Shown piece by piece: positions 1-64,000 of a stretch of DNA of 64,000 nucleotides. The stretch's first letter is position 1. Every line of letters begins with the position of its first letter. This stretch comes from Dimorphilus gyrociliatus (taxonomy: Eukaryota > Animalia > Annelida). Where the stretch lies: the NCBI GenBank assembly GCA_904063045.1, contig CAJFCJ010000012.1:1-64000 (forward strand), in the 5' to 3' direction. The translations under genes and the position numbers were made by a program. A model generated the notes under the pieces. The model searched no databases. It worked only from the letters and a program-made list of their open reading frames with translations, and was not told where the DNA came from.

Positions 1-21
1 TTACACACAAATTTTCCATAG

Positions 22-3000
22 CCGTAACATGTCCAGAAAATATGGAATTTAAATATGGAATTTAAATTAAATGCTCCATCGTGTGACGAAACTTGTGGAG
101 GAGAGATTTTGGCGATTGTGATGATGAACCATCTTCAAGATGCATATGTAAACCAGGTTTTGTATTACAAGGTACAACTGCGTTGAAAAAACAAACTGTG
201 GAGGATGTAAAGATGAAAATGGTATAACTAGAGACGTAAGTCGTCATAAATAAAATTAGTAGGCCAAAAATAAAAATATTCGTTTATTGTAAAAAAAAGA
301 TTGGAGAAACATGGTCCACAGCGAATTGTAAAAAGCAATGCACCTGCAAATCAAATGGTAACTCAAAATGTGCTAACCATCCTAACTGCATAGCTATGAA
401 CGCTAAGTGTATAAAAACTGATGGCGAATGGGGGTGCAATTGTGAAAGAGGATTAAGAATGAACAACAAAGGTGAATGCGACGACATCGATGAGTGTAGA
501 GAAAAGACAGATACTTGTCATTCAAAGGCAACATGCACAAACGAAATTCAGGATTCAAATGTAAATGTAAACCAGGTTTTACTGGAAATGGCTTCCAATG
601 CAAACCAGGTTTGATAACTCAAATTTAAAAGTTAATATAAAATATATTTTCTAGAGGAACAAAATCCACAAAAGCCACCTCCAGATGAAGAATTCACAGA
701 AAAAGGTAGTATAACAAAAACAAAGTTACAAAATGTACAAAAACTTCAAAACAGAGGAAACCATCAAGCAGGCTTGTGAACATCAATCTTTGAACATAAA
801 ATGTCAACCAGGGAAAGTTTTGAAAATCAAACGAGCATTTTATGGAAGAGCAAGAAAAGACATGAAACTTGCAAAAAATCATCACTAAACAAATTCATTT
901 CTACAATACAAAACAAAAAATGCCAATCACTGAATCTTTGAAAGTCATTCGCAAGGCTTGCAATTCAAACGACAATGTACCATTCTAGCTAAGAACACTT
1001 GTTTGGTGATCCATGCCCTGGAATATTTAAATACTTAAAAATAGCCTATACCTGTCAGAACGGTAAGTAAAACACAAACCTAAAAATACTTTAACATCCC
1101 AATCACAACAAAATTTAAAAAAAATACAAACACTCACATTAAACACATTCTGTCTAATATTAAACCTCAACAACAGCTCAAATCAAAATCTATAACTTCT
1201 CACATTATTTATTCAAATTAGATGCAAAAACCAAAACTGCCTGTGAACATAAAGTGCTCAAACTGGCCTGCCCAGCTGGTAGAAAGATTGCTGTGAGAAG
1301 AGCTGTTTATGGAAGAGGAAAGGGAGACATGAAAGTTTGTCCACAAAAATCATTGTCAAAATTCCAAAAAAGAATTGCTGCCAGTGTGTGTGCTTCCAAG
1401 AAATCTCTTTCACAAGTAAGGAAATTCTGTAATGGAAAGAGAAGATGTAATGTATTGGCAAAGAATAATGTGTTTGGAGATCCTTGCCCAGGAATTTTCA
1501 AATACTTGAGAGTTGCATATGTCTGTAAAAAGGTATATCTATCAAATTATTATTTGAAAAAGTTACTAAAAAATATAATGCTCAGTTTTAGCAACACCAC
1601 CAAAACCAAAACCAAAACCAAGTAAGATTAATGACTTTCTAATTATTCAAAAGTTTGGAATTTTGTTTATTTGTTTTTCTGCATTAGATGTCAAGACTGG
1701 AGTTACGTGTGAACACAAAGTTCTTAAACTGGCCTGCCCAGCTGGTAGAAAGATTGCTGTGAGAAGAGCTGTTTATGGAAGAGGAAAGGAGACATGAAAG
1801 TTTGTCCACAAAAATCATTGTCAAAATTCCAAAAAAGAATTGCTGCCAGTGTGTGCTTCCAAGAAATCTCTTTCACAAGTAAGGAAATTCTGTAATGGAA
1901 AAGAAGATGTAATGTATTGGCAAAGAATAATGTGTTTGGAGATCCTTGCCCAGGAATTTTCAAATACTTGAGAGTTGCATATGTCTGTAAAAAAGGTATA
2001 TCTATCAAATTATTATTTGAAAAAGTTACTAAAAAATATAATGCTCATTTTAGCAACACCACCAAAACCAAAACCAAAACCAAGTAAGATTAATGACTTT
2101 CTAATTATTCAAAAGTTTGGAATTTTGTTTATTTTGTTTTTCTGCATTAGATGTCAAGACTGGAGTTACGTGTGAACACAAAGTTCTTAAACTGGCCTGC
2201 CCAGCTGGTAGAAAGATTGCTGTGAGAAGAGCTGTTTATGGAAGAGGAAAGGGAGACATGAAAGTTTGTCCACAAAAATCATTGTCAAAATTCCAAAAAA
2301 GAATTGCTGCCAGTGTGTGTCTTCCAAGAAATCTCTTTCACAAGTAAGGAAATTCTGTAATGGAAAGAGAAGATGTAATGTATTGGCAAAGAATAATGTG
2401 TTTGGAGATCCTTGCCCAGGAATTTTCAAATACTTGAGAGTTGCATATGTCTGTAAAAAAGGTATATCTATCAAATTATTATTTGAAAAAGTTACTAAAA
2501 AATATAATGCTCAGTTTTAGCAACACCACCAAAACCAAAACCAAAACCAAGTAAGATTAATGACTTTCTAATTATCAAAAGTTTGGAATTTTGTTTATTT
2601 TGTTTTTCTGCATTAGATGTCAAGACTGGAGTTACGTGTGAACACAAAGTTCTTAAACTGGCCTGCCCAGCTGGTAGAAAGATTGCTGTGAGAAGAGCTG
2701 TTTATGGAAGAGGAAAGGGAGACATGAAAGTTTGTCCACAAAAATCATTGTCAAAATTCCAAAAAAGAATTGCTGCCAGTGTGTGTGCTTCCAAAAATCT
2801 CTTTCACAAGTAAGGAAATTCTGTAATGGAAAGAGAAGATGTAATGTATTGGCAAAGAATAATGTGTTTGGAGATCCTTGCCCAGGAATTTTCAAATACT
2901 TGAGAGTTGCATATGTCTGTAAAAAAGGTATATCTATCAAATATTATTTGAAAAATTACTAAAAAAATATAATGCTCAGTTTTAGCAACACCACCAAAAC

Positions 3001-6000
3001 CAAAACCAAAACCAAGTAAGATTAATGACTTTCTAATTATTCAAAAGTTTGGAATTTTGTTTATTTGTTTTTTCTGCATTAGATGTCAAGACTGGAGTTA
3101 CGTGTGAACACAAAGTTCTTAAACTGGCCTGCCCAGCTGGTAGAAAGATTGCTGTGAGAAGAGCTGTTTATGGAAGAGGAAAGGGAGACATGAAAGTTTG
3201 TCCACAAAAATCATTGTCAAAATTCCAAAAAAGAATTGCTGCCAGTGTGTGTGCTTCCAAGAAATCTCTTTCACAAGTAAGGAAATTCTGTAATGGAAAG
3301 AGAAGATGTAATGTATTGGCAAAGAATAATGTGTTTGGAGATCCTTGCCCAGGAATTTTCAAATACTTGAGAGTTGCATATGTCTGTAAAAAAGGTATAT
3401 CTATCAAATTATTATTTGAAAAAGTTACTAAAAAATATAATGCTCAGTTTTAGCAACACCACCAAAACCAAAACCAAACCAAGTAAGATTAATGACTTTC
3501 TAATTATTCAAAAGTTTGGAATTTTGTTTATTTGTTTTTCTGCATTAGATGTCAAGACTGGAGTTACGTGTGAACACAAAGTTCTTAAACTGGCCTGCCC
3601 AGCTGGTAGAAAGATTGCTGTGAGAAGAGCTGTTTATGGAAGAGGAAAGGGAGACATGAAAGTTTGTCCACAAAAATCATTGTCAAAATTCCAAAAAAGA
3701 ATTGCTGCCAGTGTGTGTGCTTCCAAGAAATCTCTTTCACAAGTAAGGAAATTCTGTAATGGAAAGAGAAGATGTAATGTATTGGCAAAGAATAATGTGT
3801 TTGGAGATCCTTGCCCAGGAATTTTCAAATACTTGAGAGTTGCATATGTCTGTAAAAAAGGTATATCTATCAAATTATTATTTGAAAAAGTTACTAAAAA
3901 ATATAATGCTCAGTTTTAGCAACACCACCAAAACCAAAACCAAAACCAAGTAAGATTAATGACTTTCTAATTATTCAAAAGTTTGGAATTTTGTTTATTT
4001 TGTTTTTCTGCATTAGATGTCAAGACTGGAGTTACGTGTGAACACAAAGTTCTTAAACTGGCCTGCCCAGCTGGTAGAAAGATTGCTGTGAGAAGAGCTG
4101 TTTATGGAAGAGAAAGGGAGACATGAAAGTTTGTCCACAAAAATCATTGTCAAAATTCCAAAAAAGAATTGCTGCCAGTGTGTGTGCTTCCAAGAAATCT
4201 CTTTCACAAGTAAGGAAATTCTGTAATGGAAAGAGAAGATGTAATGTATTGGCAAAGAATAATGTGTTTGGAGATCCTTGCCCAGGAATTTTCAAATACT
4301 TGAGAGTTGCATATGTCTGTAAAAAAGGTATATCTATCAAATTATTATTTGAAAAAGTTACTAAAAAATATAATGCTCAGTTTTAGCAACACCACCAAAA
4401 CCAAAACCAAAACCAAGTAAGATTAATGACTTTCTAATTATTCAAAAGTTTGGAATTTTGTTTATTTTGTTTTTCTGCATTAGATGTCAAGACTGGAGTT
4501 ACGTGTGAACACAAAGTTCTTAAACTGGCCTGCCCAGCTGGTAGAAAGATTGCTGTGAGAAGAGCTGTTTATGGAAGAGGAAAGGGAGACATGAAAGTTT
4601 GTCCACAAAAATCATTGTCAAAATTCCAAAAAAGAATTGCTGCCAGTGTGTGTGCTTCCAAGAAATCTCTTTCACAAGTAAGGAAATTCTGTAATGGAAA
4701 GAGAAGATGTAATGTATTGGCAAAGAATAATGTGTTTGGAGATCCTTGCCCAGGAATTTTCAAATACTTGAGAGTTGCATATGTCTGTAAAAAAGGTATA
4801 TCTATCAAATTATTATTTGAAAAAGTTACTAAAAAATATAATGCTCAGTTTTAGCAACACCACCAAAACCAAAACCAAAACCAAGTAAGATTAATGACTT
4901 TCTAATTATTCAAAAGTTTGGAATTTTGTTTATTTTGTTTTCTGCATTAGATGTCAAGACTGGAGTTACGTGTGAACACAAAGTTCTTAAACTGGCCTGC
5001 CCAGCTGGTAGAAAGATTGCTGTGAGAAGAGCTGTTTATGGAAGAGGAAAGGGAGACATGAAAGTTTGTCCACAAAAATCATTGTCAAAATTCCAAAAAA
5101 GAATTGCTACCAGTGTGTGTGCTTCCAAGAAATCTCTTTCACAAGTAAGGAAATTCTGTAATGGAAAGAGAAGATGTAATGTATTGGCAAAGAATAATGT
5201 GTTTGGAGATCCTTGCCCAGGAATTTTCAAATACTTGAGAGTTGCATATGTCTGTAAAAAAGGTATATCTATCAAATTATTATTTGAAAAAGTTACTAAA
5301 AAATATAATGCTCAGTTTTAGCAACACCACCAAAACCAAAACCAAAACCAAGTAAGATTAATGACTTTCTAATTATTCAAAAGTTTGGAATTTTGTTTAT
5401 TTTGTTTTTCTGCATTAGATGTCAAGACTGGAGTTACGTGTGAACACAAAGTTCTTAAACTGGCCTGCCCAGCTGGTAGAAAGATTGCTGTGAGAAGAGC
5501 TGTTTATGGAAGAGGAAAGGGAGACATGAAAGTTTGTCCACAAAAATCATTGTCAAAATTCCAAAAAAGAATTGCTGCCAGTGTGTGTGCTTCCAAGAAA
5601 TCTCTTTCACAAGTAAGGAAATTCTGTAATGGAAAGAGAAGATGTAATGTATTGGCAAAGAATAATGTGTTTGGAGATCCTTGCCCAGGAATTTTCAAAT
5701 ACTTGAGAGTTGCATATGTCTGTAAAAAAGGTATATCTATCAAATTATTATTTGAAAAAGTTACTAAAAAATATAATGCTCAGTTTTAGCAACACCACCA
5801 AAACCAAAACCAAAACCAAGTAAGATTAATGACTTTCTAATTATTCAAAAGTTTGGAATTTTGTTTATTTTGTTTTTCTGCATTAGATGTCAAGACTGGA
5901 GTTACGTGTGAACACAAAGTTCTTAAACTGGCCTGCCCAGCTGGTAGAAAGATTGCTGTGAGAAGAGCTGTTTATGGAAGAGGAAAGGGAGACATGAAAG

Positions 6001-9000
6001 TTTGTCCACAAAAATCATTGTCAAAATTCCAAAAAGAATTGCTGCCAGTGTGTGTGCTTCCAAGAAATCTCTTTCACAAGTAAGGAAATTCTGTAATGGA
6101 AAGAGAAGATGTAATGTATTGGCAAAGAATAATGTGTTTGGAGATCCTTGCCCAGGAATTTTCAAATACTTGAGAGTTGCATATGTCTGTAAAAAAGGTA
6201 TATCTATCAAATTATTATTTGAAAAAGTTACTAAAAAATATAATGCTCAGTTTTAGCAACACCACCAAAACCAAAACCAAAACCAAGTAAGATTAATGAC
6301 TTTCTAATTATTCAAAAGTTTGGAATTTTGTTTATTTTGTTTTTCTGCATTAGATGTCAAGACTGGAGTTACGTGTGAACACAAAGTTCTTAAACTGGCC
6401 TGCCCAGCTGGTAGAAAGATTGCTGTGAGAAGAGCTGTTTATGGAAGAGGAAAGGGAGACATGAAAGTTTGTCCACAAAAATCATTGTCAAAATTCCAAA
6501 AAAGAATTGCTGCCAGTGTGTGTGCTTCCAAGAAATCTCTTTCACAAGTAAGGAAATTCTGTAATGGAAAGAGAAGATGTAATGTATTGGCAAAGAATAA
6601 TGTGTTTGGAGATCCTTGCCCAGGAATTTTCAAATACTTGAGAGTTGCATATGTCTGTAAAAAGGTATATCTATCAAATTATTATTTGAAAAAGTTACTA
6701 AAAAATATAATGCTCAGTTTTAGCAACACCACCAAAACCAAAACCAAAACCAAGTAAGATTAATGACTTTCTAATTATTCAAAAGTTTGGAATTTTGTTT
6801 ATTTTGTTTTTCTGCATTAGATGTCAAGACTGGAGTTACGTGTGAACACAAAGTTCTTAAACTGGCCTGCCCAGCTGGTAGAAAGATTGCTGTGAGAAGA
6901 GCTGTTTATGGAAGAGGAAAGGGAGACATGAAAGTTTGTCCACAAAAATCATTGTCAAAATTCCAAAAAAGAATTGCTGCCAGTGTGTGTGCTTCCAAGA
7001 AATCTCTTTCACAAGTAAGGAAATTCTGTAATGGAAAGAGAAGATGTAATGTATTGGCAAAGAATAATGTGTTTGGAGATCCTTGCCCAGGAATTTTCAA
7101 ATACTTGAGAGTTGCATATGTCTGTAAAAAAGGTATATCTATCAAATTATTATTTGAAAAAGTTACTAAAAAATATAATGCTCAGTTTTAGCAACACCAC
7201 CAAAACCAAAACCAAAACCAAGTAAGATTAATGACTTTCTAATTATTCAAAAGTTTGGAATTTTGTTTATTTTGTTTTTCTGCATTAGATGTCAAGACTG
7301 GAGTTACGTGTGAACACAAAGTTCTTAAACTGGCCTGCCCAGCTGGTAGAAAGATTGCTGTGAGAAGAGCTGTTTATGGAAGAGGAAAGGGAGACATGAA
7401 AGTTTGTCCACAAAAATCATTGTCAAAATTCCAAAAAGAATTGCTGCCAGTGTGTGTGCTTCCAAGAAATCTCTTTCACAAGTAAGGAAATTCTGTAATG
7501 GAAAGAGAAGATGTAATGTATTGGCAAAGAATAATGTGTTTGGAGATCCTTGCCCAGGAATTTTCAAATACTTGAGAGTTGCATATGTCTGTAAAAAAGG
7601 TATATCTATCAAATTATTATTTGAAAAAGTTACTAAAAAATATAATGCTCAGTTTTAGCAACACCACCAAAACCAAAACCAAAACCAAGTAAGATTAATG
7701 ACTTTCTAATTATTCAAAAGTTTGGAATTTTGTTTATTTTGTTTTTCTGCATTAGATGTCAAGACTGGAGTTACGTGTGAACACAAAGTTCTTAAACTGG
7801 CCTGCCCAGCTGGTAGAAAGATTGCTGTGAGAAGAGCTGTTTATGGAAGAGGAAAGGGAGACATGAAAGTTTGTCCACAAAAATCATTGTCAAAATTCCA
7901 AAAAAGAATTGCTGCCAGTGTGTGTGCTTCCAAGAAATCTCTTTCACAAGTAAGGAAATTCTGTAATGGAAAGAGAAGATGTAATGTATTGGCAAAGAAT
8001 AATGTGTTTGGAGATCCTTGCCCAGGAATTTTCAAATACTTGAGAGTTGCATATGTCTGTAAAAAAGGTATATCTATCAAATTATTATTTGAAAAAGTTA
8101 CTAAAAAATATAATGCTCAGTTTTAGCAACACCACCAAAACCAAAACCAAAACCAAGTAAGATTAATGACTTTCTAATTATTCAAAAGTTTGGAATTTTG
8201 TTTATTTTGTTTTTCTGCATTAGATGTCAAGACTGGAGTTACGTGTGAACACAAAGTTCTTAAACTGGCCTGCCCAGCTGGTAGAAAGATTGCTGTGAGA
8301 AGAGCTGTTTATGGAAGAGGAAAGGGAGACATGAAAGTTTGTCCACAAAAATCATTGTCAAAATTCCAAAAAAGAATTGCTGCCAGTGTGTGTGCTTCCA
8401 AGAAATCTCTTTCACAAGTAAGGAAATTCTGTAATGGAAAGAGAAGATGTAATGTATTGGCAAAGAATAATGTGTTTGGAGATCCTTGCCCAGGAATTTT
8501 CAAATACTTGAGAGTTGCATATGTCTGTAAAAAAGGTATATCTATCAAATTATTATTTGAAAAAGTTACTAAAAAATATAATGCTCAGTTTTAGCAACAC
8601 CACCAAAACCAAAACCAAAACCAAGTAAGATTAATGACTTTCTAATTATTCAAAAGTTTGGAATTTTGTTTATTTTGTTTTTCTGCATTAGATGTCAAGA
8701 CTGGAGTTACGTGTGAACACAAAGTTCTTAAACTGGCCTGCCCAGCTGGTAGAAAGATTGCTGTGAGAAGAGCTGTTTATGGAAGAGGAAAGGGAGACAT
8801 GAAAGTTTGTCCACAAAAATCATTGTCAAAATTCCAAAAAAGAATTGCTGCCAGTGTGTGTGCTTCCAAGAAATCTCTTTCACAAGTAAGGAAATTCTGT
8901 AATGGAAAGAGAAGATGTAATGTATTGGCAAAGAATAATGTGTTTGGAGATCCTTGCCCAGGAATTTTCAAATACTTGAGAGTAGTTTATTTTTGTAGAA

Positions 9001-10418
9001 AGGGTGAATATTTTTTTCTAGTGTTTTTTTGGTGGGACTTTTTAATTTTTTTGCTTTTAGTCACAAAGGCAAAGACTACTGTGAAACCAACTAGTAAACC
9101 AGTAACTGATGGAACTGATGCAACATTACTGGCAACAGAAGCACCAAAATCCACTGAAGTATTTATAGAACCACCTAAACCAACAAACGAGCCTATAGTA
9201 ATTCCAACTGAAGAACCTGGATTGACTAAAGGATCTACTGAAGGTATTGAACCTACCGAATCTGATACTGAATCACCTGAAATAACTGAATCTCCCACTG
9301 AAGTTTTTGAGCCCACAGAAGCTTCTACTGAAGAATCTGAAGCTACAGAAGGTTCCACTGCAGTTCCTGAACCTACAGAAGCACCCAGTGAATTGCCAAC
9401 TGAAGGACCTGAACCCACTGAATTGCCATCTACGGAAACACCAACAAGTTTGTTTTTATGTTTTTTTTATTTGTTTTTTTATATTCTTTCAAATTTTCGT
9501 TGTTCAGTCGAAACTGTCCCACCGACAAATGACGGAAGTTCAGGTTTGTATTTTTTATGATATCAACACAGAAACAGTTACTTTTTTTTAGATTATGAAA
9601 AGAAGAAGACTTGTGAACATAAAACACTTGATATACTTTGTCCAAGTGGATTGGTGATTGATGTTAAGTCAGCATTGTATGGTAGGTCCCAAGGAGATAT
9701 GTCTTCTTGTAAAAAGAAGTCTCTGACTGGATATAGACAGACGATCATGAATAACAATTGTGCTTCTGAAAATTCCAATGCTATTGTGAAAAGACAGTGT
9801 AATGGAAAATCATCTTGCAGTGTTCTTGCCAAGAATAGTGTATTTGGGGATCCTTGTCCTGGAATATTTAAGTATTTGGAAGTTGAATATAAATGTAAAC
9901 CACAACGTCCATGCAAAAAGGGTCAATTTAAATTTGGAAGTAAATGCATTGAAGTTGTTCAAAACCCTCAATTCCCATCCGAAGCATTGAAATATTGTGA
10001 AGAACGAGGAGGTCAAATGGTTTCTATAAGAAACATGAGAAAGAATAGCGCTATTGCAAAGAAAATGCTAAAGAAGAGCGTTGCTAATGGCTTTATTGGT
10101 TTATCGGATAGCCTTGAAGAGGGTAATTTTTGTTTTTCTGATTTTGAAGATTTATTAGGATAATCGATATTTATAGGGAAATTTGTATGGAGTGATGGAA
10201 GAGAGCTGAAAAGAAACAGTTTCAAATTCTTCCAAAATAAAACAGGGAACACCATAGACAAGGATTGTGTATATATGGATGTAAGTATTGTTTAGGCAGA
10301 ATGTATGTTTTTATTGAATATTTCATGTGAACTCAGAGTGAAACTGGTCGTTGGCATCACGTTAGCTGTGAGCTAGCTCTTCCATTTATTTGTGAATTCC
10401 AAATAGAGAAATCAAAAA
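22..10418 (+). CDS. Mosaic secreted/extracellular lectin (5'-incomplete; 3' end uncertain): TIL + TILa-like + EGF/EGF-Ca + 18 SUEL (rhamnose/galactose-binding) domains + Glu/Thr/Pro mucin-like stalk + 1 SUEL + C-type lectin
   Basis: Manual splicing. TIL-like exon 22-~235 (CPENMEF..CDETC..CICKPGFVLQG..C); TILa-like GETWSTANCKKQCTC; EGF-Ca DIDECREKTDTCHSKATC; SUEL motifs CE....YGR....DPCPGIFKYL; mucin exon 9061-9447; SUEL exon from 9592 running into CTL (WSDG, DCVYMD, WHHVSC..LPFICEF; last exon to ~10418). Frameshifts in 22-~7500 look like consensus errors. Confidence 0.88.
1260..8983 (+). repeat. Tandem array, 468-bp consensus unit, about 16.5 periods (17 SUEL exons). Unit = 312-nt SUEL exon + ~60-nt intron + 30-nt micro-exon (ATPPKPKPKP) + ~67-nt intron
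   Basis: SUEL exon starts at 1222, 1688, 2151, 2617, 3083, 3549, 4017, 4484, 4951, 5419, 5887, 6354, 6821, 7289, 7756, 8224, 8692 (spacing 463-468). First micro-exon 1592-1621, flanked by ttttag and gtaaga. Confidence 0.97.
9061..9447 (+). other. Acidic Thr/Glu/Pro-rich mucin-like exon of the mosaic lectin gene
   Basis: Repeated TE(A/S/G)P(T/E)E motifs (PEITESPTEVFEPTEASTEESEATEGSTAVPEPTEAP); acceptor ag at 9059-9060, donor gt at 9448. Confidence 0.85.
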
Positions 10419-12913
10419 GTGAGTATTTATTTAAATTTTACTGGTACTTAGTTTCCTTTTCCCTGGAAATCAATCATATCAAGTTCATTATATCCTTAAA
10501 ATTCGCGTCATTAACACTGAAATAATAACGTTTTTTCAACAATTTTATTTTTACAATTCAATTATAAATAAAGAAAACTTCTTTCAGCTTTAATCAAAAT
10601 TTACATCTCTTTTCTTTACAGCCTTATTGTTTAATACATTTCTTATTAAAAGTTTACAAGATTTAGTTTTTGCTTGTATTACGGGATTGCGGACAATTCC
10701 GTCTAAAATTATGTTTTAATTACTCTTAGCTTTCTCATCCCGTTCTGATACATTCACTCTCTTTTATACCTTGCTAGCGTCACTTAACTGGGTGCTTGAC
10801 TGTGCTAATTCTTGGTGCCACGTTCGCGCCATGTCGTTCTCTATCCCGGTTATGTGACATTAAGTCAATTGGACTGTCCCAACTTTGGCTAAGTCAAGCT
10901 CCCCCTTTAAGTGACGCCAACGTACTGACATACATTCACTGACTCATACTAACACATAATGTATAACGTTCTGTTCAAAAAGTATTATTTTCGTTTTTTT
11001 TATGTATATAAAAGTTATGATCGCCATCTATCGAATATCATCCTTACTTCTACTGCATGTTTTCTTTTTCTTTTTTGATAGGATTTTACTATATTTCCTT
11101 GTAATCTTTAAATCCTACTGCTTTCCTAAAGCTAAAGTATAGGCTACAAATTTTATACACGATAATATGTTTATATTATGTAATTAATTTCGCACTAGTA
11201 ACAGTAGGTATAAGTTTCTTACGAACCTATTTCACGGACAAAGATACTTTCTACTTATTCTCAATAAATGAAAAAAGAGTTTCTAATTTCAGATAGTGCT
11301 AATTGCTAAATATCATAGTTTTTTGCTGGTTTCCTACAATTGGGTTATTATTTATTAAAAAGCGCCTGTTAGGAAATAATTCAAAGGAATTGTTTGAGGT
11401 AGATGTTTCCTGTATAGACTTTCTTCAAAAAATCAAAAACTACAAGAGCTAAGGTCGTTAACACATGTTACTAACTCTCTTATACTCAAATGTATTGCAT
11501 ATTAAACATAAGGCTACAAATCAAAGGTTGATTCAAACAGCCCTTTTCGAAAATAAACTGAAGCAGAGGGAAATGAAGATAGTCATGAAATAAGGACATT
11601 TTAGTAAAAGAAGGTAGAGTCCAAATTTTGGGTCAAAACAAATATTTAGACATATACACTAATAAATATATTTTTTTTAAAGAGATGAGATATTGATGTA
11701 TCTTATCTCATCAGCGAATTATTATTTTATGGTCGTTGGAATTTCTTAAATTAAAAACGTATTGGATTTTCCTGAGAGAGAGAATTGGCGAGAATAATTG
11801 CTCTGTACTAAAATCTCTCTAACTCTATTAAAATCGATAGTTAAAACATATCTGTTTTGCTTTAAAATGACTATAACTTTTTTTTAATCTCTGAATAATT
11901 TTAATACAAGAAATAAATTGATTTTAAAAAATTGTTATTATTTCTGTTAATATAAAATATTATTTTTTAATATATCTCTATCAATATTCACATGATAGTC
12001 AAATGAATTAGTTGTTCTTCTCAGATCTTTTTCGACAGTTTTTACCGAGTTTCAATTGAAAAATAATTATAAATACTACAAATTGTCAGGCATTTTTCTA
12101 AAAATAGAAATGCATAAGATTCAAAAGATAAAACCAATTATCAATAAATCACTAAAATAATAAAATAGCATTCTATAAACTATTGTTTTGAACACAAAAG
12201 AATGTTGAAATACGTTGCAAAATATAATTAAAACATGAAAAGTACAATCAGATTAAATACATTAGTTTTAAAATCAAATTTGGAAAACATTTTATTCCAG
12301 AAATAGATTATATTATCTATTATTAAATACTTAATTATATGGACATAGTGAACCATCAACGCTAAGTAAAATATTAATCTTTAATAGTAAATAGAGTGAA
12401 CTGATGGTTTACTATTAAATTAAAATGAGGAAAAAAATCTATTTATAGAATTATTTGATTATCTAATTTGACAGAAAAGCACAAGGTAACATAGTTTTTG
12501 GACGTTGAAATAGATTGCATCAGCTTTTAAATGCGAGAGTGATAAATTATCTTCGTTAACAGTGGTTGTTTTTAAATAATGGAACAAGGTTGAAAGGTCA
12601 TACATAATGTATATGTCATAGTTAATTGTCCATCATAAAACTACCTTTTTCTTTCGCCCTCCTTTTTGTACAGATCGCACACCTCTATTATTAAATAAGT
12701 ATATCCATCAAATAAATATCAATGTGAATACAATTTGAAAAATTATAGAAACAAGTGTTAAAGGAAGAAATAAAACTTTCCAATACTCTAATTAATTGAC
12801 AGTTTAGAGTTCACTCTCCTTGCTATAATTGTAAATATATTTATTGGTATGGTTCATATCATCATATCAAAATTTTCATTAATGCATTTAATATAGCTGT
12901 TTATTTAATTGTT

Positions 12914-14078
12914 TTAGTTGTTTGGAAAGGGTAAACGATTGTTTGAACTTTTTAAAATTGTTTCCCGAAGTTTCTAAAGAAATTATTAATAATCTTAGTT
13001 TTTGTTAAAATGAATGAATATAAATAGATATTTACACTTTTACTTAAATTGTCTTCCAGCCAGGCTAAAACAAGATTGGAAAAATTGGAAAAATTTCTCC
13101 AGTTGATCATTGATTGAAATGATATAAATAACTCGTCAGCTAGATGTTCAAACTTTGAAAATGAGAAAAGAGTAATAACATTAATTAATTAATTAAGTCT
13201 TAACAACTTACAAAAAAGAATTTTTGATCCTCGGACACCTTCTCTACAGCTTTGGAGGTAATAGTTTGATGATAATTCCTTTAATAAAATAGTTAAACGT
13301 ACAGAATGTAAACTAATGTGTGTGATATCTAAAAGGAAATTCAATAATTACTTTCGTAATTCTCTTAGGCTGGCTAATTCAATCTTTAATTTTTGTATTG
13401 CAGCGGCTTTTATTTCCTTTTGTTGTTCCAAATCTTTCACATAGCGTATAGCTGAAGGGATGTAATAAAAGCTATACAATTATAAAGATAAACTTTCATT
13501 TGTAAACTGCAAATTCGTTTTTCTATATGGATTTAATTACATAATTTCTTATCTAATTTTTTACTTACCATTTTGTAATATTGCTGCTTTACTGATAGGC
13601 TTTGAATCATTATTACTATTTACTGGTAAAATTGAACTCAGGTTTGTATAAGCTGTCTTTATCGAATCTCTTCTTCTCTGTTCCGCTTTCGTATGCGCTG
13701 TTTGTCTTCGTTTAACCGGTAATTGAGTAGATCTTGAATCTGACGATTGTTCATACGTATCCATAATTTCCTGATTGAAGTTGAAATTTGTTTCTACAGA
13801 ATAGACGGGTGGTGTCTAAAACAGAATTACTTGTATTTAATATCAGATTAATCCAATATGTTTTTGAATAGATTATGCTTAATCTTCAATAGATAAAATA
13901 TCGAAAGACAATTATCATTCTTTTTCACTATACTTACACATGTTAACTGTTGACTTTGATTTGAATAATATACTTCTTCATTTCTTATCGGTGTTACATG
14001 ATTGGATTTGGCCTGATTTGGCTCAATTATATAAGGTATATCATCCAACCAACTAGAATTTGATAACTGTATATCCAT
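12914..14078 (-). CDS. MLX: Max-like protein X (Mlx), bHLH-leucine zipper transcription factor, about 5-6 exons
   Basis: Basic/HLH RRQTAHTKAEQRRRDSIKTAYTNL..SKAAILQN; zipper exon AIRYVKDLEQQKEIKAAAIQKLKIELASLRELR; Mlx-type C-terminal DCD exons EDQKFF/FEHLADELFISF..LVLAWLEDNL/KLRETIL..stop at 12914-12916. Start codon at 14078 is tentative. Confidence 0.85.
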
Positions 14079-15370
14079 GTTTTTAAATTCAAATTCTATT
14101 ACAATTTAGATAGTAGTAAGATAATGACGACAAATACTGCTATTTTTTTTTTACAAGTATATCTGTCTTGGCATCTTGTGAGACCCTTTGATAACATCGC
14201 CTCATTCTTTGCTCTTTTATATCGGACGTTCTAATCGCGCGATGTTCCATGAATAAATTCATCAACATATTCTTGTTTAAACCATTATAGACTCGTGAAG
14301 AGAAATAATGACAAGTTGTGGTGTGAGATAATGTATGTAGGTCAATAAATCTCTAGACGCTCGAGACGCTAACAACCTAGGTCATACACGAGTCTGACCT
14401 ATAAATCGTTACACACTATATAAATATATAGATAGATAGATATATACTGTAAATACACCGTGTATATAAAAAATATTTTATATACGAAAAAGAAATGATA
14501 AGAACGGAAATAGTTAAATAGTAATAATAATGATTATTGATACAAAATACTGTACAATGATGTTCATATTTTAATAACATCAGTTTAATTAAAAAACAAC
14601 TTTTTTTAAATAACTTTTTTTTAAAGATACAATAAACCAACTGTCACCAAAAATAGATTAGAACATTGTTTTTCCTTTTGTTAGAACTTTAAACTTTTTA
14701 ACGAAAAAAAATTATTGATTTTTTTAATTAGTTTAAAATTATAAAGAATTTATATTAATAATTAATAAATTAAAATATTATTTATTTTGTCTATAATAAG
14801 TAATTAATTGATTAATTACATTTACTATTACAATATTACTTAATCATCACTATTTTAATTTATCGTACAAGACCTTTTTTTTTGCATTAAAAGCTTCACA
14901 TATGCAAACACTACTGCAATAGGATATATGCTTATCTATAATTTATTATCTTTTTATATTATGATTAATCTAATTGTAGAGAAATAAAATGGGAAGTTAT
15001 GATTATACTATTAAAACGTATATTGAATATTTTTAGAATGAAGAACTCAACTAAAAAACTAAAAATTAAAAAGAAATGTACATTTTGTTTTAAATTTTTA
15101 TCTGATCTTTTTTTTTTTCCATCATTTTGGTAAATTTTATTAAATTGTTCTCAGTTTTCAGTACAAAAGAACAAATGCTCTAACGTTTAATACTAAAACA
15201 CCTTATCATTTGTTCCCTCTCACAACAGATGTATTCAAACACAATGGTAGCCCGCTTAAAATTTCAAAAACGCCGTAAAAATATATATATATTCTGTATA
15301 TATAGATAGTCTCCTTCATTTCACTCTTGATATTCAGTGCTGTAGTTGCCTCGAATACGTCCATACAATA

Positions 15371-17534
<2,164 letters not shown>

Positions 17535-17953
17535 AATCAAAATAGACGAATTTTATTTAAACTCTTTACTTTGGGGTAAAAAATTTTAAGTTCATTTAAG
17601 TGGAAATGAAACAAACTGACAAATTTAATAATGTACACGCCTTGATTTATATACTATATATAATAGTATTTCTTGTACCGTGGCAAGTGGTGTATTGAGG
17701 ACATGTTACGTTAACAAAGTTATCAAGTATACGAGAAAAGCTTTCATTTTATATTCTTTCTTATGACAAAATCAAAAGTCATTCTGCCTGAAAAAGATTA
17801 AAATATAAAATGGAATGTAAATTGTCTAATTTATGAACAATGCTAAATCAGTACTAATATGAAATTGATATACTATATCTGTTATACACTCTAGTATAGG
17901 AAACATTAAAGAATAGTCTGTATTTTAATATAAATTATTTAACAACTGACTTA

Positions 17954-18025
17954 AGAGAGTGTGAGAGTGTGAGAGTGGATGTGTGTGTGTGTGTGTGTGA
18001 CAGAGAGAGAGAGAGAGAGAGCGAG
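17954..18025. repeat. Compound microsatellite (GT)n/(AG)n
   Basis: GT run ~17981-17998, AG run ~18002-18021. Confidence 0.95.
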
Positions 18026-19584
18026 AAAAAGATAGATACACGTTTAACTTAACACGCATTAAGTATATTTTTTTGTCTTTTTACTTAAAGCTAACTCAGT
18101 GTATTGTCGTCTGACAGCTTACCTTCGCTGTTAAGTGGCGTAGATCTCAATGCATTACTTTATTGAATTTTCTATTTTCTAAAAGAGAATTTCTGTTTTT
18201 TAATGTTTTATCGAAATATTAATATGTTTTATATACTTACATACTGGTAACTGCGAACTAGATTTGGGACTATGAGCTGCTATAATTATTTACTACCCTC
18301 TCTTTCTTATTCTACATAGGAAGACATTGATATTTAAAAAAAAAAACTACCAAAAATGTATATCATAATTTTACAATAGCATCTGTCAAAACGAAAAAGA
18401 GAGCAGCGTTATTTAGAGGAATTGTATCTCTTTGTTCATATTAAACTTATTATATCATTATGTATATAGTATACACATAAATATCTAATTTAACATAATC
18501 GATAATTGTGATAGTCAAGGAGAGAAATGATAGAAGGATAAGAAAAATTAAAAAATTAAAGAAACATTTTAGATCAGAGAACCATCATTTATAAAATTTT
18601 TCAAAAAGCTAAATTATTATTCAATTAACTATTTAAATTAAGTAAGCAATTGCAGTATTTTTAAAGGTAGTCTCGAAACTAGGCTGGTTGTTAACATTTG
18701 AACTAGTTACCTATACACATTTGATTTTTCGACTACACAGTTCACTTCCTGAAGTGAAGAAAAAATAATTCTAAAACATGTGATAAAGTTATTTATTAAT
18801 AGAATAGTAGATATTGTATATAAATATTTTATGTATACCCTATTTATAAGCTGTTTAAACATATTTGAAGGTACAATTAATAGCTCATTTTTCTCGTATT
18901 ACGAACACAAAAGTATTAATAGTCCTTAAAAATTTTATTCAATACTTTTAAAAGTTTAGAGAATATATATAAAGATTAGTAATATACTTTTTATAGAAAG
19001 TTTTTAATGAAGTATCTCGCTCGTTTCCTATGTAATTTATTTGGATAGGAGAACAAATGAAATAACATACAATATACAATATCTATTAATAGATATTAAT
19101 AATATCAATGTAATATACAGTATATATTTAAAATATGTATTTTTAGCTTTATTGGCACTTTCAATTAGAATTTGCATACTTTATACAGTTCATCTTGTCC
19201 ATTCATTGGCTATTTCAGAATACGCATCTGTCCATGAATGAAACATGTATAGATAGTCTTTTACAAAAAAAAAAATGTAAACATATAGAATCTTCATTGC
19301 TTAGGATTAATTAACTAATGACTAAATATGTTGGAATTAGTAATAAGCGGAATATCAGTCTTCTGATATTCAATGCATTCGAAATTTTTGTAAATAACTA
19401 TGTTTGTAATCAGAGACGTAATCAATTCGCACGCAAGTTTCCATGGAAACCCTCATGACGTAGTCACCATAGATTTGGGCCTATTTTGGAAAATACGCAG
19501 GTAAGCGAACCTCTAGTGATAAATACCGAGCTCATTGTTGAAAATGATATCGTCGATGCCTCTAAAGGATTGAGAACCGAAGAA

Positions 19585-20457
19585 ATGACATCTATTCTTC
19601 AAACTTCATACAATTTGGCAAATGATCAGAATCAAAGGAGAGCAATAAATGAAAAAAACAATAAGATAAGGAATTCTAAAGAAGATAACTCGAATCGGCA
19701 GAATTACAAATGGTTTAAAACTAGAATTCATAATCATTTTGATGGTCTCAAAACTAGGTCAACTACACTACCCGAAGTCAACACTCGAAGCAAAACTATA
19801 CAGAGGCAAAGTTCTGATGATGATTATGTGGAAGAACTCGCTCAGGATCGCTATTTATCTTGTAGAGCATTGAAGAGAAGAAGTGTGAGAGCGGATGGAA
19901 ATTGTCTATTCAGAGCATTATCGGTTCAAATCTACAGTGATGAGAATCATCATGATTTTCTAAGAAAGACTATTGTAGATTACATCAGTGAAAATCTAAA
20001 CAAATATCACTCTTTCATACTAATGGAAGTAGGCAAAAACCAGGACGACGATAAAGCCGATTTTATAGTCAAGCAAGAATTACGAAGGATGAAAACACCT
20101 GGAGAATGGACAGGCTATATAATCTTATACGCAGCAAGTGACCTTTTCCAAAGGTCGCTACATGTCACAATGGGAGGATCAGCAGCTTCGGAGAAAGTTG
20201 TAACGGATACGATTAAATCTGATATTATCAAAAGTAAATTAGAATTTCACGTTGTTTGGAGTAGAAAAGGTGGAGGTCATTACGATGCAGTTGTTCAAGA
20301 AGATGCAAAAGAAGCTCTCGATATTTATGAAGCAAGCGAAGTCTACGATCGAGATATTGGAACACCTGATATCGCAAAAGACACAAATAAATGCGCCCTC
20401 GTCGCCTTCAGATGGCTCACTGGTTTAAGATCAAATAAGAACCGAGTTTCGGGTTAA
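19585..20457 (+). CDS. OTUD1: OTU-family deubiquitinase, OTUD1-like, single exon
   Basis: Catalytic DGNCLFRA and GHYDAV; WTGY, LHVTMGG and W....GHYDAV match OTUD1 as I recall it (WAGY, IHLTTGG, WLSNGHYDAV). First ATG in the ORF is at 19585. Orthology is recalled, not computed. Confidence 0.8.
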   Translation: MTSILQTSYNLANDQNQRRAINEKNNKIRNSKEDNSNRQNYKWFKTRIHNHFDGLKTRSTTLPEVNTRSKTIQRQSSDDDYVEELAQDRYLSCRALKRRSVRADGNCLFRALSVQIYSDENHHDFLRKTIVDYISENLNKYHSFILMEVGKNQDDDKADFIVKQELRRMKTPGEWTGYIILYAASDLFQRSLHVTMGGSAASEKVVTDTIKSDIIKSKLEFHVVWSRKGGGHYDAVVQEDAKEALDIYEASEVYDRDIGTPDIAKDTNKCALVAFRWLTGLRSNKNRVSG

Positions 20458-21521
20458 AGGACATTGAAAACGTGCATTATTCAATGATAATTGAACATAA
20501 TACTTATTTATTCGTATTTCCCTTGAAACTATTATCAATCCTTCAAACTAGAAAAAAAGCAACAACCGCAGAGAAAAGGAAAACAAAGAAGAATACTTTC
20601 AGCATTTTATCTCTAAGAATTAATCAACCAATTTCATGGAAATGTTCGATTAATACTAATCGTTATACTTTTTGTTCACAAACAACCGGAAGCATTAATT
20701 ATTTGTTACAATATGTTGGAGAAAGAATATTCTTAATTTCTCTTATTGTTTTCACTCTTATCAAGAACAAAAGAAAACAATAGATTTCTAATTTCTCCTT
20801 CTTTTATCAGTTAACTAATTATGTTTATTTTCTATTCTTTTTCCTTTGTTATTTTATTACAGGATACTTTAAAGATTTCTCTCTCTTCATATCCACTTTA
20901 TCTTAATAGCAGTTTGATTTCTCTTATCTATTCTAAACAGTGCAATTTTACAACACCATTTCAATGTCTATTTTTAATATCTTCCCAGAGACAAAAAGAA
21001 AGAGAAGAAGAGAGAAAGAGAAAAATTTATTTCATTGTTTTTTTTTCCCTTTGAGTTGTATTTCGAAAAAATGTATTGTTAATGTTAATGAATAGAACAC
21101 CAATGAAATGCACTTGATTCCACTCATGAAACTTGTTTAACAGTATTAAGCATTTTGTCTCTACAGATGAAATATTTGTATATACGTAGTATAATAATAC
21201 AATTTATTAAAGGTAAATCATTATAACGTTGTAAAGCTCAGTGAAAATTCAATATCAATAATTATTCGCTACTTATAATTAATATAGAATTTTTGTTAAT
21301 AATTTCCTTTAAAGCTTTTAAAGTTATGCTTATTTCATAAAAATCGGAACTCTTTTTCAAGATTAAAGAGATACAGGTGTTGGTATGACATTCTAGAGAT
21401 GGCGTTACTAACCAAAAAATCAATATAACTATTTTACCTATTGCTCAACAATATTTTACTAATTGTTTATAATACATTTCATGTTGAATATATTAGTTCA
21501 GTTGAACTAAGCTACTACGAA

Positions 21522-22280
21522 ATGTGTGCTAGAAAAGAATACCGTTTTAAAATCTACACTTACGCAAATAAAACGGCTAGATTCTTCTTCTTAATGATGC
21601 TATTGTGTTCAATCATTACAGGTTTTTTTATAATATTACCGAAAAACAGTTATGAAGAAGCCAACCAAATGGTCAATATTTACAAGTATGTAGCAGCAAT
21701 TTACCTGCTTATTAATACAACAGTGAGCTATTTCTTGTGCATAATAAATAAATCTTATTGGTTAAATCGTGAAAATATTAAAAAAACTTCTGTTCAGACT
21801 CGTTTTTGTAACAAATGTAAAATTATAAAGACAGAGGAAGTACATCATTGTATTTTGTGTAAGATTTGCATTGAAAGGAGAGATCATCATTGTTTTTTTA
21901 TGAAAACTTGTATTGGAAAAAAAAATCACAAATTTTTTATTCTCTTTTGCTTTTATACGACTCTTTCAGGTGTTTTTTCCATTAACGAAATGATTATGTA
22001 TTTTAGGAGAGAAAACATTTCTTTTTTCTCCAAATCCTCTATTGTTATTATTGGCATTTGCACTACTGGTATAATAGCTACATTTATATCATTATGCTTT
22101 CTATTTTGGCAGATAATTGTCGTACTAAGTGGTAAAACATCTAAAAAATTACAAAAATTACCATATTTGGAAAGGCTTAATTGCATATTATATGGTTCCT
22201 ATTCTACAAACATTGAACGTATTTTTGAAAATACTTCAATATATGATATCATCTTCCCGATAAACTTTTATATTTTTTAA
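21522..22280 (+). CDS. DHHC-type palmitoyltransferase, ZDHHC22-like, single exon
   Basis: CNKC..HHCILCKIC..DHHCFF..CIG..N..FFILFCFY cysteine-rich domain with four hydrophobic segments; first ATG at 21522. Confidence 0.9.
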   Translation: MCARKEYRFKIYTYANKTARFFFLMMLLCSIITGFFIILPKNSYEEANQMVNIYKYVAAIYLLINTTVSYFLCIINKSYWLNRENIKKTSVQTRFCNKCKIIKTEEVHHCILCKICIERRDHHCFFMKTCIGKKNHKFFILFCFYTTLSGVFSINEMIMYFRRENISFFSKSSIVIIGICTTGIIATFISLCFLFWQIIVVLSGKTSKKLQKLPYLERLNCILYGSYSTNIERIFENTSIYDIIFPINFYIF

Positions 22281-22721
22281 TATTTAATAAATCTGAAATC
22301 ACTTAATTTTTTTAATTGATAAGAGAAAATACAATTATCAATCAATTTTAATCTAATTTTATATTTTAAATAAATACTGAGTTTGATAGGTTAAATAATA
22401 ATAATAATGAGTAAATGTAAAAGCCAGAAATGAAGATTGTTTTCTTTTGAGAGAAATACATAAATAGATAACTGAGAAAGTATTTGAGATAAGCAGGGAG
22501 ATTATATATATATATATATATATATACTGTACATACTTCTTTCTGGCTATTAATAACTCATTTTAAGTTGACGAATTTTTCTCAGAAATAGTCTTAAAAG
22601 TATGAAAAGTTACAAAATTGTCTGCACATATGTTGATTTGAAGGAAAGGAAGGAATAGGGTTTAACACTAAATATCATAATCACTTATTCATTGCTATCG
22701 TTATCATAAAAAATATGATAA

Positions 22722-24305
22722 TTATCTCAAATAAGTTTCCAATCCCATGTAGAAAACAGCTGAATTTGTTTCTTTCTTTAAACGACTGAGTGGTTCACTA
22801 TCCAACATAAAAATATCTAAGAAAATCGGGTCAAATTATTAACTATTGATTGTATTTATTCATAATAAATCTCTTACCGCAATCTAAAGGACCGGTTTGT
22901 ATTTCATAAACTGAAATTGTTCCGCTGAGACTTCCACTGACAAGAAGAAGTGGATTTCCATTGGAACTTAGCTCGGCGGGAATATATCTAATTTTCAAAG
23001 GGGAAAAAAAGTATAAAAATACTCAAGTTGATATGGAAAGAGATTAGAAACTTACTTCATGTCTTGTGTATTTGTATCTCCAACATCCCTGTTGTCAAAC
23101 AGTTGTTGCCAGGTTTTCCTAGTTCCTCCTGGCCTGAAAAGTCCTTCAAATTTTGGTACCAAAGCTTTTCCATTTTCAACTGAATAAACAATGACTGTAG
23201 ATACTCTTTGATTACCAACAAAAAAGTAAGTTTTGTTTCCGATTTGAGCCGTTTCTACAACTTCCACTTCGGGACCCATATCGTCAGATCTAACATCAAA
23301 ATCATCTTCAGGAGCATGAGTTCTATCACCTACATGATTATTGAAGACTTCTGGTAAAATTTTAGCATGATAATTTTCAAAATCCGATCCAGAATCATAA
23401 ATTTTTTCCATTTCATTTTCTGGATCCCAAATTGTAAACGAACGTCCTCCATAAGCATAAAGATTCTCATATAATCCAGTTTTTGGATTTTTTCCATCAA
23501 TTAAACTCAGATATAGACGCCCCAATTTTTTATCATCGCTCAAGGCTTCTCTCATATTCTCGGGTACACTCTCATCTAACATGTTACCGTCTACGAAAAC
23601 TTTACCTCTCGCCATTTCTGCCCAGGTAAGACCTTCGTGCTTAAGTTTATAGGATTTAAGATCGCCCTCGTTTGCTGTAACTAAATAAGGCTTTCCGTTA
23701 TGCTTAAAAAGGCGGATGCCATCCGGTTGATAAAGCCCTCTTATTGGCCACTTCTGGATATTAATTCGACCGTCTTTATCGCTAGCGTCAAAACCTGATT
23801 GGCTCCAATCTTTGTAACCTAATGGAATGATATCTAAAAATTCAGCATTTGATACATCCAATTTGGCTATCGCATTATTTTCTTGCAGCACAACGTAGGC
23901 TATAGACTCATCTTCAGAAAGGACTATATATTCAGGTTCGATGTCATGGGAGAAGGTTAACTGCTCACCCGATCGCTCTCCTTTATAGATCCACCTAACA
24001 CCTTTTGCTAAAAATTCGCTGGCCCTAATATAAAAAAGATAAGGGTTTAGAAAAATTAACATTCAATTTTAGAGATTAAATTCACGTAAAAGATTGAACA
24101 TGTAAAGTTATACATAGCAAAATATGTCATGTACTTGTTCATATTTATATACCAGTATATATATATGCATATCTAAATATACTATTATGATAATTATAAT
24201 AGCATATAGCCATACTGATATATCACAGCAGTAAAGTTACAAATATGAAAAGTAACATTAATAATTTAATATGCATATAGAGTTTCTATAAAGATAATAT
24301 AAATG

Positions 24306-24341
<36 letters not shown>

Positions 24342-25637
24342 TATGTTCATATGTTAGATATAAAATATTTTATATAAATGATAATTAATAATGATAATAT
24401 TATGAAATAAATATACGGTAATAAATAAAGATAAATCAGATAAAAAAGTTTTTTTAGTGCGGTCTGAACCTTTTTTAGCGGTCTAATTTTTGTTTGTATG
24501 TTTCTTTTTTTTGTTTGTTTGTTTGTTTTACTTGAATCTTACCAGATTTTTCTATTCCTTTCGTAAATCGATATTTTATAAGTATGCGAATTAGCTCCTC
24601 CATTTATCCAACTTTATCCTTTGACCGCCTTTTACAGTACGTATATCTCACTGTGAACACTGCGATTTAGAGCATCCTATTCTTACGCTTACCAGGTTGA
24701 TTGAGCGTTCATTAATTTTTTTGTCTTAGTAGTATAGTCTTAGAAATTTGCCTACCTGTCATTAAACTTATGGAAAGTAGCGGTTCGAACCGAATATTCC
24801 AAAAGACTTTCGTTTTTGAAATTGATTACGGTAACTGAACCCTCTGGGTCATGGAATTTTCCGTTCTCATCAAGACCAGCTTCACCTTCATTAGCAACGA
24901 GTAAAGTTTTGCAATCTTTTGTGAATACTATCGAACTTGCAGGGCAATTTCCAACTGTAAATAAAGTAATTGATGAGTGATTGAATAGGCGATAATGAGA
25001 AATGATTAAGTAACTGATAACAAAGAACGATTAAGCAAGTGATAATGATAAAGAAGGAGTTTATCTACTCCTGATCAAGGTTATCATACACCTTCTTTAT
25101 CTTATCGACTTGAATTTTCTTTTAATCTGATAATAATCAAGTTTGATTCATTCTTACATTACTGACTATGTGGTGTAGGTTACTTTCTAACCGACACTTT
25201 TTGATCATAAGGAGTTAAATTTACTTACTTGGGATTTCATGGATTTTTTCCATTGATTTGCTACTGTCTTGGTAAACTTTAAAGATGACCGCTTTGCCAG
25301 GTAAGACGCTAATGTCATTCCTGACACTCAAAGCAATATAATTGCCACAAATATCAAGGTCATTTGGCTCTCCGTCAACATGTTCACTGTGAATTAACTC
25401 AGCATCATTGACAGATGAAAGATCAACAACGTGTAAAAGACCAGCACCACCAATAGCATAGGCTTTCCTAGTACCATAGTGGTAGCCAATTTGTTCGGCA
25501 GCAGCCGAAAAGAGATCGAACTGCGGCGATCCACTTTGATCAAATTCGTATGGAAGATAAATTGTTTTTAAAGGCTTCAGGTTGAATTCACCCAAAGCGA
25601 AGCCAAAAATGAGGGAAAGAACAATGAGTTTTGCCAT
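22722..25637 (-). CDS. MSP130 (mesenchyme-specific cell surface glycoprotein) / choice-of-anchor-I family secreted protein, about 5 exons
   Basis: Signal peptide MAKLIVLSLIFGFALG; exon 2 VGNCPASSIVFTKDCKTLLVANEGE...DPEGSV; exon 3 IEPEY, VLQENNAIA, DASDKDG, GLYQPDG, LVTANEGD, YGGRSFTIW, DVRSDDMGPEVE; last exons LLLVSGSLSGTISVYEI and ...ETYLR*. Confidence 0.88.
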
Positions 25638-26142
25638 CTGTAAGAAAGAGAAGAGATTTCTATAAGGAACAGTCGTTTTTTTGTTTTTATGCTGTACATA
25701 TTTTATATAAATATATATGTTTTTCAATTTTGTTTATTGAAAAGACTAGCGAAAAAATGAAAGAGCTGAAAAACATTAAAATGTTGAAGAAAAGAACAAA
25801 ATGTTCTCGATCTTTGAAAAAATAAAATTCGATATGAACGCTTATGTAATTAACAATTCTTATTTTTTATTGGCATATTTCATTTCCATTTATATCTTTC
25901 ATTATACTTACGATTGAAACCAATCGAATCTGTTTTTCAAATCTTGAATAGAACAAAGAGTTTTAGCGACTTTAGCAACTTTGGAAATCATGCGATGAAC
26001 GCAAGAATGACTGAAAAAATTTACAAGGTCTTTGGAAATTCCTTGTTTTACTTGAAGTTTTGAAAAAAGAGAAAAATTTTTTTAGCTGCTTAAATTACAA
26101 CTGTTCAAGCTTGCGACAGAAACTAACTTGAGCCACAAGCTT

Positions 26143-26152
26143 CTTTTATATA
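26143..26152 (-). promoter_or_regulatory. Candidate TATA box of the MSP130-like gene
   Basis: Minus strand TATATAAAAG with a TTAGTT Inr-like element about 28-30 nt downstream; the ATG at 25637 directly follows an acceptor (ttacag), implying a 5'UTR intron. Confidence 0.4.
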
Positions 26153-28056
26153 GTAAATTGTTGATAAACAACCTTGACCCTACTGATATGAGGAATTGCG
26201 TGTTCAGTTCGAAAGGTTATTTTTTGCTAAATATTCCTATTTACGTGACGTTCACAGCTGATAAATAATGTATATCTTATAAAAGTAAAGCTAAAAAAAC
26301 CTGATACCAAGTTTAATCAGTCATACACGAGGACGATACACAAGATTTAACTAAGTATCTTAGCCTTTTAAAGATAATCTATGTCTCTGACCAAAAGAAA
26401 AAAATTACTTATTATGTTTAGTCATTTGTAGGTATTAAATGACAAACACAATAAAAAACATAACTTATTATAAAACATGCTAATTGTACACGAATCATTG
26501 GCTTTATAAGGTTTCTTATGAAAGATGTATTTGTATTTTCTAAAAATACGTCTACATGATTTTCTTTTTTTTGTTTTTAACAAGTTTTCGTATCCATATT
26601 AAGAGGGATAAGCCTGGTTTTAATCTACTATAGATATTTCATAGTTCACTATTTTTAGACACGTGTTTATTATTTTATGACAAATAGCTTAGAGTAAAGT
26701 TTGAAATAGTGTAAAAACAAGAAATACATTAACGATTGAAAGACTGCAAAGAAAAATAATAACTTTTCAGCTCTTTCTCTGTTTTACGTTCTGTTCTTTC
26801 TTATTTCAGTGATTTAAGCTATATAAGAGAAAGAAGGACGTATATACAATGGGGCATGATAATATTCTCTCATTATTACTCTTTTTAAAGTTGTTTTTGT
26901 CGTGTTTTATCGTAATTCTCATTTCTTAATAGCGCTATTTACTATCAATAATGAATAATATTTGTATTATATTTTTGTATTATAATTAATTTGGGTAATA
27001 AGAAATAAACAATGATTTATTCAAAACAGTATCATACTGATAAAGGAAGTATCGTACTTTGAGAAATAACAAAAACAGCTTTACTTGACAACGCTTTCTT
27101 GTTTTCATCTAATTGTAAAAAGAAAACTCAGAACCAAAGTACTTTGTACTTGTTATTTTTCTCTCTTTTCCTTTCCCACAACGTCTTTTTTTAAAAGTAA
27201 TTAACTCTCTTCGTATAAATAATATGCCTTTCGTCATTTACATAATACAACATGAAATCCAATCAAAAGCCTTTTTCAATCAATCCACTTAAAATTAAGT
27301 GAAAGTTGTACTCAATGGAAGAAAAAATGTCTAATTATAATAAAAATAGTAATAATAGTTTGGCTCTAAACTTAATAAATTAATGTTTTAGGTATAATTA
27401 GTAACTTTTGACAAATTAGAATTAAAACTCTCTTTTGATTTTAAAAAAGGCTTTCTCCTTGATTGAAAAGTTCAGTAAGATTTTAATGTTTCATTTATAT
27501 TTAAACAAGATAGTGACAAAAACAAAAATAAATAGATTAGTAGTTGAATCTTCGAGAAGATAACGAATAGGTTTTATACTTTATTGCTAAAAATAAACTG
27601 TCGTTGATGATCAGAGAAAAATAGTTAAAAAAATGATAAACAAAGAAAAGGACATTTATATGTCTAAATGTAATAAGTTGATATATTTTCCAATCGTGAT
27701 AAACCAAAATTTCGTGTCAATTTCATTTTTAATAAAGTAAAGCATCTCTAGTCCGTTTTATTTTCGATAGAATTGCAAAGTTTTCCTTTCAGATACTCTC
27801 GAAGAGACGCCTACATATCCAGATGATTGTTGCAGAATTTATCACGACAAACGTGAGTACATGACCGCATATAATGAAATATTTTAGCATTAACTAAAAC
27901 GGTAGTAATTTTCTTCAGCGCACTTAGTTGTTTTGTCGTTGACAGTGAAAGACTAATTCAAGAAAATTTCTCCAATATTTTATATTGAGCGCACTTTCTG
28001 ACAAATAGGAAAGTAGGCGAAAAGATTTAACTTTTTTCTTCTACGTCTTGAACCAA

Positions 28057-31000
28057 ATGAAATTTTACTCGACAAGAATCTGCACTATCTTTATATTTAT
28101 TCGCCTTGCTGTAACATCTAAAAAGCCATATCTCTATCGTTGCAACAATTCGGAATATACAAGACAATTTTATGTCTGCGATGGAATAGATGACTGCTCA
28201 GATAAAAGCGATGAAGCTAACTGCCGTAAGAAATTTTTAATATTAATAATTTCTATAATAACTTGTGTTTTCAAAATTTTCTTCATCATAGCTAATGATT
28301 GTTCCAATCATAATAAATACTTTAAATGTTCTGAATCGTGCATTTCCAATCTTTTATTCTGCGATAAAACCCGAGACTGTAATACATGGAACGAAGAAAT
28401 ATGTTAGTTTTTTTCTTTTTTTAATTAACCTATTTAGGTTAGAATAACATTTTTTTTTCAGGTTGTAATGGAAGCGATTCTACCTGCAAGAAAAATATGA
28501 ATAAAAGTATGTAATTTTATTCCTACTTCATATTTACTACATATCGAAAGATTTACGCTTATTATATATATAACTGTATATACATTTATATTGTATTTAT
28601 AAATATATAACTAAGAATATCCCATAGATCCAATCCGCTTAATTAACGTATCGTCTAAAAGAGGTAAGTGTTCCTTCAAATTATATTATTTGAAAAGAAA
28701 CAAAAGAAATCTTTGTCAAAAAATAAATAAAATTCTTTTTTCTTTATCTATAGATCAGGAATGCAAGAATAAGTACAGATGCACTAGAGGCCCCAAATGT
28801 ATAAGCTTGCGCGAAGTCTGCGACGGAGTGAATGACTGCGAAAAATTTCATGACGATGAAAAAAATTGTAAATTATCTTGTCCAAAAGGTTGCCGATGCG
28901 ATATGGGCTTTCATGATTGTTCAAATATAGGCATTGAGAGAATTCCATTGTATAAAAATGATTACGAAGAACCAAGGACATTAGATATATCTAGAAATAT
29001 CCTCATAACCGTAAAAACAAAATGGTTCTTGGTAAATGAGAATCCTGTTGTAACTAATAACCACCTTTGGCATATTATGAATTTAAATTTCTCAAGAAAT
29101 AGTATTTACCAGATAGAGAGAAAGGTATTTGATATTCTTCGCGTATTGAGATATTTGGATTTATCTCATAACCCACTTAGTAAGCTACTTGGAAGTGATC
29201 TTAGTAAACTTCAAAATCTTCAGTATCTAGATCTTTCATTTACCAACATAAAGACTCTTAATCTGCACTTTTTGACATTACTACCAACTTTGAACACTCT
29301 TAAATTCTCAGGGACAAAAGTAACAACTGTTGATTTGAGAGTGTTGAAAGGAAAGCACAATGTAAGGAATATATACTTTCCTCATTATGCTTTCTGTTGT
29401 AAATTAAAACAGTTGAATGGAGTAATCAATCCGATAAATTGCTCTCCAGATGAAACTAAGCTATCGTCGTGCAATAATCTTTTAAAACTACCTCATTTTA
29501 AACGGTTGCTACTGGCGCTTGCAATTATACTATTCATAGTCTCTTTTGGTCATTGGAATTATGTATATAGATGGGAAAAAGATGAAACTCAGAGATTGCT
29601 GATGCTAAACTTTTCATCATCTCTGTTTTTCATCGCAATCTCTAGTGTACTTCAAGTGGCTAACATAAGATTGAATAAACCTGTTATCAATGATGAATTT
29701 TCAATAATTTCCTCTGCTATCTGCAAAGCCAGTAACGTCTTTTTCATACTAGGCTATGTGTCTGGTCTATTAATTAACATAGTTCTATCCATCTATTCGG
29801 TGTCGCTACCTACAGGATTATTTCGAACTCAATTAAACCTGAAGAAAAAATATAAAATAGCTCTCACTTTTATTTGGCTGATATCTCTAGCATATTTCAT
29901 TTCTAGTTTGACAAATCAAGGATGTTTTAAAACGTATTTTGCCGAAATTGATTCACTGTGTTCACCGCTGAATATCTTAATGAATTCAAGAAATAATGCA
30001 TACATATTCAGTTTAACATTGATACCTCTAGAGAGTATCCTTTTCTCTTTAATATCCCTTTCGTTCTCAGTCTTGGCATTAGGTTGGAGGTTCTACAATA
30101 TTCGAAAAGCAAAACAGTCGTTAAGAGTTAAAGCAAAAAAATTTAAAGATTCTGAAGATGTCTACAACTTATGGACTGATGCTGTATTTGATGCAAAATC
30201 TGATGATGTCGAACTTGTTTCCTCTTTTGTGTCTGTCAGCACATTATATTCAGTTGTTATGATAATATTCGGAATTTGTGGTATTAAATAATCTTTAAAA
30301 ATCTATTTTTTTTAAATAAAATACTTTCTTTTTATACTCTGTAAGCTGCTAAAGTGGCTGCTGACGGTCAGGATTCAGAACTCTACCCCTGGATAACCCA
30401 AATTCTACTGCCCATAGCCGCTGGTCTATCGTCAATTGTCTATATTTCAGTTGATCAAATTGAAATGAGGTTGGAGTATTTTTTAAAAATAATTTATTAA
30501 TTATAAAACTGTTCATCAAACAGGATAGCACTAAAGGACGTTTTTACGAGTAAATAGCTTAATTTATTCAGCATTTTTATCAGATCAGATTCATTTCCTA
30601 TTTCTTTTCAGAAAGAACCTTTAGCGTATTCAGACGAGCAGGTGGCGTAAGCGTACGAATAAGACGACAGTACGTAACTTTACCAGAGTTTGTTAAGAAA
30701 AAATCAGAATTGACTGTTCGCGAGGCTCTCTTCATAGCAAGAAATACTATTTGGATAATAAGGCATATGCATAAGCAAAGTCAAGTATGTGACAAAATAG
30801 GACCTGAATATTTAATGGTTATAACTGATCATCAGGTAGTTTAGTATAGAGATATTTCCCATTCTCAATAAAGATTCAAATACATACATTAATACATACA
30901 GTATACATATATATAAATATATATAAATTTATATGCGTTCATGTTTCCATTTATTAGGAAGAAGTCAAAGATACTGACCTGACGTGTGGAGTAGAATATC

Positions 31001-31605
31001 CAAAAATGGACGTTCACGATTGGAGAAAGAAAAGAGATATAGGTGGTTATGGAAAGATGATAACTCACTTGATTGAACAAGGAAACTTTGTAACGGCAAT
31101 GAAAACACCAAGGATTGGAAAATTTTCTACAGCTGTACAAGCTAAAAGTTTAGTTACGAGAATAAGCCGTAAGCTTTCTCGAAGGAAGATAGCCTCTCCA
31201 GAAAAAAAACAAAGAAGAAATCAAAGAACAAGAAGAACAGTAAGACGGAAATCAAATGAAGAAAAAGCGACTATTGAAGTGAAATTAAATAATCAACAAA
31301 CATCTAAAGAATTAGTTGTTAAAGATAAAACAAAAAGGAAGAGAAAGACAAATGTATCAAATCCATCAATACAAAATGAGAAAAATAATATAGCAATTAT
31401 TAATTTGGATGAACATCAGGAAGATCAACAGCAACAAAACACAAAAAGTAAAACAAGCTATGCCGATGAAGTATTAGATAATAAATTAAAAACACTTTCT
31501 GCAGATAAATTAAAACAGGAATCTTATCAAACAAACAAACCGCAAGCTACTTTTTTGCCGAGTAAAATACCAGATATTTTAGAAAATACGATCGAAATTA
31601 TGTAA
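28057..31605 (+). CDS. LDLa(x3)-LRR-7TM receptor (GRL101/RXFP-type LGR), paralog A, with an unusual cytoplasmic extension
   Basis: Signal peptide; LDLa CDGIDDCSDKSDEANC, CDKTRDC, CDGVNDC; LRRNT and LRRs; hinge HYAFCC..INCSP..LSSCNNLL; TM1-6 in the large exon to 30280; TM7 exon 30346-30469; exons 30524-30549, 30612-30835, 30958-31605 splice in frame at GT-AG sites. Confidence 0.9.
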
Positions 31606-32946
31606 CTACACTTGTTGTCAAAGTACTTTTAAAAGACGTACAAAGGTTGTTTGTTGTACGAATTCTTTGATTATTATTTTTTTATATACATATTATTCTT
31701 ATGTTGGTCAAATATGCATTAAATTTTTTACCTAAAGATAGTAGTAGTAATGCTTAATATATCTGATAGATGGTGCCGTTTGTTAATGAATAAGGAAAGT
31801 GAATTTTCTTTCAAAGTTTCAACCTCGATAGATTAGCGGAAACTCTTTCCAATTAAATTCTTTATACAAAGCATTTCCTAATTATAATATATATAATAAT
31901 ATATATTTATATAAATTTAATTCATTTATCTATATTTACTAATATACAGTATACATGTGTGTATGTCTAATAATGAAACTCGTCTTCCTCTCTTGCTTAT
32001 TTTCAATCTCGGATTAGATTTTTATTTCTGATATGAATAGAATTCATTATTTTAAATAAAAGGTAGAGTTTTTACAAAATCAAAGATTATTATAATCTTT
32101 TATAATATATAATAATTTGTCTTTTCATGTATAAAAGAACATGCTCCGCTTGAGCTAAAGGTGAGTATACAGAATATGTAATTTCTTTATTTAACCTTAC
32201 TCTCTATAAATGTATATAAAATAGAACGTATAAAAATTTATTACCATGAAATAATGATAAAAAAAAGTCCATAAAGAAGCTAATTTTTACAAGCAATGTT
32301 ATAGTTACATAAAAAAAGATAATGAGCTTTTCCTCTTCTTTTAATTTCCTTAAGAATATTGTCCTCCTCGAAGAGAAAATTGAAAATGAAATATGCTTGG
32401 TCTATAATTATAATGTTAACATTTATAAAGAAAAAAGGAAAGGTTCATGTAAAAAAAAAAAGATAGAATAAAAAGCATATACTCAGCTATATTCAATGAC
32501 GGAGAAAATGCAATAATACAAAGTCATGTCATATTTTCGAGTTACTTGTCAGTTTTAAATTCAGTAAATTTTAATATTCTTCTAAACGAAAAAAAGGATA
32601 CTTTATAATACAAATTTTAATATATGCAAATTTATTCAATGTTTATCAATTATCAGAAATAAACGTTTTAATTAGAATATATATATATATATATATACAC
32701 AAAATGTAACATTAAATAATGTAATTGAATCCTCAAACGTAGTTTTTTTTAATTAGGCTTCTCTAGAACTTACTACTAGATCAGCAATGAGTCTTGAATA
32801 AAATTAATCACGACTTACGTGACTTGTTGAAAAACCATATTTAAATTTTCTCATTTTTTTTTGCTTTCTATTAACCAATCGCTTACCACTGCCTACGAAA
32901 CATAAATTTACAAAGAACTTTTCTAACCATCATTCGAGTCCGAAGA

Positions 32947-35900
32947 ATGAACAAGAAAGTTCTACCCTTAACTTTTTGTTTAACAATTCTTTATCATGTA
33001 CAGTTTATAAAAGCAAAGACAGTTTTTAAATGTAAAACTTCATCAGAATATATACGAAATTTTTTCGTCTGTGATGGATATAAAGACTGCAAAGATAATA
33101 GCGATGAAGAAAACTGTGGTAAGTTTTATGATAGAAAGGTTTTTTTCAATTTGACTCCCATTTTTAACTGTTTCCATCTAAAGATGGCCAATGCGACGAT
33201 ACATTGAGAAACTTTAAATGTGGAAAAAACTTGTGTATATCAAATATACTTGCTTGTGACAATATTAGAAATTGTCAAGGATCTGCCGATGAAAAATGTA
33301 AGCTTATTAGCAGTTCTATTTAAAAAATATGTATAATAAATTATATAAATTCATATTTCAGGTTGTGTTAAAAATGATGCAAAATGTATAAAGATTTATC
33401 ACTATGGTGGTAAGATAAAATTTATCTCTTCTTCTCTTTTCGTAGTCTATTATAAGATACTCTATTAGTTGAACAAAGCGTATGACTTATTCCAATCCCA
33501 AATACAGTATACTGATTAATACAACTAGAAATAATTAATAAAACGTCATAGAGGTTGATAAAATATATTGAAATTAGATCATCTTTTAGGTTTTATAGAA
33601 AAGCAAACGCGATATCGTCCTGTTCGACCGGACAATGACCGTACGTATAAATATGATATACAGTATATATGTACTGTATATTCAGTATATACGGCATTTA
33701 TATACGCATTTTTGCATATTCCAGTCTTATTATATTTCATATATTTACTTTATTTTCAAATAGCTAACACATGTAGAGGTAGATATAGATGTCTCGGTAA
33801 TGGAAAATGCATTAACGTTAGAGAAGTTTGCGATAATAACCACAATTGCGGCGAATTAGATGATGACGAAATGCATTGTGAGTTAGAGTGTCCAAGCTTA
33901 TGTAATTGCAATATGGCTTTCCATAATTGTTCAAATCTAAATCTCAAAAGAATACCAGCTTACTCTGAGAAGCATGAAGAAGTAAAAGCTCTTGATATGT
34001 CTTTCAATGCACTAGAAACTGTTGAAAGTGAATGGTTTAAATCCAATATTACAAATAAAATGGGAAAATCAAAACAATCAAGATTGGTCTATATACTGCA
34101 CTTGAATCTATCTCATAATAAAATTAAGAGATTACATGCGAACAGTCTAGAAATCCTACTGAATTTAAAGACTTTGGACTTGTCGCACAATCCGTTGGAA
34201 AGTATTGAAGACAGTCACATTTATAGCGTGGCAAACTTGAACTTTTTAGACTTGTCATATACAAATATAAGATCGATTGATTTTTCAACTAGCCAAAAAT
34301 TTAACGAATTAGTTACTTTAAAGCTGTCTAACACTAAGATTACAACGCTAAGCGTTGATCACTTTGTGGATTTTGAATCTCTTAGAGACATTGAACTACC
34401 TCACTATGCTTTTTGCTGTAAGCTAAAAGAGTACAAGAATACTGATCAGATAAACTGTTCACCAATGGAAACTGAATTATCAACTTGTAGTAATGCGTTA
34501 AAACTTACATCACTGAGGAAATCACTTATAGTTGTATCAGTATTCTCATTATTAGCTATTATAGGAGCCATATCTTATTCTTTCAAAATTGAGAGTGATG
34601 AAATACAAAAGTTGATAATGGTACATTTTTTTGTATCTTTGCTGTTAATCTCATTTTCTTACATTATCCAAGATATCAGCATTGCAGTAAATAATTCAAG
34701 AATAAATACTAAATTTGAAATTACATCATCTATAATTTGTAAGGCGGCTTCAACATTCTATTTAGTTGGACATGTCTCAAGTCTGCTAAACAGTATACTT
34801 GTCGGTGGTTATTCTTTGGCGGTTCCATTAGGACTTTTGAAAGATTTAAAGTTCGTAAAGAAAACGTTAAGAACTACATATGTCGTTATTTGGTTGTTAG
34901 GAATAGGAATTTTTGGCGCAGTTATTGCTGGAAAAGGAAAATTAGAAAACTATTTTGTTGATATTGACGCTCTCTGTATACCGATTAATTTTCTACTAGA
35001 TAAAAAAAGCGAAATGTTCAATTTTGGCTTAATTTTCGTTCCTAGTTTATCTCTCTTGACTTGTGTAATAAACTTTATTTTAATAATAAGCACCGCTTCT
35101 CTACGATTGAAAAATATCTTGACAATTCGAAAAGGATTGAAAGAAAAAGCTAAAATAATTAAAGATGATGAAAACGTCTATAACCTCTGGAAGGGAGCAG
35201 TATTCGAAATGAAGTCTAACGATATTGAAATAGTTGCTTCATTTACAATAATATGCACAGCTTTCTCATTTATAACTCTAATATACTCTATTTTAGGTGC
35301 GATCTTTGCTTAGAAAAATTCTCTAAAGTTATTAATAAAGTTCATCTTTTATCATAGGCTTTACACTTTTAAAGATTAATGAAATTAACGTGATTTATCC
35401 ATATATACTTCCCATGTTACCTCCCATTGTTACTTTCGTATGTGCTATGACTTACATAATAGTGGATCAAATAGAAATGAGGTATGCATAATTTTACATC
35501 TATTGTGTCTGCTTTAAATTTAATATTCTTGTTCAATTGGTTTTTATTTTAGGATGGCAATGAAAGACATGTTTACTCGTAAGTTTTTTTTATGATTCAT
35601 ATGTTTTTACCAATGATTTTATTTTCAATTTCTTTTCTTAAAGGTAAAACGTTTAGTGTGTTTAGAAGAGCGGGTGGTGCTTCTAAACGAATAAGACGTC
35701 TCTATAAAACTCTACCCGATTTCTTGGAGGAAAAAATGGAATTAAAATCTAAGGAGCTATTATTTATAGCAACCCATACAATGTGGAATATTTGTCATAT
35801 GCATAAACAAGGACAAGTCTGCGACAAGTCGGATTTAAGCTGTCTTATGATTGTTACAGATTTTGAGGTGATACTTTTTAATCATTAAAAAATAATACTT

Positions 35901-36608
35901 ATCATTTCCATAATTGTATCGAAGTATATTCTACACGTGTCCGATTTACGTAAACAATAATCATCTAGGCATAAAGTAATAATACAAATTGAAGTTTTGT
36001 ATATCTTTTACCAGGGAGCAATAAAAGATGTCGATCTCGTCTGCGGATCAGAATATCCTAAGTTAGATATTGCAAAATGGAGAATGCAAAGAGATATCTT
36101 GATCTTTGGCAAAATGATTGATGAAATTCTTTTAAAAGGAAATATTATAACTTCTTTCAATATAAAACCGGCAGAGAAGCTTACTCCTGGAAGACGAGCC
36201 AGAAATTTGGCAAATAGACTTACTAATAAGTTTTCTATAATTAAAAGGGGTCAAAATAAGGAAGGTTCAGATACTCCAAAGCAAGCGAGGGCAAAACTGA
36301 ATCGAAAAGAGGGTAGTATTGAATCTGTAGATAAGAGTGTTCAGCTAGTTGAAAAGAATAACTGTTCTGGAAAAACGGTAAATGACGAAAAGCGAACTAA
36401 TGTAAAGAACGATGAGAAATTATGCGAAAAATCTGACGTGAACATCAAAACTGATGAGAATATAGAAGAACGTATTGAGAAGCAAGAAATAGATAATAGC
36501 GATTTATCGAATAAAGGTGAAAGTGAATCTAAAAATCCCTTAACTCATCAAACGATAACTCTTGACCTACCAGATATTTTGGAAGATATTACTGTTAAGA
36601 AATTCTAG
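32947..36608 (+). CDS. LDLa(x3)-LRR-7TM receptor (GRL101/RXFP-type LGR), paralog B, tandem duplicate of A
   Basis: Same architecture and similar intron positions: CDGYKDCKDNSDEENC, CDNIRNC, CDNNHNC; HYAFCC..INCSP..LSTCSNAL; 26-nt micro-exon 35553-35578; exons 35644-35867 and 36015-36608. Confidence 0.9.
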
Positions 36609-37599
36609 AAGGCGTAGAATGTTAATGAACTAAGATGAAGAGAACAGATACAATCATACACTCTACTATGCCATATACATGCAATATAAATATCTATTTA
36701 AATATACAAGATGTATACATATTGTGCTTAGCTGTTAAATCAAATGAAAAGTTTTATTTTTTCACCTGTTTTTATCACATTGCCAATTTCAATCTAATTA
36801 TAAACAAAAAATCAATATACCTTATAAATATTAAAATAGTAACTGTTAAAATACCTAACAATTCTGAAATTTTAAAGATATTCTTTTGATGAAAAGAACT
36901 CAAATTTCATTACTTAAACAAGTAATCAAATGTTAAAAGTACTCTTAAATGCTTATTTCAGTTGATAAACACCTTATTCTATAAGTAATCTAATAAGTTT
37001 TTAATATAAATTTATAAATTGTTTATTATACTTCTATATTTATCTCTAAATATATTTCTAAATAAAATACTAATAAATATACCTATCTAATTTGAATACG
37101 TTGCAATTGCTTTAGCTGTGTAAAACCTTGATTCCCATTCATTTTAGTTTATTAATTTATATAATAAAGAATATGAAAAGTATTCAAAAAACCAACATAT
37201 TTGTTAAATATGGCAAAAATGGAAGAATATCAACAGGCTAGAAAATTACATATACGACATATACATATACATATATATATATATATATATTTCATTGTTA
37301 TTATAAACTATAGTCATACGACCAAGCATGTAAAAGGTCCATATCCGTATTGATTTTTAGCTTGAATTTTAAATTCATATCTTTTGTTTGCATCTAGATT
37401 TTTAACTGTGAATGTATTATCTGTAAAATATTAGATGAATATTATTACATTTTATACGGTATAATAATAACACGTCAAAGCAGAACTACGTATCATCTAA
37501 TTTTATACAATAGAAAAAGTACATATACAGTATAACGTTGTTAGATGTAAACTAATTTCTTGTTTTAAATTACAGATATTTTAACTTACCAATAAAACT

Positions 37600-39793
37600 A
37601 GGCTTTTGAGTATTTTCACTGGTAGATAATGAATAGGTATAATTCTGCGTATAATTTGTTATTTCTATAACTACAGTCGTGTTAACACTCCTATTAACTT
37701 TAGTCTCTATGCCATTTAACAAATTAAATTCCGGTTGAAATCCTTGTAGTTTGCAATCTTGAAAATTTTTCGAATTATTGTCAGCATATTTTAATATTAA
37801 ATTATCATTTCGTCTAGGTATATAATTAGAAACATCTGTAAGGTTAAATATAAATTATTAAAGATCATTTAAAATCTATATTGGCTTAAACCTAACTGCA
37901 ATAGAAATCTCTTTTAAAAAATTAAAAATACTTTCCAAATGGCATTTTGCAATAGTCTGATAAGTTTCTCTTTAAAAACAGCCATCGAGTTTCATTTCCT
38001 GATGTATTATCTAGAATAGTTTTCAACACAATTCCTTTTTCACACGTCTTCTTGTAAGTAAAACTAATTTTTCAAAAAATAAAACGGTTTGAAACGGAAT
38101 GAAATTATCACTCATAAGATTAATATTACTTAAATTTAGGTATCTTTTCAGCTAAAGCTTTCATATGTTCGAAAAATGATGAGTTTCTTAAAGGGATCAC
38201 TTCTGTCAAGTTTCGAGATAGAGATTCAATTCTAAATGTAAATTCGGCTGTAGTTTTAAAAATTAATTAATAGAGTTTTTGTATGATCTGCAAAAAATAT
38301 GAAATTGAATATAGTATACATTTTTTCTGCGTTGTTTGCTCTGTTGACATTAAACTGGTCGGGTTTACCGATATCATCGGTTTAGTTCGAGCTGGAGTAT
38401 TTTCTGTTAGCGATGTCGTGTGAGAGCTCGTTGCCATAGGGATACTTTTTGTAGTCGGTGTTGTGTTAGGTTTTTTAGACGTTTGAATATTTTTAATTTC
38501 TACAAAGGTAATTGCAAATGATACTCGATTCATATTAGACTCTTTAAATTCTTCTTTTAATACGTTTTCCAATGTTTTCCCAAATTTAGCACCATCATTA
38601 TGTGATGATATAATTTGTAATAAGAAAGAAACAATAGCGCTGCCTTTAGTAATATCTGTCACTTGACACTTGACATTCCTGTAATTTTTTGATTCAATGC
38701 CTTCAACCTATCAGAATTAATTATTAATAGAAATTTAGCATAACTCAAATAACCTACTAAGCCACAAAACTCAGCTATAAATTTTTGATCTTTAGTCGTA
38801 TCATAACTCAATCCAAATTCACCTTGAATAGTAGCATTCCCGTTGAAAATAAATATGCCTTCTAAAAATTACATCAAGCGCAGTTAGTAGTTTATGGCCA
38901 AGGAATTGAAAATAAAAAACCATATTTACGTTTACTTTTCTGGGGAGAAGTGGAGGACTCTTTTTTCGACTTAGACTCTAAATATAGATTTCATTTTATG
39001 AATAGTGTATGCACGATTCATTATCTATTACCAATTACATGAAAATAACTATATAGCATACAGTGTAATATCTACCTTTTAAGCCGAGGGAAACGCCTAA
39101 GCCGATCGCTATGCCTATGAAAATAACAATGAAACCGCAACAGAGTCTCTTACAACTAAAGTTATGTGCGTTAGATTTTTTTGTAGCCTCAGGTGATGAA
39201 TCTTCCGTTTCACCTCTAGGCATGTCTGGTCCTAGTTCAAGAGTATTCTGTTCAATAATATCTTGAGTATATCCATCATATAATCCCGAATGTCTCTTCT
39301 TTTCTGCTTCGGCCTTTTCGTTATTGTTAGCTTCATAAGTGGCCTCTTCCTGAAGTCTTCTTTCAGATTCCAGTGTATTGTTTAATTCTTTTGTAGACGA
39401 ATGTTTTGAAGTGCAGGGCGATTCTATTGAGGCCCTAGTATTTACAGTGTATGACTGCTGTTGAACCGACGTTTCTATGTTTTGTTCAGGACTATTTATA
39501 GTTTCCATGTGAATAAAATCAGGAACAGGTGGAAAAGATTCAGCTCTGGAATCTCTAAATGTAGATGTTTCATCTCTGAGTATCGATTCTCTATGTGATT
39601 CTTGCAAAGAGTCAGGTCTGCTGTATGATTGCTCTAGCTGAGATATCTCACCGCTTCCGAAGTGATGGTTATTCTCATAATTTTCAACCACTTTTTCTAA
39701 ATCGTGTAAAGAGGGATGGTCGTCAGATGTATCCCGATCTACGGCTGATATCTCTTCTTTGACTTTTGCATCAACAGAATCTGCCGAAGTCAT
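37600..39793 (-). CDS. Type II single-pass membrane protein with SEA domain(s) and a Thr/Pro-rich linker (3' end uncertain)
   Basis: Long acidic cytoplasmic N-terminus, then TM CCGFIVIFIGIAIGLGVSLGL; next exons IFIFNGNATI..YDTKDQKF and CQVTDITKGSAIVSF (SEA GSxxV motif); TPTT-rich linker; further exon-like segments at ~38230-37650. Confidence 0.7.
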
Positions 39794-40279
39794 ATTCGCT
39801 ACAAAAATAAAACGCTTGGAAGATAATTAATTGAAGAGGATTTTGCGTTCAAAGTTTCGATTTCACACGCGGAAGAGAAAACTCTTTATCGGTCTTGAAA
39901 GACTCGTACACGGTTGAATTCGGCTTTACTTATACCGGTAAAAATTTACAAAAAGGATTGATATTGAAAAGCATACAAGTGGTATTGTCAATACCATTTT
40001 AATTCATTCAGTGCCATCTACCGAATACTTTTTTAGAGAATCTTAAAACTTGGAAAATTATTTTCAATGACTAATTTTATTTAAAATAAGATTTTAAATG
40101 AATTTTTTACTGATACTAGTTAAGATTCTTTTGTCAAATTTCTGTATTTACTTGAATAGCGTATTGCAATTACTTTTATTTTATGACATCATTCAAGCGG
40201 GAGGTGTTTATTTGATACAAAGGAAGCAAAAATACACACAGCAGTAAAATAAATCAATAATTATAGCTGTTTTATTCGT

Positions 40280-43200
40280 TCAAGCGTGTTTTGTAGCTAT
40301 CTTTCCCTTTCCAATTTCACTGTTTTCATAAACATCATCTTTGTCGCTAGTTTCTCTTTCTATTTTATTAGCAAAATTATCTTGAGCTTCTTTTTTCATT
40401 TGCATCTTTTTAATAATTGCTATTCTTCTCTGTTCAATATCCGCTTTCGACTCTATTTTATTAATTAATTCCTAAAAATTGAACAAATTTATTTTTTATG
40501 TGGAAGACTATATCGATTTTTATCTTATATTTTCTCTCTCTTCTCTCTACATATTAGTATATTAGTATATCTATGTATATATATATATATTGTATATAAT
40601 TTTAGATTGTATTTAAGGGCGTTTACACAAATATTATAAATTTCATTATAAATAAGGCCGCAAGATATCTATTTTTCAAGCGTATTGAATACATTGCTAT
40701 TTATTATTCAGCTGTGGCTGTGCATTATAAGAAAAAAAATTCTTTAAATAGACAAGGAATTAAAAAAAAATGATTTAACTTCAACTACTTTTCATAAAAA
40801 TCTAAAAATATTTAATAGAATTATGATAATTTACTTAACAGATTAAGATTGTTGAAGTAGTTATTAAACACAAAATCTTTTAAAATCTCAATCTCTCAAA
40901 GTCTATAAATAAATTCTGCTTTACAATAGTAAATTTTTGAATTTATAGTTTTTATCTTGTAATAATTATTAACGAATTAGCTCGTTTTAATCGTTTAAGA
41001 ATGTATAAGCGCACTCTTTATAATCCTATTCTCTTAAAACTTATTTAATTTATAAAAAATTGAATAGTAATTAAATAAATTGATTAATATTTTGAGTATA
41101 TACCTCTGCTCCTTTTCTTTTTTCTTCAAGAGCCTTCTCCTTCTGAGATTTTAACCAGCTAGGTAATGATGCTATTTTCTCCTCCTGTTTCTTTTTAGTT
41201 GCTAATTGCTGTTAATATAACATGTATTTTAATCAACTACTTTTAAGAAAGAAAAAATGATTTACGTGTAGTTTGATTGCTCGTCGTTTTGTAGCTTGTC
41301 GAAATCTTAAATCCCCGATAGTATAAGCCAAGATAAAGTATAGAAACTATAAAACAATAAAATGTCAATAATAATTATAGTTTTAGAATCTATTAAATTT
41401 ACATTTAAATTTCCAAGTACAAAAAACGCTACTGGAATAAAAAACGGGAAAATCAACCACGTTCCAGTTGATAGTATTAAAGAGATGACAGTCTTCATAA
41501 ATAATTGCCTTTTAATAAAAAATATAAGATTTTAATAGGTTAAATACAAGTTTAATAATATTTCTTTAATTACAGTATATATTGGAAATCCAAATCCATA
41601 GGTAGGGCAACTCTATTGGAATTTTCATTATTAGCATCCTTCATAATACGATAGGTAAGTAATAGAAGAACGTAGCAAATCTAAAAGTGCGAAATAATTA
41701 GATAATCTATACTTTTTAAAATTCAATCAACTATACCAAATTCAATAATCCAATTGGTAGAAAATAAGAAGTTGAAATTACATGTTCAGCTTCCATCCAG
41801 CAGCTATAAAATATGATATAAATTCACTTAAAAAGTAATATATTAAATATAATTCAAAAAATTTTAGAGATGTTGAAATATAATTCTTCTTATATAGATA
41901 ACTTACAATTTTTTACTTGTATATTTATTCTCATTCATTAAAATTGCACAAAGAGCAGAAAAGAATGGAATTAGCCAGCAGGTGAATAGTTGCAACAATT
42001 TACCCCATTCAGTGTTGGTAGGCCGTAACTATTATAATTTAAAAAAAATATTCCAACTATAAACGAAGTAATTAATAAGTAAAATAGATACTTGATTGTG
42101 CATCCAAATACAAAGTGCCATTAACCAAAAAAAGGAGGCCAAAGATCCCCAATGCGTCATAAATGTTATAAATAAACAAGCTTCCTATAATAAGAAAATT
42201 ATTTAATTGTCATGGAAGTATTTATTACAAATTTAATTCTATAATTCCTCTTTTTATTGGATTTTACTATTATTTTAATATTACCTCATAATCCGTTGTC
42301 CAGCTTCCAAAGCAAATGGCTGCGCAAGCCATTCCATTAGCAAAAGCCATATTATTCAAAATGTAGAAATGTTTAGATAAAAATATACTATTCATTTTTA
42401 TAAAAAAAATGTATTAAATATGTTAATTAATCACGTTTTGAACTTACCCTAATAAAAAGTACATAATTACACAAATCACCATGAATATCAAGCCCATTGC
42501 AACTGTGAATAGAATAAGAGGATCTGAACTGAAAGATTTTTCAGTAGATATTGTTTCTACTCCAGGTTTAGATAAAACACCAAACGTTGTTGTATGATTG
42601 CATTGACATGTTACATAATATCTTCCATCTTCTTTACCCTGACTTACAATGTGACAACCTTCAGTTCCAAACAATTGTTGCGCCCTATTAATCGCTAAAA
42701 ATATACAGATAGGATCTCGACTTTTCTATATAAAAAGTTACTTATTGATAGAAATATAAATGTTCAAACAATTGTTTAATTACCGTTTCTAAGAAATGTT
42801 GAATTTGGATCTTTTTAGTGAAAACGTGAGTGTTTGATAAGGCGGAAACAATCTTGAAGCTTATCATTTCTGAATTAACTACTCTCGTGTTTTGAATAGG
42901 ACTATTTTAAAGGATAAATAAAGAATGAATTTTATAAAGATGAAATCATTAGAATAATTGGCTCACGGGTCAGTTGGTTTCTGAGTAGTAATATAATCTT
43001 TTAAATCAGCAGATACAACTTCGTGTTTTTCGTTTGGCATAAAAAGATGAAGCCATTTATAAGCAATTGTTATTCCGTATAATCTTTCAGGAGCACTAAT
43101 ATTGCTTTTCGAACATGTGTAATCATTTAGAAATGTTTTTCCTAGTGATATGTGAGTAATTCTTTCAGGTAAGGGTAACTTATAACCACCCCTTATATGC

Positions 43201-46200
43201 TTTGCCGGTGGAGTTGGTGTTGGAGGTTTTTCCGGACTTCTCCAAGAATCAGCACAAGGCAATAACTCAATACACATTTCTAAGAAAGAAAACGTGATCT
43301 ATATTTTTACCCATGACTTCTAATGCTACATCTGAGTTAGTGTAATTGCTTACCAAGTGAATCTTTTTTAAGACAAGTAGTTTGTGATTTTTCAATTAAA
43401 TATTTCTGTAATTGTTCTCCAAATTCTTCAGCGAGTATTGTTAATTCTAGTAAAACATTGGACTTATCATATTTCTCATTCTGTGAGAAAAGAATTCAAT
43501 TTATAATTATTTAATAATTACTAAATAGAGAAATATTAATAGTTGTACTTGAATTAGATCATCCCATTGTTTTTTATTATTCTTGTGAAATATTCCACTC
43601 AATCCAGTTAATAATGACTAAGAAAATATAAAAAACAGGACTATTTTAACTATACCGTATTAATAATTTTGTATAGATGCTACTTACATCAATGTAATTC
43701 TGCTTTTCCAATGCCGTTTCAGCTGAATCAGTTAAGAAATTTATAGACAATAGAGTTTGAAATATTTGCTTGCAAGCTATTATATCTCCAGATTGCTTTA
43801 TATTCACTGGAATGCACAAATCAGTAAATCCTTTCATTACTGTTAATCTCAAACTATCATTTCCAGAGACGTAGTAAGCCTGTAAAGTAAATTATGAAAG
43901 AGTTATCGAATATACATTACTGTACTACTATAAATTCGTTACATTATGTAAGACGTTATTGAATGATTGATCTTGACAATTCGATTGATCAAAATCTTTC
44001 CAGTTATTAGGCCCAATGCATTGTCGACTTACAGCTCCTAGTTAATAGAATTATGTTAATGAAGAAATAATTTATTAACTTTTCAATATACACAACCAAT
44101 TAAAGGAGAAGGACAAGGTAATTCAGCTACATTGCCAACATCAGTTTGTGGCCAAAATTTATTATCGTACGCCTCTTCTCTTTTACAAAACGGTGGATCT
44201 GTGTATAGATACATTACATTTATTTATGAAATTATTAGATAAAAAGTTATTAATACTTGTTTTCCCAGGAGGGAGTTTTGTTGTAGTTTTTTCATTGTTA
44301 GGACAGGAACCTTGACAAGAGACCGTTTGTATCTCTGCATCAGAGTAGTCACCAGCTCCTTTACAACTTCTCCCACCATTTATAGGTTTCGGGTTATCGC
44401 ATGCCCGTCTCCGTGTTTTCTCACCAGCACCGCATAATACGCTACATCGAGACCAGACAGCCCATTCAGACCACTGTCCATCAACTGTAACAAAATATAT
44501 TAGAATTTAATTAACATTTATTTCTATTATTAAACGTCATTGAGAATCTAGTAACGAACCAGGACACTTTTGTTTAGCACACTCTTTAATTTCAGTCTGC
44601 CTATCAACTGGAACAAGGTTTCCATTAAATGACTTGCTATAATCACATGCTTTTCCTTTACCCGAAGGTACTGGGTCTGTACAAGTCCTGTAATAACTTA
44701 TTTTTTTAATATCATATAAAAATGATATCAATAAATAACCTTGATCTTGTAATCTGACCACCTCCACAAGATTTTGAGCACCATGACCAAATTGACCAGT
44801 CAGCCCATTTTCCGTCTGAATTAGTCTTTGGGCAAGGTACAAAGGTACAATTTCTTACAGTCGTGCCTTTGCCCGAACAATACTTGCCCCCAGCAGACGG
44901 ACTCGGATTATTACAAGATCTGTAACATATGTCAACAGTAAAGAAGATCTTTAAAGAAAATATTTTTCATAATATCTTACCTAATTCTTACTTTGAGGCC
45001 ATGTTCACCGCAAGTTTTATCACAATTGCTCCAAGCAGACCATAGACCCCATTTACCATCCGTAGCTGGACACTTAATCACAGTACAATCATCTGACTCT
45101 GTACTATTGCCCGAACATTGAGCTCCAAGACCTTGAGGTGTTGGGTTATCACATTTTCTTATTCTAGTTGTTACACCTAATCCACATGTTTTACTACACA
45201 TTGACCAAGCTTCCCAAGTTGACCATCCACCATCAGCTAACAAAATGAAAAAACCTCTTAAGACTTAGTTTGAAACATCAAGTATTTATTTACTTGAACA
45301 TTCTGTAGCAGTTTGACAGGGCGTTGTTTCATTATGATCACCTTTGCAATAAAGTCCGCCAAAGTACGGTGTAGGATTATTACAAGATCTTTGCCTAAAT
45401 TGCGTTCCAGATCCGCACGTAGCAGTACAGGAAGTCCACGTGGACCACAGTGACCATCCACCATGTTCTATTTTAATTCACAATTAGCTATATAATTTAA
45501 CTATATTGAAAAATCAGTTTTACTTGGACATGGATATAAATTACAACCAACGTATCTTGTTTGAGTTGAAAGTTGATTGGCATCTCCAAATGGACAGATT
45601 CGACCGCTATTCACTTTTAAAGATATTGTTCTATTTACGAGTTTTTTTTAATTTAATCAATTAACTTACGCGGAGCTGGATTATTACATTTCCTAAATCT
45701 GACTCTTTGACCCCCGTTACAAGTTCTAGAGCAAACTGTTAAAACTTTCCACTCTCCCCATAATCCATCTACATTGGGACACGTATGATTATTACAAAGC
45801 TGCGTTTCACTTTCAACTGTTGTGGAGACATTACAAGGAGTGCCTCCGTAGGCTGTTGCAGGGTTATTACAAAACCTCTGACGAATTTGATTTCCTCCTT
45901 CACAGCTAGAACTGCAGCTACTCCATATACTCCACAGACTCCATGATCCATCTACAGGACATTTTGCTATTTCACACAAATTTTCTTCAATAGGATCCCC
46001 TTTGCATGAGCTACCACCATTTGCTGGTGCTGGATTAGTACACGATCGTTTTCGAGTTCTGATCCCTGATCCGCATGTCTTTGAACATGTTGTTGTGAGA
46101 CTCCACGGTCCCCACTGACCATTAACTACGTCACTGGCTGTATAATGAGTTATTTAAAATATTACAAAAGTTTAAACTAAAAAAAATTATAGAAAGTTTC

Positions 46201-46983
46201 ATACCAGGACAATTATTAGTAGCACAAGCAACAAAATCTGTACCAATACCAGGACAATCCAACCCATCAACTGGGGCTGGATTGTTACAAAATCGTTTTC
46301 TTGTTCTTGTTCCACCGCCACAGGTTGTGGAACAATCCCCAAATTCAGACCAAGATGACCACTGGCCGTTGACTAATATGTAAAGAGTTAATAATACAAA
46401 AACTGTTCAGAAAAGAGAGATAAAAAAAGCTGATGAATAATTACTTGGGCAATTTTGTGTTGAACAACTTTGCATGTCTTTTTCACTACCCACGCAATAA
46501 TCTCCATTTGTCGGTACATTACAACTTCGAATTCTTGATTGACTTCCACCTCCACAAGTTGCCGAACAAGGAGACCAAGGATTCCAGTTATTCCAAGATC
46601 CTTTTTCTCTACAAGGATTAAATGAGCAGGGTTCATTCTGTCAAAAAATATTAAAAACTAGGAATAAAAGTAAAAGAAATAAACAAATTAAGAAACCTAC
46701 ATCGATATCATTACCCGTACAAGGTTCAGAAAGGCACGTTCTATTTCTTAATAAAATTCCTCCGCCGCAGCTAGAACTACATGAACTCCAAGCGTTCCAT
46801 TCTGACCATAAGGCTTTTAAAAAGTCAATATATCAGATGATCGTTATATAAAGAAGATTATAAAATTTAATATATAAAAGAAGATAAAAGTCGTAGCCTT
46901 AATATTAGCTAACTTTTTTCGTTACTCTGTTTACCTGTTGTATAGTAGAATGATCCAAGTATATAAAGAAGTTGAATAAACAT
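40280..46983 (-). CDS. Adhesion GPCR with about 11 thrombospondin type-1 repeats, HRM, GAIN/GPS and class-B 7TM (BAI/ADGRB-like architecture)
   Basis: Signal exon [16 protein letters not shown] (ATG 46983); WSxWSxCSxTCGxG repeats across 44290-46815; HRM FC....WPQT..G..AELPCP..RQC..W; [15 protein letters not shown]; TM3 C..HW..LASFFW, TM4 WLIP, ECL2 CW; stop at 40280-40282. Confidence 0.92.
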
Positions 46984-48138
46984 TTTGGAAAGTATTAGAT
47001 TAATCCGATTTTAAATACAAGGAAAATCTTTTATTAGAGAGCAATTAATCCATATTAAAAGAAATGCTTAATCAAGACTAAGGGTAATTTGTTCATATTT
47101 TGCTGTTGCTCAAAACAGAAAAAACTAAACAATTGCAACGCTACCTTTTGTCTAATGAATTAATTATGTGACAACAATGGGTCGGTTTATTATTATTTAG
47201 GTTCATTAGAATAATTAATGTCTTCTTTTTGTATAGTTTTTATTAACTTATATGAAAGAAACTATTTAAATATGCAACATTTGCTTTCATGAAAACAATA
47301 GGCTTAAGGTTGAATCTAGTTTTAGCACTTGTTACCATAATATCTTCTGTATGTGTCGGTGTTTAAACATAAAATGCGTTAACATTTCAGCACAAGCGAT
47401 GTAAATAATGTTTAAAGATATTCTGATAAAGGAACTTTTATCCAGTAATATAACATTTATATGTTAATTAAAAATGAATAGCAAATAGCTGGTTACTAGC
47501 TGTTATGAATTAACCTTCTTTCCCCAATAAACTAGCCTTTTCTTAATCTAATAGCTAGACATTTTCTGTAAAGAAAAATAACGTCATCATCATCCCTGTG
47601 AATTTAATAAATTAAACAAAAGTGTTTCTCAAGGCTAAACTTATTCAATTCATCTATTAGCAAGTAATAAATCGTTCTTTTAAAGTGATCGCTATCGGTA
47701 TATGCGAGTTGAATAAATCGTTATTAATTAGCGAAAGGTCATGCTAATATAATTCTTTTTTTTTTCTTTCTATATAGGCTAATGTTTCATGATACAGTGA
47801 CTTATTCTCCAATGGAAAAATATCTTATCTCTTTTTCAATTATTACTGTTACTATAAAATATCATAAATATTTAATTAAACTTTTCTAAACGTAGATATG
47901 ACAGATATCATCTTTAAAAGATGTGATAGTTACAAATTCAACACTGTATATATTTATCTGTATACAATATCTGTGTAGAGTTTACGAGACAAATGCACGT
48001 AGACATATCTTTATGTAGTATACATTTTGTAAATATTGAAAAATATTAAGCCTATATATAAAAGTTGAATTCTCTTACAATTAAAACAGTTTTTCACAAC
48101 ATATATTATGACTTTTTCAATAATTAACTATTTTCCTT

Positions 48139-51108
48139 CTATTTTAACAGAATTATTGCGTAGATTGAGAGCCATAGGATTGACTGGTAGAAAGTAGAGC
48201 CACCAGATGACACTGCCTGATCATAAGAAACTTTTCTTTTAATTACTATAACGTGAATTGTAACGTTTGAGGCGGAACTGCCAATTATGTTTGATGCAAC
48301 GCATTTAAAAGTTCCAGCATGTGATATGTGAACATTCTTAAGAATTAGTTGGTTCTTAGTATAAAAATTTTTCCTATCTCCATTCGGAGCAGCACTAATC
48401 TTTTTTCCGTTGGGATGCCACCACGTGACCATAGGAGATGGATCACCCCATGCGTTACATAGTAATTTTACTGTTGTTCCCGACTTTGCAGTGAGATCCT
48501 GAGAAATAGTTTCAATATTTGGCTTATGGCATGAATATTTTGCACTTGATAGTCCCTCGGAAAAAGTTTTATTCACAAAACACCTAGCACCTACTATTCT
48601 AGCCTTAGAGGTTTTAATGACCTTTTTAAGCCATTTAATTTCGCAATTACAGTGCAACTGATTCCACCTTATGGAAAAGATGTGTAATCTGTTGAAAAGG
48701 TTTTGTATGCTAGGACGTAAAGAAGTGATCCGATTTCCATCCAGATACAAGGATTTCAATTTAGGTAATCCTCTGAAAAATGTAGAAATAGGGAAGGAGA
48801 ATGAGGTATTAACAAGACTTAATTTCCCAAGATTTTTCAATCCGTACTTAGATATATCACGTGATCCAATAGGGTTATGATCGAGGATTAGCTCCTTAAA
48901 GTAAATCAAGTCTCATAAAAATCATAATTTATTTTCTTTTTAAAGAGAAAGGCGACAAGAGCTAATATAATATAGCAAGTTTGACAATTTATTTGTGTAA
49001 TGGATTATTTATTTATTACTAATAGGAGCATTATATGAAATTTTCTTTCATAACTCTTTGTCTTATTTAAAATAAATGAAAATTATAAACTTTATATAAA
49101 GAGAATTGTAGATAGTGAAATAGAAAGTGTGAAATATTTAATATTTTCCTTTTTTTTATCAATTGCTTAACCTCTACAAGCTAAGAGTTAAGAATAAAAA
49201 TTGACAGATTGACCCAATCTCTTTTCTCTTTTTTCGGATATGCTTTATAGAGTAAATTATATACCTTCTTATTTATACTTTGGATTATCGATTACGTACA
49301 TAGAGCATATAAGAAAAATTGTTTCCTATTGAGTTTGGAATTTACTAGAATAAAAAAATTTATTTCGGTAAATATCGATCGAAAGTGTTCGAAATGGAAT
49401 TAATTAATTTTATGCCAGAGAATGAAGAATTTGAATAAGTAATTCTCCAATATTTGACTAGAGTTATTCTTTAAGAGTAAAATGTAAAAGTACAATGATA
49501 GGATATTATCTTGGCTTTTCATTGTAGTTCATAACTTTAAGATTTTTGTTTACTTTTCTTATACACAAAGAAATTTATATAGTTACTGGAATCGTTTGTC
49601 CTAGATACGATAAACATTAAACTCTGGACTCGATTTAAGGATAAATATAGATCCCTCAAGACGGATATTTTCCTATCCTTATGGATAACTATAAAATCGA
49701 ACAACAGCTTTTAAAAAAAAAACAAAATAGCTAACTCCTTTTTCGAGTAATCCACATTTATATTTTCATAGTATGAGCCCCGAAGGGATACTTCCGTCTT
49801 ACAATTGCTCGAATTCTTTAAAGAACATAATATAGTCCTTCTCCTTTCTAGCTATTTAATAACCTATATAGATTAATTATTCTCCAGTCGTTAGGGTTAT
49901 ATATATACTGTATATACAGTATACATAAAAGAGAAATATATCAAGACGTAGATTAATGATCAACTGATAAAAGATATAAATAACTAATAATAGAGAAACT
50001 TCTTAAGAAATATCTTTTATCTCCTCCTTTTTTAACTCAATATATGAAATCTTCTTCTAAAAGTGTTTAGATAGAAAACATTTTCAACTGTCATTGTTAA
50101 AAGTATTGCCACTAAACATATTTTTAATCATAATATCTTACTTTTAAATGTAATTTTTTTACATAATAAAGAGTTTATCTACCTTTCTCTCTTATTAAAA
50201 TATTATACAATAGATAGCTGTTAATGTCTTGTTTGTGAAACTAGCTTAAAAATAATAAATCCATAAATAACTAAATGAATAAGTTAAGAAAATAATTGAT
50301 TTCTTTTCTAAATATCTAAACTCTCGACTAACCTATAAAATTAAATGATCGATTGAAATATGATAATTATTTAATAGTTAGGAGACTTTTCTCTTTGATT
50401 TACTTTAACGAGTAATTGTTTCAGGAAAGAAATTTGAATAATACCGTTTCCAGTTAGATTTAGGAAATTGAGGTTAAATCCTTCAAAAGAATTATCGTCT
50501 AGAATTAACGGAAGTTTTGAATAGGACCACTCGAATCTTTTCAAACTTGTTTTTAACGCTTTCAATACACTTGTAGATCGAATCGAACAATTCCTCAACA
50601 ACAAATTTTCTACCCGACACTTCTGGAATGCTGCTGGATTAACGAATGTTAATCCATTTGATGTTAGGCTTAAATTTTTTATATTCGCTCTATAAAATGA
50701 GCGAGCTTGGAGCTGTTCAATAAGATTTGAATCTAATTTCAAGTTTTCGCACCTTAATGATGTGAAAGTGTTAGTTAATATCCGACTGATTTGATTATAT
50801 CTCAAATCCAAATAATTTAGAGTTAATCCTCTGAAAGAATCCGAATCGATATGCTTAATTCCAGATTTCCTTAAATCTAATGTTGTTAAAGAGGTAAATT
50901 TCTTAAAATCAAACTTTTTTATCCTCTTAAAGTTATTTCCTCTCAGATAGAGTTCATTCACAGATTTATGAATTTTAGGAATTACAGTCAAATTCTTGTC
51001 ATTGCAGGCTACTAGATGAGAACCATGAGAAAAGCAAAAACAATATTCCGGGCAAATTAGAGAATTGCATAATATCAGCTTTAGGAAGATTATGCAAATT
51101 AGGAGCAT
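48139..51108 (-). CDS. Extracellular LRR + LRRCT + Ig(I-set) protein with a C-terminal hydrophobic tail (probable GPI anchor), 2 exons
   Basis: Signal peptide and LRRNT CPEYCFC; LRRs; intron 50403-48895 joins ..LLVK|ELILDHNP..; LRRCT NQLHCNCEIKWL..C; Ig C.AWGDPSP.V.W..G.FKCVASN; tail SSGGSTFYQSILWLSIYAIILLK*. Confidence 0.9.
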
Positions 51109-51977
51109 TGTTTAAATTTCATTGTTGAGAAGTTTATATTTAGCAAAATATGTTTTTATATCTATATTTCTGAACGGCGAAAGGCAAATATCTCAGGAAA
51201 AATGCGCTCGATTTGAGTCGATGGATTTGTTTGATTACGTTTCGACGATAGAGGGCACTGATTGAAGGGTGCAGGTTATCGAAAAAGGGTATTGTATACT
51301 TCTATCTTTAACATTCTTCAATCTAATTACAATCTATAGTGAATATTTTCATAGAAGATTTATATGATCAATGTAAGCTTACTCTATATCTTGTTTATTT
51401 ATAATTATTATACATAATCATTTCCGAAGAATTCAATTAAGTTTCATTATATCATTCATATCTCTCTGCAAAAGACTGTAAAAACAGTGAATAACTCACG
51501 TAAGAAAAAAGAAAATATCCAAATTTTCCTCTTTCAACTAACATAGTTTACTGTTTGAATAAATCTTTAAATAACAAATATACTATGTTATTTAGGCGTA
51601 TACACACGCACATACACACATTTATATATAGGCTTTTTTAAAAAAATAGTCAAATTCTATATTCTATCCTGTTGATATTTGCTTTTAGAATTGGAAAATT
51701 GTTGATTTAAGTTATTAGAAGGTGGAAAATAAATTTTAAGAGGCGTTATTATATATAATATATTATATATGATATATATATGCAAGAAAATTATATAAAT
51801 CTGTGAACTTTATTGAAATTATTCATAAAAATTCCTATCAATTGAAATTTGATATTATTGATTTTTTTTTGCCTTTTTGTATGAAATACGGTTCCGGCCT
51901 TATTTCTCTTTTCATTTTTTATTAAAAAATAAAAAACATAGACAGAGTTAGACAGATATCAGAGAAGAAGAAGAAGA

Positions 51978-51980
<3 letters not shown>

Positions 51981-52016
<36 letters not shown>

Positions 52017-52074
52017 CAGGCAGACTGATAGACAGACAGACATAGGCACGGAAGGAATATAATTTTTCTTTATT

Positions 52075-52110
<36 letters not shown>
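51981..52110. repeat. Inverted microsatellite pair (GA)16 ... (CT)16
   Basis: (GA)16 at 51981-52012 and (CT)16 at 52079-52110. Confidence 0.93.
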
Positions 52111-52115
<5 letters not shown>

Positions 52116-53796
52116 CCGATCTCTCCCTAACTTTCTTATAAGTATAATTTACACGGTAATAGTCTCATATATAAGTGATGAAATGACTATTTTTATGTTA
52201 ATATTAAATTTTAATTATTATAAAAGAAAAATAGTATTTCTTTATTTAACAATGTTCCCGCACTTGTATATAAATATACCTTTCATTTAACTGATCCATA
52301 AATTGTACTTTTTAAGACGGTATCAAAACCAATAGCATATATATAACACGTTTTTTTGACTGTTTATTTTTATTTTTCAGCTTTGTAAATCAACAAATTT
52401 TTATTTGATAGCTATCTCCCAAAGATTTTTAATTTTACTTACAACTTAATGGGCATAATTAACCCTTTCATAAAAGGATTAACTCTGGACATAAAATACT
52501 GGACATTTAATAAAACTAGTCATATAAAATTACTACTTTTATTAAAGGATTTATTCTAGCCTATTAGCAGATTTATTAAGATTTTCTTTCTTATAATATG
52601 GGTATTTATACAGATTCGTCTTTTTTATGACTTTTTGGTTTCTCTAGCTAAATTCATTACTTTCGAAAAGTTTCAATGTAAATTGACAGCTGTGAGGTCA
52701 GAGAAGTCATATGCAACTTGAAATTTAAATTAGTTCAATCAATCAAAAAGTTGCAAAAATAGTGACAATTGTAAAGCATTGTTTATTGTATAGTTTTTTT
52801 TTTAATAAAAAAATATTTTCTAAATCTCCTAGTAAAAAAGAGATAATGTAACGTATTTCACTTTAATTAGAGTATATCGTTAGAAAAATATCATAACAAT
52901 TAATTGCAATGAAAAAGAAGTTTCTAATTAAAATTGCAGAACCTAAACAAACACGTGCATAGCTTAAATATTTTTACATTCGTCGTTCATCTTCTTTAAT
53001 CACAAAATAATGTATAACTCTACTAAACAGCTACCGCGATACCGCAATGGTTAAAAAGGAGGGAGAAAAAGCCCCTAAAGCCACTTTAAAGAGTAGCGGA
53101 TGTAAATGGCATATCAAGAAACCCCCGTGACTAAGCATTTCATTTTATTTATTCTGTCAAAAAGAAAAAATTTCGTATTGACTTAGTCCAATACTTTTTC
53201 CTTTAAAAGTTGAAAATTAGTTGAAAAAATAAAGAAAATAAAGTCCTTTTCATTTTTTTTATAAACTTTTAACAATAGTATAAGAAAAAAAAATATAGCC
53301 ACCCACCAAACTTCAATAAGAAAGAGAAACAGTTGAATATATCGAATTTTATGCGTTTCCTGTATTAAAACGGATATTTATTATGAATGTTTAAAGTTTT
53401 TAATTTCAACAAATGTGAAAATTGTTAAATTATATTTTGAAAATGGCATCTCAGTCTCTATAGGAGATACAATGTGACACGAAAATTCACAGGGTCGAAT
53501 GACGTCTAATGATATGCTTGTCGATCCGTACAATTCTAATATATCAAGAGACAAAATATATTCAAAAGCTTTGATATAAAAATATGCTTTTGCAATCGAA
53601 TATTTTTACACTTCTAAATAAAACAGTTGGAGATATTCTTTTTTTCTTCTCTAGTAGCAATTATCTTTTTATCCCTACTAATAATCAAGTAAACTCCGTT
53701 ACTATATTCATACGGATACAATAAATTTTCTACATGGTATATATTTAACTGATTGAAGAAGAGAGGTGGGAAATGGGTAACCAGGGGACAAGGGTT

Positions 53797-53818
53797 AGAG
53801 AGAGAGAGAGAGAGAGAG
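53797..53818. repeat. (AG)n microsatellite
   Basis: About 11 AG units, read directly. Confidence 0.93.
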
Positions 53819-56800
53819 TGATGGAAAAAAGTTATCGATTTCCCTGAATGAACAAAAGTGGAGCAGCTGCGCTGTTTGTTGGGAATGTACTCAAAACAAT
53901 ATAAAAAATATCGTTGATAAATACAATACGGTTATTAATTTATTGTAAAAAATAAAGACTAAAAGAAGGGAAAAAGGACAGATTATTTACTTACAAATAG
54001 AAAGAGGAAATGATAAAAGTCTTTTACATATTCTATATTTCCTATATCTATAATTGATTATTGATCTTAGATATTAAAGCTAAAAATAATTGAAATATTG
54101 AAATAATTAGATAAATAATAATAAATTAAGCACTAGCCAATCAGGATATATAAATATATTGAATATTCTTCATCTATTTTAATCTGACCCATAGAACTAA
54201 GTTCGTAATAAGCTTTCCAGTAAAAACTAATGAAGAAATTGACACGAAAAATTAGGGTCTGTCAGTTAAAATTAAATATATAAATAACGCCGTAGGCCAT
54301 CTATAAAAGCGACAACTGTAAATGATAGAATAACCCTAGAGTCGGTCGAATAAAGAACGAGTCAATTGTAAGTTGAATCGAATGAAGCATAGTTCATTGT
54401 CGGACCGCTCGACGCTATTCATTCGTTGCTGCAGGTGATTTTTTCCATTTTCGGCGATAAATTTAGTTAGCCTTGATGAAATATCCTTCTATTCAACTAT
54501 ATTGTATATGTACTTTCTCACGCATTCTCACTTGGATCATTAAAATACTATAAAAAAAATTATCATTTGGTATGATTATGTTGGGCTTTCATTCAAACTT
54601 GACCCACTACAGTGATGGGTTAAAGTTTATATGGCTCGAAGCTTCTAAAAGGAATGCTACCGTTCATCTCTAAAAGATTTTCTACGCCTGCAGTCTTGAT
54701 TTTCTTACTGCTTATTTTCTCTTTTACTTAAGAAAGGGGAATGTAGGTAGAAAGGTGAAAGAGGAACAATGGTTTTGTTCAATTTTTTTTCTTCAATCTA
54801 AAATGTAAGAAATAAAATATGAGCTATTAAATTATAATTACTTTTTTATTCAAATACGTTACGCCGACAGCCATTTTTTTCAAGGAGGGAAGATTCCGTT
54901 CAAAATTTTTCTTATTATTATTTTTGAATATATTTTTCGAAAAGGGCCACCTCAAATGCACTCTATTAACCTCTTTTTTTGTCGGAACCCTTTTAGGGGG
55001 CTTCTTGTTTATATAAAGACACAATAAAGGTATAAAAAACGTCTTCACAATATTCGATTAAGTCGACAACGGACTCATAACAAGATTTTTACGACCGTCC
55101 CAAACTTTATCTAGCCAAGATATCGGCCATCGATAGGCCTATAAGTGATCGGTTTGTAGACTCAGTGCAAACTAGCGTTGAAAAGTTCCAAGATATTTCA
55201 CTCTGATAACTCTTTGTTCGATTAATTAACTCTTATGTGTTCCTCTATTAATCATTACACCGCTTTTCAACTTATTTGACGTGTAATTATCGGTTTATAG
55301 AGTAACCTTTGTCATACGGTTCAGGTGACGTCATTGTTAGTTGTTGTTGATTAGAAAGTTGAATATGGAGCATAAGAATAGTAGGTGGAATTTTTTAGTC
55401 TCGCTTCCTAAATCCCTTAATGACTCTCAAGGGAAATTTACTTTATACATCCAACTCTTTATTGCTATCAGCTGACGATAAATATATAGAAAAAAAGGCT
55501 TCCTATACTTCAACAACTCATAAAGCAATGATTGATTTAAATAGAATAATAAAGAAAAGAAACGTAACAATTCCGTTCAAAAGTCAAAAGTTACTTGTTG
55601 AGTAAGATCTAACATCCAAAAAAAACTATCGTATTACACTATAGAAATAAATGAATCGCCATTTCTCGCTTCCTGCGAAGTTAGTATTTCTTTCCGAATT
55701 AAAGAAAGCTATTAAATATAGGATATTATGTTTTTGAACGTGTTCCGTGATAAAATAATAGGATAATTAGTCCATAGGAATTTCTTTCAAGTCTTTCTCT
55801 GGTATATTTCGCGTCTCATGAGTATATAATAAAAAAGGGATCAATTCATTTAACGACTTTCAATTGAGTCAAACAAAACACCATCTGCCTTTAGTAAACA
55901 ATTGACGCGAATTGCGTGACTATTTTTAAAGAATATACCGAAAGGAAAATCTGTGCATGCAGAGTGATCAAGAAAAACTTTATTCTAGTCAAACCGATCG
56001 AATCTTATGATAACATCATCAAGTCACGAACCTGTATTTTTTTATTAAGTTAATTATTGATATAAATTTTCCTTCTATCTGACTGAGTTAAAAATAATTT
56101 ACTTTTAACGATTCTATCATTCTCTCTTCTCGTTTTTCACCAAATATACTTTTCTTTTATTCGTCATTTTCCTTGATTTGTCACCGAATTGTGTGATTTG
56201 ATTACAATCATTAGTCGATCTTCCCCTTATCAAGATGTATCACAATAGTTTGGAGTAAGTATAGAATAGAGTTGTTGAAGCTCTTCAGTAAATACTTTAG
56301 TAGAGAAGAAATCAATATTACATCATTCAAAAAAATTTTAGTTTTATTAAAAAGAAATTGTTATTAAAGAAATGTCGTTTAGAACTCTTATTTTATATAT
56401 TTTTCAATTAATTTACCCTATTCTGGGTACTACTGAAGCGTATAAAGCTAAAATATTTTATTATGAACATTTTCCATAGGCCTATTAAGAATGGACAAGG
56501 AAAGATAACGTGCCTAAGCCAAATTTACAAAAGGATCGAGTTACAGTATAGCAAACCCACACGCAGTTTTTTTTTATTGGTAGGGAAAAAATTTCCCAAG
56601 TAAAACTTTCGTATTTCTCGCCAGCAGTCAGATTTATTTAGCAATCTATTTGGAAAGTATTAATAATTAACCATAGTTAAAACCCTGATCACGTGATAGA
56701 CTAGTTTTAGAAATAGAAGCCATTATTAAAGAGGCGTCCATTTATGGAATATAATTTACATTTTTAGGATATAAATTGCATAATAAAAAATCATATAATA

Positions 56801-59129
56801 TATTAATATACTTTATATTCTAATAAAAGAAATTCAAGGTAATTAATACCTATTAAAAGATATTGAATAGCATTATTGAATAGAATTTGAATAAAACTAA
56901 TAGAAACTATGGAAACTGTCAATTCAACGCTCCATTAGATAAATTATGTATAGAAAAGTTTTTCGTTATATAAAAAGATAAGATAAACGGTTCATTAACT
57001 TTTCTAACCGTGGAAATAATTTTTTTGTTGCTCAAAGAACATTTGAAAAGTAATAAATTAGGTGTTTAATGATAGGTTTCTTTAAAAATGAATGAATAAT
57101 TAACAATTGAAACTACTGTGTTAAATATCCTTATATACAGTATATGTCTATATACTGGCTCGTGACTGTAGATACTATATAGGTAATACAAGAGAAACCT
57201 AAATAAAGTATACTTTTGTATATATACTCCGTTGAAGCTATATATTAACACTATTTTCATGTTTATTATTATTCTTAGACGGGAAAAAGATAATATAAAG
57301 AACTTTAACTTGAAATTAAAAGTTTTAAAATAAGAAAGATTTTCATGCCCTGTTTAATCGTTCTAATTTAAAACTATAATGGATTTTGTTTACGTTGGCG
57401 GGTGATGAAAGGAACATTCGTTATTTTCACTTTAATTCAATTTATTTACTCCATGATCCCAATGAGATGTCAATTTTTCTCCTTTACAAATATAAAACCC
57501 TTTTGAGATTTGGTAGAAATAAATTCAGCCTATTGGCATTAGTTAGCTACTTTTATAATGTAAGGATCGTTTTATTTGTTAAGTTGAGTTGTAAGTTTGG
57601 TATACAGTATCTCGTGTATTTTTCGATTTCTTTCCTTCTACTAGCATAATACTGATTTTGAAACTTTTCCTTTCTAGTATAGAATCATCCATTTTCCGAA
57701 ATCAATTCTATACTTAATACAAAATGGCATTCGACATTTATCGTTAACATGTGTTTCGTAATCTTAAACCATTTTTCACCTATTCAACCATCCCTCGCCC
57801 AGGGGTATCTAATTGTAATCTTTTAACTCCTTCAACTGTAGTTTGTCAGATTCGTTAACTCGTAAAAAGTTTGTTTATCAGAATTCTTGAGTAAAAAAGC
57901 CAAACCATCAATTTACTGTTTCCCTAAAGCTGGTCACGTTTCCTTAACGAGGTGTACTAGTCCACGGCGTTACTTCAAGAGTATACTTTTGATTTATTTG
58001 ATTTTGAGAATACTACTGATGGACTGTCGTTTTTCCCCCTTTCGGAATTTGGTACCAGTCAGTTCTCAATCCGTTCCGTGAATTTTATAGCAAAATGGAC
58101 TAGAGGTGACACCTATCGCATACTGAGAGACATTTGTAATTATAAACGAATACTTTTTCCACGTTAATAAATTATATATGTTTTATAATGTATATACATA
58201 CCTATGCATATCAATATACATTATAGACTGTATACGGTTTATAACTAATTAAAATATGCTGAAATCTATTAAAATTAACGGCAACTCTAGTTTGTTAGAA
58301 TAAATTAAACTAGAAAAAAACTAATAATAGAATATTACGTAATTTTTTAACGTATATTTAAATGAATTCTTAAAAGTGGCTTACATTTTTACATATCTCA
58401 AAATAGACATAGTAGAATTTATAATACACAGTATTCGAATATTTGTTGTACATACTTATCCACCTTGAATATATTAAAAAAGTTTAAATAGAAACCTTTC
58501 CGGTTAGTCGGTTATTCTAATAAATTTCTTAATTATTAATCATAAAATTAGTTAAATATATTCTAATATATATAAGATAACTGATGAATTATGAAAGATG
58601 TTTCTTTTTATTTTATATTTAAAAATTTTGAATGAATAAATGAATAAATGAATAAATTAATTTAATAAATTTAAATCATTGAATGATAATTACACAATAT
58701 TAGTGTATTACAAACTTTTCTAATGGAAATGTCTTCAAGTTACAAATCTCTACGCATTTCTCTATGTAAAGTAACTTTCTTGTAGTTCCAATTATAGTAA
58801 ATATTGCGTAAAAATTATATTCAATGAGTCAGTAAACTGTTATAAGTTTCATCTATATTTAGATATTTTATATCGGCCTATATAAACGATCTCTTTAATT
58901 TTATTCATATGTAAATCCTTACATATATATTGACCACGTTCCAACGAGAATATAATTCTTCTTTAAATTTAACTATTACAGAACCTCAAAAAATGCGATA
59001 TTTTCAAGAGCAACTGCTAATCTAGCATATATCGATAACGCCTTTAGGTTGTCACCCCCGCGTCGGTACGCCCTTCTCTTTAAATAAGGCATTAAATCTT
59101 TCTTTGAGCATTTCGACTTTGTCGAAGCA

Positions 59130-62100
59130 ATGGATAGACATTGGCTAATTTTCGTGTTTTTCTTGGCTAGTTTTGCTTTACAACTAATAGACAGTGCACC
59201 AAAAAGAAAAGATGTTTTGTCAGCAGATATAGAACCTAAGAGAGAAATAAAGAAGCTTGAATTAATTAATAAAGATAAAATTAATGAAGGAATAATTAAA
59301 AACAATCAAACTGTTAAGTCAAGGAAACTTTTCGAGCGGAAGAAAAAGCATAGGTCTAAAAGAGCATTAAGTATGAATTGTTTCTAATAATTTTTAAGTA
59401 ATATTTAAATAATATTCAAAATGAATAGGTTGCTCAAAAGCCGATGTTCTATTCATTCTCGATTCAAGCGGTAGTATCGGAAAAGAAAATTTTACAATAG
59501 TTTTAAACTTTGTAAATTCTATTGTAAATAACTTTGTCATTGGACCTAACAATGTTCAAGTAAGTTGATTAATTTTATTGAAATTTCTTTGATTGTAAGA
59601 AACATTTCGCAACTTTTTCAAGGTTGCACTAATTAATTATGGAAACAGAGCAAAAACAGAATTTCAATTAAATTCTATAAGTAATAAAGCAGATCTCCAA
59701 ACTGCTATTTCTGGTATCAATTGGAAAGACCAGGTAAATAGTTTACTACTTACTACTTGAAATACACTAACTAGAAATATTAAAAATCTTTTTAGAATAC
59801 GAATACATCTGGAGCTTTGTGGACCGCTTATGATTACGTTTACAATGTCAATAACGGAGATAGGTTGGATGCTACAAATATTGTTATGGTGATATCTGAC
59901 GGAGATAGTACGAAAGATACACATTTACTAAGTCATCACTCAGCTGGTTTACAAAGTGTTGCAGAAGTATACGCTATTGGTAATTATTATCAGAGATCAG
60001 TTTATTTACTTCTTATATTTGCTTAACGCTTTAATTATCTAAACAATAGGTGTTACTCAAGAAATTGGCGATACTGAGCTTCAAACAATTGCTTCAACGG
60101 ATAACGCTAATCCAGAAAAATATGTGAAGAAAGTTTCACTCTTTGAACAACTAGCTACTATGTTAAATGTTATGGATGGATCCTACTGCAACAGTACAGT
60201 TTATAAAATATTCGTTTAGCAATTTAATGCTAGAATATTCTTTCATACAGAATTGAGTACATGTTCAGGAGTGTGTTTAAACGGTGGTAGTTGTGCAATA
60301 TCTGGATCTAATTACATATGCACATGCCCAACCAATAGATTTGGGAGAAGATGCCAATCAAGTAATTATAAATTTTCAAAATACGCTGGCTCTATGTGTT
60401 CAGATTATTTGTATATACTATATATATTTATATATAAATGTTTTCAGATTCCCCTAGTAATGCATGTGGAGGAACTATTTGTGCTAATGGTGGAATATGC
60501 TCTACTGTAGGAAGTAATGATTTCCAATGCATTTGTCCAACTGGTTATACAGGTATTTTATGCGAGATAACTGTCGCCAATAACCCATGCAGTAGTAATC
60601 CCTGCGTAAATGGAGTATGTGTGTCACAATACAGTAATACACGATATCAATGTTACTGTCGGTCTGGTTCTGCCGGAACAAATTGCAATATAGGACTTAA
60701 TCCTTGTTCTAGCTCTCCTTGTCTTAATAACGGAGCCTGTTCAGTTGTGAACAATGCCTTTGTATGCTCTTGTGTTAACGGATATAGTGGTACAACTTGC
60801 AATGTTTCACCCTCAAATGCTTGTTCAAGTTCACCATGTTTAAATAATGGCATCTGTTCCCTCACCTCCGGCGGGTATGCTTGTGCCTGTCAAACAGGCT
60901 TCACAGGAACGCGATGTGAAGGTCAAACTACAACGACCTGTAATCCGAGTCCTTGTTTAAATGGCGGAGTCTGTCAATTGATTGATTCAACTGTTAAGTG
61001 CTTTTGTCCAACTCCATATACCGACAGCGTTTGTGGAACAAGTAAGATATAGCCTTAAAAAAAAAACTTTCTTTTAAAAATCTATTTTTCAGATTCCAAC
61101 AATCCATGCGAAAGTGCTCCTTGTCAAAATGAAGGCGTTTGTACCAATAGTGGAACTACTTTTGTATGTACATGTAAGACTGGTTTCACAGGAGCAAGAT
61201 GTCAAACAGGAAATATTCCTTGTTCATCTAATCCTTGTTTAAATAATGGTGTTTGCCAAAATTCTGGAACTACTGCATATCAATGTTTCTGTGCCAATGG
61301 CTTTTCTGGAACTAGATGTGAAGTAGACAATAACAATCCATGTGCCAGTAATCCTTGTCAAAATGAAGGAGTTTGTTCCAACAGTGGAACTACTTACGTT
61401 TGCACCTGTAAAACTGGTTTCACTGGAACAAGATGTGAAACAGCAAATACTCCTTGTTCATCAAATCCTTGTCTAAATAATGGTGTTTGTCAAAATTCTG
61501 GAACTACTGCATATCAATGTTTCTGTGCCAATGGCTTTTCTGGAAGTAGATGTGAAATAGATAATAACAATCCATGTGCCAGTAACCCTTGTCAAAATGA
61601 AGGCGTTTGTTCCAATAGTGGAACCACTTTCGTTTGCACCTGTAAAACGGGTTACAGTGGAACAAGATGTGAAACTGTAAGCACTCCTTGTTCATCTAAT
61701 CCATGCTTGAATGGCGGAGTTTGTATTGCTTCAGGCACTGTATCATATCAGTGCTTCTGTCCTAATGGCTTTTCCGGAAGTAGATGTGAAATAGACAATA
61801 ACAATCCATGTGCCAGTAATCCTTGTCAAAATGAAGGAGTTTGTTCCAATAGTGGAACAACTTACGTTTGCACCTGTAAAACTGGTTTCACTGGAACAAG
61901 ATGTGAAATAGCAAATACCCCTTGTTCATCTAATCCTTGTTTAAATAATGGTGTTTGTCAAAATTCTGGAACCACTGCATATCAATGTTTCTGTGCCAAT
62001 GGCTTTTCTGGAAATAGATGTGAAATAGATAATAACAATCCATGTGCCAGTAACCCTTGTCAAAATGAAGGCGTTTGTTCCAACAGTGGAACCACTTTCG

Positions 62101-64000
62101 TTTGCACCTGTAAAACGGGTTACAGTGGAACAAGATGTGAAACTGTAAGCACTCCTTGTTCATCAAATCCTTGTTTAAATAATGGCGTGTGTCAACTTTC
62201 CGGAACTACTGCATATCAATGTTTCTGTGCCAATGGCTTTTCTGGAAGTAGATGTGAAATAGACAACAACAATCCATGTGCCAGTAATCCTTGTCAAAAT
62301 GAAGGCGTTTGTGCCAATAGTGGAACAACTTACGTTTGCACCTGTAAAACTGGTTTCACTGGAACAAGATGTGAAACTGTAAGCACTCCTTGTTCATCTA
62401 ATCCATGCTTGAATGGCGGAGTTTGTATTGCTTCAGGCACTGTATCATATCAGTGCTTCTGTCCTAATGGCTTTTCCGGAAGTAGATGTGAAGTAGACGA
62501 TAACAATCCATGTGCCAGTAATCCTTGTCAAAATGAAGGCGTTTGTGCCAACAGTGGAACCACTTTCGTTTGCACCTGTAAAACAGGTTACAGTGGAACT
62601 AGATGTGAAACTGTAAGCACTCCTTGCTCATCTAATCCTTGTTTAAATAATGGCGTGTGTCAACTTTCCGGAACTACTGCATATCAATGTTTCTGTGCCA
62701 ATGGCTTTTCTGGAAGTAGATGTGAAATAGACAACAACAATCCATGTGCCAGTAATCCTTGTCAAAATGAAGGCGTTTGTTCCAACAGTGGAACCACTTT
62801 CGTTTGCATCTGTAAAACGGGTTACAGTGGAACAAGATGTGAAACTGTAAGCACTCCTTGTTCATCTAATCCTTGTTTAAATAATGGCGTGTGTCAACTT
62901 TCCGGAACTACTGCATATCAATGTTTCTGTGCCAATGGCTTTTCTGGAAGTAGATGTGAAATAGACAACAACAATCCATGTGCCAGTAATCCTTGTCAAA
63001 ATGAAGGCGTTTGTTCTAACAGTGGCACAGCCTTCGTTTGCACCTGCAAAACTGGTTATAGTGGAACTAAATGCGAAAAGGAAAGTACTCTCTGCTCGTC
63101 AAATCCTTGTAAGAACAACGGTGTTTGTATAGAATCCACAAGCACTTTCACGTGTTTCTGTCCATCTGGTTTTAGTGGCACATTTTGTGAAATCAGTAAG
63201 TACTTTATAATTTTTTTAATTGATATCATCATGTGTTATTTTATAGGTGCTACTTCTTGTGTTAGTAACCCTTGTCTCAATGGTGGCGCCTGTATTGATT
63301 CTGTAAATGGATATAGTTGTCAATGCGTTGGAAGATTCAAGGGAACACGTTGTGATGTTGATCAAGGTCCTTGCTTTAGTAATCCCTGTTTGAATGATGG
63401 CGTTTGTCAAAATGTTGATTTTGGTGAATCCTATAAATGTTTATGCAAAACAGACTTTTCTGGTACAAACTGCGAAATAGGTAGTTATTTTGCGTATATA
63501 TATCTGAAATGACCTATGAGATATCTTTTTCCAGTTCCTGCATGTAATAGTAACCCTTGTAAAAATGGAGCAGTTTGTAAAAATTCTGCTGGTGGCTTTC
63601 TTTGTTACTGTCAGACACCCTACTACGGAATACTCTGTGATAAAGGTATAAACTTTTATACCTATATTCTTTTTTAAATGTTCAGTGTTTTGTATACTTT
63701 TGAATTTTGTAGAACCTATTCCTGACCCCTGTAACAGTAATCCTTGTTTAAATGGTGGAGTTTGCTCAAATGAAGGAGCAAATTATAATTGCGCTTGTAA
63801 GTCTGGCTATGCGGGAATTCAGTGTCAACTGACGGTTGGAAGTAAGTAAAATATTTAAATTATAGGAGAAACCTAATCTTCAAATATTTCAGCTTGCAGT
63901 AAAGTTGACTTGTCATTTGTCCTGGATTCATCTGGTTCAATTAAATCTGAAAATTGGCCTAAGATACTGACATTCGTTAATTCTATAGTTGATGAATTAG
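59130..64000 (+). CDS. Secreted vWA - multiple EGF - vWA protein (matrilin/fibropellin-like mosaic), 3'-incomplete
   Basis: Signal peptide MDRHWLIFVFFLASFALQLIDS; RSKR dibasic site; vWA ADVLFILDSSGSIG (MIDAS DxSxS)..TNTSGAL..VMVISDG; about 28 EGF repeats; second vWA VDLSFVLDSSGSI from ~63895. Confidence 0.92.
61073..63198 (+). repeat. Intra-exonic tandem repeat, 234-nt (78-aa, two-EGF) period; 18 EGF modules in one exon
   Basis: GA(C/T)AA(T/C)AACAATCCATGTGCC recurs at 61326, 61560, 61794, 62028 and onward (234-nt spacing); A (CASNPCQNEGVC) and B (CSSNPCLNNGVC) modules alternate. Confidence 0.95.

Follow-up and report, generated by a model that had tools for sequence, protein, structure and literature searches.

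Two adjacent genes of the annelid Dimorphilus gyrociliatus encode receptors in which a seven-transmembrane (7TM) domain is followed by a tail resembling the core of a protein kinase. The genes, here called paralogs A and B, arose by tandem duplication, encode a highly derived receptor of the LGR type (relaxin-receptor-like), and lie in a window of 64,000 nucleotides, the whole stretch of DNA that we analyzed. No other part of the protein is as strongly conserved as the tail core (~95-115 residues). We propose that the tails of A and B are probably non-catalytic docking modules, derived from a kinase core, that form the intracellular output of the receptors. This proposal builds on a resolved gene structure, a single mRNA, the conservation of the tail, its kinase-like profile, and its kinase-like predicted fold.

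The two genes and their exons are as follows.

28057..31605, forward strand: coding sequence of paralog A (969 aa), with GT..AG joints in RNA contigs; the spliced open reading frame was built and checked
28057-28225, 28292-28402, 28462-28506, 28628-28663, and 28754-30280, forward strand: exons 1-5 of paralog A
30346-30469, 30524-30549, 30612-30835, and 30958-31605, forward strand: exons 6-9 of paralog A
30524-30549, forward strand: 26-nt micro-exon of paralog A (helix 8/linker), with joints 30469/30524 and 30549/30612
32947..36608, forward strand: gene of paralog B (DgyrCDS8618, P0001, 961 aa), sharing the architecture of A
35644-35867 and 36015-36608, forward strand: tail exons of paralog B

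Transcript evidence came from contigs of a public RNA run, which we compared with positions 27900-31800. These contigs contain GT..AG joints at 30280/30346, 30469/30524, 30549/30612, and 30835/30958. A single 1480-nt contig runs from 29866, within the exon carrying transmembrane segments, to 31648, crossing every joint and continuing beyond the stop codon at 31603-31605. The exons at 30612-30835 and from 30958 onward, which a preliminary description had proposed from the DNA alone, are therefore real and spliced in frame to the 7TM exons. That description had also named two outcomes that would speak against it, transcripts stopping at 30291 and a separate gene at 30612-31605. Neither was found, since the same spliced RNA contig carries the transmembrane exon and the tail exons. 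The spliced exons of paralog A form one open frame of 969 aa, within which the previously described tail peptide, from RIRRQYV to LIEQG, is recovered letter for letter. What had been overlooked is the micro-exon that separates the TM7 exon from 30612; if it is left out, the frame of paralog A does not close. Paralog B (35553-35578) and both orthologs from a second species (L001 and L003) also contain this 26-nt micro-exon, and the exon structure that includes it is common to four genes in two species. The exons of paralog B are 100% identical to the public protein DgyrCDS8618, whose annotation includes the tail.

The receptor part of paralog A is encoded mainly by two exons.

28754..30280, forward strand: large exon with the third LDLa module, LRR ectodomain, Cys-rich hinge, and TM1-TM6, assigned by Pfam and by colinearity with LGRs/relaxin receptors
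30346..30469, forward strand: TM7 exon, with SSIVY at the NPxxY site (30426-30452), assigned by RNA joints and homolog alignment

Both paralogs share the order of signal peptide, LDLa modules, LRR ectodomain, Cys-rich hinge, and class-A-like 7TM domain. Pfam matches in the large exon of A comprise LRR_8, LRR_4, and Ldl_recept_a. The hinge cysteines line up with those of LGR homologs, and the sequence is colinear with LGRs and relaxin receptors that bear the 7tm_1 domain. Pfam 7tm_1 itself gave no match at E ≤ 10 in any exon piece or in DgyrCDS8618. An AF2 model of the 7TM region of paralog B has seven helices, and its best Foldseek matches are FSHR, TSHR, LHCGR, and LGR4. The receptors are divergent members of the LGR type with a predicted 7TM domain closest to FSHR/TSHR/LGR4. 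They share LDLa modules, LRRs, a Cys-rich hinge, and a predicted 7TM fold with LGR type C/relaxin-family receptors (RXFP1/2-like). Unlike these, they lack a Pfam 7tm_1 signal as well as D2.50, DRY, CWxP, and NPxxY, and they add an insertion in intracellular loop 3 and the kinase-like tail. D2.50, E/DRY, CWxP, and NPxxY are all replaced in both A and B, with the DRY site reading SIY or GGY and the NPxxY site reading SSIVY or AMTYI. The loop-3 insertion is conserved and occupies 30148-30228 in A.

Behind TM7 and helix 8, the tail of paralog A comprises four segments.

30612..30835, forward strand: tail exon 1, with a basic stretch (possible β4-β5 relic), αD, αE, a catalytic-loop relic, and β7
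30958..31080, forward strand: start of the last exon, with β8 (DL[TV] on DFG), the CGVEYPK relic of the GT..APE segment, and αF
31081..31566, forward strand: low-confidence predicted helix, then a poorly conserved K/R/E/Q-rich linker (pLDDT 42-54; 26-42% identity)
31567..31602, forward strand: conserved C-terminal motif IPDILENTIE, shared by A, B, L001, and L003

The catalytic-loop relic of A (HMH..CDKIGPEY) lies at 30764-30820. In the hhalign alignment described below, the CGVEYPK relic falls within 30967-31005 and αF, with RDIGGYG, at 31027-31062. The counterpart of the C-terminal motif in paralog B is LPDILEDIT (36567-36605). The intron at 30835/30958, which separates β7 from β8, is in phase 0.

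Several hallmarks of an active kinase are missing from this tail. As had been suggested earlier, no N-lobe precedes it: the glycine loop, the VAIK lysine, and the αC glutamate are absent from the tails of A and B, and the ~35 residues between TM7 and αD hold at most a β4-β5-like hairpin, predicted with low confidence. At the HRDxxxxN position, paralog A has CDKIGPEY and paralog B has CDKSDLSC, with the catalytic Asn replaced by Y or C. D-L-[TV] falls on DFG, and fewer than 10 residues separate it from EYP, compared with 20 or more in kinases. An Asp occupies the DFG position, and the αF Asp is conserved in all four tails. The earlier reading that HRD, the catalytic Asn, and DFG are all substituted stands for the first two; the Asp of DFG may be retained. 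The αF Asp and Gly may also be retained. Helices αG-αI are absent; αF is followed by a low-confidence helix and a low-complexity linker, and the hhalign alignment ends at αF. The proposed kinase C-lobe is accordingly a kinase-like core and not a whole C-lobe, spanning αD to αF only, with an activation segment of a few residues. Without an N-lobe, the ATP-binding Lys/Glu, the catalytic Asp/Asn, and αG-I, the tail cannot phosphorylate anything. An atypical kinase that retains enzymatic or nucleotide-binding activity could account for the Asp at the DFG position and for the αF Asp conserved in all four sequences. Since the N-lobe, glycine loop, VAIK lysine, and αC glutamate are all missing, and HRD is changed to CDK and the catalytic Asn to Y or C, this is the least probable of the explanations we considered.

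Tail exon 1 is 88-89% identical between orthologs and 30958-31080 is 80-89% identical. Identity over the tail core is 80-89% between orthologs and 49-61% between paralogs, against 63-69% and 38% for the 7TM domain and 47-52% and 39% for the LRR region. Because conservation peaks in the tail, we infer that the tail is the intracellular output device. This pattern also bears on whether the tail could be a decaying remnant without function, a mere spacer separating the 7TM domain from the C-terminal PDILE motif. The loss of the catalytic residues and of half of the kinase domain would fit such decay, but the tail has the highest conservation among both orthologs and paralogs, far above that of the linker behind it, making this explanation extremely improbable.

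None of the exon pieces, nor P0001 or its segment P0001:685-830, matched the Pfam profiles Pkinase (PF00069), PK_Tyr_Ser-Thr (PF07714), or KIND (PF16474) at E ≤ 10. Since the standard Pkinase HMMs are silent, the tail is best described as a remote relic and not as a recognizable pseudokinase domain. A phmmer search of PDB with the paralog B tail detected no kinase, only chance matches (an aminotransferase and an RNase P protein), and an ESM Atlas feature search with the same tail likewise detected no kinase, with a best score of 0.62. The feature matches obtained (TGF-beta/activin receptor ectodomains and Ly6 toxins) were rejected, as 0.62 is below the meaningful level. The ESM Atlas structure rows for the B tail were uninformative, having been drawn from a model with a pLDDT of 0.52.

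A profile was built from four tails, those of the two paralogs and of their orthologs in the second, related species (Neff 1.6). When compared with 177,635 PDB sequences at E ≤ 10, the only protein that it matched was the C-terminal kinase domain of MSK1, aligned from αD to β7 (E = 0.5; E = 0.066 with an A-type profile). We also aligned the tail profile, using hhalign, with a reference of 54 viral Pkinase domains, a sample of which was verified as PF00069 with E-values of 1e-45 to 1e-76. This alignment had a score of 36.5 (P = 1.6e-5, probability 79%) and covered 93 columns, placing tail residues 21-115 on αD-αF. A-type tails alone scored 36.0 and B-type tails 22.5 (P = 0.004), with the register unchanged. 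Column-shuffled profiles scored 13.1 ± 3.0, and none of 300 reached 36.5, with one at 34.2; the reversed tail scored 16. A smaller, five-sequence kinase profile had yielded P-values of only 0.004-0.008 and was superseded by the 54-sequence profile. With HMMER --max, the A tails scored 7.6 and 10.8 bits, as high as none of 500 shuffles. Single significance values are modest, with E-values of 0.07-0.5 against PDB and 0.02-0.2 in Foldseek.

The kinase register that had been drawn by eye was reproduced by both HMMER and hhalign. HMH aligns with YLH, CDK..PEY with HRDLKPEN, and VKDxDL with the strand ahead of DFG; more distally, CGxEYP aligns with GTxxYxAPE and RDIxxYG with DxWSxG. The spacing from αE to the DFG position is ungapped and fits a kinase. 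Among the profile comparisons, the direct Pfam Pkinase/PK_Tyr_Ser-Thr search that had been suggested earlier was negative, whereas the tail profile was positive against both PDB and the hhalign reference. Together, these sequence comparisons indicate that the likeness of the tail to kinases exceeds chance.

The predicted structure points to the same family. The AF2 model of the tail has a pLDDT of 65 (70-80 over residues 20-110) and secondary structure elements in kinase order, with strands at 77-87 and a helix at 95-115 in the part encoded by the last exon. In a Foldseek search of PDB with this model, the top 50 matches were all kinases. A second look with VIA yielded Z-scores of up to 10.7, and CDK1 superimposed with an rmsd of 2.6 Å over 95 residues. 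In an unbiased VIA search covering 48,161 chains, the top 50 were essentially all kinase-like folds (Z = 9.2 to 7.1), among them pseudokinases and the KIND domain of Spir (Spir-1, 2yle, Z = 7.5). Structure searches of AFDB and ESM Atlas with the tail model again retrieved the kinase fold. The tail model also matched residues 160-307 of the placozoan protein UniProt B3SDW0, which is annotated with a GPCR family 1 profile and may be an independent combination of a 7TM domain with a kinase lobe. The AlphaFold and Foldseek check that the preliminary description had proposed thus returned only kinases among its top 50 matches, and the absence of any profile or structural similarity to the kinase fold, which it had named as contrary evidence, was not observed. 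The tail is predicted to have the core fold of the C-lobe (αD, αE, β6-9, and αF). The two AF2 models disagree on the first 20 residues of the tail, which are a hairpin in one and helical in the other. The AF2 model is of medium confidence and could lean toward the commonest fold carrying such motifs.

The preliminary description, which our results largely support, presented the tail as a trait of paralog A; the tail is found in paralog B and in the second, related species as well. A region search of 5.8 billion proteins matched the tail to DgyrCDS8618 (P0001) only. A phmmer search of 1.84 billion representatives retrieved DgyrCDS8618, two ORF fragments from the second species, one spurious repeat protein, and nothing else. 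No database protein of 528-1682 aa with the paralog A tail was found in those protein searches. The other annelid and mollusc LGRs, in which a search for the same tail had been suggested, yielded none at this sensitivity. Tail-bearing receptors have so far been found only in two related species.

This narrow distribution would suit a lineage-specific domain of independent origin, in which the kinase likeness reflects chance motifs and a drift of AlphaFold on a shallow alignment. Consistent with such an origin, Pfam has no match at E ≤ 10, single E-values are weak, one column shuffle (34.2) approached the real score (36.5), and the pLDDT of the model is just 65. Furthermore, relatives in the protein searches are confined to two closely related species. 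Limits on the kinase reading itself are that the tail profile comprises four sequences from these two species and that no donor kinase was identified. We consider independent origin unlikely. The HMMER profile against PDB, hhalign, and a structure search other than Foldseek agree on family and register; the B-type tails, although more eroded, also match kinases with the register kept (P = 0.004); and the ungapped αE-to-DFG spacing is kinase-like.

One of the closest known parallels to the tail is the KIND domain, a kinase-derived, non-catalytic protein-interaction surface (PMC2064798). Like the Dimorphilus tail, KIND lacks an N-lobe and catalytic residues, and the tail model matches it in fold (Spir-1, Z = 7.5). 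They differ in that KIND spans ~200 residues and occurs in cytosolic proteins, whereas the Dimorphilus tail spans ~100 residues, covers αD-αF only, has no KIND Pfam match, and is carried by a 7TM receptor in its C-tail. In sequence, the tail is nearer to CAMK-type kinases (MSK1 C-terminal domain) than to KIND. The tail might instead have been taken from an existing KIND-domain gene (of the Spir, PTPN13, or very-KIND type) and not from an active kinase. In favor of such a source, KIND is known to be a non-catalytic derivative of the kinase C-lobe (PMC2064798), and the Spir-1 KIND structure 2yle matches the tail model with a Z-score of 7.5. We judge it very unlikely, however: Pfam KIND is silent at E ≤ 10, active kinases and other pseudokinases score equal to or above KIND in VIA, the best sequence match is the MSK1 C-terminal kinase domain, and a KIND domain is about twice as long as the tail.

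Inactive kinase folds couple ectodomains to intracellular partners in several surface receptors, including the kinase-homology domain of receptor guanylyl cyclases and ROR/RYK/PTK7. The Dimorphilus receptors resemble these in carrying an inactive module of predicted kinase fold behind a ligand-binding ectodomain. The pseudokinase surface receptors named are single-pass proteins with a complete bilobal kinase fold. Fusions of 7TM domains with kinases have been reported solely from oomycetes, amoebozoans, choanoflagellates, and sponges, with none in other metazoans (PMC12716839); they have originated repeatedly, and not one of them is functionally characterized (PMC12716839, PMC6033456). GPCR-TKL/K, GPCR-TK, and GPCR-bigrams share with the Dimorphilus receptors the order of a 7TM domain and then a C-terminal kinase-type module, but they have complete, Pfam-detected kinase domains on unrelated 7TM families. 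The Dimorphilus proteins, by contrast, combine a bilaterian LGR-type class A receptor with a truncated, catalytically dead relic. In paralog A, the 7TM domain and the kinase-like module are on the same polypeptide, as in a 7TM-kinase fusion, and a complete, Pfam-detectable kinase domain is absent. Within the literature searched, the earlier claim that a kinase-like tail is novel for animal LGRs holds (PMC12716839), as does the broader statement that the pairing of a 7TM receptor with a kinase-core relic is new for bilaterian animals.

In the mechanism that we propose, the module of ~95-115 residues after TM7 and helix 8 would descend from a eukaryotic protein kinase core, of which the hinge/αD, αE, catalytic loop, β7-β8, a trimmed activation segment, and αF would be retained. 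The tail most likely functions as a non-catalytic docking module, like the KIND domain. Upon a state change of the ectodomain and 7TM domain, its KIND- or pseudokinase-like surface would engage another protein, which might be a true kinase or might resemble a substrate. Such docking may replace or supplement G-protein coupling, which would have been lost in the former case. A more tentative possibility, to which we give limited credence, is that these are the first bilaterian 7TM receptors with a kinase-derived docking output in place of G-protein coupling. An LGR would have captured two CAMK-like kinase exons and then lost the class-A microswitches, with a partner kinase or substrate recruited to the relic C-lobe, the loop-3 insertion, and the PDILE motif.

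In these bilaterian receptors of the hormone-receptor type, the presumably kinase-derived module is the most conserved part, and the G-protein activation motifs are gone. If the tail is the signaling output, the receptors would represent a natural GPCR scaffold rewired to pseudokinase-type signaling, and a KIND-like module would have been invented independently a second time. The D. gyrociliatus genome paper gathered GPCRs by Pfam 7TM profiles (PMC7854359). Such profiles miss genes A and B, which therefore fall into a blind spot of GPCR censuses.

The first of two tandem LGR-type receptor genes of the annelid Dimorphilus gyrociliatus, paralog A, encodes on one mRNA and in one ORF an LGR-type ectodomain, a seven-transmembrane (7TM) domain, and a strongly constrained tail that is kinase-like in sequence and predicted fold. 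The tail begins after TM7, in two exons that the preliminary description had spliced in frame. The relevant features are as follows:

28057-31605, + strand: paralog A gene, from spliced RNA contigs of run X1
30524-30549, + strand: 26-nt micro-exon of A between the TM7 exon and 30612, from RNA joints and required by the frame
30612-30835 and the start of 30958-31605, + strand: tail of A
32947-36608, + strand: paralog B gene, exons 100% identical to DgyrCDS8618 (P0001, 961 aa)

X1 is the only public run containing the A stretch, and its material consists of assembled contigs, not reads; because the contigs are spliced, we regard it as an RNA run. Aligned to window positions 27900-31800, the contigs gave eight joints in A, all GT..AG (28225/28292, 28402/28462, 28506/28628, 28663/28754, 30280/30346, 30469/30524, 30549/30612, and 30835/30958). 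Transcripts do not end at 30291, nor is 30612-31605 a separate gene: a single 1480-nt contig runs from 29866 (TM5-6 region) to 31648, crossing four 3' joints and passing the stop codon. Since one ORF of 969 aa runs through the joined exons and includes the previously proposed peptide exactly, both exons and their junctions were read correctly; only the 26-nt micro-exon had been overlooked. This micro-exon (phase 2 in, phase 1 out) is kept in B (35553-35578) and in the orthologs of A and B from a second, related species (Logan contigs L003 and L001 of SRR23372229), and the architecture of B's public model is the same as that of A. Among database proteins of 528-1682 aa, B's protein was recovered and A's tail was not found; A may have no public model, or one without the tail.

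Toward its N-terminus, A has two further micro-exons (28462-28506 and 28628-28663). A 116-nt RNA contig (depth 10.8) omits 58 nt inside the TM-coding exon (29807-29866) with CT..AC ends, which would equal GT..AG on the minus strand; this could reflect splicing of an antisense transcript or an error of assembly. Upstream, an unrelated gene has long ORFs on the minus strand (23052-24062 and 25221-25727).

Pfam identified LDLa and LRR modules in A and B and did not detect 7tm_1 in either at E ≤ 10. The closest proteins outside the lineage are relaxin-receptor/LGR-type proteins with LDLa, LRR, and 7tm_1 (24-27% identity over 66-93% of the query), and alignment to LGR-type homologs is colinear from the hinge cysteines through TM7. 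An AlphaFold model of P0001 residues 340-845 has seven confident TM helices, and Foldseek matches it best to FSHR, TSHR, LHCGR, and LGR4, then to other class A receptors. In the alignment, the class A switches are replaced throughout both paralogs: D2.50 and CWxP are lost, and DRY and NPxxY have become SIY and SSIVY in A, GGY and AMTYI in B. A highly conserved insertion in intracellular loop 3 (A 30148-30228, B 35164-35244), missing from the ordinary LGRs aligned here, is D/E-rich, then reads VYNLW..AVF..KS.D.E.V.SF, and has a predicted helical structure. For the D. gyrociliatus genome paper, GPCRs were gathered with Pfam 7TM profiles (E < 0.01; PMC7854359), a census that would have missed both A and B.

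Direct searches did not identify the tail as a kinase. Pfam at E ≤ 10, including the kinase profile, gave no match, and neither phmmer of the B tail against the PDB nor an ESM Atlas feature search with it returned anything relevant. More sensitive, independent tests nevertheless indicate that the tail is kinase-like, with modest single E-values. A profile of all four tails (A1), built from exon pieces and shallow (Neff 1.6), was run against all 177,635 PDB sequences; the MSK1 C-terminal kinase domain was its only match (E 0.5; cut-off E ≤ 10). Against the same domain, A exon 1 alone gave E 0.26 and an A-type profile E 0.066. The alignment always ran from αD through αE (HMH on HMH) and the HRDLKPEN loop to β7, reproducing the register proposed by eye.

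With the MSK1 fragment as probe, we took 54 reference kinase domains from viral contigs, a sample of which matched PF00069 at E 1e-45 to 1e-76. Using hhalign, the four spliced tails aligned to these with a score of 36.5 (P 1.6e-5, probability 79%), placing tail residues 21-115 on αD to αF and pairing VKDxDL with the strand and DFG, CGxEYP with GT..Y.APE, and RDIxxYG with DIWSxG. None of 300 column shuffles reached this score (13.1 ± 3.0, maximum 34.2), and the reversed alignment scored 16.0. A-type tails alone scored 36.0; the more eroded B-type tails scored 22.5 (P 0.004) in the same register. A first, five-sequence kinase alignment had given P 0.008. With HMMER --max and the viral kinase HMM, the A tails scored 7.6 and 10.8 bits (0/500 shuffles), and the B tails 2.9 and 2.4 bits, reached by 6 and 14 of 500 shuffles.

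The AlphaFold model of the tail on A1 is of medium confidence (pLDDT 65, 70-80 over residues 20-110; pTM 0.58). Its predicted order of hairpin, short helix, long helix, four short strands, and long helix is that of kinase β4/5, αD, αE, β6-9, and αF. Foldseek's best 50 PDB matches (E 0.02-0.17) comprised protein kinases only. A separate VIA comparison gave Z up to 10.7, with CDK1 residues 84-284 superposed at 2.6 Å over 95 residues. When VIA was run, independently of Foldseek, against 48,161 representative chains, the best 50 were essentially all of kinase-like fold, with Z still 7.1 at rank 50; chance lists usually reach 4-5. They take in RIO kinases and the pseudokinases PEAK3, PAN3, MLKL, and STK40; the KIND domain of Spir-1 reached Z 7.5 there, and the C-terminal domain of MSK1 Z 7.1, at 2.5 Å over 95 residues. 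Searches of the ESM Atlas and of AFDB (Swiss-Prot and clusters) gave concordant results.

The tail keeps the hinge, αD, αE, the catalytic-loop backbone, β7-β8, a P+1/APE remnant, and αF with its conserved Asp and Gly. As proposed earlier, no N-lobe precedes it, save perhaps a basic β4-β5-like hairpin that is folded differently in the two models. HRD is CDK in all four sequences, and the loop Lys and Mg-binding Asn are lost (G..Y in A, D..C in B); DFG, also described as substituted, may retain its Asp (D-L-T/V). Most of the activation segment and αG-I are missing. Because of these losses, the tail reads as a catalytically dead kinase piece, as had been suggested, but one smaller than a C-lobe. 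Both paralogs have lost catalytic as well as G-protein-switch residues.

No part of the protein is more constrained than the tail, since identity there is highest among both orthologs and paralogs. Orthologs share 88-89% identity in tail exon 1 and 80-89% in the first 45 residues of the last exon, compared with 63-69% in the 7TM domain, 47-52% in the LRR region, and 36-42% in the linker after the tail; paralogs share 49-61% in the tail core versus 38-39% elsewhere. After this poorly conserved, basic linker stands a conserved C-terminal motif, (I/L)PDILE(N/D)(T/I) (A 31567-31602, B 36567-36605). The tail did not turn up in other LGRs: P0001 was the sole match in a region-restricted search of 5.8 billion proteins, and phmmer against 1.84 billion representatives added only ORF fragments from the second species. 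At this sensitivity, the tail appears confined to D. gyrociliatus and one related species.

We propose that the module arose from a kinase, the nearest type being that of the CAMK/MSK C-terminal domain, and was gained probably by capture of two exons; it would now be a non-catalytic docking surface carrying the receptor's intracellular output, by analogy with KIND domains and receptor pseudokinases. The loop 3 insertion and the PDILE motif may be part of the same interface. KIND is a known non-catalytic module from a kinase C-lobe that serves protein binding (PMC2064798); the tail may act like it but falls outside the KIND family, with no Pfam match at E ≤ 10. Fusions of 7TM domains and kinases are known in oomycetes and amoebozoans (PMC6033456, PMC5784254) and in acanthoecid choanoflagellates and sponges, "not in other metazoan lineages," none of them characterised (PMC12716839). 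The literature searched describes no LGR whose tail derives from a kinase, in keeping with the novelty first supposed. Such a receptor, although lineage-restricted and of inferred function, should interest GPCR and pseudokinase specialists. Among the AFDB cluster matches, residues 160-307 of B3SDW0 (326 aa, with a GPCR family 1 profile in its annotation) match the tail model at E 0.016; this protein, presumably from Trichoplax judging by its accession series, may be another that combines a 7TM domain with a kinase lobe.
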